Position numbers and translations under genes: made by a program. Positions 1 through 64,000 of a stretch of 64,000 bases of DNA are shown here, in pieces. The stretch lies in NCBI GenBank assembly GCA_965223545.1, contig OZ245006.1, positions 6,368,001 to 6,432,000 on the forward strand. Direction: 5' to 3'. The notes beneath the pieces were generated by a model. It made no database searches. It saw nothing but the letters and a program-made list of their open reading frames with translations, and was not told the DNA's origin. Origin of the DNA: Planctomycetota bacterium (GTDB lineage: Bacteria; Planctomycetota; UBA1135; UBA2386). The stretch's first letter is position 1; every line of letters begins with the position of its first letter.

Positions 1-315
1 GTTCTCGGTGATCAGATCCTTGCGCTCCATGCCCTTGCCGCGCGGCTTGCTGCCGACCAGCAGCACGAGATCCGCATCCTTGAAGGCCTCGGCCGGCTGG
101 TCCGAGCACTGCACGCTTTGCAGCAACGGAAATGCGCAGTCGAGCAGCTCCATCCTCACCCCGGCGAGCGCCGGCAGCACCGGCGTGATCTCCAGCAGCT
201 GCAGGTGCACCGGCACGTCGGGGCCGAAGATGTCGCCGTGGGCGATGCGCGGTAGCAGGCTGTAACCGATCTGTCCGGCGGCGCCGGTGACCGCGATGCG
301 CTTGGCTTGGCTCAT
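1..315 (-). CDS. mdh: Malate dehydrogenase (5' part; runs off window start)
   Basis: Manual translation from ATG at 315: [31 protein letters not shown]...LQLLEI...[11 protein letters not shown]...[17 protein letters not shown], typical type-2 MDH N-terminus; ATGA overlap with upstream GT stop. Not in ORF track. Confidence 0.93.
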
Positions 316-1316
316 GGCGTCATTCCAGCGCCTCGCGGAGCGTGGGTCCAGCGCGGAGATCGGCGCCGAAGGCGATGGCGGACCCAACGCGCGAGCCCCA
401 GCAGCTGGGCGGGGACCATGCCGCGCAGGTGGGCTGCATAGGCCAGGGCGGCGGCCAGCGAACCGGCGCGGGCCCGGTGGCGCCGCGCGATGCGCAGCAG
501 GTCGAGCGCGACCAGCACGGCCAGCGCCAGCCAGTAGAGGCCGCCGAGCCAGAAGCCGGCGACCACCGCCGCGGTCGCGAGCGCCGCGAGCAGCAGGTTC
601 TTGGTGGTGCGCATCTTCAGCAGTGGAACGCCCAAGCGCCGCTTGGCCCCGATCTGCTCGGCACACGACACGCCGGTAGCGATGCAACGCCGCCAGTAGG
701 CGCCGAAGCGGTGCAGGTCGATGTCGTGCCGCGCCATCAGCAGCGGCAGCTGCACGATCCGGTAGCCCCGGCGGCGGAGCTCGAGCGCGAGCAGCGGCTC
801 CTCTCCCGAGAGGGCCTCCTCCGGGAAGCCGCCGGCCTCTTCGAGGCACGCGCGGCGGACCATCGCGATGCCGCCGAACGCGTCGGCCTCGCCGTCGCCG
901 CGCGGCCAGTCAAGGTGGGCGAACAGGTTGTAGAGCGAGGCCTCCGGCCGGACCTCGTCGAGCCAACCGAACACCGCCGCGACGTCGCCCTCGGCCATCG
1001 CCGCGATGGCGTGGCGAGTCCACTCGGGCGTCAGCAACGCGTCGCCGTCGACGAACTGGATCAGCTCACCGCGCGCCGCGCGCCAACCCGTGTTGCGGCC
1101 CTTGGCCGCGTTGGGTCGGGGATCGTCGACGGTCAGGACGCGGACTCCGGCGGCGGTCGCGATCTCGACCGACCGGTCCGTCGAGTGGCTGTCGACGTAC
1201 AAGATCTCCACGCTGGCGGTCGTATCCTGGGCCTGGATCGCCGCCAGGCATTCCGCCAGACGGGCCTCCTCGTTGCGCCCGATGACCACAAACGAAACAC
1301 GCACGCCGTTCACCAT
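312..1316 (-). CDS. Glycosyltransferase family 2 with C-terminal TM segment
   Basis: [25 protein letters not shown] (DxD), GEEP motifs. Confidence 0.88.
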
Positions 1317-1388
1317 GGGATGATCGAGCGGCGGCCGCCCTGGACTTGCGCAAACGCACGGCGCAAACGCGCGGACCAGCGCCCGGCG

Positions 1389-1787
1389 CTATTGTCGCAG
1401 CTTCAGCGGGAAACGCGGCTCTTCTTCTTGGCCGCTGGGGTGGCCGTGCGACACCGTGGCGTCGTCCTCCTGCCAGCAGAACACCAGGTCGTCCCCCTGG
1501 GTCCGCCCTGGAAAGTGCACGACCAGCGGGTTGATACGCAGTACCGTGAGATGGTGCCGCTCGAGTTCCTGGCACGCGCGGTGGATGCCGTCCTCCGCCT
1601 CGCAGATGCGCGCACTGAGATCGGCGATCGCGACGCTGAGCCCCTCCGGCGTCGGCGCGTGCTCGAACTCGTCCCGGCGGCGGACCAGTCGGGACCGCTG
1701 GCGCCGGCGCTCCATGATCTCGGCCGAGATCGCGCGCACCAGCGGCAGCATCGCGTTGCACTCAGCCAGGGAGAATCGGGGGGTCAT
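1389..1787 (-). CDS. DUF2203-like protein
   Basis: FSLAECNAMLPLV N-terminus, coiled middle, VHFP...VFCWQ..D...H C-terminus; start moved to ATG 1787. Confidence 0.7.
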   Translation of the reverse strand: MTPRFSLAECNAMLPLVRAISAEIMERRRQRSRLVRRRDEFEHAPTPEGLSVAIADLSARICEAEDGIHRACQELERHHLTVLRINPLVVHFPGRTQGDDLVFCWQEDDATVSHGHPSGQEEEPRFPLKLRQ

Positions 1788-2129
1788 CGCGGGCCTCGGT
1801 TCGGTGTGTGTCTCGGAGTCGGGGGGCCGGCAAGTCGGGGAGCAGCAACGTCCGTGCCGCAGCCGCGGATCATCGCCTCTCGCCGATAGTGACGGGGCAC
1901 CTTCCTGTAACCGACGTCGAATAGGCCGGCCTTGTTTCTCCCGGCCAGCCAAAAATTGGCCGGCGCCATCTTTCTCGGATCTCGGGCGGTGTCGCTTCGC
2001 CGTCGGCTCGGGTCGCGGTGCACGGAATCCCGATAGGCGAGACCGAGGACCGGGTTGGCGATAGGAGTAATGGCGGCGTCCGCCGATCCACTCGGCGAAT
2101 CCCCTTGCACCCGGCTCCGGCGTTTCCCG

Positions 2130-3704
2130 ATGGCTCGATTACCCAACCTCCGCTCGAACCCCTTCGACCTGCACGGTCGCGAGGTCGATCTGTTGATCGT
2201 CGGCGGGGGGATCCACGGCGCGGCGTTCGCCCGGGAGGCGGCGGTGCGCGGCGCGTCGGTCGCGTTGGTCGAGCGCTCGGACTTCGTCGCCGGCACGAGC
2301 GCGCGCAGCTCGCGGTTGATCCACGGCGGTGTGCGCTACCTCGAGCAAGGCCACATCCGACTGGTGCGCGAGGCGCTGCGGGAACGCGAGCGGTTGCTGC
2401 GCGGCGCGCCCCACCTGGTGCGACCGCTGCCGATGTTGATGCCGTTCTACGCGGGGGCGGGCAAGGCGGCGTGGAAGCTGCGGTTGGGGCTGAAGCTGTA
2501 CGACGTGCTCGCCGGGCGCAGCACGATGCCGCGCTCGCGCGCGTACCGGGCAAAGGACTGTCTGCGGCTCTTCCCGGGGCTGCGGGCCGAAGGCTTGCGC
2601 GGCGGGGTGCTCTACTACGACGCGGCCACCGAGGACGTGCGGCTGACCACGGCGGTGCTGCTCGCCGCGGCGGAGGCCGGCGCCACCCTGTGCAACTACG
2701 TCGAGGTCGTCGGCGCCGCGGACGGCGCGGTGCACCTGCGCGAGCAGCGCAGCGGCGCCGACCTGCGCGTCCACGCCCGCTGCGTCGTCAACGCCACCGG
2801 GCCGCGCGTGGATGCACTGCGCGCGCGCCTCGGCATCGACGGCCCCGACCTGGTGCGGGCCAGCCGGGGCAGCCACCTGGTGCTGCCGCCGCTCGGCATC
2901 GAGACCGCGCTGGCGGCGTTCCTGTCCGACGGGCGGATCCAGTTCGTCGTACCGCACCCCACCGGCACGCTGCTCGGCACGACCGAGGTCGCCGGTCGGC
3001 CGGCCGAGGACGAGCCGGGGGTGCCCGACGAAGATGTCGACTACCTGCTGGGCGCCGCCGCCCAGCTGCTGGCCCGGCCACCGGGCCGCGGCGACGTCCT
3101 CAGCGCGTACTGCGGGTGGCGCTCGCTGCCGGCCGGCACCGGCCCCGCCGGGCAGCTCAACCGCGAGGCCTATCTGGTCGAGGAGCGCAGCGCCGCCGGG
3201 CCGGTGCACAGCGTGGTCGGCGGCAAGCTCACCACGCACCGCGCGTTCGCCGAGCGCGGCGTCGGCCAGCTGCTCGGCGTGACGGGCGCATCGCCGACGC
3301 GCACCGCGCCGCTGCCGGGTGGCGCCGGTCCGCGCGAGCCCGAGGATCCCCTGTGGTGGCGCTACGGTTGTGAGGCAGCGGCCGTGCGCGCGCTGGCACA
3401 CGGCTCGCCGGAGCTGCTGCAGCCGTGCTGTCCGCACCGCGAGGTGCTGGGCGTGGAGGTCGTTTGGGGAGTGCGGCGCCTGGGCGCGGTGCAGTTCAGC
3501 GACCTGCTGTTGCGCCGGCTGTTCGACGTGCGGGGGCCGTGTCTCGTGCCCGAGTGCTTGGCCGCGATGCACGCGCTGTTCGCGGCCGAGGGCGATCTGA
3601 CGGCGGCCGCGGGCTACGATGCCGACGTCGCGGCGCTGCGCGCCGAGCTCGACGCGCAGCTCGGCGCGGTCGCGGCACCGTCATGCACGCCGATCTCCCC
3701 GTAG
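2130..3704 (+). CDS. glpD: FAD-dependent glycerol-3-phosphate dehydrogenase/oxidase
   Basis: IVGGGIHG, GTSARSSRLIHGGVRYLE, VVNATGP, SRGSHL, GGKLTT. Confidence 0.9.
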   Translation: MARLPNLRSNPFDLHGREVDLLIVGGGIHGAAFAREAAVRGASVALVERSDFVAGTSARSSRLIHGGVRYLEQGHIRLVREALRERERLLRGAPHLVRPLPMLMPFYAGAGKAAWKLRLGLKLYDVLAGRSTMPRSRAYRAKDCLRLFPGLRAEGLRGGVLYYDAATEDVRLTTAVLLAAAEAGATLCNYVEVVGAADGAVHLREQRSGADLRVHARCVVNATGPRVDALRARLGIDGPDLVRASRGSHLVLPPLGIETALAAFLSDGRIQFVVPHPTGTLLGTTEVAGRPAEDEPGVPDEDVDYLLGAAAQLLARPPGRGDVLSAYCGWRSLPAGTGPAGQLNREAYLVEERSAAGPVHSVVGGKLTTHRAFAERGVGQLLGVTGASPTRTAPLPGGAGPREPEDPLWWRYGCEAAAVRALAHGSPELLQPCCPHREVLGVEVVWGVRRLGAVQFSDLLLRRLFDVRGPCLVPECLAAMHALFAAEGDLTAAAGYDADVAALRAELDAQLGAVAAPSCTPISP

Positions 3705-5095
3705 CGCCCGACCTGCCGGACCATCGCACCTGGCTGAACACCCCGCGGCCACTCTCGCTGTACGGAGAGCTCTGGGGGCACGTCGTGGTCATCTGCTTTT
3801 GGAGCCGCAGCGATGAGCACTCGTGGGTCGTCCTGCGCCAGCTCGGGCAGATCGCCGCCGAGCTCGGGACCCGGCCCTTCGTCGTCGTCACCGTGCACGC
3901 ACCGGTGTTCCCCTGTGATGCCGACGAGGATGCCGTGCGGCGGGCCATCGTCGAGCGGCGCATGCGGCTGCCGGTGCTGATCGACGAGGGCAACGCGGTG
4001 TGGTCCGCCTACGAGTGCCGTTCGTGGCCGACGGTGCTGGTGCTCGACGGCGAGGCCCGGGTCTGTTTTCGCGGCGCCGGCGAGCTCGACGTGGACCGCC
4101 TCCAGCGCGGCCTGCGGGGCCTCCTGGACGACGCCGAGCAGCAGGGGCTCTTGGTCGGTGCCCACCTGCCGCCGGTGGCGCCGCCGGCTGCGCCACCGGC
4201 CGGCGGCCTTTGCGACCCCGGCCAGCTGACGTTCGACTCCGAGCGGGGGTGGCTGTGGTTGGCGGAGACCGGGCGCGCCCGCGTCTTGGCCTTCGACGCG
4301 AGCGGCGCCCCGCGCGCCGTGCTCGGTGGTCCTGAGGTCGGCGCTGAGGTCGCCCTGCACTTGCCGGCCGAAGTCGTCGGCTGGCGTGCTCCCACCGGCG
4401 TCGCGGTTGCCGGTGACCGGTTGTTCGTCAGCGATCGGGAGGGCGGGGTGTGGTCGGTGGACCTGCGTGGTCGTACCGCGCAGCTGCTGCCGATGCCACG
4501 CGAGTTGCACGTGCCGATCGGACTGGCGTTCGGTGACGCGGGGCTGTTGGTGGCCGCCGCGGGCAACCATCAGATCTGGCGGTGGGATGCCGCGTCTGGG
4601 CACGCGAGCGTGTGGGCCGGGACCGGCCGCGCCCGGCATGCCGATGGCGACCGCGAGACGTGCGGGTTCGTCCAGCCGGTCGCGGTCGCGGTCGCCAACG
4701 ACGGTGCCGTCGCGGCGGTCGACGCCCTGGCGAGCGCGTTGCGCGTCGTCGACGCGGCGGGCGCGCGGGTCGAGACCCTGGTCGGCCGCGACGATGCCGC
4801 GTTCGGCGACGCCGACGGTGGCGGTTCGGTCCCGCGGTTGCAGTGGCCCGGCGCGGTGTGCGCGTTGCCGGATGGATGGGCCGTCGTCGATCGCGGCAAT
4901 CACAAGCTGCGGGTGTGGGCCGAAGCAGACCGGACGATGCGCACGGTCTTGGGGCCGGCGCATGGCATGCGCGACCCGCGCGGGGTCGGCTGCGACGGCA
5001 CTGCGTTGTGGGTGGTGTGTGGCGACGCGGAGGGGCTGGTCCGGGTCGGGCTGGCGGACGGCGCGGTGGACGAGGTGGCCGTGGCGCTACCGTGA
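3683..5095 (+). CDS. Thioredoxin-like + NHL-repeat protein (NHLRC2/SOQ1-like), CxxC absent
   Basis: WLNT.RPLSL, VVTVHAP.F, VW.AY....WPT; NHL repeats (AAGNHQIW, RLQWP.AV, DRGNHKLR). Confidence 0.8.
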   Translation: MHADLPVAPDLPDHRTWLNTPRPLSLYGELWGHVVVICFWSRSDEHSWVVLRQLGQIAAELGTRPFVVVTVHAPVFPCDADEDAVRRAIVERRMRLPVLIDEGNAVWSAYECRSWPTVLVLDGEARVCFRGAGELDVDRLQRGLRGLLDDAEQQGLLVGAHLPPVAPPAAPPAGGLCDPGQLTFDSERGWLWLAETGRARVLAFDASGAPRAVLGGPEVGAEVALHLPAEVVGWRAPTGVAVAGDRLFVSDREGGVWSVDLRGRTAQLLPMPRELHVPIGLAFGDAGLLVAAAGNHQIWRWDAASGHASVWAGTGRARHADGDRETCGFVQPVAVAVANDGAVAAVDALASALRVVDAAGARVETLVGRDDAAFGDADGGGSVPRLQWPGAVCALPDGWAVVDRGNHKLRVWAEADRTMRTVLGPAHGMRDPRGVGCDGTALWVVCGDAEGLVRVGLADGAVDEVAVALP

Positions 5096-5112
5096 ACGAG
5101 CGGCGGGTGGGT

Positions 5113-5200
5113 CTCAGCGCGGCCACGGCCGCAACCAAACTCGGATGCCGGTCTTGCCGGCGCGGTCTGGAAGGCCCGACACATCCGCCGCCGCGCTGAG
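5113..5200. repeat. Palindromic REP-like element (module A), empty copy of the IS110 target
   Basis: Terminal IR CTCAGCGCGGC (5113-5123)/GCCGCGCTGAG (5190-5200), inner CGGATG/CATCCG; closely similar to 54186-54208 joined to 56149-56213; lies between convergent genes. Confidence 0.88.
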
Positions 5201-5209
5201 CCCGGAAGC

Positions 5210-6343
5210 TCAAAAACGAACGCTCTGTAGGGTGCCGTCCGGTCGCAGGACGCTGAAGTCGGCGCGCTGACCGACGGCGATCCGGCCGCGGTCGTCCAGC
5301 CCGAGGACCGCCGCCGGATTGGTGGAGATCGCGGCAGCCAGCTGCACCGGGTCGGCGCCGACGGCCGCGGCGAAACGCCGGGCGGCCTCGCTCATCGTCA
5401 GCGCGGCGCCGGCGAGGGCGCCGCGCGCGTCGCGCACGACCCCGTCGCGGTGCTCGACCGGCGCACCGCCGAGCGTGTAGGACCCGTCGGGCATGCCGGC
5501 GGCGCCGACGCTGTCGGTGACCAGCACGGTGCGGGCGGTCCCCAGGCAGCGCCACGCGACGCGCAGCATGCCGGGGTGCACGTGCACGCCGTCGGCGATC
5601 AGCGATGCCCGCAGGCGATCGTCGGTCAACGCCAGTCCCGCCAGCCCCGGCGCGCGATGATGCAGCGGGTCGCTGGCGTTGAACAGGTGGGTGACCAAGC
5701 CGGCGCCCGCCGCCACGCACGCGTCGACCGCGTCCGGGTCTCGCGCCGTGCCATGGCCGAGCGCGACCGCCACGCCCGCTGCGCGCAGCGCGGTGACGGC
5801 GTCCGCCGCGCCGGACCGGTCGGGAGCCAGGGTCACCAGGGCCAGCTGGCCCTGGGCGGCGGCCAGCAGTTCTTCGATCCGGGCTTTGGTCGGATCGCAC
5901 AGCGCGTCCGGCGGGTGTGCGCCGGGAACGCTGAGGAAGGGACCTTCGAGGTGCAGGCCGAGCGGAGTGGCCTGGGTCGTGCCCCCGGGGTGCGCCGCAA
6001 TCCACCGGGCCACCGCCTCGACCTGGGCGCAGAGTCGCTCCCAGGGCGCGGAGATCAGGGTGGGGGCGAAGGCGACCGCGCCACCGCGCCACACCTGCGC
6101 GGCGACGGCGGCGAGGGCCGCGGGATCGGCCTCGTCGACGGCGTGCCCGCCGGCGCCGTTGACCTGTAGATCGATGGCTCCGGGCAAGAGAGTGCCCTCG
6201 ATCCGAACCCGATGCGCCGTGCGGGCTGCGGGAGAGGTCGTGATCGCGCGGATCCGGTGTTCCTCGATCAAGAGATGCGGGCTCTCCAGCAGGCGGCCAT
6301 CGACGGCGGCCACATCAGCGGTGAGGAGCACTGTTTCGCCCAT
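5210..6343 (-). CDS. nagA: N-acetylglucosamine-6-phosphate deacetylase
   Basis: PGAIDLQVNGAGG, GLHLEGPFL, VTLAP, ALGH, THLFNA, IADGVHVHP, LVTDS, LAGA; real gene is the C-terminal part of the 900-aa ORF. Confidence 0.93.
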   Translation of the reverse strand: MGETVLLTADVAAVDGRLLESPHLLIEEHRIRAITTSPAARTAHRVRIEGTLLPGAIDLQVNGAGGHAVDEADPAALAAVAAQVWRGGAVAFAPTLISAPWERLCAQVEAVARWIAAHPGGTTQATPLGLHLEGPFLSVPGAHPPDALCDPTKARIEELLAAAQGQLALVTLAPDRSGAADAVTALRAAGVAVALGHGTARDPDAVDACVAAGAGLVTHLFNASDPLHHRAPGLAGLALTDDRLRASLIADGVHVHPGMLRVAWRCLGTARTVLVTDSVGAAGMPDGSYTLGGAPVEHRDGVVRDARGALAGAALTMSEAARRFAAAVGADPVQLAAAISTNPAAVLGLDDRGRIAVGQRADFSVLRPDGTLQSVRF

Positions 6344-6529
6344 GCCGCACATCTTGCGCGGCGGCGCCGCATGTTGCGCGTCGGGGTGCGGAATCCCCGA
6401 CAGGAGCCGCCGATACGGCGCTACGGACACTGTTCCGCTCGACCGCACAAAGCCCCTTGTCATGGTCGGCAGAGTTGCGGGAATGTCGCTAGGATGTCCC
6501 GCGTCCGTCCCCGACGGAGGAGACACACG

Positions 6530-8065
6530 ATGCCCCCAAGTCTGTCCCAGTTTCTGCTTGCGATGTCCATCGCAGCGGGCCCGGTGCCCGCGTCCGCCCA
6601 GCAGCAGGCCCCGCCCAACATCGTCCTGGTCGTCGCCGACGATCTCGGCTGGACCGACCTGTCGAGCGGTGCCACCAACATGGGCAACCGCTCCCACTAC
6701 TACCGCACGCCGAACATCGACGCGTTGGCCGCGCGCGGCATGGCGTTCGACAACGCCTACGCCAACGGCCCCAACTGCAGCCCGTCCCGCGCAGCACTGA
6801 TGACGGGCAGCCACGCGGCGCGCACCGGTGTGTACACCGTCAACTCGAACGTCCAGGGGAACCCGGCGAACCGGAAGCTGTCGTCCGGGTTCAACGAGCC
6901 GACCCTGCGGGGTCCGTTCGTCACCATGGCCGAGGTGCTGCGCGCCGCGGGCTACGCGACGGGCAACTTCGGCAAGTGGCACCTCGGCGGGTCGGCCGCG
7001 GGCGAGGGCCCGGTGGCGCAGGGGTTCCAGCACAACGCAGCCGGAACGGCGCGCGGCGGGCCGACGGGTGGATCGAACGGCCACTTCGCCCAAGTCAACG
7101 GCGCTTGGAACCTGCCGAACATGCCGCCGAACGGCGTGCCGTTCCAGTTCATGGCGGACCGCGTGACCGACGAGGCTCTGGCGTGGATCGGAGCCAACGC
7201 CGGTGCGCCCTTCTTCGCCCTCGTATCGCACTTCTCGGTGCACCAGCCGACGCAGGCGCCCGCTGCGGCGATCGCCGCCTTCAACGAGGTGGCGCCGACG
7301 GCGCACCACAACAATCACGTGTACGCGGGGCAGCTGAAGAATCTCGACGACAACTTCGGGCGCCTGATCGCGTTCCTCGAAACGACCCAGGATCCGTCGC
7401 GCCCACAGCAGAAGCTCATCGACAACACCCTGGTGATCTTCACGTCCGACAATGGCGGGCTGGGGGGCTACGCCAGTGCTGGCGTCGTCGGTTCGACCGA
7501 GGTGACTTCGCAGGCGCCGCTGAAGTCCGGCAAGAGCTCGCTGTACGAAGGCGGCATCCGGGTGCCGCTGATCGTGCGCTGGGATCGACGGGTGGCCGCC
7601 GACACGGTCTGCTCGACGCCGGTGCAGCTGTTCGACCTGTTTCCCACCCTCGCGGGCTACGCCGGCGCCAGCATTCCCGCTGCGTCGATCGTCGACGGCG
7701 TCGACATCGCGCCGCTGCTGGCCGGCAGTGAGATTCCGCCTCGCCCGCTGTTCTGGCACTTCCCCGCCTACGTGGTGGCGTCGGCCTCGCTCGGCACCTG
7801 GCGCTCGACGCCGAGCTCGGCGATCCGGGTCGGCCGTTGGAAGCTCTTGTTCTTCTACGAGACCCGCTCCTGGGAGTTGTACGATCTGCAGACCGACATC
7901 GGCGAGCTGCACAACTTGGCGTTCGCCCTGCCCGCCCGCGTCACCGCAATGGGGTCGCAGCTGAGCCGCTGGCTGTCGACCACCGGGGCGTCACTGCCCC
8001 GCTACAAGGACGCGTCGGACAGAAACCCGCAGCCGCAGGTGCCGCTGCCGATGCCGGACGCGTAG
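6530..8065 (+). CDS. Secreted Cys-type (FGly) sulfatase
   Basis: GGAGGAG RBS, signal peptide, PNIVLVVADDLG, CSPSRAALMTG, GKWHLG, FTSDNGG, YEGGIRVP, ELYDL. Confidence 0.92.
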   Translation: MPPSLSQFLLAMSIAAGPVPASAQQQAPPNIVLVVADDLGWTDLSSGATNMGNRSHYYRTPNIDALAARGMAFDNAYANGPNCSPSRAALMTGSHAARTGVYTVNSNVQGNPANRKLSSGFNEPTLRGPFVTMAEVLRAAGYATGNFGKWHLGGSAAGEGPVAQGFQHNAAGTARGGPTGGSNGHFAQVNGAWNLPNMPPNGVPFQFMADRVTDEALAWIGANAGAPFFALVSHFSVHQPTQAPAAAIAAFNEVAPTAHHNNHVYAGQLKNLDDNFGRLIAFLETTQDPSRPQQKLIDNTLVIFTSDNGGLGGYASAGVVGSTEVTSQAPLKSGKSSLYEGGIRVPLIVRWDRRVAADTVCSTPVQLFDLFPTLAGYAGASIPAASIVDGVDIAPLLAGSEIPPRPLFWHFPAYVVASASLGTWRSTPSSAIRVGRWKLLFFYETRSWELYDLQTDIGELHNLAFALPARVTAMGSQLSRWLSTTGASLPRYKDASDRNPQPQVPLPMPDA

Positions 8066-8089
8066 ACCGTTCGGCAGGTTCGGCGCGAG

Positions 8090-10078
8090 TCAGCGGCGGT
8101 CGGCGGGAACCAGAGCTTCGATCTTGGCTCGCATGCGCCGCACGTCGTCGGGGCGCTCTTCGGCGAGGTCGTGCAACTCACCGGGGTCGCGGCTCAGATC
8201 GTACAGGTGGGGTATGTCCTTGGCGTCGAGAATGAGGTGCAGCGACCCCTCGTACAGGCACTGCAGCGCGCCGCTGGCATGCGGCAGGTGTCGCGGCTTG
8301 TTGATTCCCTGACCGAGCTCTCCCAGCAGGGGAGTGTCGAGCTCCGCGGTCGCGGGATCCTGCCAAAGCGGGCGCAGCGAGTGGCCCGGGAAGTCGGCGA
8401 TGTCGAGCCCGGTCAGGTCGCAGATCGTCGCCGGCAGGTCGCGCAGGGAGACCGGTCGGGGCACGCGCCGCGGCTGGTCGATCCCCGCCGGAAAGTGCAG
8501 AACCAGCGGGATGTGCAACAACGGGTCGTAGAGGCTGTTGCCGTGGTCGGTCAGGCCGTGCTCGCCGAAGTGTTCGCCGTGGTCGGAGGTGATGACCAGC
8601 ACAGTGTTCTCGAGTGCTCCGCGCTCCCGCAGCGCGTCGACGATGCGTTTGACGAGGTCGTCGAGGTAGAGCAGGCATCCGTCGTAGGCGTCGCGGAACA
8701 CCTGCATTTGCTCGTCGTCCCAATCGCTCCTGGTGTACCAGTCGTCGAGGATGTCCTGCGGCTCGCCGAAGGCCCTGTCGTACGGCGCGGGGGGGCGGTA
8801 GAGCGCGTGTGCGTCGACCAGGTTGAGGAAGGCGAACACCGGCCGCTCCTCGGCTGCGCCCAGCCACTCCACGAAGCCGTCGACGACACGACCGCCGTCG
8901 TTGAAGCGCGCGCTCTGCCGTGAGGCGTGGTCGACCTGCAGCGTGCGCCGGCCGATCGCCGTGCTGGCGACGAACACGGCGGGCTTCAGGTGGTAGTCCT
9001 CGTAGTGTTGGAAGCCGCGCGCCAGACCGTAGTCGCGCGCGCAGTAGACCTTGTTGCCGATGAAGCCCGCGGTGAGATAGCCGCGCGCGGCGAAGGCCTC
9101 GGCCAGCGTTGGGTGCTCGTCGTTCAGCGGCACGAGCCAGCTGGCATTGGTCTCGAACTGAAAGCGGCCGGTGAACATCGCGGTGTGCGACGGCAGCGTC
9201 CACGGTGATGTCGCCAGGGCTCGGTCGAAGACGATGCCGTCGGCGGCCAGGCTGTCCATGAACGGTGTCGTCGGGCGCTCGTAGTCGTACATGCCGAGGT
9301 GGTCGGCGCGCACGGTGTCGAGCACGACGAGGACGACACTCGGCGCGCCGGCGGCGGCGGCGGGTAGGGAGCCCACCGCCGATCGCTCGCGCCACCAGTG
9401 CCAAGTGACCATCGCCGCGCTGATCACGGCGACGACGGCGAGCAGCTTGGGGATCGCGGCCCGGCCGCGCGACAGCAGCGCGGCGCTGGGCCCCAGCGTG
9501 CGGCCCGCGTGCAGTCCCAGGCAGAGGCTCAGAAACCAGGTGACGCCGGGCTCGATGACCCGGTAGTCGACCAGTTGGCTGTACGTCGCGACGGTGGCCA
9601 TCACCGTCACCACCACCGGCAGCCGCACGACACGCGGCGCGATGGTTGCCAGCACGCCGCAGATCGCCCCGAGACCGCCGAACAGGACGATGTGGGACAG
9701 CGTCGCCAGCCACAGGAAGTGCTGCGATTGGCGGGTCACCAGGCCGAAGCCGTGCAGGCGCACCGTATAATGGATCACTTCGACCAGACCCATCAACAAG
9801 CCGCAGCAGAGGCCAAGCGTGAGGCAGGTGAGCAGTGGAGCCGCCGGCGTCGCCGCCCAGTAGCTGGTCCAGCGCTGTCGCCGTGCCGGCGACAGCCAGA
9901 GACCGGCGAACACGATCGCCGCGCCGGCGGCCGCCATCGCGATCTGTGCCGGGCCGACACCCGGGCGCCGGCCCAGGCCGAGCGTGTCGAAGAACAGCCC
10001 GGTGGCGACCAGCGCGCCACCTGCGCACATCACGGCGTTCGAGAGCGCGGTCCGCGGGGCGGGAGTCGAGGTGGCCAT
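8090..10078 (-). CDS. Membrane-anchored sulfatase-like hydrolase/transferase (TLPSH motif)
   Basis: Several N-terminal TM helices then VLDTVRADH, WTLPSHTAMFTG, TSDHGE, HGNSLY; start ATG 10078. Confidence 0.85.
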   Translation of the reverse strand: MATSTPAPRTALSNAVMCAGGALVATGLFFDTLGLGRRPGVGPAQIAMAAAGAAIVFAGLWLSPARRQRWTSYWAATPAAPLLTCLTLGLCCGLLMGLVEVIHYTVRLHGFGLVTRQSQHFLWLATLSHIVLFGGLGAICGVLATIAPRVVRLPVVVTVMATVATYSQLVDYRVIEPGVTWFLSLCLGLHAGRTLGPSAALLSRGRAAIPKLLAVVAVISAAMVTWHWWRERSAVGSLPAAAAGAPSVVLVVLDTVRADHLGMYDYERPTTPFMDSLAADGIVFDRALATSPWTLPSHTAMFTGRFQFETNASWLVPLNDEHPTLAEAFAARGYLTAGFIGNKVYCARDYGLARGFQHYEDYHLKPAVFVASTAIGRRTLQVDHASRQSARFNDGGRVVDGFVEWLGAAEERPVFAFLNLVDAHALYRPPAPYDRAFGEPQDILDDWYTRSDWDDEQMQVFRDAYDGCLLYLDDLVKRIVDALRERGALENTVLVITSDHGEHFGEHGLTDHGNSLYDPLLHIPLVLHFPAGIDQPRRVPRPVSLRDLPATICDLTGLDIADFPGHSLRPLWQDPATAELDTPLLGELGQGINKPRHLPHASGALQCLYEGSLHLILDAKDIPHLYDLSRDPGELHDLAEERPDDVRRMRAKIEALVPADRR

Positions 10079-10204
10079 GGTCCGCGGGATGCTACCCGCC
10101 GGCCTGCGGGGGAGCAGGGCAGATCCCGGCGGCCGCGCGCGGTCGACACCGCGGGCCGGTCGAAATGAGTCAGTTTTGGCCGGGCGCCGTCTTACCTTGA
10201 GGCG

Positions 10205-11827
10205 ATGCGGATCGGTGTGGGGCTCGCTCGCGCGTTGGCGCTGGCCGCGATCGGTGCCGCGGCGCTTTGGTGGGCACCGCCACCGACACCGCCCCCGCCT
10301 GATCCGGCGCCTCGCGATTGGCAATGGACGCCGGACCCGGAGGGCTTGTTGCTCGACGGTGCCCGCACGGTGTCGCTGCCCGAGTTCGAGGACTTCGACC
10401 TGCTCGCCACGGTCGAGCTGCACGCCGACGCGGTGCTCGACATCGCGGCCCATGTGGTGGAGCCGTATGCCCGCGACGGCGAGGAGCTGCAGCGTTTCCA
10501 CGGGCGGTTTCAGATCGCGCGGGTGTCCGCCGGGGAGGAGGGCCCGATGGTGCGCTCCCGGGACGCGGCGCTGTTCGATTCCGTTGCCGGCGGAGCCCGC
10601 GTCGCGCCGGGCGTGCCGGCCTCGATCAAGCTCGAGGGGCGGGGGCGCCGCTTGCGCGTCAACGTCGCCGGTCGCTGGAGCGAGTGGGTCGAGGGTGCGG
10701 ATGCACGGGGTCGTCTCGTGCTGATGGCGCGCGGTGGCCCCGTCGTCGTGCGCTACCTCAAGGTCGTCGTCGTGCCGCGATCGCGGTGGCCGCTGGCTCT
10801 GTGGGGGGGCGGCCTCGGCATGGGGTTGGCGATTCTGAGTCTGGCTCGTGGTCGCCGCGGCGGGCGGGTGTTCGGTGCGTCGGTCGCCGCGCTCGTCCTC
10901 GGCGCGCTGGCGGCGCGCTGGCTCTACGCGACGCAGGCGCTGCCCTTTGTCGCGGGCGATCCGCTCGCCGCTGTGCTGCTGGTTGGCTCGCCCTTGCCGT
11001 TGGCACTGGCGGTGGCGGCTCCGTGGCGCGCGCTGCCGCGCCTGCTGGCTGTCGCCGCCGGGGCGGGGCTCGCCGTCGTCGCGGCCGAGGTCGCGGTGCA
11101 CCGCGAGTGGCCGCGCTTGGCTGCGTCGGAGGACTCCCGGCTGGACCTCCACTTCGGTCCGGCTTCGGGTAGCGCACCGCTCGACGCGCTGTCGCTGCGG
11201 ATCCGCAACCGCGGGCCCGCGGTGCACACCCTCGACATGCCGGAGACCCGAGTCGCGTTCTTGGGGGGCGGCATGATCTTCGAGGCCAGCCCCGACATGG
11301 CGCAGCACGTCGGGCTGCGCACCGCGCTCGCGCTCGGGCAGCGGCTCGGCCGAGAAGTCGAGGGAATCGTGGTGCCGACCGTGATCAGCAACGCGCTGCA
11401 GCAGCTCTTGCTGTTCTCGCGTTTCTATGCGGTGTTTGCCCCCGACGTGGTGGTGTTCGCGATCTCTCGCTTCGAGGGCGAGTCTGTGCCCGCGCCCAAC
11501 CCGCGCGCCGTGCTGCACGCCACCCGGACTGCAGTCGAGCGGCCGGCCTTGCGGTTGTCGGAGCTGTGGCGTTCCGCCGGCGCACCGGTGGCGTTGTCGA
11601 CGCCGGCCGAGCTCCGGCTCACCCTGGAGGAGCTGCGCGCGTTTGCCGCCGCGCAGGGCTGCGCCGTGGTGTTGGTCGCCGAGACCGGCCTGGCGCCGCC
11701 CCTGCGCCGGGTCGTCGACGAGTGTGCAGCGCAGTGGCGTTGGCCGGTGGTGGATGGAGTCGTGGCCGCGGATGGCACGCCGCGCTTCGCGCCACTGGTG
11801 GAAGCGATCGAACCGTTCCTGCGCTGA
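10205..11827 (+). CDS. Hypothetical membrane protein, possible degenerate SGNH-like C-terminal domain
   Basis: Signal-like N-terminus, beta-rich domain, TM block, RVAFLGGG and PDVVVF segments. Confidence 0.6.
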   Translation: MRIGVGLARALALAAIGAAALWWAPPPTPPPPDPAPRDWQWTPDPEGLLLDGARTVSLPEFEDFDLLATVELHADAVLDIAAHVVEPYARDGEELQRFHGRFQIARVSAGEEGPMVRSRDAALFDSVAGGARVAPGVPASIKLEGRGRRLRVNVAGRWSEWVEGADARGRLVLMARGGPVVVRYLKVVVVPRSRWPLALWGGGLGMGLAILSLARGRRGGRVFGASVAALVLGALAARWLYATQALPFVAGDPLAAVLLVGSPLPLALAVAAPWRALPRLLAVAAGAGLAVVAAEVAVHREWPRLAASEDSRLDLHFGPASGSAPLDALSLRIRNRGPAVHTLDMPETRVAFLGGGMIFEASPDMAQHVGLRTALALGQRLGREVEGIVVPTVISNALQQLLLFSRFYAVFAPDVVVFAISRFEGESVPAPNPRAVLHATRTAVERPALRLSELWRSAGAPVALSTPAELRLTLEELRAFAAAQGCAVVLVAETGLAPPLRRVVDECAAQWRWPVVDGVVAADGTPRFAPLVEAIEPFLR

Positions 11828-11857
11828 CGAGCAACGCTGGCCTCTGACCTCGGCGTG

Positions 11858-12769
11858 TCAGTGCCGCATCAAACGGCGCACTTCGAGGTGGGAGCTCACG
11901 GTAGAAACCGAGACGTCGGCCACTGGTCGCTGCCCCGCGGGTTCGCCGATGTGGGCATGACGGTACCAGCGGCTGCCGCGCCGCTGCCGGTCATGCCATT
12001 GCACGGGAAACTCGGTCTGCAGCGCGCCTTCGTCGCTTTCGAAGTGCAGCTCCATGCAGCACGCCGCGTCCATGTCGACGCGCAGCCGCCCGCTTTGGCT
12101 GGCCAGGCGCAGGGCCGGGGGGGGATCGGTCGCCGGAAGAGTGACGTCGACCCCGCCGGTGACGGTCTCGACCGAGGCGCGGCGAAAGCCGCCGAGCAGC
12201 CGCACGCGGCCACTGCCGGTGGTGATGCGGGCGGTTCCGCCCGGTCCGCTGCGACAGTGCACGGTGCCGGCCTCCGTGCGCACGTCGAGGTCGCCGGCGT
12301 AGCCCTGCACCGATACCCGCGCCATCTGCGTGCGCACCACCAGGCGAACATCTTCGGGCAGCACCAGCTGGCAGCAGATGTCGACCGATTCGAGGGCGGC
12401 GCCCTCGGCGTGCGTCATGGAAAGGCGCCGGACGCCGTCGATCTCCTCGACCAGCGCGCGCACCGAAGCGGCGCGTTGTGCCGCCAACGCCGCGTCGGGG
12501 GCCTGCACGCGGACGGACACTTCCACGGCCACCGATGCGCCGGCCCGGGCGATGATCTGGCCGCGGTGGACGTGGACCTCGAGCGTCTCGGGCTTGCCCG
12601 TGCCGAGGGAGACCGGCAGGGGGACGTCGACGTGGGGCTCGGTCGGCACCTCGTAGGGGCTGGCGCAGCCCGCGCCCAGCAGGATGGCGCAGCCGGCCGC
12701 GGCGCGCGCCTGCGCGGCGCTGGATCGGGAACGGCGGACGGCGGGTTTCACGGCGAGCGAGGACACCAT
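11858..12769 (-). CDS. Lipoprotein with adhesin/DUF4097-like beta repeats
   Basis: Lipobox GAGC; repeated T.sG.V strands (TEAGTV, TGSGRV, TVTGGV, SQSGRL); start uncertain. Confidence 0.65.
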   Translation of the reverse strand: MVSSLAVKPAVRRSRSSAAQARAAAGCAILLGAGCASPYEVPTEPHVDVPLPVSLGTGKPETLEVHVHRGQIIARAGASVAVEVSVRVQAPDAALAAQRAASVRALVEEIDGVRRLSMTHAEGAALESVDICCQLVLPEDVRLVVRTQMARVSVQGYAGDLDVRTEAGTVHCRSGPGGTARITTGSGRVRLLGGFRRASVETVTGGVDVTLPATDPPPALRLASQSGRLRVDMDAACCMELHFESDEGALQTEFPVQWHDRQRRGSRWYRHAHIGEPAGQRPVADVSVSTVSSHLEVRRLMRH

Positions 12770-12904
12770 AGCGCGTCGGGTGGATTCGGCGAACCGTAGC
12801 TGCAAAAGCCGGGCCGCCGGGGCCCCGACCCTGCCCGTCCACGGCGCATGGATCGGACCGTGGGGGGCGATCGCAGCGAGGGGTGCACGCTAAACTGCGA
12901 GTTC

Positions 12905-13831
12905 GTGTCGACGTTCCTCGGCCTCGACGCGGGTGGCACCCGCACGCGGTGGGTGCTGCTCGACGCGCAAGAACGGGTGCTCACCTCCGGTGAGACGGCT
13001 CCCATCCAAGCCGCCGTGCAGGGGGTCGATGCCGCTGCCGAGGCGCTCGCCGGTGCTTTGGCCGAGATCCTCGCGGCGATCGATCCGGGCCAACGTCCGG
13101 GGGTGACGGTGGCCGGCGTCGCGGGTGCCGGCGCGGTCGCCGTCCGCCACGCGTTGGCCGCGGCGGCGCCCGTGCCGTTGCACGTGACCGGTGATGCGGC
13201 GTTGGTCGCCGCGTTGGCGCTCGCCGATACGCCGGGCGTCGCGGTTTGGTCCGGCACTGGTTCGTTCGTCATCGCCCGCGATGACGAGGGCCGTCTGCAC
13301 CGGGCCGGGGGCCGCGGCCCGCTGTTGGGCGACGAGGGCAGTGGCTACGACGTGGTCCGGCGCGCGGCCGTGGCGGTGGTGCGCGCGATCGATGGGGTCG
13401 GCCTCAAGACCGCGCTGGCGCCGGCGCTCGCCGACTTCTTCGATGTCGAAGAACCCGCCCACCTCGGCGCGTGCATGCAGCGGTTGTCCTCGGGTCGGGT
13501 GGCGGCGGCGATGCCGTTGGTCGCCGAGATCGCCGATACCGGTGACCCGGTCGCGGCGCGCGTCATCGAGCAGGCGGCGCAGGAGCTGGTGGCCCTGGCG
13601 GTCTCGATCGCCGCGCGCGCCGGGCTGTCGGTCGAGCGGGACTACATCTGTTTCGGCGGGGGCGCCGTCCGCTGCGTGCCACGCTACGCGCGCTGTTTGC
13701 AGGACGTGCTCGTCGCCGCCGGCTTCCGCGCGCCGCAGCTGGCGGGAGACGACCCTGCCATTGGCGCCGCGCGCTTGGCGCGGGCAATCGACGCGCACCG
13801 CGAACCCCTGTGTGAGTGGGTCGGCGCTTGA
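12905..13831 (+). CDS. BadF/BadG/BcrA/BcrD-type ATPase, probable GlcNAc kinase
   Basis: LGLDAGGTRT, GVAG, TGDA, SGTGS, GGRGPLLGDEGSGY. Confidence 0.85.
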   Translation: MSTFLGLDAGGTRTRWVLLDAQERVLTSGETAPIQAAVQGVDAAAEALAGALAEILAAIDPGQRPGVTVAGVAGAGAVAVRHALAAAAPVPLHVTGDAALVAALALADTPGVAVWSGTGSFVIARDDEGRLHRAGGRGPLLGDEGSGYDVVRRAAVAVVRAIDGVGLKTALAPALADFFDVEEPAHLGACMQRLSSGRVAAAMPLVAEIADTGDPVAARVIEQAAQELVALAVSIAARAGLSVERDYICFGGGAVRCVPRYARCLQDVLVAAGFRAPQLAGDDPAIGAARLARAIDAHREPLCEWVGA

Positions 13832-14265
13832 GTCGAGTGCCCGATCTCGACCTGGGGCGCGGCCGCGTGCTGCCGGCTCATTTGTTCCACGTGCGCTACA
13901 GCCGCAGCGGCGGCCCGGGCGGACAGCACGTCAACAAAGTTGCCACCAAGGTGGATCTGCGCCTCGATCTGCGTGGCGCCACCGAGATCCTCGGCGCGGC
14001 CGCGGTCCGGCGCATCGGCGACAAGCTCGCAGCGCGCCTCGACGCCGAGGGGCGGCTGCAGGTGGTTGCCGACGAGAACCGCGAGCAGCTGCGCAACCTC
14101 GAGGCCGCGATGGCGCGGATGCGCGCCCTGTTGCTGGGTGCCTTGGCGGTGCCCAAGCGCCGCCGGGCGACCCGGCCGACCCGTGGCAGTGTCGAGCGGC
14201 GCTTGTCGGCGAAGCGCTCGCGCGGACAGATCAAGAAATGGCGCTCGGACCGGGGCGGGGAATGA
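13828..14265 (+). CDS. arfB: Alternative ribosome-rescue factor B
   Basis: SRSGGPGGQHVNK, REQLRN, basic tail RRATRPTRGSVERRL..K. Confidence 0.92.
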   Translation: MSRVPDLDLGRGRVLPAHLFHVRYSRSGGPGGQHVNKVATKVDLRLDLRGATEILGAAAVRRIGDKLAARLDAEGRLQVVADENREQLRNLEAAMARMRALLLGALAVPKRRRATRPTRGSVERRLSAKRSRGQIKKWRSDRGGE

Positions 14266-15100
14266 CGCCGTTCAATGGGCGCCAGCGCACCCACGCGCCG
14301 GTGTCGGTGCGCAGAAAGGCCGGGCCTCTCGGTGCCGCGTAGTGCTGCAGGGCGCGTCGCAGCGTCGTCGACATGCGGCCGACGACGAGCTCGGCGGGCA
14401 GGCCGGTACGCTGCAGCAAGCCGCCGTCGCCGAGCAGGTGTGCCTGGCCGACGACGACGACGATGAGCGCGTCCGGCCAGCGCGCCGCGGCGCGACGGAT
14501 GCTGGCGGCGATCACCGCGTCGCGCTGCTCCAGTGGTAGGCGGGGAGTCGGCTCCAACGGGAACAAGGGCTGTCCGCGCTCGCGCGCGGTGGTCAGCAGC
14601 CGGCGGAAGAACCCGGTGTCGACCTCGGGGTTGTCGAGCCACGATTCCGGCCACCGCTGGCGCATGCGCATGCGCAACTCGCCGAGGTCGAACTTGCCGG
14701 CGGCGAACCCGCGCACGTGGCGGTTGTCTTGGCTACCGATCGCCTCGAGACCGAGGACGACCCGCACCCCCCGGCGGTGGAGGCCGTCGAGCATCTGCTC
14801 GATCTCGGCGTGCCATGCCGGATCGTCGTGTTGATCGCCGATGAACAGCACGCGGGCCGCCATCGCGTGCGCCAGCAGCGTGTCTCGATCCGCGTGGTCG
14901 ACCCAGCGGTAGCCGAGCGCGCGGTAGAAGGACTCCTTGTAGGCGCGCAGCACGGGCGGGCCGGCCGGGTCGGGGTCGGCGACGCGCGGAGCGTCCTGCC
15001 AGTTGAAACCGCTCGCCGCGCACGCTGGCAGCAAGAGGGCCAGCAGCGCCGCAGCCGGCTTGCGGCGCGGCGGTGCGCAGCGGATAGGCTGTGCGTCCAT
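14231..15100 (-). CDS. ChaN-family lipoprotein
   Basis: Lipobox LPAC; VLFIGDQHD, LGLE, RDAVIA, VVVGQAH. Confidence 0.7.
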   Translation of the reverse strand: MDAQPIRCAPPRRKPAAALLALLLPACAASGFNWQDAPRVADPDPAGPPVLRAYKESFYRALGYRWVDHADRDTLLAHAMAARVLFIGDQHDDPAWHAEIEQMLDGLHRRGVRVVLGLEAIGSQDNRHVRGFAAGKFDLGELRMRMRQRWPESWLDNPEVDTGFFRRLLTTARERGQPLFPLEPTPRLPLEQRDAVIAASIRRAAARWPDALIVVVVGQAHLLGDGGLLQRTGLPAELVVGRMSTTLRRALQHYAAPRGPAFLRTDTGAWVRWRPLNGVIPRPGPSAIS

Positions 15101-15887
15101 GGAACTCAACGCAGCGACCAATCTAGCCGGCTGCCGCGCCGTGATCACGGGTGGAGGCAGTGGGATCGGCCGCGGCATCGCCGAGGTGCTCGCCGCAGCG
15201 GGCGCGACGGTGATCGTGACCGGTCGCCGCGCGGCGCCCCTCGACGAAACCGTCGCTCTGGTGCGCGGTGCCGGCGGCAACGCGGCGGCGTTCCCGCTGG
15301 ACATCCGCGATTCTGCTGCCGTCGACGCGACCATGCGGGCGATCGCGAGCGAGTTCGACGGCATCGACGCGCTGGTCAACAACGCCGGCGTCGGCGGGCC
15401 CAACGCCTGCTCCGCGGACGGTGAAGACCGCTGGGACGAGATCGTGCGCACCAATCTCGACGGCCTGTTCTTCTGTTCGCGGGCGGCGTTGCCGCACATC
15501 CCCGACGGCGGCCGCGTCGTCAACATCGCCTCCGTGCTCGGTCGCTTCGGGGTGCCCGGCTACACCGCGTATTGCGCGTCCAAACACGGCGTGATCGGCT
15601 TCAGCAAGGCCCTCGCCCTCGAAGTGGCCGCGCGGCGCATCACCGTCAACGCCATCTGCCCCGGCTGGGTCGACACCGAGATGGCGCGGGTCGGCATGGA
15701 GGGGTTGGCGGAGGCCACCGGCGTCAGCTTCGAGCAGGCCCGGGACGACGCGCTCGGCGTGGTACCGATCCAGCGGCTGATCGAGCCGCGCGAGGTCGGG
15801 GCGCTGGTGCGCTATCTGGTGAGCGCGGATGCCGGCGCGATGACCGGGCAGGCGGTCAGCTTGTGCGGTGGCGCGACGATGTGGTAG
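15099..15887 (+). CDS. Short-chain dehydrogenase/reductase
   Basis: TGGGSGIG, NNAG, YCASK, NAICPGWVDT. Confidence 0.92.
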   Translation: MELNAATNLAGCRAVITGGGSGIGRGIAEVLAAAGATVIVTGRRAAPLDETVALVRGAGGNAAAFPLDIRDSAAVDATMRAIASEFDGIDALVNNAGVGGPNACSADGEDRWDEIVRTNLDGLFFCSRAALPHIPDGGRVVNIASVLGRFGVPGYTAYCASKHGVIGFSKALALEVAARRITVNAICPGWVDTEMARVGMEGLAEATGVSFEQARDDALGVVPIQRLIEPREVGALVRYLVSADAGAMTGQAVSLCGGATMW

Positions 15888-15910
15888 GCCGCTCGCGCGC
15901 GACTGGGCGC

Positions 15911-17017
15911 CTACGGTTCCTCGACCCACTCGGCGACGAACACGTTGGTCTCGCCCTGCTGGGAGCCGTAGCGGTTGCTGGCGAACGCCAGGTAGCGGCC
16001 GTTGGGGGAGAACATCGGGAAGCTGTCGAAGCCGTCGTAGTGCGTCACGCGCTCTTCGGACTCGCCATCGATGTCGATCATGAAGATGTCGAAGTTGCGG
16101 CCGCGCGGATCGTTCTTGTTGCTGGCGTACAGGATGCGCTGGTTGTCTGGGTGGAAGAACGGCGCGAAGTTGGCCTTGCCGTTGTGCGTGAGGCGCTTGA
16201 AGTTGCTGCCATCACGATCCATCACCGTGATCTCCATGTGGCTCGGCACGACCAGATCCTGTGCCAAGTACCCCTGGTATTCCTGCACCGCCGCCTCGTC
16301 GGCCGGGAAGCCCGAGCGCAGCACGATCTTGGTGCCGTCGTGCGAGTAGAACGGCCCGCCGTCGTAGCCGACGCGGTTGGTCAGCCGTTGCACGTCGGAG
16401 CCGTCGGGTTCCATCGAGTAGACCTCGAGGTCGCCATCGCGCACCGAAGTGAAAACGACGCGACCGGTGACGGGACACACCGTCGCCTCGGCGTCGTAGC
16501 CTTCCGCGTCGGTGAGCCGGATCAAGTCGCTGCCGTCGGGCGCCGCCGAGAAGATGTCGTAGCCGGGATAGATGGCCCAGACGTAGCGGCCGCGCACGCG
16601 GAACACCGGTGGTGGACACCCCTCGTCGGCGAGGTGGGTCGAGGCGTACAAGATGCGCGCATCACCTTGGGTGAAGTAGGCGCACGTCGTGCGCCCCTTG
16701 CCGGTGCTCACCAGCTGTTCTTCGCCGGTGGTCAGGTCGATGACGAAGATCTGATCGCAATCGAACGGCGGGCGCTTGGATTGGAAGATCAGCTTGGTTC
16801 CGTCGCCCGACCAGTACGCCTCGGCGTTCTCGCCGCCGAACGTCAGCTGCCGCACATTGCGCAGGCGGGTCTCGCCGTCGATCGGCTCGACCGGGCGCCC
16901 GGCGCGGATCGCGAAGTCCGCCGCCGGCATCACCGGCGCGGCGGCGTCTTCCGGGGTTTGGCTGTGCGCGCACGCACCGAGCAGCGTGGCGGCGACCGCG
17001 GTCCAAGTTCTTTGCAT
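15911..17017 (-). CDS. TolB-like/PD40 beta-propeller lipoprotein
   Basis: Lipobox LGAC; QLTFGGENAEAYWS, GYDAEAT, GYDGGPFYS, FDSFPMFSP. Confidence 0.85.
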   Translation of the reverse strand: MQRTWTAVAATLLGACAHSQTPEDAAAPVMPAADFAIRAGRPVEPIDGETRLRNVRQLTFGGENAEAYWSGDGTKLIFQSKRPPFDCDQIFVIDLTTGEEQLVSTGKGRTTCAYFTQGDARILYASTHLADEGCPPPVFRVRGRYVWAIYPGYDIFSAAPDGSDLIRLTDAEGYDAEATVCPVTGRVVFTSVRDGDLEVYSMEPDGSDVQRLTNRVGYDGGPFYSHDGTKIVLRSGFPADEAAVQEYQGYLAQDLVVPSHMEITVMDRDGSNFKRLTHNGKANFAPFFHPDNQRILYASNKNDPRGRNFDIFMIDIDGESEERVTHYDGFDSFPMFSPNGRYLAFASNRYGSQQGETNVFVAEWVEEP

Positions 17018-17126
17018 GGCGTCATCCAACCTGCGCCGCGCTCGGCTGGCAACGCAAAAAGACCGCGCGGCCGGGGTCCGGCCGGGGGGTGCTTTTGCCG
17101 CTCGACCGCGCCACCATGGAGAGACG

Positions 17127-17924
17127 ATGCGCCGCGCACCGGGACTCGCCCGTGTCGTGGGCTCCGCCGCACTGGTCGGCCTGGTCGCCGGCTGCCTGGC
17201 GCGACGCCCCAAGGACACCATCTGGCCGCCCGAGGACTACTTCTTGGACGTGCACGTCGTCCGCGACGGGCGCGAGCGCCAGCGTGTCCGCGTGTGGGCC
17301 GGCGGGGTCGTGGCCTATGCCGAGGCCACCGCCTGGCTTGCCGATCCGGTCGTGGCGGGCGCGACGTTGCCGGTCTACTCGCGGTTGAGTGTCTACCGCT
17401 TGCACCCGCGCTCGGTGCGCCAGCTGGCGCGGGCGATCGAGCGGGCGGGCCTCTACGATCTCGACGAGGTCGAGCCGGGAGTCCCGGTGGCGGCGGCCGG
17501 CGCGGCGCGCATGGTCGCCCGCTGGCAGCTGTTCGCCAGCCGGGGCACTGCGAGTGCCGAGGAAGGCAACGGCGCGGTGGTGCGCGCGGTGCGCGTGCTC
17601 AACGGCTACCTGCCGTCGGGGCACTTGCTGTCGATCCCGCGCATGGGCGGCGAGAGCGAGCCGCGGCGCGTGTCCCGCACCCCCGCTCCGGCCGACTCGG
17701 TGGACCAAGCGCTCGCCCTGCACGAGGACCTCGTCGAGCTGCAGCCCGCCGACGCCGCCTTGCGCGAGCACACGCTGGCACTCGCCCTCGCGGCCGCCGG
17801 CAGCGCCGGTGCCGACGCGCTCCTCGAGCAATGGCAAGAGGAGGGCTTGGACGATGGGTTGATGGTGCGGCTGCGCGCGATCGCGCTCGGCGACCGCGCG
17901 CCGCTGTCAGCGGGCGGTGGCTAG
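17127..17924 (+). CDS. Hypothetical lipoprotein
   Basis: GGAGAG RBS, MRR..hydrophobic..VAGC lipobox. Confidence 0.65.
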   Translation: MRRAPGLARVVGSAALVGLVAGCLARRPKDTIWPPEDYFLDVHVVRDGRERQRVRVWAGGVVAYAEATAWLADPVVAGATLPVYSRLSVYRLHPRSVRQLARAIERAGLYDLDEVEPGVPVAAAGAARMVARWQLFASRGTASAEEGNGAVVRAVRVLNGYLPSGHLLSIPRMGGESEPRRVSRTPAPADSVDQALALHEDLVELQPADAALREHTLALALAAAGSAGADALLEQWQEEGLDDGLMVRLRAIALGDRAPLSAGGG

Positions 17925-17989
17925 TCAGTGGTGTGAATCAGACAGATGGGGCGGATGGCCTCGGAGGTTGCCGCAGATTTCTGATTCGA

Positions 17990-18019
17990 CCAGGAGCCTC
18001 CCACAAGGCCGGCTCCTGG
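17990..18019. terminator. GC-rich hairpin between convergent genes
   Basis: CCAGGAGCC/GGCTCCTGG 9-bp stem; no U-tract, so function uncertain. Confidence 0.35.
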
Positions 18020-18036
18020 GTCGCCCGCTGCCCGCC

Positions 18037-19857
18037 TCAGTTGCCGAACTGCGTGTCCATGCCGCGCGAGACGCCGAGCGGCAGGACGAATGGCAGGCTG
18101 GGGTCGAGGTCGGCGAGCTGCCAGTAGATCGACCTGCCGACCAGCGATGGATTGCACGGCACGTTGACCGGAATCGCGACGTCGCCGGTGGCGCTGGTCG
18201 GGGCGGGGAACACCAGCGTCGGCGGGATGGCCAGAGCCGAGCCCGGCTGGCCGCCGAGCGGACCCAGCGCCACGGTGGCGGTCAGCGGGGCGACCACGAG
18301 GGCGGTGATCGAGTTGGGCACCAAGCCGGTGCCGGTGATCTGCCAGCTGTTGTTGCCGATCGTCGGCGGGCCGTTGGTGCCGATGGCCGGGGTGCCGACG
18401 CTGTGGGCGAAGGCGCTGCCGAAGTAGCTGATCGCGCTGGTCGCCGCGGTGACCCGCAGGTCGTCGATGAGCAGCGGATGGGCGTCGTTGTTGTTGTCGC
18501 AGACGAACTCGCGATAGCCGATGTAGAGCGTCACCGGATCCATGTCGGCCGGGTCGATCGCCGCCGCCAGGTTGTTGCCGGTGGCACAGCCGGAGCCGAC
18601 CATGCCGCCGAACGTGCCGAGCACGCTGTCGGCGGAGCGCTCCAGGCGCAACCGCTGCCAACCGTCGTTGACGCCGGGTTGGATGTTGATCGAGCCGATC
18701 ACGTTGGCGTTGGTCAGACCGACGTTCCAGGCGCCGTCGTTGTGATCGACGAGCGAGAGCGTGCCGCCCTGGTCGGTGATCTGGTAGACCCAGCTGACGC
18801 CGGTGTTGCCGTTGGCCTCGATCGGGCCGCCGAACGTGCTGGCGATGTAGCCGGTCGGATCCGGCGAGTTGAAGAACGTGCCGGTCGAGCCGAAGCCGAT
18901 GCTCCAGGTCTGGTACTCGGTGCCGGAGCTCAGGCACTGCGTCGTACCGGCCGCCACCGATGCCTCGATGCCGGAATCGAAATAGACCCAGGCTTCGAAG
19001 ACGGCACCGCCGTCGACCTCGGCGAGCAGCATGCCCATGTCCCCGCCGCCCGCCGGGTCCCACAGCGCGAGGCAGTTGCCGCCCTGCGGCGAGGCGCTCG
19101 TCGGCAGCCAGCCCAGCAGGTAGTTGCCCGGCAGCGTCGGGTCGACGACGAACGGAAACTCGAAGCTGCCGCTGAAGCCGACGGCCGGGGTGTCGGGTGA
19201 CTGCAGATCGAAGTTGTCGGTGAACGGCAGGGTCGCCGAGAAAGCGCCGGCGTTGCTGGTGCCCGGCGTCATCGGCACGATGTAGAAGTCGCGGCCGTTG
19301 TTGCCGGTGTCGCGGCCGTCGCGGATGCGGCTCCAGGACGATTCGATCGGGAAGCCGCTGGTCGAGCTGTCGATGCTGCGGAAGTTGCCCCAGACGCCTT
19401 CCGCCTCGGCGAGCGCCGGGTTCCACAGGCCCTTGTTCGCCTCGTAGACGAGTGTGTCGATGCTGTTGCCGGCGGTGTCGCGCAGGGTCAGCGAGGCGTT
19501 GCTGTTGTCGAGCAGGTCTTGGTCGAGCCCGGTGGTTGGGTTGAGCACGACCTGGTTGACGTTGGGCACCGCGGACGAGCCGACGACGTAGTAGCCGCCG
19601 GCGGCGAGCATCGTGCCGGCGTTGATCGTGAAGCTCGGGAACGCCCCGCCGGGGCCCTCGGCCGCGATCGTCCAGTTGCTGATGTCGATCGCGGCGCCCG
19701 TCGCGTTGTAGAGCTCGACGAACTCGCGGTAATCGGGGAAGCCGCTGTCGTCATACGAGAACTCGTTGATGACGACGGGGGCATTGGCGCCCTGCGCGGC
19801 CAGCGGGGCGAGGAGGGCGGGGACGACCAGGGCGGCGCACGGCAGCGGATGTCTCAT
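18037..19857 (-). CDS. Secreted lamin-tail-domain protein
   Basis: Signal peptide, VVINEFSYD...EFVELYN....IDISNWTI, TPG.SN; C-terminal domain resembles that of the paralogues at 23576 and 25819. Confidence 0.8.
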   Translation of the reverse strand: MRHPLPCAALVVPALLAPLAAQGANAPVVINEFSYDDSGFPDYREFVELYNATGAAIDISNWTIAAEGPGGAFPSFTINAGTMLAAGGYYVVGSSAVPNVNQVVLNPTTGLDQDLLDNSNASLTLRDTAGNSIDTLVYEANKGLWNPALAEAEGVWGNFRSIDSSTSGFPIESSWSRIRDGRDTGNNGRDFYIVPMTPGTSNAGAFSATLPFTDNFDLQSPDTPAVGFSGSFEFPFVVDPTLPGNYLLGWLPTSASPQGGNCLALWDPAGGGDMGMLLAEVDGGAVFEAWVYFDSGIEASVAAGTTQCLSSGTEYQTWSIGFGSTGTFFNSPDPTGYIASTFGGPIEANGNTGVSWVYQITDQGGTLSLVDHNDGAWNVGLTNANVIGSINIQPGVNDGWQRLRLERSADSVLGTFGGMVGSGCATGNNLAAAIDPADMDPVTLYIGYREFVCDNNNDAHPLLIDDLRVTAATSAISYFGSAFAHSVGTPAIGTNGPPTIGNNSWQITGTGLVPNSITALVVAPLTATVALGPLGGQPGSALAIPPTLVFPAPTSATGDVAIPVNVPCNPSLVGRSIYWQLADLDPSLPFVLPLGVSRGMDTQFGN

Positions 19858-19990
19858 GGCGATCGTTCTCGGTGCGGTTTTGACGAGGACACGCGGTCGG
19901 GCGAGTGCCCGCCGCGGAGAACCGGTACGGTACGGACGCCCGCGCGGCGCGGCAAGGATGCCGCATTGCGGTGTGGCGGAAATTGGGCGG

Positions 19991-21250
19991 CTACGGCGTC
20001 GGCTGCTCGTGGCAGGCGCGCACGTAGTCGGTCAGCAGGTGCCACTGCAGATGCAGATCGTGCTGGTCGACCTCGAGGGGCGCCTTGAAGAAGCAGGACA
20101 GGTGCCGCATCGGCCCGCTCTCCCCCCGCCGCGCCGCGAGGTCGGCGAGCCGCACCATGTCGAGCACGATCGGTGCCGCCAGGATCGCGTCGCAGCCCTG
20201 CCAGGTGAACTGCATCGACATCTTGTAGCCGAGGAACCCCTGGAAGTGGATGAAGTCCCAGGCGGTCTTGAGGTCGTTCAGCGACGGCACGTAGTCGATG
20301 CCGACGTGGGTGTGCAGCGGATAGCCGAGGATCGTCGACAACAGCGCGTCCTTGCTCTCGACCTTGGCCTGCTTGTTCTCGGCGTTGGCGAGCACGACGC
20401 CGTCCCGGTCGCCGAGGATGTTGTAGCCCTGCCAGGACAGCACGCGCAGGTTGCGGTACTTGAACATCGGCGCGAGCGACGACTTGACCAGCGTCTCGCC
20501 GGTCTTGCCGTCGGCGCCCATGTAGGGCGCGCCGTTGGCCTCGAAACGGGCGCGCACCGCTGGCACCAACGCCGCGTTGGAGGGCGTGAAGTGCACGAAC
20601 GGCAGACCCAGCTCGGCGGCGGCCCACGCGTAGAGCAAGGACGGCCGCACCGCGCCGAGGCGGTTGCGTTCCAGCGCCTGCGCCAGCTTGGCCGCATCGC
20701 GGTGGGTGCCGGTGAGGCGCAGCTGGGGCTCGGTCGAGGTCAGGTTGACGCACACGCAGCGCCGCAGCCGGCGCCGCCGCATGAACCGCCGGATGTCGTC
20801 TTTCAGGCGGCCGACTTCGGCGCGCAGGTCGACCTGCCCCGGCGGCTCGGCTTCGGCGAGCTTGGTGATCGTGCGGCCGGCGTTGACCAGCGAGCCGAGC
20901 CGGATATCGCGGTCGACCTCGGTGAAGTCCCGGCGCAGCGCGCCGAGCATCGGATACGGGATCGTGCCGGTGGCTTCGTAGATCTCGCGGGCGGCGTCGG
21001 CCAGCGTGCCACCGCGCACCTCGTGCCCGCCGAAGACGAGGTCGCCCAAGCCGGCCAACTCGATGCCGTCGAACAGCGCCGTCTCGGTCAAGAGACCCGT
21101 GGGGTCGGCGAGGCCGCGCTGGATCGCGCGGGCGCCGGTGATCACGGTGGTGGCCAGACCACCGCGGGCGCCGAAGATCCAGACGCCGACGCGCTCGGCG
21201 GTGGAGCGGCGGCGAGCGCGTGCGGGGGAGCGGGGCTTTTTCTTGGCCAA
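19991..21250 (-). CDS. ino1: myo-inositol-1-phosphate synthase
   Basis: GARGGLATT, VNLTSTE, DGKTGETLVKS, NILGDRDG, DLKTAWD, GCDAILAAP, FFKAP. Confidence 0.92.
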   Translation of the reverse strand: MAKKKPRSPARARRRSTAERVGVWIFGARGGLATTVITGARAIQRGLADPTGLLTETALFDGIELAGLGDLVFGGHEVRGGTLADAAREIYEATGTIPYPMLGALRRDFTEVDRDIRLGSLVNAGRTITKLAEAEPPGQVDLRAEVGRLKDDIRRFMRRRRLRRCVCVNLTSTEPQLRLTGTHRDAAKLAQALERNRLGAVRPSLLYAWAAAELGLPFVHFTPSNAALVPAVRARFEANGAPYMGADGKTGETLVKSSLAPMFKYRNLRVLSWQGYNILGDRDGVVLANAENKQAKVESKDALLSTILGYPLHTHVGIDYVPSLNDLKTAWDFIHFQGFLGYKMSMQFTWQGCDAILAAPIVLDMVRLADLAARRGESGPMRHLSCFFKAPLEVDQHDLHLQWHLLTDYVRACHEQPTP

Positions 21251-21458
21251 GGAGGTCGCGGCGCGGCGGTCGGGGGGCGGTGCGGGAACGGCGCGGGCGC
21301 GGCCGGGTTCAGTCGGCAGCGCTTCGACCGGGCGGCGCGTCTTGCAGCAGCAGAGCCGCCGCGGGGGCCGCGGTCAAGGGAGCGGAATGGGCCGTCTCGC
21401 GCAGTTTCTCGCGGCTTGTCGAGGTCCGGCGGCGGGTCGCGGGGATACTCGGGCACCG

Positions 21459-22754
21459 ATGGGCTCTCGGTGCTGGTGGTGGTGGCTCTTGGCGGCCGCC
21501 GTGGTGGTGCTCGGCGTCGTCTTCGTGCGCAAGGGCACGACCAAGACCAGCGAGCTGCCGGTCTACACCCTCGGCGCCGAGCGCATGCTGGCGGGCGAGG
21601 AGGTCTATCGGGTGTCGGACGAGAAGCCGTTCACCTACCCGCCGTTCTTCGCCCTGCCCTTCGCGCCGCTCGGCCACGTGCCGCTGCACCCGCCGCGGCC
21701 GTGGAGCAAGATCCTCGCCTGGTTTGTGGTCAACGCGGCGCTGCTGGGCTGGATCCTCGGCGTCGTGCACCGGGCCCTGGCGGTGCCGCTGGCAGCCGCC
21801 GGTGGGTTGCGCCCGGTTTGGTTTTGGACCCTCACCCTGACGCTGGCGGCGCGGCACGTGTCGGCGACGCTCGAGAACCAGAGCCACGACTTGCTCGTCT
21901 TCGGCTTGGTCGTGGCGGCCGCCGTGGCCGCTGCGCGCGGCGCGCACACGCGCGCGGGCGCCTGGGTCGGCCTCGCCGCCGCGTGCAAGGCGACGCCGCT
22001 GCTGTTCGCGGTGGGCTGGGTGCTGCAGCGCCGCGGGCGCGCGCTGCTGGGGATGGTCGCGATGGGGGTGGTCGCCACCCTGTTGCCGGACTTGATCGCG
22101 CCGCGCGGCGACGGCCAGTGGTGGGTCGAGGCGTGGGCGCGCACCTTCCTCGGCGGGGTCAGCGCGGCCGGCACCGCAGCTGCCGAAGGCGCGTGGACCG
22201 CGGGTAGCGAGCTCAACCAGAGTCTGTCCGGCACCCTGCACCGCTTGGTCAGTCCGGTGGAGCCGAACCCGGCGCGGTTCGTCCGCGACGTCGCGCTGTT
22301 CGAGGCATCGCCGGGCCAGCGCGCCGCGGTGATCCTGATCGGCCGGCTGTTGGTGCTCGGCGCCGTCATCGCCGCGGTCTGGCGGCGGGTGGACGGGGCG
22401 CCGGCGCGGCTTGGCCAGGCCGGGGCGGTGGTCTGCGGCATGGTGCTGCTGTCGCCGATGAGCAGCAAGTCGCACTTCTGCGTGCTGCTGCTGCCGCTGG
22501 CCTACGCGGTGGCCGTCTGGGGCGGCGCCGGCCGGCGCGATCGCTGGCTCGCGTGCCTGTTGGTCTTTGTGTTCATCGCCGGTACCTGCACGGTCAAGGG
22601 CCTCGTCGGCCGCGCGCTCGGCGGGCAGCTGCTCGCCCTGGGGGCGGTGACCTGGACCGCGGTGGCGACCTTGGCGGCGACTCTGCGCGCGCTGCACCTC
22701 GAGCGCGTGGCGACTGGCACGGTTGAGCCCGCGGCGGCCGCCGCGGTAGGGTAG
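21459..22754 (+). CDS. GT-C glycosyltransferase family 87 (DUF2029-like)
   Basis: FTYPPFFA, NQ, CKATP, NQSL, LLSPMS..H, multiple TM helices. Confidence 0.8.
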   Translation: MGSRCWWWWLLAAAVVVLGVVFVRKGTTKTSELPVYTLGAERMLAGEEVYRVSDEKPFTYPPFFALPFAPLGHVPLHPPRPWSKILAWFVVNAALLGWILGVVHRALAVPLAAAGGLRPVWFWTLTLTLAARHVSATLENQSHDLLVFGLVVAAAVAAARGAHTRAGAWVGLAAACKATPLLFAVGWVLQRRGRALLGMVAMGVVATLLPDLIAPRGDGQWWVEAWARTFLGGVSAAGTAAAEGAWTAGSELNQSLSGTLHRLVSPVEPNPARFVRDVALFEASPGQRAAVILIGRLLVLGAVIAAVWRRVDGAPARLGQAGAVVCGMVLLSPMSSKSHFCVLLLPLAYAVAVWGGAGRRDRWLACLLVFVFIAGTCTVKGLVGRALGGQLLALGAVTWTAVATLAATLRALHLERVATGTVEPAAAAAVG

Positions 22755-22762
22755 GCGCCAGC

Positions 22763-23509
22763 ATGGCGGTGGGAGCGACTGCGGGCGGCGACCTCCGGTT
22801 CTCGCTGGTGGTGCCGATGTTCGACGAGCAGGACAACGTGGTGCCGCTGCTCGAGGAAGTGGCGTCGGTGTTGGGCGCGTCGGGCGGCTACGAGGTGCTG
22901 CTGGTCGACGACGGCTCGACCGACGAGACCGTGGCGCGCGCCCAGCGCTACAAGCGCGACAACGGTGCCGAGTGGCTGCGCATCCTGCGCATGGCCGCCA
23001 ACGGCGGGCAGAGTGCTGCGGTCCTCGCCGGGGTCGAGGCGTCGCGGGCGCCGCTGGTCGCGGCGATGGACGGCGATCTGCAGAACGATCCGCGCGACCT
23101 GTTGCCGATGCTCGAGCTGGTCGAGAGCGGGCGCCACGACGGCGTGACCGGCCTGCGCGCCGTGCGCCGCGACAGCTTCGTGCGGCGGGCGTCGTCGCGG
23201 GTGGGCAATGCCGTGCGCAACTGGCTGACCGGTGACTCGGTGCGCGACGCGGCCTGCGGCATCAAGGTGTTCCGGCGCGAGCTGTTCTTGTCGCTGCCGC
23301 GCTTCAACGGCATGCACCGGTTCATGGCGACGCTGGCGCGTCAGGCGGGGGCCGACGTGGTCGAGGTGCCCGTGCACCACCGGCACCGGCAAGCGGGCCA
23401 AGCCAAGTACGGGATCGGCAACCGCGCTCTGCGCGGGCTGGCTGATTGTCTCGCGGTGCGGTGGTATCGGAGCCGCCAGCTGCGCTACGCCGTGCGCGAC
23501 GAGGTTTAG
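22763..23509 (+). CDS. Polyprenol-phosphate glycosyltransferase (GT2, DPM1/ArnC-like)
   Basis: VVPMFDE, VDDGSTD, GQSAA, MDGDLQNDP, DAACGIK, FNGMHRF, KYG. Confidence 0.9.
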   Translation: MAVGATAGGDLRFSLVVPMFDEQDNVVPLLEEVASVLGASGGYEVLLVDDGSTDETVARAQRYKRDNGAEWLRILRMAANGGQSAAVLAGVEASRAPLVAAMDGDLQNDPRDLLPMLELVESGRHDGVTGLRAVRRDSFVRRASSRVGNAVRNWLTGDSVRDAACGIKVFRRELFLSLPRFNGMHRFMATLARQAGADVVEVPVHHRHRQAGQAKYGIGNRALRGLADCLAVRWYRSRQLRYAVRDEV

Positions 23510-23575
23510 CGGCGCGCCCGGCCGCAAAGCGGGGGATGGTGTAGCGTTGGCGGAGGCGCTTCGACCTCGTCTCCG

Positions 23576-25690
23576 ATGCATCTGCTCCTCGCTGCGATCG
23601 TTCCGGTTCTGGCCCAAATTCCGTTGAGCGAAAACAGTGGCGACACCTCCGTGCCGCCGACCGTGCGTGAGGTCATCACCGATGGGCACGGCGTCGGTGC
23701 GGTGGATGGGGTCTTGTGGGGCGTCGGACCGGGCTTCCGGGTGCGGCTTGCTGCGCCCGGCCCGCGCGTCGACGTGTTCAACGCCAAGGGCAGCGTATCG
23801 TTGTGGAGTCGGCTGCAGGCCGTCGAGCGAAGTGGCGCCGCCGGCCTGGCGCTGGGCGATGTCGCAGTGCGGCGGGTCGGGGACGCTGTGCACTACGAGC
23901 GCGGCGCGCTCGTCGAGCGCTACGTGGTTGGGCGTCGTGGCGTGGAGCAGAGCTTCGTGCTGTACGAGCGCCCCGCCGGGCGCGGTGATTTGATCGTGCG
24001 GTTGGAGCTGCGCAGCAGCGGTGAGCTCCGCGATGCCGGTGAAGAGCGCGGGCTGCGCTTCGGCGCCGGAACCGTCGAGGTCGAGTACGGCGCGATGACC
24101 GCGATCGATGCGCACGGTCGGCGGCACCCCGGGCGCGTCCGGTACCACGACGGCCAGCTCGAGCTGGTCGTCGCCGGCGCCTTCGTCGACGGGGCCGCGC
24201 TGCCGTTGCTGATCGATCCGCTGATCGGCCCGCCCATCACCCAGTCGACGAGTGTGGGCGACCGGGACCTCGACTTGGCCTACGACGAGACCAACGATCT
24301 GTACCTGTGCGTGTGGGAGCGGCCGGTCGGGTTCGATGAGGACATTCTCGCCGTGCGGTTTCGGCCGGATGGGCGCGCCGTCGGATCGACGATCCCGATC
24401 GACGTGGGTGTGAGCGTGGTGTCGAACCCGCGGGTCGCCAACGTCAACGGCGCCGACGCTTTTGTCGTCGGTCATTCGCGGGGAGTGCGCGCGGTCAGCG
24501 CAGCGACCGGTTTGGTCTCGGCGCGCGTAGGGCCACGCGCGGTGCAGGATGTCGGCGGCGATGCCCGTCCCAACGGCCACCGGGCGGTCGTCGTCTACTA
24601 CTCGGGCGCTGTCGTGGCGGATGAGTTCGACGTCGCGCCCCTGGGGTCGGCGCTGCTGTCGGTCGGGACGCTCACGCTCGGCGCGCCGTCTCGCTTCGGT
24701 GCGAATCTGCGTATCACTGCGCAGCCGGGTGCGGCGGGCCGGCACCTCGTCGTCTGGGAGGAGCCGTTGACGGCGTCGGTGTACGGCGCCTGGTTCGACC
24801 AGGCATCGCGGATTCTCGATGGTCCGAAGTTGATCGCCACAAACGCGTTGCGTCCGGTCGCCGCCGGGGATGGCGATCGTTGGCTGGTCGCCTACGACAT
24901 CACGCCGAGGGGCCCTCTCGACATCGCGTGCACGGTCGTCGACTGGGATGTCGGCAGCGGCTCCAGCATGATCGGTGCCGAAGTGCGACTGAGCAACTCG
25001 CTGCCCTACGAGCGGCTGATGGGAGCCGAATGGGCGGGCGAGTCGGTCGTCTTGAGCTATCAGCGGCAGTACAGCGTGCAGCGCGTCGATGGCTTGCTGG
25101 GCTCGATCGACCCAGCGCGGTGCGGCGATTGCGAGGGCGAGATGCCGCTCGAGGCGCCGCAGGCGTCGTGGGCGATCGAGGACCTCGCCTTCGCGACCAC
25201 GCACAGCGGTAGCTTGAATGCCGGCAGCGGCGGCTTGGCGGTGTGGCAGCGGCTCGACACGCAGTTCGGGCGCGCGACCACGACGGGCATCGCGCGCTTC
25301 GTCGCCGAGGACGGCGTGGTCACCGACCTCGGTGGCGGCTGTGGCCAGGGCGGGCGCGCCGTGGTGTCGTGCGCGCGTCGCGGCAACTCCTTGTTCGTCC
25401 ATCGGGCTCGGGATGCGGTTGCCTCGGCGCCCGCGCTCCTGCTCGTGGGCGCGCAGGGGCCGGGTCTGCCGTGTGGCCCGTGCGTGGTGGTGCCCAATCT
25501 CGCGGGCGCCATCGCGTTGCCGGCGCTGACCAGCGCGGTGGGCGCGGTCGACATCCCGACGCCGATCCCGGCCGCACCGGCGCTGATCGGCGCCGCCTTC
25601 GTCGACCAGTGGCTGACCCTGCCGCCGGCCGGCCAGTGCGCGCCGATCGGCTTCGACACGTCCAACGCCCTGCGCGTGGTGATCGAGTGA
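23576..25690 (+). CDS. Putative secreted protein, paralogue 1
   Basis: Short signal peptide; GVEQSFVL...LLIDP N-domain; beta-propeller-like repeats (YLCVWE, HLVVWE, WLVAYD, LAVWQ). Confidence 0.8.
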   Translation: MHLLLAAIVPVLAQIPLSENSGDTSVPPTVREVITDGHGVGAVDGVLWGVGPGFRVRLAAPGPRVDVFNAKGSVSLWSRLQAVERSGAAGLALGDVAVRRVGDAVHYERGALVERYVVGRRGVEQSFVLYERPAGRGDLIVRLELRSSGELRDAGEERGLRFGAGTVEVEYGAMTAIDAHGRRHPGRVRYHDGQLELVVAGAFVDGAALPLLIDPLIGPPITQSTSVGDRDLDLAYDETNDLYLCVWERPVGFDEDILAVRFRPDGRAVGSTIPIDVGVSVVSNPRVANVNGADAFVVGHSRGVRAVSAATGLVSARVGPRAVQDVGGDARPNGHRAVVVYYSGAVVADEFDVAPLGSALLSVGTLTLGAPSRFGANLRITAQPGAAGRHLVVWEEPLTASVYGAWFDQASRILDGPKLIATNALRPVAAGDGDRWLVAYDITPRGPLDIACTVVDWDVGSGSSMIGAEVRLSNSLPYERLMGAEWAGESVVLSYQRQYSVQRVDGLLGSIDPARCGDCEGEMPLEAPQASWAIEDLAFATTHSGSLNAGSGGLAVWQRLDTQFGRATTTGIARFVAEDGVVTDLGGGCGQGGRAVVSCARRGNSLFVHRARDAVASAPALLLVGAQGPGLPCGPCVVVPNLAGAIALPALTSAVGAVDIPTPIPAAPALIGAAFVDQWLTLPPAGQCAPIGFDTSNALRVVIE

Positions 25691-25818
25691 CCGCGCTCCC
25701 GGCTCACGCCACGTAGCGGCGGCGGCTGCCACGAAGCGCGACCAGGTCTCGGTCAGGACTCGGTCGCAAAAGAGAAGAGCTGTGTAGCGTTGGCAGCGAT
25801 GCTTCGACCTCGCCCCTG

Positions 25819-27924
25819 ATGCACCTGCTCCTCGCTGCGATCGTTCCGGCTGTGGCTCAAATCCCGCTGAGCGAAAACGATGGCGGCACCGCGGTGCCGC
25901 CGAGGGTGCGCGAAGCCATTGCCGAGGGCTATGGGGTCGGTGCGTTGGACGGGGTCCTTTGGGGCGTCGGACCGGGCTACCGCGTCCAGTTTGCCCCGGC
26001 CGGCCCGCGCATCGACGTGTTCAACGCCAAGGGCATCGTGCGGTTGTCGAGCCGGCTGCAGGCCGTCGAGCGCACCGGTGCCGCTGGCCTGCCGCTCGAC
26101 GGCGTGGCTGTGCGGCGGGTCGGGGACGCGGTGCACTACGAGCACGGCGCGGTGGTCGAGCGCTACGTGGTCGGGCGCCGGGGCGTGGAGCAGAGCTTCG
26201 TGCTGTACGAACGCCCGGCCGGCCGCGGCGATTTGGTGGTGCGGTTGGCACTGCGCAGCAGCGGTGAGCTTCGGGCCGCCGATGAGGAGCGCGGGTTGCG
26301 CTTCGGAGCCGGCGCGGTCGAGGTCGAGTACGGCGTGATGACGGCGATCGATGCGCGCGGGCGGCGGCACCCCGGCCGCGTGCGCTACCACGACGGCCAA
26401 CTGGAGCTCGTCGTCGCCGAGGCCTTCGTCGATGGCGCCGCGCTGCCGTTGCTGATCGATCCGCTGATCGGACCGCCGATCCTCCAGCCGACGACCATCG
26501 GCGACCGTCACCTCGACCTGGCCTACGACGAGACCCACGATCTCTACCTTTGCGTGTGGGCGCGGCCGATCGGGCGCGACGTCTTGGCGCTGCGATTCCG
26601 GCCTGACGGGCGGGCCGTGGGCTCGTCGATCCCGGTCGAGGTTGGGTGGGGGGTGGCTGTGAAACCGCGCGTCGCCAACGTCAACGGCGCCGATGCGTTC
26701 GTCATCGGGCATTCGTTCGGAGTGCGCGCGGTCAGTGCCGCGACCGGAGCGGTCTCGGCGCTCGTGTTCGTTGGGCAGGTGAGCGACGTCAGCGGCGATG
26801 CCCGTCCCAACGGCCGCCGGGCCATCGCGGTCTACGACTCGGGCGGCGTCTTTGCGGATGAGTTCGACATCGCGCCCCAAGGAGCTGCCGTGCTGCCGGT
26901 CGGGACGCTCGGAATCGGGCCGCCTGGCTTCATCACGAATCTGCGCGTCACCGCCCAGCCGGGTGCCGCGGGCCGGTACTTGGCGGTCTGGGAGGATCCG
27001 TTCGCAGCCTCGGTGTACGGGACCTGGTTCGACCAGGCATCGCGGATTCTTGATGGACCGAAGTTGATTGCAACAAACGCGTTGCGTCCGGTCGTCGCCG
27101 GGGACGGCGATCGCTGGCTGGTCGCCTACGACATCACACCGAGGGGGCCACGCGACATCGCGTGCAAGGTCATCGACTGGGACGTCGGCAGCGGCGCCAG
27201 CGTCATCGGTGCCGAGGTGCGCCTCACCAACTCGCCTCCGCCCGAGCAGCTGATGGGTGCCGAGTGGGCGGGCGAGTCGGTCGTGCTGAGCTATCACCGG
27301 CAGTACAGCGCGCAGCGCATCGATGGCCTGCTGGGCTCGGTCGACCCGGGGCGCTGTGGTGATTGCGAGGGCGAAATGCCGCTCGAGACGCCCCGGTCGA
27401 CCTACGCGATCGACCAACTCGCCTTCGCAACCACACACAGCGGCAGCCTCAAGGCGGGCACCGGCGGCCTGGCGATATGGCAGCGGACCGATACGCAGTT
27501 CGGTCGCGCGACCACGACGGGCATCGCGCGCTTCGTCGCCGAGGACGGCGTGGTCACCGACCTCGGTGGCGGCTGCGGCCTGGGCGGGCGCGCGGTCGTG
27601 TCGTGTGCGCGCCGCGGCAACTCGCTGTTCGTCCACCGGGCCCGGAACGCGGCTGCCTCGGTGCCCGCGCTCTTGCTCTTGGGCGCGCCGGGGCCGGGTC
27701 TGCCGTGTGGTCCATGCGTGGTGGTGCCCAGTCTCACGGGCGCGATCGCGCTGCCGGCGCTGACCAGCGCGGCGGGCGCGGTCGACATCCTGACGCCGAT
27801 CCCGGACGCATCGGCGCTGTTTGGCGCCGCGTTCGTCGACCAGTGGCTGACCCTGCCGCCGGCGGGCCAGTGCGCGCCGATCGGCTTCGACACGTCCAAC
27901 GCGCTGCGGGTGGTGATCGAGTGA
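25819..27924 (+). CDS. Putative secreted protein, paralogue 2
   Basis: Colinear with 23576-25690; identical C-terminal AAFVDQWLTLPPAGQCAPIGFDTSNALRVVIE. Confidence 0.8.
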   Translation: MHLLLAAIVPAVAQIPLSENDGGTAVPPRVREAIAEGYGVGALDGVLWGVGPGYRVQFAPAGPRIDVFNAKGIVRLSSRLQAVERTGAAGLPLDGVAVRRVGDAVHYEHGAVVERYVVGRRGVEQSFVLYERPAGRGDLVVRLALRSSGELRAADEERGLRFGAGAVEVEYGVMTAIDARGRRHPGRVRYHDGQLELVVAEAFVDGAALPLLIDPLIGPPILQPTTIGDRHLDLAYDETHDLYLCVWARPIGRDVLALRFRPDGRAVGSSIPVEVGWGVAVKPRVANVNGADAFVIGHSFGVRAVSAATGAVSALVFVGQVSDVSGDARPNGRRAIAVYDSGGVFADEFDIAPQGAAVLPVGTLGIGPPGFITNLRVTAQPGAAGRYLAVWEDPFAASVYGTWFDQASRILDGPKLIATNALRPVVAGDGDRWLVAYDITPRGPRDIACKVIDWDVGSGASVIGAEVRLTNSPPPEQLMGAEWAGESVVLSYHRQYSAQRIDGLLGSVDPGRCGDCEGEMPLETPRSTYAIDQLAFATTHSGSLKAGTGGLAIWQRTDTQFGRATTTGIARFVAEDGVVTDLGGGCGLGGRAVVSCARRGNSLFVHRARNAAASVPALLLLGAPGPGLPCGPCVVVPSLTGAIALPALTSAAGAVDILTPIPDASALFGAAFVDQWLTLPPAGQCAPIGFDTSNALRVVIE

Positions 27925-27937
27925 TCGCGCGCCTGGC

Positions 27938-28430
27938 TCACGCCGCGTAGCGGCGGCGGTAGAGCGCGGCCGCGGCGGCGTTGAGCACGACGCCGATCCC
28001 GATCAGGATCGCGATCGAGCCGGCGATGCCGTCGACGTCGGCGGTCGCCGCGAACGACTGCCCTCGAGCTGCTTGCGCGAGCGGCACGTCGTGGCGAACA
28101 GCACACCCAAGCCCACCGACCGCGAACACCAACCCGAGCGAGATCGCGACCAGCTCGAGCGCGTTCGGTGGCACTGGCACGTCGAACACCAGCCAGCCGT
28201 AGACGAACAGCGTCGCCAGCTGGACCAAGCCGCAGCGCGGTGACGATGTTGAGGCGACGCTTCATCCCGCCCGAGAAGGTCCCCACCCGCGCCGTCCGGC
28301 GGTCGGTCAGCCCGGCGACGTCCAGAGCCCGTCGACGCGGTCGGCGCGCCGGTCGCCGTCGACCTCTTACATGCGGGCGAAGAACTCGAGGTTCTCGGCC
28401 GCCGACAGGGCGTCGTACAGGGCGATCGCA
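27938..28430 (-). pseudogene. Collapsed remnant of ABC-2 exporter ATPase + permease
   Basis: Fragments in different frames: IALYDALSAAENLEFFARM*, VGTFSGGMKRRLNI (ABC signature), QLATLFVYGWLVFDV, SRKQLEG, permease-like TM tail. Confidence 0.8.
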
Positions 28431-28565
28431 TGACCCGGGCTCCATGCAGAGGACATCGCACGGTATTCGAGCTGGACGCGCAGCGCGATCCGTCCGGTGC
28501 TTGAACCTCGTCGACGAGCCGGTAGACGTCTGTGGTCGGCGCGCGGCCCGCGCCGGTGGTTCCCC

Positions 28566-30098
28566 ATGCGCTCGGTCTTCACCCTTCTCCTGCTCGCACT
28601 CGCTGCCGCTTGGCCCCGGCTCCAGCTCTCCGAGTGGCGCGGCACCGAGGCGCGCCGCGTGCAGATTGCGCAGGAGATGTTCGAGACCGGCGCTTGGATG
28701 GTGCCGACGCTGGGGCACGAGCCGACGCTGGCCAAACCACCGCTGCACTACTGGGTGCTGGCCGCGGCGATGTACCTCGGCGACGACCCCGCGCTGCTGC
28801 GTCTGCCGTCGGTGTTGGCGCTGTGGTTGTTGGCGGTCGCGGTGTTCGGTGCGCTCCGGCGCCACTACGGAGAGCTGTCGGCGTGGTTCGGTGCGGCCGG
28901 GCTGCTGCTGTCGCCGATGGTGTTGACGCACGTCCCCTCGGCCGAGATCGATCCCCTGTTCACCGCGTTGACCGGTCTGTCCGTGGTCTGGTTGGCGCGC
29001 GGCGTCAGTTTCGGCGGCGTCGGTTGGATCGTCGCGGGGGGCGCTTGCGGCGGTCTCGCTCTGCTGTGCAAGGGACCGCCCTACCTGATGTTCTTGCTCG
29101 GTCCGCTCCTGGTGTGGGGGCGTCGCTTGCGCCTGCGGGGCTGGCAGTGGTTCGTGCCACCGCTGCTGGTGGTTCCGCTGCCCTACTACGGTCCCTTGTT
29201 CCTGTGGCGCGTGCCCGTGGGTGAGTTCTTCGCGACTGCGCAGGAGGAGAGCGTGGGTCGCATGAGTCAGTTCGGCTGGACCGACCTGCTCGAGCTGCCC
29301 GTTTACTTCATCGGCGCCGTCTGCATGGTGATGCCGCTGGGGTGGTGGACCTTCCACGAGTTTCGCGGACAGCGTGAGATGCGCGAGACGGTGGTCGGCC
29401 GCGACGAGGCGTTTCTGCGCATGTGCGCGGCCGCGCTGGTCAGCGGTGCGCTGATCCTGGCGCTGTTTCCGGCGCGTCCGGGTCGCTATCTGCTGCCGGC
29501 GATCCCGCTGTATTGCGTCGGCGTGGCGGCGGCCGTGGCGAGCTATGCCCGCTATGGCGCGCATCCGAGCCGGGTCATGGTGCGCGTGGTCTGGGTGCTG
29601 GCCATCGCCGGCAGCCTGGGGCTGCTCGCGGCGCCGTGGATTCCCTTTCCGTTCGTCGAGCGGACTCCGCTGCTCTGTCTGGCGCTGGCGGTAGCGCCGA
29701 TGTGGGTGCGCTCGCGCCGCGCGGTCACCGCCTACGCCCTCGCCGTGCCGCTGCTGGCGGCTTGGACCGCACTGCTCGACTACGGCGGCCGCCAAGCGGT
29801 CGCGCCGCGCAGCCTGGAGCAGGCCGCGCGGGTGGTTGCCCGCGAGCTCGACGCGCTGGATGTCGAGCAGCTCGCGACCTACGGGCACGTGCCGTCGCAG
29901 ATCGTCCTGCGGTTGGGGGCGCGGCCGATTCCGCCCGGTGACGAGTACTTGCGCCGGCCCCCGACGGCGCGCTGGCTGTTGGTCGAGGACCCCGATCGCA
30001 CCGTCCAGTTCGACCCCGGGGACCCGGTCGGCTACGTCGACCGGCTCCGCGTGCGCCTCGCCGACAAGTCGATCGTGCTCAAGGAACGCGTCGAGTGA
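28566..30098 (+). CDS. ArnT/PMT-like GT-C glycosyltransferase
   Basis: EARR..IAQEM..G.W.VP, KPPLHYW, RLPS, LCKGP, RYLLPAIP. Confidence 0.87.
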   Translation: MRSVFTLLLLALAAAWPRLQLSEWRGTEARRVQIAQEMFETGAWMVPTLGHEPTLAKPPLHYWVLAAAMYLGDDPALLRLPSVLALWLLAVAVFGALRRHYGELSAWFGAAGLLLSPMVLTHVPSAEIDPLFTALTGLSVVWLARGVSFGGVGWIVAGGACGGLALLCKGPPYLMFLLGPLLVWGRRLRLRGWQWFVPPLLVVPLPYYGPLFLWRVPVGEFFATAQEESVGRMSQFGWTDLLELPVYFIGAVCMVMPLGWWTFHEFRGQREMRETVVGRDEAFLRMCAAALVSGALILALFPARPGRYLLPAIPLYCVGVAAAVASYARYGAHPSRVMVRVVWVLAIAGSLGLLAAPWIPFPFVERTPLLCLALAVAPMWVRSRRAVTAYALAVPLLAAWTALLDYGGRQAVAPRSLEQAARVVARELDALDVEQLATYGHVPSQIVLRLGARPIPPGDEYLRRPPTARWLLVEDPDRTVQFDPGDPVGYVDRLRVRLADKSIVLKERVE

Positions 30099-31129
30099 GC
30101 GCCGCAGCGGCGCGCGTGCTATGCGTGCGTCTCTCGGCGCTGGGTGACGTAGTGGAAACGGTGGGGGCGGTGCGGGCGTTGGCGCGCGCGGCTGCCGGTG
30201 TCGAGCTGTGGTGGCTGGTGCAGGAGGACGCCGCTCCCGTCTTGCAGGGCCTCGACTTCGACTGCGAGCTGATCCGTCACGATCGGACCGGGGGCGTGCG
30301 CGCGGTGTGGCGGACCGCCCGTGCCCTGCGCGCGCGCCGCTTCGACGTCGCGCTCGATCTGCAGGGCAACTGGAAGAGCGCTCTGCTGTGCAGGTTGTCC
30401 GGCGCCGGGCGTTGTCTCGGCGTGGCGCGCGGGGCGCGGCGCGAGCCGGCCAGTGCGCTGCTCTTGTCGAAGCGCGTGCCGTGCCCGGCGGACGCCCATC
30501 CCGCGGCGGCGGCGTTGGCGGTCGTGCGCGCGTTCTGCCCCGGTGCGCTGCCGGCAGCGCCGGCGTTGATCGCCACCGAGGCGGAGGTGCGGCGCGAGGC
30601 GGTGGCGGTGGCGGCGGTCGGCGTGGATCCGCAACGCCCGTTCACCGTGGTCGTCGGCACCGACGGCCGCGATCCGCGGGACTGGCCCTCGCGCTGGTGG
30701 CCTGCGGCGACCGCCGGTGGGCCAGCCGTGGTTCTGCTCGGCCCGGCCGAGGCAGCGGCACCGCCGGACTGCGGGCTCGCCGTGCTGCGGCACGGGCGCG
30801 GCGAGCTGCGGCGCCTGGTCGGCCTCGGCGCACTGGTGGCGCGTGCCGGCGGCCGCGTGTTGGGGCCGGATCGGGGCGCGACGCATGTCTTGGCGGCCTG
30901 CGGCGCCGAGTGCCACGCGCTGTTCGGCGCGCAGGACCCGCGCCGGACCGGGCCGGTGGGATCGACCGCGTGGCGCCGTGCCGATGCTCCGGAATGCCTT
31001 CCGTGCCGCGCGCGGCAGTGCGCACACGACGATGGACCGGTGTGCATGCACTTCGCTCCACCCGGCGCGCACCGGCTCGGCACGATCGGCGTCGAAGGTG
31101 GAATCTCGCCGCCCGACGCGATCGTATAG
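30095..31129 (+). CDS. Glycosyltransferase family 9 (LPS heptosyltransferase-like)
   Basis: [30 protein letters not shown]....RTGP, C.PC....C. Confidence 0.85.
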
Positions 31130-31139
31130 CCAGGCGCCA

Positions 31140-31490
31140 ATGCTGGAGGTGTTCGACAACCCCAAGCCGGAGCGCCGGTACGAGATCGAGTTTCGCTGCC
31201 CGGAGTTCACCTGTGTCTGCCCCAAGACGGGGCAGCCCGACTTCGCCACGCTGCACTTCCGCTACGTGCCCGATCGGGTCTGCGTCGAGCTCAAGTCGCT
31301 CAAGCTCTATCTGTGGAGCTACCGCGAGCGAGGCGCGTTCCACGAGGCGGTGGTGAACGAGATTCTCGACGACCTGGTCCGGCTGCTGGCACCACACTCG
31401 ATCGAAGTCGAGGGCGTGTTCAACGTCCGCGGCGGCATCTACACCACCGTGCGCGCGCGCCACCCGGATCCGGCGGGTGACCCCGCGTGA
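31140..31490 (+). CDS. queF: NADPH-dependent preQ0 reductase (type I)
   Basis: [35 protein letters not shown]. Confidence 0.95.
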
Positions 31491-32776
31491 CCCGCGCGCG
31501 CCGAAAGCCGTCGCCGCGCGCGCTGCGTCGGATGGCGTGGATCGCGCTGGTCGGCATGCTGTTCATCCCGGCGTTTCCCGACCCGCCGCTGCGCAGCGGA
31601 GCGTACGTGCAAGACGTGCGCACCGACGCAGCGGTGCTCGCCTGCATCGACGCTGCCCCGCAGGTGCGGTCGGCCGAGGTCTGGGATGCCGGCGGCAGCT
31701 CGGTGTGGCGGTCGGCGGGTGCCGGGGCGCGCCGCCGCCACGCATTCGCGGTGCGCGGCTTGCAGGCGGCACGGGAGTACACCTACGCGATCCGGGGCGC
31801 CGACGGTGAGGTCGAGTATCGGGGGCGGTTGCGGACGCCGCCGGCCGACGACTCGGCCCCCGTGCACTTCTGCGTGGTCGGCGACTCGGGCGGGCTGCCG
31901 TGGTGGATCTGGATGCAGAACAATCCGTTGTTCTACTTGGCGGCGCGCAACGAGTGGTTGCCGCCGCGCGGCGACGTGGTCGCGGTCGCCGACCGGATGG
32001 CGGAGGAGCGACCGGCATTCTGGCTGCACGTCGGCGACGTCGCCTACCCCTGGGGTCATCAGGAGCACTACAACGCCGCGTTCTTTCGCCCGTTCGCAGC
32101 CCTGCTGGCCGACGCGCCGTGCTACCTCGCGCTCGGCAACCACGACGTGCTCGACGATCGCGGCCGGCAGGCGCTCGCCAACTTCCACCTGCCACGCGGC
32201 GAGTGGACTGGCGACGAGCGGTGCTACGCGTTTTCCTGGGGCAGCGTGCGGATCGTCGTGTTGGATCTCAATGCGGCGGTCGATGCCGGTCACCCCGCCC
32301 TCGGCGCGCTGCGGCGCGGCTTCGCGGGCCACGCCGAGCCGTGGCGCGTGGTGGTGGCGCACCACCCGGTGTACTCGGCGTCACGGCAGGGTGACCGCCG
32401 CGATCTGGTCGAGCACCTGGCGCCGGCGTTAATCGAGGCGCACGTCGACCTGTTGTTGGTCGGCCACGATCACAACTACCAGCGCTTCGCGCCGCTCGGC
32501 GGCGTGCGCGGGCCGGTCATGGTGGTGACGGGCGGCGGCGGTAAGAGCCTGTACGATCTGGTGCCGCACAGCGAGTTGCGCGCCAGCTACCGCGGCTTCC
32601 ATTTCCTGTCGGTGGAGGTCGCCGGCCCGGAACTCCGCGTCACCGCGCTCGGCACGGACGGCTCCGCCGTCGATCGCTTCGCGCTGCACCTCCGCGACCG
32701 CGCCGACCGCGGCCAGCGCGACCCCACACAGCGCGATCGCGACCGGCGCGTCGGCGCCCTGTTGTCCGAACACTGA
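31487..32776 (+). CDS. Metallophosphoesterase (purple acid phosphatase-like)
   Basis: [24 protein letters not shown]. Confidence 0.9.
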
Positions 32777-32895
32777 GAGGCGGCGCGTAGCGTCGGCGCC
32801 CGCGATCAGGACCTCCCTGGCCCGCAAGGCTGAGTCCGCTGCCATCGGCTGGAACGCGCCGCCGCGTCGCGAGCGCTATACTCCTGCAACACCCA

Positions 32896-34086
32896 ATGCC
32901 CGTTCTCCGCGAATCTCGCTACCTGCGCGTAAAGCTCGACATGGTGGGCCGGTGCCAGCTGCGCTGCATCATGTGCCACTTCGCCCACCCCGACTTCGTC
33001 GAGAACAAGACGACCATGGGGCGGGAGTTGCTCGAGAAGGTTGCCGGCGAGCTGTTTCCGCGCGCCCACGATGTCGTGCTGTCGTCGAGTGCCGAACCGC
33101 TAATGGCGCCGGATTTGCCGCGCGCGTTGGAGCTTTGCCGCGAGCACGACGTCCCCAACTTCCACTTCTCGACCAACGGGCTGAGTCTGACGCGCGCGAT
33201 CGTCGACAAGACCATCGAAGTGCAGATGCCGCTGCTGACGATCTCGATCGATGCGGGCACCAAGGAGACCTTCGAGCGCATTCGCACTCCGGCCAAGTGG
33301 GAGCGCGTCATCAGTCGTTTCGATCTGATCCGCGATGCCAAGCGCGAACTCGGCTCCGATCTACCGGCGGTGAGTGCCACCGCCGTCCTGATGCGGAGCA
33401 ACATCCGGGAGATGCCGGGCCTGGTGCGGCTGATGCGCGACAAGGGCGTCACTCAGATGAACTTCGTGCACATGGCGGTCATGGGCGGGCTGGGCATCGA
33501 GCACGAGAGCCTGCTCAACGATCCCCAGCTGTGCAACGAGATGCTGGCGGAGATCCGCGCCACCGCGGACGAGGTTGGCATGTTGGCGCAGATTCCAATG
33601 CCGATCCCGGTCGATCTGCGCAGTGGTGAGGCCGAGGTCACCGATGCGGCGCGCAGCAGCGAAGGCGGTGGGTCGGCGTTGCTTCCCGACGAGGAGCGGC
33701 TGAAGGCGGGCGCGTTGGACGTCGCCGAGTACCTCAACGGCAAGAACCGCGAGTTCTTGCTCCGCGCCAAGCAGAAGCAGCACCACAACCGGCCGTGCTA
33801 CTTTCCGTGGTATTACATCCACGTCAACCCGGATGGCACCGTGTTCCCGTGCGGGAGCTGGTTCGAGTTCTCCTCGTTCGGCGACTTCAAGACGCAGACG
33901 TTTCGTGAGATCTGGACCGGAAAGCCGTACCGGGAGCTGCGCCGGCAGCTGTACCACATGCAGCTGCGCGACGTCTGCGCCAACTGCTCGGTGGCGAACA
34001 TGGGGCGGCCCGACGTCAAGGCCTCGTTCAGTCACCGCGTCAAAGTGCGCCGGCAGCGTCAGGCCGCTGCCCGAGCCGGCGACTGA
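32896..34086 (+). CDS. Radical SAM protein with SPASM/twitch domain
   Basis: CQLRCIMC; C.FPW....NPDG.V.PC...IW...C..C. Confidence 0.9.
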   Translation: MPVLRESRYLRVKLDMVGRCQLRCIMCHFAHPDFVENKTTMGRELLEKVAGELFPRAHDVVLSSSAEPLMAPDLPRALELCREHDVPNFHFSTNGLSLTRAIVDKTIEVQMPLLTISIDAGTKETFERIRTPAKWERVISRFDLIRDAKRELGSDLPAVSATAVLMRSNIREMPGLVRLMRDKGVTQMNFVHMAVMGGLGIEHESLLNDPQLCNEMLAEIRATADEVGMLAQIPMPIPVDLRSGEAEVTDAARSSEGGGSALLPDEERLKAGALDVAEYLNGKNREFLLRAKQKQHHNRPCYFPWYYIHVNPDGTVFPCGSWFEFSSFGDFKTQTFREIWTGKPYRELRRQLYHMQLRDVCANCSVANMGRPDVKASFSHRVKVRRQRQAAARAGD

Positions 34087-34205
34087 ACCCGGCGTGGTGG
34101 CCGCGCCGATCGGTGGTCGCGGCCGAGGCGGGGCACGCTATTGTAGAGGCACATGCCCGCCGCGGGCGCACCGCCCCACTACTGTCCACTGTTGCCACCA
34201 CTGTC

Positions 34206-35210
34206 ATGAATGCCGCCGTCTTCGTCGACTTCGAGAACCTGTATCTGTCACTCAAGAGCCGCAACGACGGCACAGGTGTGCGCACGCGCGAGCTGAGCTT
34301 GCAGATCTTGGAGGGCATGTTGGCGCGCTTGCGCAAGCGCGGTCACCCGATGGTGATCGGCCGGTCGTACGCGGCGTTCGACACCTATCCCGGAGTCGAG
34401 GTCGCGCACGATCTTGCGCTGATGGGGCTGGACCCTCAGTACGTCTTGATCAGCCATTCGGGCAAGAACTCCGCCGACGTCCAGCTGGCGCTCGACGTGG
34501 CGCGCGTCGTGTTCCAGCGCCGAGACATCGAGCTCATCGTTATCGTCTCGGGGGATCGCGACTTCATCCCTCTCGCGCGCCAAGTGCTCGAAGAGGGGCG
34601 CGAGCTCCGCATCGTCGCGATTCCGGATACCACCAGCGGCGATTTGCGCGAACGCGTCGGTGAGCAGCGCTTCGTCAACGCCCTCGAGCTGATCCAGTCG
34701 CCGGTCAATCTGCTCAAGCCCGCCGAAGCCCCGGCCGCGGAGCGTCCGAGCCGCGAGCGCCGCCGGCGCGAAATCGACAGCGCCAACGGATCCGCCGTCG
34801 TCGATGCCGCGCCCAGCAACACGGACGAGGCGGCGCCACCCGACGACGAGCCGAGCCCGCCCAACGTCGTCGGCCATGTCCCCGTGACTTGGCAGACACA
34901 GCGCAGCGTCAGTCCGGAGGAGCACGAGGATCGGTTGCGCGAGTGCCTGGAGATGCTGGTCAAGGCGCGGCTACGGCACAACTCACCCGACATCTGGCTG
35001 TCGCCGTTCCTCAAGGGACCGATGAGCCAGCACTTCTCCAACCTCGTCCATCCCGAACGTCGAGCGTTGATCAACGAGCTGCGCAACCGCGGAGTGATCC
35101 AGGTCGAAGAGCGCGACAACGCCTACGCCGACCACCCCTACTCAGTGATCGTCATCGCCGAGGATCACCCGATGGCGCAGGCCGCGTGGGACCGCACAAC
35201 CCGCAAGTGA
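34206..35210 (+). CDS. NYN-domain (PIN-like, LabA/DUF88) putative RNase with extra C-terminal helical domain
   Basis: AVFVDFEN, GKNSADVQLALD, IVSGDRDF. Confidence 0.88.
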   Translation: MNAAVFVDFENLYLSLKSRNDGTGVRTRELSLQILEGMLARLRKRGHPMVIGRSYAAFDTYPGVEVAHDLALMGLDPQYVLISHSGKNSADVQLALDVARVVFQRRDIELIVIVSGDRDFIPLARQVLEEGRELRIVAIPDTTSGDLRERVGEQRFVNALELIQSPVNLLKPAEAPAAERPSRERRRREIDSANGSAVVDAAPSNTDEAAPPDDEPSPPNVVGHVPVTWQTQRSVSPEEHEDRLRECLEMLVKARLRHNSPDIWLSPFLKGPMSQHFSNLVHPERRALINELRNRGVIQVEERDNAYADHPYSVIVIAEDHPMAQAAWDRTTRK

Positions 35211-35311
35211 AAGTACGGATCCAGGCTCCCGTTCATCACTTGGTTCCACAACTCCCACCTTGGCGGCTGCCCGAGCCAAGTGATGAACGGGAGCCTGGAT
35301 CCGTACTTTCA
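35208..35311. repeat. Perfect 36-bp inverted repeat with 32-nt spacer
   Basis: 35208-35243 is the exact reverse complement of 35276-35311. Confidence 0.95.
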
Positions 35312-36822
35312 TCTGGATCCGTGCCTTCACAGCGGGCTGTCAGGGCGTCGTGGATGGCGAGGATTGCGTGCGCGCGGTGGCGGCCGTGGGCCTGCAGCTG
35401 CTCGGTCAGCTTGTCTCGGGTCGTGGCGCGGGTGCGGGTGCGTAGCATGCGGCGAAACGCTGCCGTTGCCTCGCTGCTCGAGAACAGCTCTTCTTGGTCG
35501 TGCGCTGCGTCGCCGTCCTCACCGACCGACACCAGGGTTCGGTGCACGCTCGCCAGGTCGAACTTGCCGCGAAACTCCGGCGCGTAGACGCCGGCCTCGA
35601 TCAGCTGGCTGAGATCGAAGTGCGCCATGTGTAGCAGGGCGCGGGCCTGGGTCTTTTGCTGTGGCAGGTCCTCGAGGAGTGCGCGCAGGGTTTTCTCGAC
35701 GTGCCCGCCCCAAGTCACCAGGGTGCCCCGCAGCCGCGCCAGCTCGGACATCGTCGCCAGGAACTCCGAGCGCGGATCGTCCTTGCCGTTCGCGGTGAAC
35801 TCGAGGATCTCGCGCCGGCCACCCTCGTGGACGACCACGTCGGTCCACTGGTATGCGAGCTGTTGCCAGGGTCGCATGCTGTCGTACAGCGGCAGGGCTT
35901 CGAGCGTCGAGGAGACGTGGACGAAGTGCAGCGGGTAGTCCACGTCGTGGAGCTCCTCGCCGACGAATGGCTCGATGACCACCTCTCCCGTGCGCAGCGC
36001 GCGGAGCGCCCGCCGCTGCACTGGGGTCAGCCCCTTCTGTTTGGCGTCGATCTGGCCGAGCTCCTCGACCCCGTCTTCGTGCAGGGCCGTCTCCAGATCG
36101 CGGGACAGCCCGGGAAGGTGCAGCAGCGGCTGATCGGGGCCGGCTGCCAAGCACTCGGGTAGGTAGCCGCACTCGAAGGGATTCCGACACCAAGTGCCGG
36201 TCGGCAGTTCGGCGGTCGCCGGATCGTCGAGCAAGGCGGCGTAGCTGGCGACATGGGTGGCGACGCGGTCGATCTGCTCGCGCACCTTGGCAGTGATGTC
36301 GGCGTAACGAAACAGCTCCTGCACCGGGTAGGAGTCGCCGCCGCGGTGTCGGTACTTGGCGTTGATGTGCAGGATCGTCGCCGAGTGAACCGTGGTGCCC
36401 GCGCGCTCGATGACGTGCACGTGGAAGGCGACGTCGCGCACGTAGCGGGTCTTGATCTTGGTGCCCGACTTGACCTCGAACAGGTCGATCCCGCCGTTCG
36501 GCTGCGGGATGACGACGTCCGCGCGCACCCGCGCACCCTCGAACGAGAACGCCGCGTCGAACACCGGCCGTGGCACGCCGGCGGTCAGTGCCGCCGCGGT
36601 CTGCTGGGCGGCGAGGTCGAAGTCGTCGGGGTCGCACTGCACGCTGGCCGGAAACGCCTGCCGCGCGAGCTGGACCAGCCGCAGGCCCACTTCCTGCATC
36701 TCCTGGCGCTCCGCATTCGGGGCCGGCATGCCATCGGGGTGGTGATAGTCCAGATAGAGGCGCTTCGCGCACTGCTGGCCCGATGCGAACAGGGACTTGT
36801 CGATTCCAGGCGGAATGGGCAC
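35236..36822 (-). CDS. DUF2779-type protein: Cas4/RecB-like PD-(D/E)XK nuclease + RNase H-like domain
   Basis: QCAKRLYL, RADVV..LFEVKSGT, C..PF.C.Y...C, YPLHF, PWQQL.YQW, DPR.EF; probable GTG start at 36822. Confidence 0.8.
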   Translation of the reverse strand: MPIPPGIDKSLFASGQQCAKRLYLDYHHPDGMPAPNAERQEMQEVGLRLVQLARQAFPASVQCDPDDFDLAAQQTAAALTAGVPRPVFDAAFSFEGARVRADVVIPQPNGGIDLFEVKSGTKIKTRYVRDVAFHVHVIERAGTTVHSATILHINAKYRHRGGDSYPVQELFRYADITAKVREQIDRVATHVASYAALLDDPATAELPTGTWCRNPFECGYLPECLAAGPDQPLLHLPGLSRDLETALHEDGVEELGQIDAKQKGLTPVQRRALRALRTGEVVIEPFVGEELHDVDYPLHFVHVSSTLEALPLYDSMRPWQQLAYQWTDVVVHEGGRREILEFTANGKDDPRSEFLATMSELARLRGTLVTWGGHVEKTLRALLEDLPQQKTQARALLHMAHFDLSQLIEAGVYAPEFRGKFDLASVHRTLVSVGEDGDAAHDQEELFSSSEATAAFRRMLRTRTRATTRDKLTEQLQAHGRHRAHAILAIHDALTARCEGTDPDESTDPGSRSSLGSGSRQGGSCGTK

Positions 36823-37037
36823 CGAGTGAATACAGCTGAAGAGGGAGCCGGTTGCGTGGAGAGTCGATCGAGGCCGTGAACGCGCGCCGCGCCGTCGTTG
36901 CGCCAGTCGCCGTTCGTCGGTCGTCGGGTCGCCGGTGTCGCTCACCCGCACGGTGAACCCGTCGAAGCCCTCCAAAGGGGCCGCGGCCGGCCCCACCGCT
37001 TGTCAGCCCAAGAACCTAGCCGCCGCGCCGATCCAGC

Positions 37038-37775
37038 TCAAGCGATCGCGCGCTTGCGCAGTACCATCAGTGCAATCCCCACCAAGGCGCCGATCACCGC
37101 CGGGTAGAGCAATCGCTGACCGACCGACGGGTTGCCGCGGGCCGGTCGCGACACCCGCAGCGTCGACGCCAGTGCCCGGTAGTCCGGCAGCAGGGCGTCG
37201 AACTCATCCTCGAAGGCGCGAAAGCCGAGGATCAGGGTGTCGCCGTTGGTCGGCACGAACACCTCCAGCGAGCGCAAGGGTTCCCCCCCGGCGGCCGGCA
37301 CCATCCGCGTGATGCACTCGAACACCGGATGCTGCGCCTCGCCGTACTCGGTGGCTCGCGCGTCGAGCACGGTGCGTTGCCAGAGCCCACCCTCGGTGTC
37401 CTGCATGCTCGTGATCTGGGCGACGCCCTCCTCGCCCTCGTCGGGCTCTCCCGCCACCTTGGCGATGGTCAGGCAGCGGCCATCGAAACCCTCCTCCAGC
37501 CACCGTGTGACGTCGGCGAACGGGTAGAACGGCAGCGGCCGCGCGCTGACCAGGTCGGGTGGAAAGCCCGCCTCGGGGCGCTTGGAGAGGCTGCGTGCCT
37601 GGTCCGGCGTGAGCTGTTGCCACTCGACCGGGAGCAGCAGCGCGAAGGCGCGATCGATGCTGAACACCTGCTGCTTGTCGCCGCGCAGCACTTGCCAGTC
37701 GTGCGCAGTCCCCTCCTGCGCCGCAATGGGGACGGCGGCCAGCGAGCCGAACGCGATCGCCAGGACAACGCGCAT
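37038..37775 (-). CDS. Hypothetical exported protein with C-terminal TM anchor
   Basis: Signal peptide (AAQE), C-terminal hydrophobic helix followed by RKR. Confidence 0.65.
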   Translation of the reverse strand: MRVVLAIAFGSLAAVPIAAQEGTAHDWQVLRGDKQQVFSIDRAFALLLPVEWQQLTPDQARSLSKRPEAGFPPDLVSARPLPFYPFADVTRWLEEGFDGRCLTIAKVAGEPDEGEEGVAQITSMQDTEGGLWQRTVLDARATEYGEAQHPVFECITRMVPAAGGEPLRSLEVFVPTNGDTLILGFRAFEDEFDALLPDYRALASTLRVSRPARGNPSVGQRLLYPAVIGALVGIALMVLRKRAIA

Positions 37776-37785
37776 GGAACGCAGC

Positions 37786-40700
37786 CTACTGCTGCTGCAG
37801 CAGCCGCGCGAACGCCGAGTCCAGGTAGGTCGCGGTGCCGGGGTGCCAGCCGACGCCGGCGCGCAGTCCGGGGTCGCCCTCGAACTGCACGATCCCACGG
37901 CGGTCGATCAGCAGCACGCGGGGCATGCCGTGGAAGCCGGGCTTCACGTAGTAGCTCGACATCGTCAGAAACGTGCGGTCGAGGCCGATGTGTGCCGCCG
38001 GCATCGGGTGCTCGGCCAGGTAGCCGTCGAGCTCCGCCGCGGTGGTCGCCGGATCACAAATGACCACGAGCGCCAAGCCGTGCTCCGCGCCCTGGTCGGC
38101 GAGGTGGTTGTAGAGCCGGGTCGTCGGGATCACCTCGTCCTGTCCCGGGGACCAGAACACCAGCATGACCGGACGGCCGACGAGGCCGGCAAGGGTCACG
38201 GCATCGCCCTGCGCCCACTCGACCTTGGCTAGCTCCGGCGGGCGCACCCCGGCGAAGCTGCCCTCTTGCCGGAGACTCTCGTCGGCCATGATGCGCTCCA
38301 TGGCCAGCGCGCGTTCGACGCGCGCCGCCGGGTCGTAGCGCTCGCGCGGGAGGATGCGGACGTTGCGGTAGAACGCCTTACCGGGGCCGGTGATCAGGCC
38401 GAAGGCGCCACTCACCGACTCGCGCGACGGAAACTCGAGGCCGCGCACGTAGCGGCCGTCGAAGTAGACGTCGAGGGTGGTGCCGGTGACGTCGATGCGC
38501 ACCGTGTGCCAGTCGGTGCCGACCGGCATCGAGCGGTGGTCGCGGATGTCCCACACTCCGCCCTGGCTGGTCGAGATGTCCATGAAGCCCTTCGGGTGCA
38601 GCACCACGGCGTGAAAGTCTTGGGCGCCCTTGCGGCCGAAGCACAGGCCCATCAGCGAGCCGTCGAAGTTGCCCGCGTCGTCGCCGGCGATCCGCATCTC
38701 GGCTTCGAGCGAGAAGTCCGAATCGAAGGTGACGTCGCAGGCGAGCTCGCGAGTGTCGAGCGTGTTGTCGGACCCGGCGACGTCGACGTTGGCGCGGATC
38801 ATGTCGCCGTAGGCGGTGTAGGCGCCGCCGCCGCCGGACCAGCCGGCCAGCGAGTGCTCGTCGTAGGCGACGCGCCAGCGCGCCAGGGAGACGCCGGTCT
38901 CGCGGGCGACGCGCGTGTAGAACTCGAGCGCTTTGGAAATCGAGAAGTTCGCGCTCATCCGCCGCGCGATCTCCAGCGCCATGGTCGGCAGCCCGCGCTC
39001 TTCGTAAGAGGTGGCCAATGCCAACCCGTTGTCGGAGAGCTGCCGTTTGATGCGCTGGTAGCGCGCCGCCAGCGGATCCAGATCGAGGACCTTCTTGGCC
39101 GCGCTCGACCGCAGTGGGTCGTCGCCGCGGCCGGTGGCGTCCAGCTCCCGCAACAGCTTGCGGTAGGTCGCCGCCGCGAGTGCGTTGCGTTCGAGCTTCT
39201 CCTGACAACGGGCCAGCTTGTCGAGGATGTCGATGTCGCCCGGGTTCTGCTCGGCGGCTTCCTCGTAGAACTCCGCGGCCAGCTCGAACTCGCCCCGCGT
39301 GACGGCCGCATCGCCGTAGTGGACGAGCTTCTTCTCGCGCTTGCCGGTGACGCTGTGCACGTTGCGCAAGCCGAGAATGTACTCGCGCCAGATCGGGTCG
39401 AGCTCCGCCAGCGTTTGCACCGGCGACAGCGGCGCACCACGCAGGACGATCTCCTCGAAGTTGGCCACTGGATCCGGGGTGTGACCGCGCTTGAACGAGC
39501 TGTAGTAGTCGTGCAGGGCATCGCGGTAGACGGTGCGGCCGTCATCCGCACGGTAGTTGTACAGGAAGTACACGACACCCCAGGTCGGCGCGTACCAGGG
39601 CGGTCCCCACTCGTAGTCGCCGGCGACGACCTGCGCGAACGTCGGCGCCTTGAATGGCGTCGCCCACTCGCCCGTTTCGTCGCGCACACCGTCATCGGCG
39701 CTCTCCATCCAACCGACGAGCATGCGCTGCGCCAACGGGTACAGCCGCCGCGGCGGGACTTGGTTCCACTCCACCGTGCCGTTGCTCAGGATGGTGCAGC
39801 CCTCGAAGAACGACGCGTAGGCCTCGTTGAGCCAACCCGGCACGAAGCCGCCGGTGAGGCTGACGAACTGGTGCGCCGCCTCGTGGAACAGAGTCTGGTA
39901 CATCTCGCGGATCGACTCGGTGCCGGTCACGCCGCCGATGTAGGTCTCCACCGCGCTGCCGATGAAGTGTCCACCCGACCATTCTGCCGGGGATTGCCCG
40001 AGCTCGAGGTACTCCTCGCGGGATTTGAAGATGCGGATCTCGATCTTCGGCGTGCGTCCACCGTCGAGCTTGTAGCGGAAGAACTTGCGATAGAAGCGGT
40101 TCATCTGCTCCATCGCGATCGCCGCGGTCTCCAGCACCAGGTAGCCGGCATCGGTCCGGTAGCGGTAGTTGTCGGTGTTCTTCCGCCAAGCGGTCGCCCA
40201 TGTGTCGTGCTTGGCGTTCTCCTTCTCGATCTGCTCCGGCGTCTTGCCGAAGCTCGGGTCGGCGCCGGCGAACACGTCCTCGACCGCGACCTCGGGGCCG
40301 CCCGTGCGCCGCACTTCGGTGATGGCGGCCGCCGCCGTCGTGTGCCGCGGGTCGATCTGCAGCATGTGGCTGTAGACCTCCAGAGCGGCGAGGAAGTCCT
40401 CGCGCTTCTGGTACTCCTTGCCGAGCGACTGCAGCTCGCGCAAGTAGGTCTTCACCAGTCGTTCCCAGGTCGAGGCCTCGGGGTCGAGCTCGGCCAGCGC
40501 CTCGGCGCGTTCCTTGCGCGTCTTGTAGGGCACGGGTGACGGCTTGGCGATGGCGACGAGGTCGGACCACCGGTGCATGGCGTGCACCGCGCGGTCCATG
40601 TCGTGCATCTCCTGCGCGAGTTCGGCCTCGAGCTCGAGGGCGCGCAGGCTGTTGGCGTTGCGCTCGAGCGCGCGCTGCACCGCCGCCATCGCTGCCGGGA

Positions 40701-40815
40701 TGTCTCCCTCGCCGCGCAGGTGCTCGGCCTTCACGACGTACTTCTCGAGGAACGTGCTCGGCTGCTGATCGGGCTGCAAGCAGAGCAGCGCGGTGAGAAT
40801 CAGGGTCGGTGCCAT
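37786..40815 (-). CDS. Large exported multidomain protein: TPR, DUF1570-like metallopeptidase, TPR, lectin-like, thioredoxin-like
   Basis: TLFHEAAHQF...PGWLNEAYASFFE gluzincin motif; WHTVRIDV...VYFDG; LVFWS..., GMPRVLLIDRRG. Confidence 0.75.
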   Translation of the reverse strand: MAPTLILTALLCLQPDQQPSTFLEKYVVKAEHLRGEGDIPAAMAAVQRALERNANSLRALELEAELAQEMHDMDRAVHAMHRWSDLVAIAKPSPVPYKTRKERAEALAELDPEASTWERLVKTYLRELQSLGKEYQKREDFLAALEVYSHMLQIDPRHTTAAAAITEVRRTGGPEVAVEDVFAGADPSFGKTPEQIEKENAKHDTWATAWRKNTDNYRYRTDAGYLVLETAAIAMEQMNRFYRKFFRYKLDGGRTPKIEIRIFKSREEYLELGQSPAEWSGGHFIGSAVETYIGGVTGTESIREMYQTLFHEAAHQFVSLTGGFVPGWLNEAYASFFEGCTILSNGTVEWNQVPPRRLYPLAQRMLVGWMESADDGVRDETGEWATPFKAPTFAQVVAGDYEWGPPWYAPTWGVVYFLYNYRADDGRTVYRDALHDYYSSFKRGHTPDPVANFEEIVLRGAPLSPVQTLAELDPIWREYILGLRNVHSVTGKREKKLVHYGDAAVTRGEFELAAEFYEEAAEQNPGDIDILDKLARCQEKLERNALAAATYRKLLRELDATGRGDDPLRSSAAKKVLDLDPLAARYQRIKRQLSDNGLALATSYEERGLPTMALEIARRMSANFSISKALEFYTRVARETGVSLARWRVAYDEHSLAGWSGGGGAYTAYGDMIRANVDVAGSDNTLDTRELACDVTFDSDFSLEAEMRIAGDDAGNFDGSLMGLCFGRKGAQDFHAVVLHPKGFMDISTSQGGVWDIRDHRSMPVGTDWHTVRIDVTGTTLDVYFDGRYVRGLEFPSRESVSGAFGLITGPGKAFYRNVRILPRERYDPAARVERALAMERIMADESLRQEGSFAGVRPPELAKVEWAQGDAVTLAGLVGRPVMLVFWSPGQDEVIPTTRLYNHLADQGAEHGLALVVICDPATTAAELDGYLAEHPMPAAHIGLDRTFLTMSSYYVKPGFHGMPRVLLIDRRGIVQFEGDPGLRAGVGWHPGTATYLDSAFARLLQQQ

Positions 40816-40876
40816 CGGCGCCAATCTACCGGAACCGCCGGGCGGCCACCGCTCGCATCGGTGATGGTGGCCCGGA

Positions 40877-41719
40877 TCAGGCCGGCCGCAGGGCGTCCTC
40901 GAGCGCGGTGCGCGCGTCGGTGCGCGCATCGCGGTACTTGACGATCAGCGGCGTGGCGACGCACAGGCCGCGCGCGGCGGCGAACGCGCCCTGCGCCGGC
41001 CGGCTGCCCATCACCACAACGGCGCCGTCGGGCACCTCGAGGACGCCGCCGTTGGGGGTGTGGACCGTCTCGTGCACGAGGTCGTGCAACACCATGCTGC
41101 CGGTGAGCACCACGCCGGCGCCGATCACTGCGCGACGGCGGACGAGCACGCCCTCGTACAGGCCGCAGTTGCCGCCGATCATGGCCTCGTCCTCGACGAC
41201 CACCGGCAGCTGCCCGGCGGGCTCCAGCACGCCGCCGATCTGAGCCCCCGCGCTCAGGTGCACGCGCTCACCGATCTGGGCGCAGGAGCCGACCAAGGCG
41301 TGCGAGTCGACCATCGCGCCGCGGCCGACGTGGGCGCCGATGTTGACGTAGCTCGGCGGCATCAGCACGCAGCCGGCGCCGATGTGCGCGCCCGAGCGCA
41401 CCGTGGCGCCGCCCGGAACGACACGCACGTCGGACGGCATCGTGCCGACGTCGCGCGGTGGCAACAGGTCGAGGTCTCGGTGGCGGTGCGGTGCGGGCTG
41501 CTCGGGCATCACCGTGCGGCCGAGGCGGAAACACAGCAGAATGCCTTGTTTGATCCAGGCGTGCACCTGCCAACGGCCGTCGTCGGCGCGGCTGGCCGCG
41601 CGGAGGTGGCCGTCTTCGAGGCCGCGCAGCAGAGCGGTGGCGGCGGCCCGCGCGCGGTCCGGGTCGGCGATCGTCCCGCGGTTTCGTTCGATCTCGGTGC
41701 GGATCTGCGCGGCGTCCAT
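40877..41719 (-). CDS. dapD: Tetrahydrodipicolinate N-succinyltransferase
   Basis: WIKQGILL, RVVPGG..R.G, VGSCAQIG, IGGVLEP, IVKYRD. Confidence 0.95.
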   Translation of the reverse strand: MDAAQIRTEIERNRGTIADPDRARAAATALLRGLEDGHLRAASRADDGRWQVHAWIKQGILLCFRLGRTVMPEQPAPHRHRDLDLLPPRDVGTMPSDVRVVPGGATVRSGAHIGAGCVLMPPSYVNIGAHVGRGAMVDSHALVGSCAQIGERVHLSAGAQIGGVLEPAGQLPVVVEDEAMIGGNCGLYEGVLVRRRAVIGAGVVLTGSMVLHDLVHETVHTPNGGVLEVPDGAVVVMGSRPAQGAFAAARGLCVATPLIVKYRDARTDARTALEDALRPA

Positions 41720-42636
41720 CAGCGTGCCTCCGCGGTGGCGACTTCGGCCGGCTCCAACGCGGACAGCGCGGCGCGCAGCGCGGCGTGGTGCGGTGCTACG
41801 AGTGGACGCAGCGGCGGCCGCAGTGTGTTTGATGCCAGGTCGAGCATCGCCATCGCCGCCTTGACCGGAATCGGGTTGACCTCCAGCGCCTGGGCGCGGA
41901 TCAGCGGCAGCAGGCTCTGGTGCAGGCCGCGAGCCGCCGCGCTGTCGCCGGCGCGGGCGTGGGCGACCAGCCGGACCAGCGCGTGGGGTGCCACGTTGCC
42001 GACGACCGAGATGGTCCCGCCGGCGCCGAGCAAGAGCATGGCCAGCGCCCAGGCGTCTTCACCGGACCACACCTCGAGGGCCGGTGGCCGCTGCGCCAAC
42101 AGGTCGACGGCGTCGTGGAAGGAGCGGGGCGCCGTCTTGATGGCGACGATGTTGGGGTGCTCCGCGAGGGTGAGCGTCGCGTCGAGTCCGAGAGCGCAGC
42201 TCGTGCGGGCGGGGACGTCGTACAGCGCGATCGGGATCGGTGAAGCGTCCGCGATCGCGGTGAAGTGCGCGATCAGCGCGTCCTGTGGTGGCCGGTTGTA
42301 CGGCGGCACCACCGTCAGCGCGGCGTCGGCCCCGCATCGCCCCGCGCGCCGTGCGTCGGCGATCGCCGCGCGCGTGTCGTTGCCGCCGCCGCCGGCGATC
42401 ACGGCCGCACGGCCGCGGGTCACCTCGACCGCGGTGCGCACCAGGAGCTCGCGCTCGGCAGCGCGCAGCGTGGCGGATTCGCCCGTCGTGCCGGCGACGA
42501 CCAGCAGGTGGACGCCGGCTTCGAGCTGGCGTTCGAGCAGGCGCACGAAGCAGTCGACATCGACCTCGCCGTGCGGGTCGAAGGGAGTCACCAGCGCGGT
42601 GCCGGCGCCGCGCCATTGCAGTCGAGTGTGGGTCAT
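41719..42636 (-). CDS. dapA: 4-hydroxy-tetrahydrodipicolinate synthase
   Basis: TALVTPF, GTTGES, PPYNRP, LYDVPART, IVAIK, NPIPVKAA. Confidence 0.95.
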   Translation of the reverse strand: MTHTRLQWRGAGTALVTPFDPHGEVDVDCFVRLLERQLEAGVHLLVVAGTTGESATLRAAERELLVRTAVEVTRGRAAVIAGGGGNDTRAAIADARRAGRCGADAALTVVPPYNRPPQDALIAHFTAIADASPIPIALYDVPARTSCALGLDATLTLAEHPNIVAIKTAPRSFHDAVDLLAQRPPALEVWSGEDAWALAMLLLGAGGTISVVGNVAPHALVRLVAHARAGDSAAARGLHQSLLPLIRAQALEVNPIPVKAAMAMLDLASNTLRPPLRPLVAPHHAALRAALSALEPAEVATAEAR

Positions 42637-43397
42637 GTTCGTTCTCCGGAGTCGGGGCCGTCGCTGTCCAGATCGTCGATGGTGAACCAGCCGACGCGGC
42701 CGATCAGCCACTCGGCGGCGCGCACCGCGCCGTGTGCCAGGCTCTCTCGGTCGCGCAGGGTGTGGCAGAGCTCGAGGGTGTCGTGGCCGCAGTCGACGAC
42801 CACGCGGTGCTGGCCGGGGTGGGCGCCGCCGCGGACGGAGACCACCATCAGGTCGTCGTCGCGAAGGGGAGCCTCGCCGAGCGTCGTGCGCAGCCGCTGC
42901 TTGCCCGGCAATGCGCGCAGCAGAGTCTCGCCGAGCAGCAACGCCGTCCCGCTGGGCACGTCGCGCTTGCCGCGGTGATGCGTTTCTTCGATCCAAACGT
43001 CGCTGTGCGGGTCGTCGCCGACCAGCGTGGCGAGGGCGTGTGCCAGTCTGCGCAGCCGAGCCGCGCCGAGCGAGAGGTTGGCGGCCTCGAGCACCCCGAT
43101 CTCCGCGCGCCCTGCGTCGCGCCGCAGGGCGTCGCGCCGCTCGGGCGTCGCCCAGCCGGTCGTGCCGATGAGCAGGGGCCGCCGCGCCTCGGCGGCGATG
43201 CGCAAGTGCTCTTCGACTGCGGCGCCGGCGGAGAAGTCGAGCAACACGTCGACGTCGCCGGGTTCGACGCGGTCGTCGCGCCCCGCGCTCCAGGCGATCG
43301 CGTGCCCAGCGCGGGCGACAGCGCGTGCCACGGCGAGGCCCATGCGGCCGCGGCCGAACAGGCCGATGCGCAGCGGTGACGCGGGTGGGGTCAGCAT
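42633..43397 (-). CDS. dapB: 4-hydroxy-tetrahydrodipicolinate reductase
   Basis: GRGRMG, DFS, IGTTGW, NLSLG, ETHHRGKRDVPSGTA. Confidence 0.93.
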   Translation of the reverse strand: MLTPPASPLRIGLFGRGRMGLAVARAVARAGHAIAWSAGRDDRVEPGDVDVLLDFSAGAAVEEHLRIAAEARRPLLIGTTGWATPERRDALRRDAGRAEIGVLEAANLSLGAARLRRLAHALATLVGDDPHSDVWIEETHHRGKRDVPSGTALLLGETLLRALPGKQRLRTTLGEAPLRDDDLMVVSVRGGAHPGQHRVVVDCGHDTLELCHTLRDRESLAHGAVRAAEWLIGRVGWFTIDDLDSDGPDSGERT

Positions 43398-44773
43398 GAG
43401 ACGGGCTCCAGGAAGCGTGCGTGCAAGCGGCGGACGGCATCGTCGGCGTGCGCCGCCGGCATCGCGCAGGTCAGGTTGAGGTCGGTGGAGTCGAGGCAGA
43501 CCAGGTCGAGCGGGATGTCCTCGAGGGCGGCGAGGGCAGTGCCGATCGCGGTGGGCGACTGCAGCAAGCGGTGTGCGATCAGGCAGACCAGCGCGCGGTC
43601 GCGGCGGACGTGGACGTCGCCGAGGTGTCCCAGCGCCGCGGTGAGCTGGGGCAGCGCGTCCGTGTCTTCGACGCTGATCGAGATCGCGACTTCGGCGGTG
43701 GTGACCACGTCGACCGACACTTCGAGCTCGGCGAAGACGGCGAACACGCGCGCGATGAAGCCGGGAGCGCCGAGCATCCGCGTCGAGCGGACGCAGACGA
43801 GGTGGACGCCGCGCTTGGCCACCACCGCGATGGGGCGGGGCTCGCCGCTCGGGTGGTCGCGGTCGTCCGCCGGTCCGCGTGCGTCGATCGTCGTGCCCGG
43901 GTGCGCCGGCGCGTGCGTGTTGCGCACGCGGACGGCGACTCCGCGCGCGACCGCGGGCTGTATCGACGCCGGGTGCAGCACCCGGGCGCCGAAGGTGGCC
44001 AGCTCGGCCGCCACCGCGAACGAGACGTGATCGAGCGAGCGGGCGCCGTCGATCAGCCGAGGATCGGCGGTCATCATGCCGTTGACGTCGGTCCAGATCT
44101 GCACTTCGTCGGCATCCAGCGCGGCGCCGAGCAGGGTCGCGGTCAGGTCGCTGCCGCCGCGGCCGAGCGTCACCGTGCGGCCGCCGCGGCTGCGACCGAC
44201 GTAGCCGCCGGTCACCGGCACGATGCCCGTGCACAGCAGGGGGCGCAGCAGCGTCGCGCAGCGCGCGCGCAGCGTGTCGGTGTCGACCCGACCGCTGCCG
44301 AACCGCTGGTCGGTCGGCACCAGCTCGCGCGGGTCGACCGGTTCGGCAGCGACTCCTCTGGCGCGCAATGCCAGGGCGAACAGCCGGTGGGACACCAGTT
44401 CGCCCAGGCTCGCGATGGCGTCGCGCGTGCCTGGCGAACACTCGCCGACCAAGGCCGCGCCGGCGGCCAGGTCGCGCAGGGTGGTGGCGGCTTCGTCGAT
44501 CCAGGCGAGGGCTTGCCGGCGGGCGTCGGCGGACAGCGCCAGCGGACGCGCCGTGGTCCGCCAGTGGTCGAGGACGTCCATCGCGTAGCGCTGGGCGGCG
44601 GTTGGCGCCTCGGCGCAAGCGTCGGCGATTCGCAGGAGAAGGTCGGTGACCCGCGCCTGGGCCGAGACGACGACGACCAATCCCTCTGCCGTGTGGGCCG
44701 CAGCGATCGCGGTGGCACGATCGATTGCTGTGGCGTCGGCGACGGAGGTACCACCGAACTTGAGAATGCGCAT
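43391..44773 (-). CDS. lysC: Aspartate kinase (ACT-domain)
   Basis: [40 protein letters not shown]. Confidence 0.95.
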
Positions 44774-45120
44774 CACGAGGTGCTCCAGGTCGACATGGGG
44801 GTAACGAAGATCACGCGCGCGGGCCAAGGCCCCAGCGGTTGGGGGCCAAAGACCCTGGCGGCGACGGCGGACGGCCGACCTGTCGTCCCCGTCAACCGGG
44901 GCAGGTCAGTCGCGGCGCGGCTGGTGCGCGACCGCCGTCAGGCGACCGGTTTCGTCGCGCCTGCGTTTGCCCGCGGACGGGCGGCAGGTTTCACGCGGCG
45001 GGCTTCGCGGTGGCAGGCCACGGGAAGGCGCGTGATCGAGGCGACGTGGTGATGGACCATGATGGTTGCGCGCACGGTAGCCGTGTTAGCGTGGCGATAC
45101 AAGCGCCGAGCATCGCGGTG

Positions 45121-46107
45121 ATGAGTGCAACAACGAACGACTTTCCCGTGCGCGTCGTACTGCGCGGTTTCGCGCTGGCGACCGTTGTCCTGATCGGCTG
45201 CGGAGCGCCGCCGCCAAACCCGCGCGCCAGCGACGCCGGCGCGAACGGCGTCGAGCTCGTCGTCCTCGGCGTCGCGCAGGACGGCGGAGTACCCCACCTG
45301 GGGTGTGAGCGCGTCTGCTGTGCGGCCGCGCGACTTCGCGGTGAGCACCTCTACCCGGCGTCGCTGGGGTTGCGCGCGGCCGATGGCCGCCTGCTCTTGG
45401 TCGAGGCGACTCCCGCGATCGATGCCCAGGTCGCGTTGCTGCACCGGACCTTCGGGGTCAGCGGGCGCGGGCGGCGACCCGTCGACGCCATTCTGCTGAC
45501 CCACGCGCACATCGGCCACTACCTCGGCCTGGCCCAGCTCGGCCGCGAGGTCGCGGGTGCGCCCGGCGTCGAGGTCTGGGTCAGCCCGCGGTTCGCCCGC
45601 TTCCTGCGCGAGAACGGTCCGTGGAGCCAGCTCGTGCAGCTCGGCCAGATCGTGCTGCGCGAGTTCGCGCCCGGTGCGCGCTTCTCACCGTTGCCCGGCA
45701 TCGAGGTGACCGCCCTGCCGGTGCCGCACCGGGACGAGTATTCCGACACGATGGCCTACGTGCTGCACGGTCCGCGGCGCAGCGCGCTGTTCGTGCCGGA
45801 CATCGACCGCTGGGAGAATGCGTCGAGTGTGTTTCGCGCCGCCCTCCAGGCGGCCGACGTCGCGTTTCTCGATGGCACGTTCTTCGACGGCAGTGAGCTC
45901 CCCGGCCGCGACCTGGACGAGATCCCGCACCCGCCGATGGTCCGCACGATGGAGTGGTTGGCCGACCGCGCGGCCGCGGCGCCGGGTGCGCTGCGGTTTC
46001 TGCACTTCAACCACACCAATCCCGTGCTGCGCGATGCGCAGGCGGCGAGTGCAGTGCGAGCGCTCGGGTTCGCGCTGGCGCAGCGCGGCGACACGGTGAC
46101 CTTGTGA
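45121..46107 (+). CDS. PqqB-like metallo-beta-lactamase fold protein
   Basis: LGVAQDGGVPH.GC...CC, LTHAHIGHY, VPHRDEYS, DGTF, IPHP, HFNHTNP; possible lipobox LIGC. Confidence 0.85.
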   Translation: MSATTNDFPVRVVLRGFALATVVLIGCGAPPPNPRASDAGANGVELVVLGVAQDGGVPHLGCERVCCAAARLRGEHLYPASLGLRAADGRLLLVEATPAIDAQVALLHRTFGVSGRGRRPVDAILLTHAHIGHYLGLAQLGREVAGAPGVEVWVSPRFARFLRENGPWSQLVQLGQIVLREFAPGARFSPLPGIEVTALPVPHRDEYSDTMAYVLHGPRRSALFVPDIDRWENASSVFRAALQAADVAFLDGTFFDGSELPGRDLDEIPHPPMVRTMEWLADRAAAAPGALRFLHFNHTNPVLRDAQAASAVRALGFALAQRGDTVTL

Positions 46108-46136
46108 AGCGGAGCGCGTGGTCCGGCTGCCCGCCG

Positions 46137-48092
46137 TCATGGCGCCGCTGACGCGGCCTCGGAGGTGCGGGTCTCCAGCAGCGGCGGCAGCGGGCAATCC
46201 ACGCTGTCGGCGATGGCGCGCAGCAGCTCCGCCTCACGCGGCTGCACGACGCCGTCGTGGCAGGCGGTCTCGGCGCAGGCGCGCAGCACCGCGCGCTTGC
46301 ACCCGGGTGTCGACTGTGCCAGCCGGTCGAGCGCCCGATCCACCGGCGCCAGCCCGGCAGCGCTGCGGTCGAGCAAGGGGCGCGGGTAGCCATCGGTCGG
46401 CAGGGTCACCATCCCCGCCCGAAACGCCGCTTCGACTTCGGCCAGGTCCGGATGGCCGACCCGCGCCAGACAGCTGAGCACGACCTGACAGTCCGGCAGC
46501 AGGGCCTGGATCCGGTGGAAGCGCACGCCGCGGTCGGCGGGACCGTCGAAGTGGGTCGCGAGGTGGCGCAGCAACACCTTGTGCAGCGTGAACTCCCACA
46601 AGTCGATGCGCCCGTCGGCGTCGATCAGCCCGCGCACCGAGCGCCGGAACTGGCCGTACTGCTGGTACGACATGTCGCGCAGGGCGGGCAGGCAGAGGTC
46701 GATCAGGATCAGGTGGAGGCCTCGGTCCAGTCCCGCGGCGGTCGGTCGGAGCTCGGCGGTGCGGTGCACGGTCTCCTCGTCGGTGCGGTAGCCGAGTAGC
46801 TCGAGCTGCGCCTCGCGGACGCGGCGCTCCCCGCTGAGCAACAGGGACAGCACCAACGCGCGGGCGGCGAACGGCTCGTGCAGCGCGCTGCTGATCTCGA
46901 GCGGCAGCTGCCGCAGGAGCCGGTCGGTCAACTCGAGGTGCGCGTCGGTGGGGTGACCCACCGACTCGATCAGGCGTGATGGCAGCCGTTCGCTGGCCTC
47001 CGGCGTCGCCGCTGCCGCGGCGCTGGCGCCGGCGAAGCCCGCGGTCCGCGGCGACTGCACGTCGTGCACTCTCGAATGGGATGCGACGTCCGGCAGGGCC
47101 GCGCCGCGTTCGATGCGCTGGATGCGCTCGGGCAGCGGTGGGTGGGTCGCGAACCAGCCGGCGAACGCCGAGGAGACCGCGCTGCTGAAGAACATGTGGC
47201 TGGCGGCCTCGGCCTGCGCGTTGTGCATGCGCGACCCAGCGCCGATGCCGCCGATCTTGCGCAGCGCGCCCGCGATGCCGGCCGGGTTGCGCGTGAACTG
47301 CACCGCGGATGCGTCCGCCAGGAACTCTCGCTGCCGGGAGACCGCGGACTGGATCAAGCGGGCGAAGAACACGCCGATGTAGCCCACCGCGACCAACCCG
47401 GCTCCGAGTGCGAGCACGGCGATGGTGCCGCCGCCGCGGTCGCTGCGCCGGCGCCCGACGCCGTGATAGGCGCCCGACCGCAGCAGCATGTAGCCCGCGA
47501 GGGCGACGCACAGAATGCCGTGCAGCACGCCCATCAGCCGGATGTTGAGCCGCATGTCGCCGTTGAGGATGTGGCTGAACTCGTGCGCGACGACGCCCTG
47601 CAGCTCGTCGCGGTTCAGCTCTGCCAGGGTGCCGCGGGTGACCGCGACGACGGCATCACCCGGTGCGTAGCCCGCGGCAAACGCGTTGATCGCCGGCTCC
47701 TCATCCATGATGTAGATGCCGGGCACCGGCACGCCCGAGGCGACCGAGATCTCCTCGACGACGTTGATCAGCGTTCGCTCTTGTTGGTCACGGGTGTTGG
47801 GCTGTACCGGGCGCGCACCCATCAGCCGGGCCACGACTTGGCCGCCCGCGCGCAGCTGCAGCAGCCGGTAGCCGGTGCCACAGCCGACCACCAGGAGGGT
47901 GCCGCCGGCGACCGCGGCCAGCAGCTGCGGATTCCACCAGCCCCGCGCCCCGGCGCTCGCCGGCGAGAATTCGAACACGCCGATGGCGATCGCGTAGATC
48001 GCGGCGACCATGCACACCACCGCCAACACGAACAGGGCGACCAGGGTCTTGCTGTTGCGCAACGCCCGGTCCTGGTGGCTGAAGAAGTCCAT
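46137..48092 (-). CDS. M48 (HtpX-like) membrane metalloprotease with C-terminal extension
   Basis: INAFAAG, ELQGVVAHEFSH, SRQREFLADA, THPPL.ERI; start MDFFSHQ at 48092. Confidence 0.92.
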   Translation of the reverse strand: MDFFSHQDRALRNSKTLVALFVLAVVCMVAAIYAIAIGVFEFSPASAGARGWWNPQLLAAVAGGTLLVVGCGTGYRLLQLRAGGQVVARLMGARPVQPNTRDQQERTLINVVEEISVASGVPVPGIYIMDEEPAINAFAAGYAPGDAVVAVTRGTLAELNRDELQGVVAHEFSHILNGDMRLNIRLMGVLHGILCVALAGYMLLRSGAYHGVGRRRSDRGGGTIAVLALGAGLVAVGYIGVFFARLIQSAVSRQREFLADASAVQFTRNPAGIAGALRKIGGIGAGSRMHNAQAEAASHMFFSSAVSSAFAGWFATHPPLPERIQRIERGAALPDVASHSRVHDVQSPRTAGFAGASAAAAATPEASERLPSRLIESVGHPTDAHLELTDRLLRQLPLEISSALHEPFAARALVLSLLLSGERRVREAQLELLGYRTDEETVHRTAELRPTAAGLDRGLHLILIDLCLPALRDMSYQQYGQFRRSVRGLIDADGRIDLWEFTLHKVLLRHLATHFDGPADRGVRFHRIQALLPDCQVVLSCLARVGHPDLAEVEAAFRAGMVTLPTDGYPRPLLDRSAAGLAPVDRALDRLAQSTPGCKRAVLRACAETACHDGVVQPREAELLRAIADSVDCPLPPLLETRTSEAASAAP

Positions 48093-48100
48093 GTCGGTCG

Positions 48101-48694
48101 CTACTCCGCCTTCTCTAACTCGTACAGCACCGCGCTGGCGCGATGCGTCAAGAACAGGCCGCCGCCGCAGTTGGTGAAGTGGGGGGCGAGCGCGCGCCGG
48201 TACCAGGCCACGGGGCGCAGGAACACGTCGCCATCGGTGACTTCGCGGTCGCAGTTCTGCTGCCAGTCCTCGCGGGTCAGTGCCTCGAGGTACACCGCCC
48301 CGTGGCTGAGGCGGGTGAGGTTGCGGATCGCGCGCCGCGCATCGCGGGCGCCCAAGTACTGGAGGACGCCGTGGCAGACGACCAAGTCGAAGCTGGATTT
48401 CGGATCCCAGTCGACCACCGAGCCCTGCTGCCATCCGTAGCGCTCGCACAGATAGTCGCTGACCTCGACTCCGGTGTAGCGCACACCGCGCCGGTGCTTG
48501 CGCAGGGCGGTGCGCCAGAGGCCGAGGCCGCAGCCGACATCCGCCACCGTGCGCAGCGGCAAGTCCAAGTGGCGCATGTAGGCCACAACGAAGCCGACCA
48601 ACCGATCGGTTTCGGGGCCGGAGGTCACCCGGCGGTTCCGGTCTCGATAGAACCGATCGTAGTAGGCGCTGTCGAAGGAGAACGAGCGAGTCAT
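48101..48694 (-). CDS. Class I SAM-dependent methyltransferase
   Basis: VADVGCGLG, TGVEVS, FDLVVC..VLQY. Confidence 0.88.
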   Translation of the reverse strand: MTRSFSFDSAYYDRFYRDRNRRVTSGPETDRLVGFVVAYMRHLDLPLRTVADVGCGLGLWRTALRKHRRGVRYTGVEVSDYLCERYGWQQGSVVDWDPKSSFDLVVCHGVLQYLGARDARRAIRNLTRLSHGAVYLEALTREDWQQNCDREVTDGDVFLRPVAWYRRALAPHFTNCGGGLFLTHRASAVLYELEKAE

Positions 48695-48891
48695 CGCAGT
48701 GGCTCGGCGGCTGCCGGCCAATTCCACCTGAGCCGAGACGCGGTACCAAGGCCGCAGTCGCTCAGCGCTGCGCCGTGTTTCGCATCGAGCGCCGGTCGTG
48801 GCACACTACAGCCATGTCGAGCCCCGCGCCGCGGCGTGATCGAGCCCGGACGGGGGTCGACCGCCTGACATCCAACGCCGTGCGCCGGGGG

Positions 48892-49914
48892 ATGGCGGCG
48901 CTGGTTCGCTGCGCGGTGGACGGAACGGTGCGCGTGCTGGCGGTCGGAACCCTGCTGCAGATCACCGTCGAGATCGTCGGCGACACCGCTCCTGTGCGCG
49001 GTTGGATCGGGCTCGGAGTGCTGCCAGCGGTGCTCGAACGCGCGCTGTTGGCGGGCTTCGCCGCCGGCGTGTGCGGCTGGCGTTGGCTGCCCGGTGCGGC
49101 GCGCGCCGCGGTACGGGCTGCGGGCGCGGTGCTGGCCGCGGTGTGCGCGAGCCAAGCGGCGCAGTTCTGGTGGTGGTGTGCCGCCGGGCACCTCGCCAGC
49201 GGTTTCCCGATCCCGGCCGGGGCCTGGTGCGCGCTCGCGCTGGGTTGCTGGGCATGGCGCCCGTGGGGCGGCACGCAGCCCGCCAGGGGCGGGGTCTGGG
49301 TGGTGGTCCGCCTCGGCCGCGACGCGGTCATCGCCGCCGCGGGTCTGGCTGCCTTCGCCATCGGATTCGGCAGCACGGACTACGCGCGGCCGGCGGACGC
49401 GATCGTCGTTTTTGGCGCGGGGGTCAAGGGCGACGGCACTCCCTCGCCGTCGCTGCGCGAACGGGTGGAACGCGCCTGTGCCCTGTATCGCGACGGCCTC
49501 GCGCCGGTGATTCTGTGCTCAGGCGGCGTCAGCCAGCAGGTGCCGGTCAGCGAGGCGGAATCGATGCAGCGGCACGCGCAGACGCGCGGCGTGCCGGCCG
49601 CCGCTCTACTCGGCGACGAGACCGGGGTGAACACCCTGGCGACGATGCGCACCGTCGTCCGCCTCGCGCACCAGCGCGGATGGCGATCGGTGCTGCTGGT
49701 CAGCCACTCCTACCACCTGCCGCGGATCAAGCTGTTCAGCCGGCGATTGTCGATTCGCGCCTATACGGTGCCGTGCGCGACGACGCGGCGATTCGGGATC
49801 TTGGCGCGCGCCTGGCTCCGGGACCTGGGGGCGCTGCTGTTCTACTACTTCTCACCGCACCTGACGGCGGTGCCAGCGGCCACCGATCCCCAGCCGTCGG
49901 CCGTGGGCGGTTGA
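48892..49914 (+). CDS. YdcF/DUF218 family membrane protein
   Basis: DAIVVFGA, LRERV, SGG, SEA..M, NT, LVSHSYHLPR; start uncertain. Confidence 0.82.
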   Translation: MAALVRCAVDGTVRVLAVGTLLQITVEIVGDTAPVRGWIGLGVLPAVLERALLAGFAAGVCGWRWLPGAARAAVRAAGAVLAAVCASQAAQFWWWCAAGHLASGFPIPAGAWCALALGCWAWRPWGGTQPARGGVWVVVRLGRDAVIAAAGLAAFAIGFGSTDYARPADAIVVFGAGVKGDGTPSPSLRERVERACALYRDGLAPVILCSGGVSQQVPVSEAESMQRHAQTRGVPAAALLGDETGVNTLATMRTVVRLAHQRGWRSVLLVSHSYHLPRIKLFSRRLSIRAYTVPCATTRRFGILARAWLRDLGALLFYYFSPHLTAVPAATDPQPSAVGG

Positions 49915-49919
49915 CGGCC

Positions 49920-51464
49920 TCACCACCACTTGGGGTTGCGGATGATGTAGTCGATGATGCCGAGGAACTTGGGCGCCGTGGCCCAGTCCTGGTCGTGGTA
50001 CTCGAGCGCGCCCCAGCTGCCCCACATCGAGTAGGTGCCGATGGCGGTGTAGTAGCAGAACATCTGCCCGCCGGCCTGCCGCCACTGGTCCAGCGCGTAG
50101 GAGGTCAGCGGGTACATCCACGGGTGGCGGTTGGCAGTGGTGAACAGATTGGTCAGCGCTTGGTTGGTCTGCGCGCCGCCGAACCCGACGAGGTGTTGGC
50201 CGCCTTCGTAGGCGACGAGCTCCAGGCCGCGGGCGCGGGCGATGGAGGCGTTGGCGGTGGCGTTGGTGGTCGACTTGGCGATGTCGTAGTAGCACGCGAC
50301 CAAGACGGCCGGCACCGTCATGCCGAGCACGGTGCCGACGGTCGACGGGTTGCCGAGGTCGATGCCGAAGTACGGCGCCACGGCGAGGACGTCGGCGCTG
50401 CGGTACGCCTGCCGCCAGTCGAGAATCTGTTGGCCCAACCACGGGTTGGCGTTCTGGCCGGCGAGCACTCGGACCATGCGGCTGGCGCCGATGATGGGGG
50501 TGAACTGGTTGAAGATCTCGACCGACCGATCGGCGTAGAACCGCAGGCCGGCTTCCACCGGGTTGGCGGACAGGCCGCGCCACTGCCCCTGCTGTTGGGC
50601 GTAGCCCGCCTGCGTGAAGCCGCCGTTCCACACCTCGTTGGAGTACTCGACCCAGACCCGCAGGCCGGGCGAGAGGCGGTCGCGGAACAGCGTCGCGAGG
50701 TTGCGCACGTAGTCATCGGTGGCCTCGTGCGGAACGCAGATCCACGGCTCCGCGCCGGTCTCGTTGCACAGGTCGATGATGACCTCGTAGGCGACGCCGT
50801 GGGGGGCATCTTGCGTGTAGTGCGTCGGCTTGGTGCGCTCGCTCCAGTCGCGCACCGGCGAGTTGTTGGTCCGCAGGAAGTCCATGAAGCGGATCACGCC
50901 GTACGGCTGCATCATGAACGTGAACGCGGGATGGAAGTCGCTGGTGAGGAACTCGTACTGCTTCTCGAAGACTCGGATGTTGCGCAGGTAGTCGCCGGGA
51001 TTGGTGCGCACCAGCTTCAGGTAGATGCCGTTGTCGCTCGGCGTGACGTCCATCTCGATGCGGCCCGGCGAGCGCCAGACTTCACGTGCGTCGAAACCCA
51101 CCTGTAAATCGCCGTCACCGTCGTAGGTCACGACGTAGCGCCCGCCCGGGTAATGCCCGTCGAGGCCCCGGTACATCAGCGTGCCGGCAGCTTGGTTCCA
51201 CTGCAGGGACTTGACCCAACCATCGCCATCGCGGTCGAGCCAGCTCCCGGTGGACCACTGCGAGGAACTGACTTCTTGCGACCACCACGGCGCCGCTTGG
51301 TCGAAGGCGTTGCGGAACACCCACTGCGACGTGAAGTAGCGCAGTTCGGAGAGATTGGTGCCGATTGGGGAGCGCTGGTTCAGGCGCTGCGCGGGGAGCA
51401 TCGCTGCGCACAGCGCGATGGCCGTGCACAACCCCAGACGTCGACCGTGGCTGGTGTTTGTCAT
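49920..51464 (-). CDS. Secreted putative glycoside hydrolase (clan A-like)
   Basis: Signal peptide, IGTNL, IRFMD, PWICVPH, VEYSNEVWN, AYEGGQHL. Confidence 0.7.
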   Translation of the reverse strand: MTNTSHGRRLGLCTAIALCAAMLPAQRLNQRSPIGTNLSELRYFTSQWVFRNAFDQAAPWWSQEVSSSQWSTGSWLDRDGDGWVKSLQWNQAAGTLMYRGLDGHYPGGRYVVTYDGDGDLQVGFDAREVWRSPGRIEMDVTPSDNGIYLKLVRTNPGDYLRNIRVFEKQYEFLTSDFHPAFTFMMQPYGVIRFMDFLRTNNSPVRDWSERTKPTHYTQDAPHGVAYEVIIDLCNETGAEPWICVPHEATDDYVRNLATLFRDRLSPGLRVWVEYSNEVWNGGFTQAGYAQQQGQWRGLSANPVEAGLRFYADRSVEIFNQFTPIIGASRMVRVLAGQNANPWLGQQILDWRQAYRSADVLAVAPYFGIDLGNPSTVGTVLGMTVPAVLVACYYDIAKSTTNATANASIARARGLELVAYEGGQHLVGFGGAQTNQALTNLFTTANRHPWMYPLTSYALDQWRQAGGQMFCYYTAIGTYSMWGSWGALEYHDQDWATAPKFLGIIDYIIRNPKWW

Positions 51465-51691
51465 GCGTTGAAGATTCGGGAGCGCGGCATGGCCGCAGGT
51501 CGGCGAGACGGGGAGACCATCCGTGGTTGAAGGACTCCGTGCCACTGTTTCTGCGCAATTTCACGCGGCCAAAAATGGGTGGCATTGCCGGTGGCGCAGC
51601 TCGGCTCGCGAGCTTTCGAAAAGCAGATAACGCCGCGGCGCGCGCGTGGTCCGGCGCCGGTTCTCCAGCACGACAGGCTCCTGGCCGCAGC

Positions 51692-52657
51692 TCAGATGCC
51701 GCGGTGCATCCACCAATCGACAGCGCCGAACCAAAGACGCGATAGCCCCTTGCGGAAGCGTTCCGAGTTCCCGCCGAGGTACATTCCACGGGCTGCCCAC
51801 AGCGCGTAGCCGGCGGCCCAATGCAACAGGGCTTGCTCCTCGTCTCGGGGAAGACCCAAGGAGTGCACGACGCGCGCGTACTCGGTGCGGGCCCAGGCGA
51901 CGTTTTCGCGGTAGTGCCGGAAGGTGGGCACCAAGTGAACTCCGAACAGCGCGCGCAGATTCTGGTGATCGCAGAAGATCCGCTTGCCCTCGGCGATCGG
52001 TGTTCGGTTGTGCGAATGGATGACCGCACTGCGCGGCTCGAACACGATGCGGTGGCCGCCGAGGATCAGGCGCTTGCCGAACGCGACGTCCTCGCCGAAA
52101 CGCCGATGGCCAAAGGGGTGCCGTTGCCATGCCGCGCGGCGCACGCTGCCGGCGACGTTGTCGTAGGCGCACCGCTGCAGGCGTTGCATCGGCTCCAGGG
52201 TGGCGAACTCCGCTTCGCTGGCGGGCTCTTGGACGGCGGGCTCGGTCTTGCCGGCGGTCCATTCAGCCAGCCGCTTCGCGATGAACGGATTGCAGTCCGG
52301 GCGGGGAATCTGCCGGCAGTAGGCCGCACCGACGGCGGCATCGTCGTATGCGGCGAGCAGCCGCGATAGCCATTGGTCGTCGGCAGGCGTGGCGTCCTGA
52401 GTCAGCAGCACGATGACGTCACCGCGCGTGCTGGCGATGGCCTGGTCCCGGGTGGCGCCGTGGTTGAACTCCGCTTGGTCGATCACGGTCACCGAAAAGC
52501 CGTGCCGCTGCAGGCACTCGACGGTGCCGTCGGTCGAGCCGCTGTCGATGGCGACCCGCTCGAGCTGCTGCGCGCCGGGCTGGCGATCGACGGCGGCAAG
52601 CACTTCGCCCAGCAGCGGCATGCCGTTGAGGGTGGGGATGACGAGGCTTGCCTGCAC
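51692..52657 (-). CDS. Glycosyltransferase family 2 (rhamnosyltransferase-like)
   Basis: VIPTLNG, IDSGSTD, FNHGATR, LTQDA, RQIPR, GED, HSH. Confidence 0.87.
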   Translation of the reverse strand: MQASLVIPTLNGMPLLGEVLAAVDRQPGAQQLERVAIDSGSTDGTVECLQRHGFSVTVIDQAEFNHGATRDQAIASTRGDVIVLLTQDATPADDQWLSRLLAAYDDAAVGAAYCRQIPRPDCNPFIAKRLAEWTAGKTEPAVQEPASEAEFATLEPMQRLQRCAYDNVAGSVRRAAWQRHPFGHRRFGEDVAFGKRLILGGHRIVFEPRSAVIHSHNRTPIAEGKRIFCDHQNLRALFGVHLVPTFRHYRENVAWARTEYARVVHSLGLPRDEEQALLHWAAGYALWAARGMYLGGNSERFRKGLSRLWFGAVDWWMHRGI

Positions 52658-52779
52658 GCGGTCTATCAGCGTCGCGCAAAGGCGTGCGCGACGCCAGCTT
52701 CGGCCCGTGCTCGCCACGACCGTGGTCGAGAGCTACCTTGGTCCACCGCCGCGCCGCCGCGCGGCCCGTCCGGCGACGC

Positions 52780-53985
52780 ATGCACATTCTCGTCTTGACC
52801 CCGCAGCCGGTCGACCGACTGGACCACGGCGGCCGCATCCGCACCCGGATGCTCCTCGACGCCGCGTTGACGATCGGGCGCGTGACGGTGGCCGCGCCGC
52901 GGCCCGAGGTCGACGAGGCGGGAGTCCGGGAACGCATGCGCGCGATGGGCGTGCAGGTCGAGTGGCTGCCAGCGGGGGCCGGCGTCTCGTCGTGGTCGGC
53001 CAAGGTGCGCTGCTGGGCGAGGGGTCGCAGCCAAGTGATGACGCGGCGCTGGGGCGCGGGCGCCCCGCAGGCGGTGTCCGCCTTGCTGGCTCGGGGGGTC
53101 GACCTGCTGGTCGCCGATGCGAGTCACGCGCTGCCGGCGTTGCCGGAGTCCTTGCCGGTGCCGTTGGTCGTCCAGTTCCACAACATCGAGTCGGCGGTGC
53201 TATCGCGGCGGGAAAGCGTGCGCCGCGGCCCCGCCGAGCTCTTCGTGCGCAGGATCGAAGCCCGTTGCACGCGCGCGTTGGAGAGGCGGTGGGCCGCGCG
53301 CGCGGCGGTCTGCGTGCCGGTTTCCGAGCTCGATGGGAGGCGGTTGCGGGAGGTGGAGTCGCGGGCGGTGGTCGAAGTCGTGCCCAACGCGGTCGCGGTC
53401 GAGACCCTGCCGCTGTTGCCGCCGCCGCCGCGCGGTGCGCCGCGGTTGCTGTTCGTCGGCAGCTTCGATTACCCACCCAATCGCCAGGCCGCTCTCGAGC
53501 TACTGCGCGAGCACCTGCCCGTTCTCGCCGCGTCGCATCCGGACCTCGAGGTCTGCCTCGTCGGCGAGGACCCATTCGGCGAGATCGCCGCGCACGCGTC
53601 GGCCGCCGGCGCGACCGCCACGGGCAGGGTCGATGACCTCGAGCCGTACTACCGCGCGGCCACCGCGGTCTACTTGCCGATCCGGTCGGGCGGTGGGACG
53701 CGGATCAAAGTGCTCGAGGCGATGGCCCACGGTCGGCCGGTGCTGTCGACGGCGGTGGGGGTCGAGGGCTTGGACTTGGCGCCGGACCGTCACTACTTGC
53801 GTTTCGAGCGCCCCGCCGAGGGGGTCGCGGCGGTCGACGCGCTGCTGCGCGACGGCGTCGCCGACATGGTCGAGCGCTGCCGTCAGCTGGTCTGTCGCGA
53901 CTTCGACCAGAGGGTCGTGGTCCCGCGGCTCGCCACCATTCTGCGCCGTGCCGTAGAGGGCGGCGTGCACCAGCGGGAGCGGTGA
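52780..53985 (+). CDS. Glycosyltransferase family 4
   Basis: FHNIES, VPNAV, FVGSFDYPPN, GGTRIKVLEAMA.G.PV..T..G.EG. Confidence 0.9.
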   Translation: MHILVLTPQPVDRLDHGGRIRTRMLLDAALTIGRVTVAAPRPEVDEAGVRERMRAMGVQVEWLPAGAGVSSWSAKVRCWARGRSQVMTRRWGAGAPQAVSALLARGVDLLVADASHALPALPESLPVPLVVQFHNIESAVLSRRESVRRGPAELFVRRIEARCTRALERRWAARAAVCVPVSELDGRRLREVESRAVVEVVPNAVAVETLPLLPPPPRGAPRLLFVGSFDYPPNRQAALELLREHLPVLAASHPDLEVCLVGEDPFGEIAAHASAAGATATGRVDDLEPYYRAATAVYLPIRSGGGTRIKVLEAMAHGRPVLSTAVGVEGLDLAPDRHYLRFERPAEGVAAVDALLRDGVADMVERCRQLVCRDFDQRVVVPRLATILRRAVEGGVHQRER

Positions 53986-54208
53986 CTCAGCGCGGCCGAG
54001 GCCGCAACCAACTCGGAGCATTCCGCGACCCGAGCGTCGGTCGCGGGTCCCGCGGTCGCCGGCGGCCGCCCTGAGCCCAGAGGCCAGTGTTGTCTTCGAG
54101 CCTCCGGGAGCTGCGTTGTCGAAGTTCCAGCGACATCGAGCCTTCCGAAAGGTTGTCGCCGCGCGAAGATTTGCGGACCCTGAGGCTCAGCGCGGCCGAG
54201 GCCGCAAC
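53986..54208. repeat. Composite REP/BIME-like array: module A (53986-54075), module B (54098-54188), left part of a second module A (54186-54208)
   Basis: CTCAGCGCGGCCGAGGCCGCAAC occurs at 53986 and 54186; arms CTCAG.GCGGC/GCCGC.CTGAG and GAGCCTC/GAGGCTC. Confidence 0.85.
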
Positions 54209-54239
54209 GGTATGTGTGGTTCCATGATCTGCGAAGCTA

Positions 54240-54530
54240 GAGTTCTCCACACCCGTCGCGCCGTAGCGGTGTGGAAGACTCGCGCGATGGTGCAGCCGCA
54301 GGAGTCGTGTCGGGAGTCTGGTCATCGGCCGCAAGAGAGCTTAGGGTCCCCCGGCGTGCGACGGAGAGGTTTCGCGATCTGCCGCAATGGTGGCGCTTCG
54401 AGCGGCCCCTCATTTGGTTCTGCGACTCTCCTCCCGCGTGGGGGACCCGATTTAGGAGATTGGCGGCGTGAGAAATCACGGCCCCGAAACACGAACCGTT
54501 TTGGCGACTCGCCTCCTCAGGCGGACTGCG
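54240..54530 (+). ncRNA. Predicted bridge RNA
   Basis: Stems 54246-53/54268-75, 54292-304/54513-29, 54344-52/54440-48, 54363-75/54421-31; loops carry target matches (GCCGCAA 54381-87, TTTGGTT 54413-19) and donor matches (TTAGGAGAT 54452-60, ACCGT 54495-99); transcript ends unknown. Confidence 0.8.
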
Positions 54531-54582
54531 CGGGTAGGGAGAGTCCTCTCGTCGACACTCACTCGTTGAACATGGAGGGGAC

Positions 54583-56085
54583 ATGAATCGATTCGTTGGA
54601 TTGGATCTCGGCTTGAGGAGCAAGCACCGAGCCGTCGTTCTGGATGGTGCGAAGTCTCGGGGCAGACCGTTTTCAGTCGAGAACAGCCGTGAGGGTATTG
54701 ACCTTCTGCTGCGCCGTGCACAGGAAGGTGCCGAGGGTCCGGTGAGCTTCGTGATGGAACCAACGGGGTTGGCGTGGCTGCCCATCGCGGCGCACGTGAA
54801 CGCCGCAGGGTTCCAGATCTACGTGAGCAAACCACAGAAGCTGAGCGACCTGCGGAAGTTCTATAGCAAGCACACCAAAACCGACGTAGTAGACGCCGAG
54901 GCCGCTGCGCGTCTGCCGCAGATGGATCCAAAGGGCGTCCACCAGCTGCGTGTTCCAACTGCCGACGAGACGACGATCCGTCGACTCGTGAAGCGGCGTG
55001 AGCGGTTGGCGCGCGAGCTCAGCGACCACAAGCGTCGTGTGCACGCGATACTGGTACTGGCGAATCCCAGCCTCATGAAGGCCTTGGGGGCAGAGAAGTT
55101 CAGTGCCGCTAAGATGGGGTTTCTGCGGCGCTACGTCGATCCGGTGAAAGCGGTCGGCCTTGGGAAGAGTCGCTTGGAGCGCTTCTTGACGAAGCGATCC
55201 AAGGGAACGCATGACCCGTGCTTGGTCGACCGCGTGCTCGAGTCCTGCCGACAGGCCGCCGAGTACTACGCTGAGCTGCGAGCTGCGGGGCAGATGCCGT
55301 TCGACTACGAGGCCATCCAAGAGGATGTGGTGTACGAGCTGGATGAGATCGAGCGCAAGAACACGGACGTTCGCAAGCTCGACGCAAAGATCAAGAAGCT
55401 CTACCTGGGCGTCGATCCTGACCGAACACTCGAGCAACTGCGCGGCGTCGGTCCCACGATCGCTGCGGCCATCGAAGCCTTGGTAGGCGACATCGCGCGG
55501 TTCTCGAACGGCAAGAAGTTCGTGAGCTACTGCGGACTGTGTCCACGCCGGAAGCAGACGGGCATGAGCGACCCCTCGATGCCAATCACCAAAACCGGCC
55601 AACGAGTACTCAAGAAGTACCTCTACCTAGCAGCTGACGTCGCTCGCCAGTGGGATCCGGATTTCGCGGCGTACTACGCTCGCCGCTACGCCGCAGGTGA
55701 TCACCACAACCTCATCCTCATCGCATTGGCTGGCAAGATGGCGCGCCGCGTCTACGCCCTCCTGAAGCGTCGCGACAGCCAGCGCGCCGATGACAAGCCG
55801 GCGTCGACGCAAGTCCGCTACGTCCTGCGAGACGCCGACGGCAACGAGCTCACGAAGGTTGCCGCGCGCGCGCTCATCGCAGCCAAGTTCACGCGCAGCA
55901 TCGTCGCGCCACAGCGGCATGAGCGCGACCAACGGCGACAGGGACGAGTGGGGACTCCGACGACGAGGGACTTGAGTGGCCGCCCAATGGACGCCACAGG
56001 CCTGGCCGTGGAATCCCCACGTCAACCTCACCCGATCGGTGATCTCATGCAAGAACACTTCCCTGGTCTTGTGGAAGAGTCCTGA
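54583..56085 (+). CDS. IS110-family DEDD recombinase/transposase (500 aa)
   Basis: GGAGG RBS; D8 (VGLDLG), E59 (MEPTG), D101/D104 (KTDVVDA); GVGP..A......GD..RF......SYCGLCP....TG. Confidence 0.96.
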   Translation: MNRFVGLDLGLRSKHRAVVLDGAKSRGRPFSVENSREGIDLLLRRAQEGAEGPVSFVMEPTGLAWLPIAAHVNAAGFQIYVSKPQKLSDLRKFYSKHTKTDVVDAEAAARLPQMDPKGVHQLRVPTADETTIRRLVKRRERLARELSDHKRRVHAILVLANPSLMKALGAEKFSAAKMGFLRRYVDPVKAVGLGKSRLERFLTKRSKGTHDPCLVDRVLESCRQAAEYYAELRAAGQMPFDYEAIQEDVVYELDEIERKNTDVRKLDAKIKKLYLGVDPDRTLEQLRGVGPTIAAAIEALVGDIARFSNGKKFVSYCGLCPRRKQTGMSDPSMPITKTGQRVLKKYLYLAADVARQWDPDFAAYYARRYAAGDHHNLILIALAGKMARRVYALLKRRDSQRADDKPASTQVRYVLRDADGNELTKVAARALIAAKFTRSIVAPQRHERDQRRQGRVGTPTTRDLSGRPMDATGLAVESPRQPHPIGDLMQEHFPGLVEES

Positions 56086-56127
56086 ACAAGCCGTGCACAC
56101 GCGATGTCGAGCCCCAGCGAAAACCCC

Positions 56128-56133
56128 TTGACA
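56128..56133 (+). promoter_or_regulatory. Outward-facing -35 box at IS right end (half of circle-junction promoter)
   Basis: TTGACA 15 nt from the end; end-joining places TATGTG (54211-54216) 17 nt downstream. Confidence 0.65.
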
Positions 56134-56148
56134 TGACTTAGGAGATAT

Positions 56149-56323
56149 CAAACACGGATGCCGCTCTTGCCGGAGCGGCTTGGAAGGTCCGACCCATCCG
56201 CCGCCGCGCTGAGCCCGGAGGCACTGTCTCTCGGAGCCTCCGGCGCGGCGGCGACGTTGCCATGTCGGCGGCGTCGCCTCGAGAATGTTGTCGAAGCTCG
56301 ACGGTTCGAGGCGCCGGAGGCTC
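56149..56323. repeat. Right part of interrupted module A (56149-56213) plus module B (56234-56323)
   Basis: Continues the 5136-5200 sequence with few mismatches; 13-bp arms GAGCCTCCGGCGC/GCGCCGGAGGCTC. Confidence 0.87.
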
Positions 56324-56447
56324 ACTCAGCCTTCGGTTGGTCGGCGCACCTGACGCAGCGCGTACCAGCAGACCAGGTAGACGGCGCCGAGCGGCCGCCC
56401 GATGCGCCGCGCGATCCAGCGGACGTAGCGTTCGAGCGGCAATCGCC

Positions 56448-58082
56448 TCACGCCGATTCCTCCGCCGCGGCGCGGCACAACGCGGCGACGGCCTCGCGGT
56501 CGTCGGGGGCGCCGACCGCGCAGCGGAGTCGCGGTCGCAGCGCCGCGATCGTCTTGGCCTCGCGCTCGCGCGCGCAGAGCACGCCGCCGAGCCGCGCCGT
56601 CAGGCCTCGCCAGAAGTGCAGCTCGCGCATGTTTTCCAGACTCGCCTCGGGCTCATCGAGCGCCGGCAAGACCAACAGGCAGCTCTCGTCGATCAGCGGT
56701 CGGGGCGCGCAGGCCAACGCCCACGGGTCGCGGAAAACGACCGCGTCGTAGTCGGTCTCGCGAAGGGCGTCCCGCACGCGTTCGGTGGCGAGGACGTCCC
56801 CGGTCGCGCCCCAGTAGCGGCGTGGAACGAGGCCGAACACGTCTTGCGTCGGCGGCTCCGCCCTGCTGGTCAGCGGGATGGTGTGTTCGATCCAGACCGT
56901 ATCGTCGGGGGCCGGCGTCGGCTCCGGCTCGTCGCAGCCGACGGACAGGATGCGCAGTGGTTGCCGCAGCCGTGGATCGATCGTTCGGCGGTGACGGCTG
57001 ACGTGGTTGGCGACCCGCAACACCTCGCGGTCGCTGCGGGCGTGGTGGATCCGGCTGCGCGTGCGCGCCCACCACGCGCGCGGCAGGCGGGGCAGCGTCG
57101 CCAGCAGCGCCGCGGCTTGGTCCCGCGCGGACAGCTGGGCGCGGTCCTTGAGCAGGTTCCACGGCAGCAGCAGCGCGCGCCGCAGCACCATGTCGGGCGC
57201 GGTGACACTGCGCCAGAAGAGGAGCTCGCGGTTGCGGCGGTCCAGCCGTCGCACGCGCTGGCGTCCCAGCACGGAGACCGTGGTGCCTTGAAAGCCGTGA
57301 TGGGCGATGGCGCCGGGTTCGTACAGCACGCGCCATCCGCGTCGCCATGCTTGGTAGGACAGGCTCATGTCCTCGACGTAGCACGGGTGGTACAGATCCT
57401 CGAAGCCACCGAGCGCCAGATATTTCGCCCGGTCGAACGCGCTGCTGCCGCCGCCGGCCCACATCGCCGGCACCAGGTCCGTCGCCTGGTGCTGCACCTG
57501 GACTTGGTGGATCGCGCCGGCGCGAAACTCCGCGCGGGTCAGACCGGTCTCGAAGCGCGTGCCGTCCATCTCGATGCGGGCGGTTACCGCGAACACGTCG
57601 TTGGCACCGAACCGGGCGAGCAACCGCCGCAGGAAGTCCCGTTCGACGCGCATGTCGTTGTTGACGAACACGAGGATGTCTCGGGTCGCCGCCTCGACGC
57701 CGGCGCGGTTGCCGCGGATGAAGTAGCGGTTGGTGTCGAGCTCGACGAGCCGCACACCTTCGTGCGCGCGCACGACGTCGCAGGACTCGTCCTCGCTGCC
57801 GTTGTCGACCACGATGATCTCGTGGTCCCCCGGCGTCGCATCCACCGCCTCCTGCAGCGGTGGCAGGATGGCCCGCAGGTAGGCGGCGCGGTTGTAGTTG
57901 AGGACGATCACCGACGCGTTGTGCGCCGGGGGCTCCGGCGCGGGGCGCTGCCGCGCGCGCAGCATTCCGACGACCGGCGTCGCGATGAGATCGAGGACCA
58001 GGGTGACTGCGGCGACGGCCCAGCCGTAGAGCGCGACCGGCGGAATCAGCACCAGTCCCAGTGCTGCCCGCACGCGCTTCAA
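56448..58082 (-). CDS. Glycosyltransferase family 2 with C-terminal extension
   Basis: SVIVLNYN, VVDNGSED, GNRAG, FVNND, YVEDMSL; start about 58082 (TTG) or 58073 (GTG). Confidence 0.87.
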   Translation of the reverse strand: MKRVRAALGLVLIPPVALYGWAVAAVTLVLDLIATPVVGMLRARQRPAPEPPAHNASVIVLNYNRAAYLRAILPPLQEAVDATPGDHEIIVVDNGSEDESCDVVRAHEGVRLVELDTNRYFIRGNRAGVEAATRDILVFVNNDMRVERDFLRRLLARFGANDVFAVTARIEMDGTRFETGLTRAEFRAGAIHQVQVQHQATDLVPAMWAGGGSSAFDRAKYLALGGFEDLYHPCYVEDMSLSYQAWRRGWRVLYEPGAIAHHGFQGTTVSVLGRQRVRRLDRRNRELLFWRSVTAPDMVLRRALLLPWNLLKDRAQLSARDQAAALLATLPRLPRAWWARTRSRIHHARSDREVLRVANHVSRHRRTIDPRLRQPLRILSVGCDEPEPTPAPDDTVWIEHTIPLTSRAEPPTQDVFGLVPRRYWGATGDVLATERVRDALRETDYDAVVFRDPWALACAPRPLIDESCLLVLPALDEPEASLENMRELHFWRGLTARLGGVLCAREREAKTIAALRPRLRCAVGAPDDREAVAALCRAAAEESA

Positions 58083-58309
58083 CCCGCCGGCTCGTCCTTG
58101 AGCTTGGCCAGCTCGGCCTTCGCCGCGGCTAGCTGCTCGAGCACAGCCAGACCCTGCGCCGCCATGGCGTCGATGCGTGGCTGCTGCGCCTCGCGCTGTT
58201 CGCGCGCGGCCAGGGCTGTGCACAACGCCGCGAGCTGCTGCTCGATGCGGTCGAGCTGCGCTTGCATGGCGTCCAGGCGTTGTTCGAAGCGAGCGATGCG
58301 GAAGACCAC
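58079..58309 (-). CDS. Small coiled-coil protein
   Basis: Heptad pattern FEQRLDAMQAQLDRIEQQL...LEQLAAAKAELAKLK fills the gap in a co-oriented operon; start uncertain. Confidence 0.55.
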   Translation of the reverse strand: MVFRIARFEQRLDAMQAQLDRIEQQLAALCTALAAREQREAQQPRIDAMAAQGLAVLEQLAAAKAELAKLKDEPAG

Positions 58310-58331
58310 CAGACTGCGAAGGGGCGTGAAG

Positions 58332-59675
58332 TTAGCGTTCGGCCGCGTCGGGCACCACGTGTGAACCGCCGCCGGCGTAGACGGCGGCGAAGCGATCGTA
58401 GTTGCCGCTGATTCGGCCGGCAGGAAGTGGGCGAAGGCGGGCGAGGCGGCTCGGGTCGGCCAAGCAGCGGCGCAGCACCTCGCGCAGCGCGGCGGCATTG
58501 CCGGCCTCGAACAGATAGCCGTTCTCGCCCTCGCGGATCAGCTCGGACATGCCGCCGAGATCGGATGCCAGGACGGGCACACCGGCCTCGAAGGCCTCGA
58601 GGATCACGAAGGGCGTGTTCTCGTACCAGGTCGACGGAACGATCAGCAGGTCGGTGTCGGCGAGGACGGCGCTGATGCGGTCGCGGTCGAACGGGCCGGG
58701 GAACGCGATGCGCGCATCGCTCGCCGCCCGCTCCCGCATCTGCGCGATGTAGTCGGCGAACATCGGCTCTTCGGTGCGACCGTGGACTTGCAGCCGCAGG
58801 TCTCCCGCCAGCTCGCGCACCGCGTCGACGACGAGGTGGGGGGCCTTCCAGGGCGACAGCACCCCGGCGAACGCGAGCCGCAGCGGGGTGCGCGGCCGCT
58901 CCACCTCGACGCGCTGCACCCGGCCCGGCTCGAGCCCGTAGGGCTCGACCTGTAGCCGCTCGCGCGGCACACCGTTGCGGGCGAACATGTCGGCGAGGAA
59001 GCGGGACGGGGCAAAGACGGCGTCGGCCAGGGCCAGCCGTCGCAGCTGGATCTCGCGCCGATGCACGAGTGCTGCCAGCTGTTCCGGCTTGTGCCAACTC
59101 GGTCGGCCCTGCCCGCGCGCCTTCGCCAGCTGCAAGGCGAGCGCGGCGTGGCCCTCCGGCACCGCTGCGCCGAGGTGCGGATAGTGGCACGGGACGCAGC
59201 CGAGGCCGCCGTCGGGAGGCCCTTCGCACAGCGTGCCGTCACTGCGCAGCAGAGTGAAGCGCGGGCACACGTACCAGAAGTCCATCAGGTGCACGGCCGT
59301 GCGCACGCCGTGGTCGCGGGCGGTCTCGATCCAGTCGGAGCCGAGGTTGCGCAAGTGGAAGAAGTGCACGGCGTCGGGGCGCAGCGACTCGAGCACGGAG
59401 CCGAACTTCGCCGCGAGCAGCGGGTTGTCGTAGTCGCGCAGCACTTCGTTGGGAGCCAGGCCCCACCAGTAGCGCAGCCGCAGCACCGGGGTGCCGTCAT
59501 AGCTCTCTTCCCGCAGCTCGAGCGGTGGGTTGTCACAGCCGAGGTCGGGGTCCAAGGCGAGCACCGTCACCTCGTCGCCCCGCCGCCGCGCCTCTCGCGA
59601 CACGGCCAGCACGTACTGCTCGGTGCCCGAAAAACACTCCGGGAAGTACTGGTGGACGACGTAGAGCAGCTTCAC
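58332..59675 (-). CDS. Glycosyltransferase family 4 with Cys-rich insert
   Basis: VHQYFP...GTE.Y, DFWYVCP...C...C..C, PSTWYENTPFVILEA...G.PV..S..GG..E. Confidence 0.9.
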   Translation of the reverse strand: MKLLYVVHQYFPECFSGTEQYVLAVSREARRRGDEVTVLALDPDLGCDNPPLELREESYDGTPVLRLRYWWGLAPNEVLRDYDNPLLAAKFGSVLESLRPDAVHFFHLRNLGSDWIETARDHGVRTAVHLMDFWYVCPRFTLLRSDGTLCEGPPDGGLGCVPCHYPHLGAAVPEGHAALALQLAKARGQGRPSWHKPEQLAALVHRREIQLRRLALADAVFAPSRFLADMFARNGVPRERLQVEPYGLEPGRVQRVEVERPRTPLRLAFAGVLSPWKAPHLVVDAVRELAGDLRLQVHGRTEEPMFADYIAQMRERAASDARIAFPGPFDRDRISAVLADTDLLIVPSTWYENTPFVILEAFEAGVPVLASDLGGMSELIREGENGYLFEAGNAAALREVLRRCLADPSRLARLRPLPAGRISGNYDRFAAVYAGGGSHVVPDAAER

Positions 59676-60706
59676 GACAGGATTGCGCGATAGGCGGCGT
59701 TCATCTGCTGGCCGACGATCGGCCACCGGTAGTGTTCGTCGACGCGCCGGCGCGCCAACGCGCCCAGCTGGTCGACGCGGCTCGAGTCGTCGCTGAGCGC
59801 TCGCAGCGTCTCGACGGCGGCATCGACGTCGCCCGGCCCGACCAGCACTCCACCCTCGCCCACGTACTCAGGGGTGCCACCGGATTGGGTGCTGACCACG
59901 GGCGTGCCGCAAGACATGGCCTCGAGCACCGCGTTGTTGGAGGTGGCGAGCTTCAGTGGCAGAAACAACGCCGTGGCCCGGCGGTTCTCCTCGAGCAGCT
60001 GCTCGTCGTGGATGTTGGACATCACGCGAGTGTTGCGGCAGCCGTCGAACTGGGCGGCGTGCTGCTCGAAAGTGACGACGCGGAAGTGGATCCGCGGCTC
60101 GAGCTCGTTGAGGCGCCGAATGGTCGCCACCACCATGTCGATGTCGCGCAGCCATTGGCCGACGACCAAGAACGTCGGCTCGGGCCACCTCTCGACCTCG
60201 GGGTCGGGGGCCCAATACGCGTCGTCGACGCCGTGCGGCACGTGGTGGATGCGGTTCTCGGGCAACAGCTCGCGGAAGAACGGCAGCTGCGAACGGGACA
60301 TGATCACGACCGCGCTGGCGCCCTTGATGTAGCGCAGGTCCTCGACGTGGGATGCCAAGAACTCGGGTGGCTGGTGGAACGAGCCGACGATGCGGTTGTT
60401 GAGCTTCGGCTTCCACAGCGAGCTGATGCGTAGGTCGTTCTCGGCGTAGAAGAAGTGGAACAGCGTGCGCACCGGTTTGAGCATGCGCAGGCAGATCTCC
60501 AGCTCGCGTCGCATCTGTGGTCCGCCGTACCAGTTTGAGTGATAGTACGGCAGCTTGCGGATGCGTCGCCACGAGACCTTGTCCACCATGCGCTTGGCCA
60601 GCCCGCCGCTGACGAACGCCTCGCCATCGACGTACTTCGCGAGCTGGTCGTAGCCCGAGAACCGCGCGTGGTGGTCGATGTGGTTGTAGATGAGGCGGAC
60701 AGCCAT
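59672..60706 (-). CDS. Glycosyltransferase family 4
   Basis: VPHGVD, NNAVLEAMSCGTPVVST..GG..EY. Confidence 0.88.
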   Translation of the reverse strand: MAVRLIYNHIDHHARFSGYDQLAKYVDGEAFVSGGLAKRMVDKVSWRRIRKLPYYHSNWYGGPQMRRELEICLRMLKPVRTLFHFFYAENDLRISSLWKPKLNNRIVGSFHQPPEFLASHVEDLRYIKGASAVVIMSRSQLPFFRELLPENRIHHVPHGVDDAYWAPDPEVERWPEPTFLVVGQWLRDIDMVVATIRRLNELEPRIHFRVVTFEQHAAQFDGCRNTRVMSNIHDEQLLEENRRATALFLPLKLATSNNAVLEAMSCGTPVVSTQSGGTPEYVGEGGVLVGPGDVDAAVETLRALSDDSSRVDQLGALARRRVDEHYRWPIVGQQMNAAYRAILS

Positions 60707-60734
60707 GCCAGCTTCGGGGCGGTGCTCCTCTGGG

Positions 60735-62972
60735 TCAGCCGTTGCCGATGGCGCGCTTGGCCTTCGGGAACAGCCGGCGTGCGATGTCGAAGGCGTGCGC
60801 GCGGCGCAGCAGGCGCACCAGGCGCATCTGCTTGAGCGCGTTGTGCTCGGCGAAGACGCGCTCGAGCTCGGCGAGTCGGTCGGCGTCGATCGTGGGTTCT
60901 GTCGGCGCCGGTGGGGGCGGCTCCTCGGCCGGAGGCGGCACGGTCACTGCCACTGCCGTGTTGCCGAGCACGGCGATGTGCGCATTGAGCATGCCGAGGC
61001 TCTCCAAGTAGCCCGCGATGCGTGTCTGCGCCTCTTCGTCGACCACCGGCATCGGACCGTAGAAATCGCCGCACACGGAACCGACGTGTCGGACGGCGAG
61101 ATCGCCGTGCGCACAAGCCGCCGCCGCCAGTGCGCAGATGCGGTGCGTCGGTTCGAGCAGGCCGGCGAGATGGCGGCAGCGGGCGAGCGCCGCGGCCCGC
61201 GCGCAGAACGCGGGGGGCGCTGGCTGACCGGCGACCAGCAGGTCTTCGGCGCCGAAGTCGGGGCGGTACGGAAACACCTTCGCCGTTGCCGGGCGGAGCC
61301 AGGGAAAGCTGGCGCAGGCGGGGCCGTCCTCGAGGACTTGTTGCGCGACGCGCAGCAGCCCACCGGTGTCGAACGCGGTGCCTGCCATGGCCCACAAGAC
61401 CGGCGTGTCGTCGTCGAGGGCCAGCCACGGCAGCGGGTCGTGCACGGTGAACGGTGTGAAGCCGGGTGGCGCGTCCACGCTGCCATCGGCGGGCACCAGC
61501 ACCCACCGCGTCCAGTCCGACCCGGTGAGCTCTTGTTGGATCGAGGCCGCACCCGCCGCGAGGGCGGCGTCGTCGGCCCCGATCGCATCGAGGATCAGCG
61601 CGCCCGCACCGGGCACGGCGGGTGGCGTTCGCTCCGGGTGGAAGCGCGCCGGCAGATCGAACTGCGCGGCAAAGGTCGGCTTCTCCGTCTCGGCTGCGAC
61701 GACTTTTTGGAACAGGTCGAGCTTGGCTGCGGTGAGGCGGGTCGGGTCGGTGATGGCCTGCGCGCGCTGCACCGCGCCGGCGCGCAGGCGATCGGCCAGC
61801 GCGCGGTCGTCGAGCACGTTCTCGAGTGCGCGGCTCAGTGCGCCGGCGTCGCCGCGGGCGAACACCGCCCCGCTGACCGCATCCTCGACCATCTCGGCGT
61901 GCCCGCCGTGGTCGGAGACGACGCACAGGCCGCCGACGGACATCGCCTCGAGCACCGCACACGGGTAGTTGTCCCAGGGGGCGGCGTGCACGAACGCCGC
62001 CGCTGCCCGGGCCGCTGCCAGGGCGTGCGCGCGCGGGACGTTGCCGAGCCGGAGGACGCGATCGCGGTAGGCATCGGGCACGATGCTGCGCAGCACGTCG
62101 GCGAAGCGCTCGCCGACGTGCCACATCTCCTTGCCCAAGAACACCAGCCGCAAGTCGGGGCGCCGGGGAGCGAGTTCGGCGAACGCGCGCAGCACCAGAT
62201 CGGAACCTTTGCGGGGTTCGATGCGGCCGGTGCACAACAAGTACGCGCGGCCATCGCGCAGCGGGGCGGGCAACTCGTCGACCGCCTCCGGCAGCTCGAC
62301 GTGATAGGGGATCACCGCGCGGAGTGCGGGCAGCGTGTCGTCGAACTGCTGCTCGTAGCGCTGCATCAGCGAGTGCGACGGAGTGATCAGCGCGTCGGCG
62401 TGGCGGATGCAGTACTCCTCGTGCAGCATCAGGTGCCGGTGCGGCCGATAGCCGAGTTCCCAGGTGTGCTCGTTGGTGGTGAAGGCGATGCGCGAGCTGG
62501 TGTGGCCGTGGATGCACACCGGCGGAAAACGGTGCCGGTCGCCGCTGCGGCGGCGCCGGATCACGTAGAGCGCCTCGGCAAAGAACTCCGGCGACTCGAT
62601 CACATCGAGGCCGACTTCGTCGTGCAGCATCTCGATGTAGTTGGCGGCACGGTGGGCGGCAATGTTGGCGGCGTGCAGCGCCCACAGCCGGTGAGGCCGT
62701 TCGTAGTCCCGCGGGTTGACGTCGAAGAAGCGCGCGTCGGGGGGAGGTTGCCGCTTCTCGTCGAAGCAGCGCACGCGGTGGATGGTCAGGTTGCCCTCGC
62801 GCCACATCGCCTCGGTGTCGCGCGCCGCGGTGCTGCCCCAAGCCGCGCGGTTGGTGACCACGTGCACTTCGTGTCCGGCGGCCGCGAGATGGCTGGCAAC
62901 GGCGTTGTGGTAGGTGGCGATGCCGCCCCCCGGAAACGGTGCGAACTCGTGGCTGAGCAGGCAGATCTTCAT
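60735..62972 (-). CDS. Glycosyltransferase family 4 with long C-terminal extension
   Basis: GGIATY, GRIEPRKG, DNYPCAVLEAM..G......GG..E, then about 300 further residues; start ATG 62972. Confidence 0.85.
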   Translation of the reverse strand: MKICLLSHEFAPFPGGGIATYHNAVASHLAAAGHEVHVVTNRAAWGSTAARDTEAMWREGNLTIHRVRCFDEKRQPPPDARFFDVNPRDYERPHRLWALHAANIAAHRAANYIEMLHDEVGLDVIESPEFFAEALYVIRRRRSGDRHRFPPVCIHGHTSSRIAFTTNEHTWELGYRPHRHLMLHEEYCIRHADALITPSHSLMQRYEQQFDDTLPALRAVIPYHVELPEAVDELPAPLRDGRAYLLCTGRIEPRKGSDLVLRAFAELAPRRPDLRLVFLGKEMWHVGERFADVLRSIVPDAYRDRVLRLGNVPRAHALAAARAAAAFVHAAPWDNYPCAVLEAMSVGGLCVVSDHGGHAEMVEDAVSGAVFARGDAGALSRALENVLDDRALADRLRAGAVQRAQAITDPTRLTAAKLDLFQKVVAAETEKPTFAAQFDLPARFHPERTPPAVPGAGALILDAIGADDAALAAGAASIQQELTGSDWTRWVLVPADGSVDAPPGFTPFTVHDPLPWLALDDDTPVLWAMAGTAFDTGGLLRVAQQVLEDGPACASFPWLRPATAKVFPYRPDFGAEDLLVAGQPAPPAFCARAAALARCRHLAGLLEPTHRICALAAAACAHGDLAVRHVGSVCGDFYGPMPVVDEEAQTRIAGYLESLGMLNAHIAVLGNTAVAVTVPPPAEEPPPPAPTEPTIDADRLAELERVFAEHNALKQMRLVRLLRRAHAFDIARRLFPKAKRAIGNG

Positions 62973-64000
62973 GACACCGCCCGGATTGCCGTGCTCTCGC
63001 CGGGTTCCAGGGTCGACAGGGCCTCGCGCCACCGCTCCAGTCGGTCGATCAGATCCGGCAGCTTGGGAATGTTCATCAAGGCCCACTTGAGGTCGGCCAG
63101 AGCCACCGCCGCCGGCGAGACCTGACCGATGAGCCGGATGTCGATCGGCGCGATCGCCTGCCAGATCGGCTTGAAGTCGGCCCACTGGCGCGAGGCGATC
63201 AGGCGTTCTACCGGTTCGAGCAACAGGGCGCGGGTACGGGAAAGAGAGAAGTAGGCGGGTGCGACGAAGCCCTCCGGTGCGCCCCACTCGTCGAGCTCGA
63301 AGCGGTCGCCGAGTAGGGCTGTCTTGCGCCGGCCCTGCAAGTACCACGGGATCACGCGGCGGGCGAGGAAGAACCACTCGTGCTGCAGGTGGTCCTTGCC
63401 GAAGTTGCGGTCGAAGACCGCGATGTTCTTCGTCGCCGAACGGCCGCCGAAGATCGTGTCGTGCGGGATGTGAAAGATGTAAGCGCCCGGATCGGAGTAG
63501 CAGGTCGCGCCCGCGTGTTGCGCGCGCAGGCTGAACTCGAACTCGTCCATGCCGTAGCTGCCCTCGTAGATGCGGTCGAAGCCGCCGAGGAGCTTCCACA
63601 GCGACTTGCGGAACGAGGTGTTGGCGCCGACCGGCACGACGTAGGTGGCGTGCGGAAAGTGCGCGGTCTCCAGGGTGAAGAACGTCGTGCCGAACGCTCC
63701 GGTGGAGCCCTGCAGGAACTCGAAGCGCGGGCCGGTGCCGACGCGCATCGACGTCTCGTGGATCGCGTGGTGGGAGGCCAGCGAGTGCGGGCCGAACAGA
63801 CAATCCGAATCGGACATCATCACCACGCCGTCGAGAGCGTTGGCGATCGCGGCGTTGCGCATGGTCTGCAGCCGGTAGCGCGCGACGCGCGGATGCCGCA
63901 GGATCTTGTAGGCAAGGTCGTGCTGGCGCAGCGCGTGCTCGGCGACGTCCGGCGTGCCGTCGGTCGATCCGTCGTCGGAGATCACCACCAGGTCCGGGCG
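62969..64000 (-). CDS. Glycosyltransferase family 2 (start lies beyond window end)
   Basis: ISDDGSTD, RN, SDSDC, GGFD..Y..YGMDE. Confidence 0.85.
   Translation of the reverse strand, partial: RPDLVVISDDGSTDGTPDVAEHALRQHDLAYKILRHPRVARYRLQTMRNAAIANALDGVVMMSDSDCLFGPHSLASHHAIHETSMRVGTGPRFEFLQGSTGAFGTTFFTLETAHFPHATYVVPVGANTSFRKSLWKLLGGFDRIYEGSYGMDEFEFSLRAQHAGATCYSDPGAYIFHIPHDTIFGGRSATKNIAVFDRNFGKDHLQHEWFFLARRVIPWYLQGRRKTALLGDRFELDEWGAPEGFVAPAYFSLSRTRALLLEPVERLIASRQWADFKPIWQAIAPIDIRLIGQVSPAAVALADLKWALMNIPKLPDLIDRLERWREALSTLEPGESTAIRAVS

Follow-up and report, generated by a model that had tools for sequence, protein, structure and literature searches.

A vacant copy of a palindromic repeat as a probable target of an IS110-family element with a mismatched core and a threonine at the catalytic serine position

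How does an insertion sequence come to occupy one copy of an intergenic repeat and leave another copy empty? This question is raised by a planctomycete DNA stretch of 64,000 nucleotides, here called the window, in which one repeat copy is interrupted by an insertion sequence and another, at 5113–5200, is not (Table 1). The first-pass annotation regarded 5113–5200 as the vacant counterpart of the occupied site, fixing the ends of the element without any target-site duplication. End-to-end alignment bears this out. The empty copy matches 54186–54208 joined to 56149–56213 without gaps at 79 of 88 positions, and there is a single way to place the 1940-bp insert that gives back the empty sequence, with nothing duplicated, so that the ends of the element lie at 54209 and 56148. 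A one-base duplicated core was considered and rejected, since it would fail to restore the empty sequence. The 13-mer claimed for the empty copy, GGCCGCAACCAAA, is found at 5127–5139. The copy next to the element does read GGCCGCAACCAAC at 54000–54012, but the reported single mismatch to the guide proved to be a lost base: in the alignment to the class consensus the A-run is one A shorter with no substitution, and contigs of other copies add an A at this place. A literature search on the 13-mer gave nothing pertinent. The occupied array is flanked by glycosyltransferase genes that converge on it and belong to a polysaccharide locus (52648–53985 and 56448–58223). In our reading, to which we assign a probability of about 0.85, an active bridge-RNA element of the IS110 group has 5113–5200 as a vacant target; the element would be addressed by its guides, need no shared core, likely use a threonine nucleophile and occasionally leave GGTAT scars when it is lost.

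Table 1. Features of the window discussed in the text.
Feature	Position	Strand	Basis or context
Empty copy of the 88–91-bp palindromic repeat, interior class A	5113–5200	+	between converging ORFs, 3425–5095 (+) and one ending at 5210 (−)
Target hairpin, 5-bp GC stem, 4-nt loop; 3′ arm is the left target	5119–5132	+	sequence; DNA folding of all 106 sites
12-base guide-matched target, vacant; predicted cut 5135/5136	5128–5139	+	genome junctions and guide covariation
Neighbouring empty repeat copy, class B; right target minus one A	53986–54075	+	alignment, contigs
Linker in the tandem unit of ~195–201 bp, a site used elsewhere by a second IS110-family element	54076–54185	+	
Occupied repeat copy, left part with hairpin and left target	54186–54208	+	
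IS110-family element, 1940 bp, 11 identical genome copies, no flanking duplication	54209–56148	+	
Inverted pair of DnaA-box-like 9-mers, or 5′ RNA hairpin	54243–54278	.	left end of element; resemblance to the DnaA consensus
Loop with covarying left target guide 54380–54388 and a second guide at 54413–54418	54362–54432	+	alignment, covariation
Predicted donor-binding loop: left donor guide ~54453–54461, right donor guide 54489–54497, cut-adjacent pair 54498–54499	54447–54505	+	
500-aa DEDD recombinase (D8, E59, D101, D104); threonine 326 (codon 55558–55560) at the catalytic serine position	54583–56085	+	
TTGACA, 17 bases from a weak −10-like hexamer (54211–54216) if the ends are joined	56128–56133	+	putative promoter activity
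Right part of the occupied repeat copy, then linker to 56324	56149–56213	+	

The assignment of the element to the IS110 family is confirmed by Pfam and NCBIfam profiles, which score over their cut-offs (208.7 bits for NF033542, cut-off 140), and by the presence of the DEDD residues. The recombinase gene is preceded by 374 bp and followed by 63 bp of non-coding sequence; a long upstream region of this kind is typical of the IS110 group. The 8.1-Mb genome (70% GC, two contigs) carries 11 copies of the element. They are 100% identical, lie in one orientation and are all joined to their surroundings at GCCGCAAC^CAAA, and none of the 11 junctions has a true duplication. Ten copies are inserted in the palindromic repeat, of which the genome holds about 160 copies: nine in complete repeat copies and one, just behind a stop codon, in a copy that has no left arm. 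In this last case (C1:7271524-7273463) the left flank retains the guide-matched bases alone, possibly because the element, once inserted, deleted the rest. The eleventh insertion lies in non-repeat DNA, at the same 12-mer with a different first base.

For a census of the target, the elements were removed from the genome in silico. The perfect 12-mer then occurs at 106 sites, 11 occupied and 95 empty, where a fourth-order Markov estimate expects about one; a 19-base pattern occurs 91 times, and its reversed control not once. By its left arm, 164 copies of the repeat are counted; they form 113 arrays of period 195–201 bp and fall into at least three interior classes. A rough gene caller gave 4606 confident ORFs covering 81% of bases, and 94 of the 95 empty sites and all 11 insertions fall outside them. 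Convergent gene pairs make up 21 of the 71 gaps that host the repeat, against 278 of 2297 gaps overall. The repeat is multi-copy, palindromic, extragenic and clustered, and it behaves like REP/BIME sequences; membership in that class is not shown, because no Y1_Tnp (RAYT) gene is flanked by the repeat and every one of the 14 Y1_Tnp matches in the genome is at least 6.8 kb away from any copy. Twelve places (e.g. C1 1355010 and 2260328) carry a multi-copy element whose weak Y1_Tnp scores are almost the same; it is not linked to the repeat.

Copies of the element in unrelated sequence, which would speak against a fixed target, are not seen: ten of the 11 are in the repeat and all are at the same 12-mer. 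The comparison with IS621 and its REP sites, in which an intergenic palindrome serves as safe harbour, describes where the insertions are, all of them outside called genes, but not what is recognised. The insertion address is the 12-mer, since the single perfect 12-mer clearly outside the repeat is occupied as well; "safe harbour" names the outcome. Genes are spared because the address is a conserved part of an intergenic repeat. In contigs of run X4, a joint of 54208 to 56149 was found at a depth of 3.3 against approximately 463, with one side of 26, under the reliability length. As the joined sequence is unique in the assembly, it could represent a rare empty allele of the occupied site. Loose contig ends in runs X5 and X6, often at GATC, were disregarded.

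The RNA guides postulated for the element were assessed in its relatives. The search gave 107 protein matches, of which the top 60 were aligned, and 79 metagenome loci were fetched. Thirty-nine of these and locus L001 entered the guide comparison; seven of the 40 were dropped as they carry no left-end motif, and the remaining 33 together with the element of the window gave 34 elements with 27 distinct guide sets. A fixed register served to place the right ends, except in L057, where this was done by hand; L063 does not conform. The left guide agrees with its own left flank at 6.63 of 8 positions on average over the 27 sets (3.83 when shuffled), and the right guide pairs with the right flank at 57 of 60 positions in 15 elements (shuffled 27.5). 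Not one of 5000 shuffles reached any of the guide–flank scores, although the relatives are not independent and such tests therefore overstate significance. The register of the left guide slips by one or two bases between subclades. No target is matched by the first base of this guide, which is exactly where the off-repeat site deviates. The guides proposed from the window alone are thus real, and with covariation of 5′ RNA guides and flanks across 27 relatives, bridge-RNA targeting of the element appears well supported.

The RNA would consist of two look-alike loops, with 93.3% of cells in the stems paired and two-sided changes in 14 of 26 pairs, against 46–54% for slid controls. Single sequences fold weakly better than shuffles (z −1.9 as RNA, −1.7 as DNA), and RNAalifold recovers the inner stems alone. 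The handshake bases of the target loop do not match this element's donor. An alternative left guide at 54327–54335 was ruled out, as it lies outside the aligned loop, and the one Rfam match, far below the gathering score, is due to chance, so that no Rfam family is assigned. The same GCCGCAAC motif hosts elements of 54–58% protein identity from other samples (L057/L070/L071, L058 and L065); L057 has CGAA on its right flank and a corresponding change in its guide. The repeat motif is multi-copy in two of 60 relative genomes. When the phylum was scanned for the left junction, 43 of 400 other genomes gave one or two matches, a level similar to that of the reversed control.

The first-pass annotation further suggested that guide match may explain which copy was used. 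This is true for copies as a class: nine of 101 arm-bearing copies with a perfect 12-mer are occupied, compared with none of 63 without it (Fisher p=0.011). It is not true for the individual copy, because 95 of the 106 perfect sites (about 90%) are empty, which means that the match does not pick the copy and that 5113 is one of many ordinary vacancies. Taken alone, variants of the right target have 0/30 sites occupied (p=0.09) and variants of its last base 0/19 (p=0.20). The particular preference for CAAA over CAAC that had been expected is not significant in this genome (0/7 CAAC sites occupied, p=0.53); the base concerned, the last of the right target, does pair with the guide in 15 of 15 relatives. 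Guide match looks necessary for insertion and far from sufficient. Of the sites with a G at base 14, directly after the 12-mer, four of eight are occupied, against seven of 98 sites with another base, in a post hoc count (p=0.004), a bias that is not explained by the guide.

A second determinant may be the hairpin over the left target. It has been proposed for ISPpu10 that structure and sequence are matched together, and we give close to an even chance to the same being true here, with the repeat picked for its stem-loop as well as for the 12-mer. A hairpin with a 4–5-bp stem and a 4-nt loop is present at ten of the 11 occupied sites, in the geometry given for ISPpu10 in the available part of that report. 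Even the off-repeat site has its own 5-bp hairpin, as stable as that of the repeat (−6.3 against −5.8 kcal/mol) and equalled by 4.8% of random upstream sequences, although displaced by one base. The arm-less occupied site, however, has no hairpin (−1.1 kcal/mol; 80% of random contexts fold as well), unless its arm was lost after insertion, and many left flanks of relatives, judged by eye and unscored, show no obvious one. Nearly all empty sites also carry the hairpin, so this genome cannot separate it from the 12-mer. The evidence is mixed: the GC hairpin probably helps and is not strictly needed.

In IS621, donor and target recombine at a common CT core with an almost invariant T that is read by the protein, and the catalytic serine is S241, according to the available text of the reports (PMC11208160, PMC11208158, PMC13626964). 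The shared core that marks IS621-type bridge RNA systems is absent here: the dinucleotide before the cut is AC in the target and AT at the right end of the element. An AT on the circle would follow from a model of top-strand exchange. Among 18 elements with both ends, the core is identical between target and donor in two and differs in 16; the base before the cut is the same in five, and 13 have AT as donor end. In 26 of 27 sets (shuffled 12.4, with none of 5000 shuffles reaching the observed value), a guide base of the donor loop pairs with the target base at that position, which may be C, G or T, and the target-loop base gives the same tally. The distant relatives L004, L006 and L007 (27% identity; read by eye) have a duplicated GT core, so the mismatch is a property of the subclade. 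In L098 and L099, near-identical elements, the last right-end base is C and T, respectively, as if heteroduplex repair had converted it to the target base. Guide bases that, in both loops, change along with the target base while the donor end stays fixed were not found described in the main texts of the literature searched; supplements may list the clade.

Threonine 326 aligns with S241 of IS621, in place of the conserved C-terminal catalytic serine. In the best 60 of the 107 protein matches this column holds serine in 44, threonine in 16 and nothing else, with seven switches on a quick tree, five of them forced by well-supported branches. The threonine is, by alignment, a conservative variant of the catalytic serine. 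No close paralogue of the recombinase was found in the genome; together with the 11 identical copies, this suggests that the threonine enzyme itself is active. The threonine likely serves as the nucleophile. A close homologue was not found among 60 relative genomes either, and the literature search gave nothing on threonine at the catalytic position of an IS110 recombinase.

Two repeat copies contain GGTAT exactly at the cut (C1:537452-537456 and C1:611333-611337). Their interior classes differ, and next to one of them in tandem lies an intact copy of nearly the same sequence. GGTAT is the first five bases of the element, which also ends in TAT; loss between the two TATs would leave this scar and break the 12-mer. 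The two sites are therefore apparent loss scars. It is unlikely, in our view, that these scars and the small deletions at the cut are all due to host slippage in which the recombinase has no part. TAT is present at both ends, the A-run and CAA repeat of the target slip easily, and the common 1-base and 4-base deletions at the cut are explained as well by slippage of the A-run. A loss of 1935 bp at a 3-base microhomology, with exact element ends, twice and in different classes, fits ends that are gapped or held by the recombinase better. The likeliest route would be slippage or mis-joining during repair of the single-strand gap left by copy-out, a process described for IS621 in the accessible text. 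By either route, the scars are records of earlier visits by the element. A literature search on footprints of insertion sequences gave nothing pertinent. It is very improbable that there is no choice by guide at all, with gene insertions purged and the element merely surviving in intergenic repeats, or that identical copies were mis-assembled into 11, as the junction is base-exact in all 11 with distinct flanks, guides covary with flanks in relatives, and the element contig has, by a rough measure, about ten times the depth of unique flank in two runs (377.6 against 35.3 and 4577.8 against 462.8; one run may be the source sample).

We propose the following route for the guide-addressed element. 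It would be copied out as a circle, the junction of which unites a −35 and a −10 box; the joined ends read TTGACA-17-TATGTG, and a promoter scan of the linear region gave nothing relevant. From the junction promoter an RNA carrying two guide loops would be made; its target loop would read GCCGCAAC as the left half and CAAA as the right half of the target. The recombinase, by chemistry taken from IS621 and with threonine as the likely nucleophile, would join the circle between the two half-targets with no duplication. The guides would adapt to the target's last base and the donor end would remain AT, so that no common core is needed. Occasionally, mis-registered loss via TAT at both ends would leave GGTAT and destroy the site. 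We infer the circular intermediate, the junction promoter, the RNA and the donor core from sequence; the contigs of four runs, which drop rare forms, list no circle joint.

The inverted pair of 9-mers near the left end resembles the DnaA box. It lies at a fixed distance from the end in 16 of 27 elements (shuffles 0.1), with perfect boxes in L062 and L064, and it could equally be a conserved RNA hairpin. The literature search returned no title on DnaA boxes in ends of insertion sequences. More tentatively, and with the odds somewhat against it, one may picture a clade freed from the shared-core rule, with the base before the cut programmed by both loops, a threonine nucleophile and a 5-base scar that confers permanent immunity on the site; the DnaA-box-like pair may then tie circle formation or expression to the replication initiator.

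As far as the published accounts are available, the element and IS621 share a recombinase with DEDD and C-terminal domains, a long left end with a two-loop RNA, the guide order (left target, right target, left donor, right donor), a 4-base right target guide and an intergenic palindromic repeat as target. IS621 has a CT core, S241 and about 328 aa, whereas this element has AC against AT, a guide-programmed last target base, a threonine and 500 aa. The available text on ISPpu10 from P. putida describes a REP target, an approximately 5-bp stem and a 4-nt loop over the left target, and mostly non-coding sites, as here; ISPpu10 has a duplicated CT, which this element does not, and one occupied site here has no hairpin (bioRxiv 10.64898/2026.03.19.712850). 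ISPpu9, ISPa11, ISPsy8 and ISRm19/22 likewise insert at one position of a multi-copy extragenic palindrome in the parts of the reports at hand (PMC1525189; 10.1101/2025.01.17.633520). The same sources give ISPpu9 AG on both sides, while the repeat here is a 195–201-bp unit that receives two IS110-family elements at two positions. ISEc21 and ISEc11 (seekRNA), in the available text, also lack a duplication, have the upstream non-coding region in the IS110 group and form a promoter from abutted ends (PMC11187229); the lack of duplication alone is thus not new.

The second IS110-family element, of 1476 bp, is IS1111-like, with a short left end, a long right end and sub-terminal inverted repeats. 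All four of its copies (C1:614437-615912, 5085730-5087205, 6849574-6851049 and ~7063615-7067772) lie at one linker position of the repeat unit, the fourth being split by other DNA of about 2.5 kb. A third element, also present in many copies and weakly similar to IS110, has 17 left-end matches (e.g. C1 5180809, 1013920 and 2828846); it lies mostly in another short palindrome, whose motif occurs about 85 times.

Targeting of repeats by IS110 elements is already established, and it is the mismatched core, the threonine and the scars that, by sequence comparison, appear to set this element apart. One nearly closed genome offers a natural dataset of 11 insertions, 95 vacancies, 63 mismatched copies, one off-repeat site and two scars. 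The scars bear on the question of whether such elements are cut out or copied out. If the threonine variant is active, phosphoserine chemistry would tolerate a secondary alcohol. Should the clade prove to work with no common core, one of the limits stated for IS621-type editors would be lifted, and boundary searches that rely on a repeated core would recover too few such elements.

Follow-up and report, generated by a model that had tools for sequence, protein, structure and literature searches.

A probable two-loop bridge RNA in the left end of an IS110-group insertion sequence from a Planctomycetota bacterium

The insertion sequence IS621 is reported to encode its guide RNA in a long left end that precedes the gene of a DEDD/Tnp recombinase (PMC11208160, PMC11208158), and this RNA is built from two pseudo-symmetric internal loops with handshake dinucleotides after the right guides (PMC11208158). 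The layout rules given for this bridge RNA place segments in the sense of the top strand on the 5′ sides of the loops and complementary segments on the 3′ sides (PMC11208160), and the target of IS621 is a REP-type repeat. The locus described here is like IS621 in each of these points. In the available part of the same work (PMC11208160) bridge RNAs are predicted in 85.7% of the IS110-group elements of ISfinder and in thousands of orthologues, so that a further ortholog with a specificity of its own is expected. ISPpu10 of Pseudomonas putida (10.64898/2026.03.19.712850) is described, in the accessible portion of its report, as using a promoter at the element junction, as tolerating wobble pairs at the guide interfaces and as targeting REP sequences with a GC-rich stem-loop 5′ of the target. 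The cores of IS621 and, as reported there, of ISPpu10 are both CT, unlike the A-N cores, unequal at the two junctions, that are found here. The IS1111-group seekRNA/bridge RNA shares the recombinase family and the guide principle, and according to the accessible accounts it is placed in the long right end of the element, unlike here.

The region at 54340-54540 of the window (the whole stretch of DNA analyzed, 64,000 nucleotides) is read here, with a probability of about 0.9, as the gene for a bridge RNA with two loops that belongs to an active insertion sequence of the IS110 group. All features described below lie on the + strand. The element is of the known IS110 bridge-RNA kind, real, readable and active in recent times, and introduces no new principle; the principle published in 2024 is unchanged by its features. 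The first-pass annotation had assigned to this region the LTG/RTG plus LDG/RDG layout, and this assignment is supported: the target loop comes first and the donor loop second, and in each of them the 5′ side has the sense of the top strand and the 3′ side is its complement. Its view of the element as an RNA-programmable recombinase ortholog with its own specificity is likewise favored by the covariation of guides with flanks, by the consensus structure and by the Pfam and NCBIfam matches. The sequence anatomy, the 11 identical insertions and the covariation of helices and of guides with the flanking DNA are established here; that the RNA is expressed and the element active is suggested by the sequence, and transcription, protein binding and strand chemistry would be as in IS621 by analogy. 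In the proposed mechanism the RNA would be transcribed at the joined ends of the element, with a −35 hexamer supplied by the right end and a −10 hexamer by the left end, and would fold into two modules, one binding the target (54363-54431) and the other the donor (~54433-54534). The 500-amino acid DEDD/Tnp recombinase, bound to both loops, would then exchange strands directly after the core, and by this exchange the element would enter a REP-like repeat with AAC on its left and CAAA on its right.

The insertion sequence spans 1,940 bp (54209-56148), and the bridge-RNA region is its left non-coding end. The genome (8.1 Mb) contains 11 copies with 0 differences over the 1,940 bp, and in four DNA runs from one study the element assembles as a single contig (54201-56152/56155) at ~10x the depth of its single-copy neighbors. 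Contigs of the same four runs also show empty target sites, and no joined-ends form of the element was seen among them. Among the sequencing runs listed as containing the sequence there is no RNA run. The long left end of 374 nt (54209-54582), compared with a 177-nt RNA in IS621, and the short right end of 63 nt (56086-56148) assign the element to the IS110 group. The left flank of every copy ends ...GCCGCAAC and holds the left target followed by the target-derived core AC (54200-54208, core at 54207-08), and the right flank of every copy starts with CAAA, the right target (56149-56152). The right end of the element closes with the left donor TTAGGAGAT and the donor-derived core AT (56138-56148, core at 56147-48). 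An Rfam 15 scan of 53500-57000 with E values up to 1 returned no relevant family and only a chance snoRNA match inside the open reading frame.

An empty target site, GGCCGCAACCAAA, lies at 5127-5139 within a REP-like repeat, and it bears out the target of GGCCGCA-AC-CAAA that had been proposed for this place, with GGCCGCA as the left target, AC as the core and CAAA as the right target. The uninterrupted 12-mer GCCGCAACCAAA has 95 unoccupied occurrences in the genome. A GCGGCC-nn-GGCCGC hairpin inside the REP-like repeat overlaps the left target in 90 of these 95 empty sites, comparable with the stem-loop 5′ of the target reported for ISPpu10; judged by eye, one or more of the 11 occupied sites are without it. 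The heptamer AACCAAA has four matches in the window compared with 0.94 expected, two of them being the empty site and the loop segment described below. At one site of the genome the sequence is GCCGCAATCAAA, and either a footprint or a point mutation could explain it. A near-target lacking one A (GGCCGCAACCAAC) is located at 54000-54012, 200 bp upstream of the occupied site and in another unit of the same repeat family, and elsewhere in the genome these repeats form arrays with a period of ~195 bp.

The target-binding module (54363-54431) consists of the stems GGAGAG/CTCTCC (54363-68/54426-31) and TCGC/GCGA (54372-75/54422-25), which are consensus helices 1 and 2, an internal loop and the hairpin at 54389-54409. 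Every motif string listed in the first-pass annotation is found where it had been placed, and both loop hairpins and the GGAGAG/CTCTCC stem recur in a single-sequence fold of 54330-54520. The 5′ side of the target loop reads GATC, TGCCGCAA and T before entering the hairpin, and the 3′ side returns through TCA, TTTG, GT, TC and T. The octamer GCCGCAAT (54381-54388), taken earlier as one guide in the sense of the left target, is correctly positioned, but its final T belongs to the linker; T54388 is T in 23 of 24 aligned sequences whatever the target, so the guide match is the 7 nt GCCGCAA (54381-54387), as seen in the motif match, the alignment and the covariation with the flank. This T corresponds in position to the U59 linker that follows the left target guide of IS621. 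On the 3′ side TTTGGTT (54413-54419) is the exact reverse complement of AACCAAA, as had been noted, and resolves into the right target guide TTTG, complementary to CAAA, and the core guide GT, complementary to AC (together 54413-54418), an assignment based on the match and on covariation. The handshake position TC (54419-20) follows directly after the right target guide. Upstream of the module a 5′ stem-loop (TCCACACC/GGTGTGGA) is recognized from sequence and fold at 54246-54275, and relatives have a CACAG...CTGTGG hairpin at this place (by eye, not counted).

The donor-binding module is enclosed by an outer stem formed by CCCGCG (54433-54438) and CGCGGG (54529-54534), which is helix 3 of the hand-curated consensus structure and helix 4 of the structure on the model-aligned sequences described below. 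Its 5′ side reads CGAT, TTAGGAGAT and T before the hairpin at 54462-54485, and its 3′ side ends with ACC, GT, TT, T and GG. The hairpin, CGTGA-GAAA-TCACG with GG/CC extensions, is consensus helix 5 and is built like that of the target loop, both following a common design of GG, a bulge, GG, a stem of 4-5 bp and a bulged G on the returning strand. The left donor guide TTAGGAGAT (54452-54460) is identical to the right-end bases 56138-56146, as claimed earlier; the core AT adjoins this match and is not included in it, and since the last base of TTAGGAGAT is the one just ahead of the core, the core is not read by this guide. The nonamer occurs twice in the window (54452 and 56138) compared with 0.00 occurrences expected from 100 shuffles, and 22 of its 24 genome-wide occurrences (8.1 Mb) fall within the 11 element copies. 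The right donor guide ACC, complementary to the first left-end bases GGT, and the adjoining core guide GT form ACCGT (54495-54499), which complements ACGGT across the left junction (54207-54211) as originally described and is placed by this match and by covariation. The element thus matches its own donor at 9/9 positions of the left guide and, across the left junction, at 5/5 positions of the right guide. A right donor guide that is longer and discontiguous, with CAC added upstream of ACC, fits the element itself and part of the clade but was rejected, since it fails in the three relatives L037, L046 and L048.

A further helix pairs the 5′ strand GGGTCCCCC (54344-54352) with GGGGGACCC (54440-54448) and encloses the target loop. 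This helix had been described in the first-pass annotation as a closing stem, and it is real and present in the single-sequence fold, but it competes with a second conserved helix, the stem of the donor loop. The middle strand at 54433-54448 pairs either with the 5′ strand 54344-54352, closing the target module, or with the 3′ strand 54529-54534, closing the donor module. Both partners covary with the middle strand, and the duplexes are stronger than those of shuffled sequences in 40 of 47 rows for the 5′ partner and in 37 of 47 rows for the 3′ partner. In the element itself the 5′ partner gives the stronger duplex (−28.8 compared with −18.9 kcal/mol), and the donor-loop outer stem has only 6 bp, with a duplex energy that is not distinguished from shuffles (16/100). 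A middle strand with two alternative partners may act as a conformational switch or be part of a pseudoknot. This 5′ strand, which competes for the strand of the donor stem, is a difference from IS621. The abundant RNA containing only the target loop that is reported for CazIS110-1, in the accessible part of that preprint (10.1101/2025.10.25.684509), recalls the strong 5′ helix that could close the target module alone here.

The search for relatives of the element gave 8 loci from species-representative genomes, the best with 42% identity, 80 loci from metagenomes, the best with 51-56%, and 103 proteins, the best with 73%; among 200 other genomes of the same order there are no close relatives, the best match having an E value of 3.5e-31. 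Alignment A1 comprises the upstream region of the element and 23 distinct upstream regions of relatives, after three spurious motif hits inside open reading frames (L068, L079 and L114), five exact duplicates (L038, L043, L055, L062 and L115) and one locus without the region (L044) had been left out. In the hand-curated consensus structure of these 24 sequences 93.5% of the cells are paired and 19 of 36 pairs have changed on both sides; none of 500 shuffles is as good, and the slid controls give 34-52%. A covariance model derived from this structure and searched in 89 sources gives 62 matches, all on the recombinase strand, and those with listed coordinates are located just upstream of the open reading frame, some next to proteins that are only 27-35% identical. 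The 54 distinct sequences aligned by the model, an alignment fitted to that model, have 92.8% paired cells and 31 of 36 compensatory pairs, with 0/500 shuffles as good. All four guide segments fall in unpaired consensus columns and none is buried in a stem. The helices contain frequent G-U pairs, for example 11 GC and 11 GU at one pair, and so fit an RNA of the + strand. The folding energy does not differ significantly from that of shuffled sequences in this DNA of 70% G+C (z = −1.82 for 54330-54520 and −0.84 for 54222-54560), so the weight of the structural argument rests on the comparative data. RNAalifold proposed pairing of the GGAGG of the target stem with a distal CCTCC; the local partner, paired in 87% of the cells, is preferred.

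The boundaries of the related elements were set from the conserved start GGTAT[AG] and the conserved end TTAGGAGA..A., and the covariation between loops and flanks that had been suggested as a check on the guides is present, with 0/20,000 permutations reaching the observed value for either target guide; the rows are related and not independent, so these permutation counts overstate the significance. The longest run shared by the left guide and the left flank averages 6.05 bases in cognate compared with 3.36 in non-cognate combinations (20 rows), and in 5 of the 20 rows the run common with the flank is only 3-5 nt long. For the right guide (5 nt) and the right flank the cognate value is 4.27/5 compared with 1.92 for non-cognate combinations (15 rows). 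The complement of the right guide and the right flank are both TCCAG in L039, TACCC in L046, GTGGG in L045 and GGCCG in L047, and L037 and L039 share nearly the same scaffold with different guides, each matching its own different flank. At least seven different specificities are present among the relatives. The left target guide reaches the core only in the subgroup of the element itself and stops before it in most relatives, by inspection of the alignment, so that the left guides here mostly end before the core, unlike in IS621. Both donor guides are nearly invariant in the clade, and covariation of the donor loop is for this reason limited to the core and handshake positions.

The core dinucleotide is read alike by the right target guide and the right donor guide in all 24 sequences, the types being AC, AG, AT and CG, and the second base of the core at the left junction equals that of the core read by the guides in 21 of 21 cases. 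In 16 of 19 rows the target-loop handshake dinucleotide complements donor positions 6-7, the last two ahead of the core, and three types covary, in agreement with the handshake guides of IS621 (PMC11208158); the exceptions are the element itself (TC at 54419-54420 compared with AT in the donor), L037, and L039 with half a match. An alternative register with the core AA and a donor ending in TTAGGAG would give a perfect handshake, but it contradicts the observed junctions and the register in relatives. At the junctions the cores are unequal, with AC on the left (54207-08) and AT on the right (56147-48) in 11/11 copies, so the core is not a repeat, and the GT of the right guides pairs fully with AC and with AT only through a G-T wobble. 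In an arrangement of the IS621 type each of the four guides would include the core in its pairing, and target and donor would have the same core; this arrangement is not found.

These unequal cores bear on how the strands are transferred. A true bridge-RNA element could pass on its top strand alone by a copy-out, paste-in route, in place of a two-strand exchange through a Holliday junction, and the cores at the two junctions then need not match. Ligation of the top strand alone would leave the left target and target core joined to the left end, and the right end and donor core joined to the right target. The unequal cores of all 11 copies and of 14 of 18 rows of relatives have this form, and across the relatives the left core always follows the target and the guides, and at the right junction AT predominates independently of what the guides read. 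Excision or insertion of the top strand only is reported for IS621 and CazIS110-1 in the accessible parts of two preprints (10.64898/2026.08.31.748434, 10.1101/2025.10.25.684509), and the copy-out and top-strand insertion described for CazIS110-1 would, by analogy, leave unequal cores such as those seen here. The same pattern would, however, be given by biased mismatch repair after a two-strand exchange or by a blunt cut through both strands at one position, and the cores are equal in four rows of relatives. Transfer of the top strand only is accordingly a serious contender whose chances we place a little under even. The bridge-RNA reading of the locus is common to both routes.

The recombinase is encoded directly downstream, at 54583-56085, as a protein of 500 amino acids with a DEDD domain at residues 5-162 and a Tnp domain at residues 281-366, identified by Pfam, NCBIfam and PDB matches. 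The Pfam matches are PF01548 (DEDD_Tnp_IS110; 1.9e-24, 86.7 bits, cutoff 29) and PF02371 (Transposase_20; 4e-21, 75.6 bits, cutoff 21.3), and the NCBIfam model NF033542, "IS110 family RNA-guided transposase", scores 208.7 bits against a cutoff of 140. The best match among solved structures is the ISCro4 transposase (PDB code 9t56; 9.2e-17), compared by sequence only, to which both domains align, followed by IS621 with an E value of only 2e-13. The protein is considerably longer than ISCro4 (341 residues) and the 328-residue PDB chain of IS621; both lack the ~100 residues inserted between the domains (window 55069-55365) and the ~100-residue C-terminal tail (55771-56085), which are common to the clade and have no Pfam match. 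The DEDD residues Asp-8, Glu-59, Asp-101 and Asp-104 are invariant or at least 90% conserved in 24 clade members, and Glu-59, Asp-101 and Asp-104 align with Glu-60, Asp-102 and Asp-105 of IS621 (the numbering of the PDB chain is offset by 2). At the position of the catalytic Ser-241 of IS621 a threonine, Thr-326 (codon 55558-55560), is present in place of the serine, and this column is evenly divided in the 24 clade members (12 Thr, 12 Ser). Threonine also bears a hydroxyl group, and together with the 11 identical copies, which argue that the enzyme works, this marks Thr-326 as a variant and not a loss. A 14-residue peptide of the recombinase was not found in six of the seven supplementary files of Durrant et al. 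(12 million characters, first 400 characters per cell).

These features can be drawn together in a joint reading, which is offered tentatively and is rather unlikely to be correct as a whole. No shared core would be needed, only the top strand would be passed on, and the donor would keep its AT indefinitely. The right guides would be tuned to the core of the target so that pairing improves after the exchange and drives insertion, the threonine would serve as the nucleophile, and the shared strand that closes either module would decide which form of the RNA is presented.

Transcription of the bridge RNA probably starts from a promoter that comes into being only on joining of the element ends, as judged from the hexamers at the two ends and their conservation in relatives. 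The right end contains the −35 hexamer TTGACA (56128-56133), 15 nt before the last base of the element, and the left end contains, from its third base, the −10-like hexamer TATGTG (54211-54216), which lacks the final T and is preceded by TG only when the ends are joined. With TTGACA 15 nt from the end and TATGTG starting at the third left-end base, joining produces a 17-nt spacer and a TG before the second hexamer. No consensus promoter was found inside the left end of the integrated copy. A TATGNN or TATANN sequence is present at the −10-like place in all 15 distinct elements, including this one, for which the left end was found (L052 is without it), and TTG is present at the −35 place in 16 of 16 distinct elements, extended to TTGAC in 14. 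This putative promoter agrees with the junction promoters reported for ISPpu10 and for IS621, in which the promoter is split across the joined ends.

The putative promoter is also among the evidence that bears on whether the guide segments act as RNA. Complementarity alone cannot separate RNA from DNA, and the segments could in principle work as single-stranded DNA in the manner of the subterminal guide sequences of IS200/IS605; this is very improbable given the conserved putative promoter at the joined ends, the frequent G-U pairs in helices of the + strand only, and a recombinase that belongs to the IS110 family, whose dependence on RNA has been shown (PMC11208160). It is scarcely credible that the structured left end is a mere leader controlling expression of the recombinase, with the likeness of the loops to the target and the ends due to protein-binding subterminal sites or to chance, since its position directly upstream of the open reading frame, its GGAG-rich segments and alternative pairings that could gate translation are set against loop segments that vary with the flanking DNA while relatives keep the scaffold, two loops reading the same core in 24/24 sequences, and a tracking of insertion sites for which a leader has no reason.

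On the guide-RNA reading the locus is a natural bridge-recombinase system of a high-G+C genome in which every part is specified: the recombinase, the RNA, the donor ends and the 12-bp target, with 95 sites still empty and 11 fresh insertions. In its ~20 metagenomic relatives the target loop has been reprogrammed naturally while the scaffold stayed constant. There is a current dispute over the movement of IS110 elements, by cutting out or by copying out, and over the transfer of both strands or of the top strand only; the unequal cores at the junctions bear on it and allow it to be tested from genome sequences alone. Enzyme engineering could start from the exchange of serine for threonine and from the larger size of the protein. 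In a limited search of the literature neither this clade nor unequal natural cores nor a nucleophilic threonine was found described.

One subgroup of relatives (L021, L048 and L051-L061) has the element inserted between a TAnnnT-like hexamer and the ATG or GTG that opens a host open reading frame, a setting that resembles the promoters of leaderless genes. In this subgroup the right end of the element places an AGGAG six bases ahead of the host start codon.
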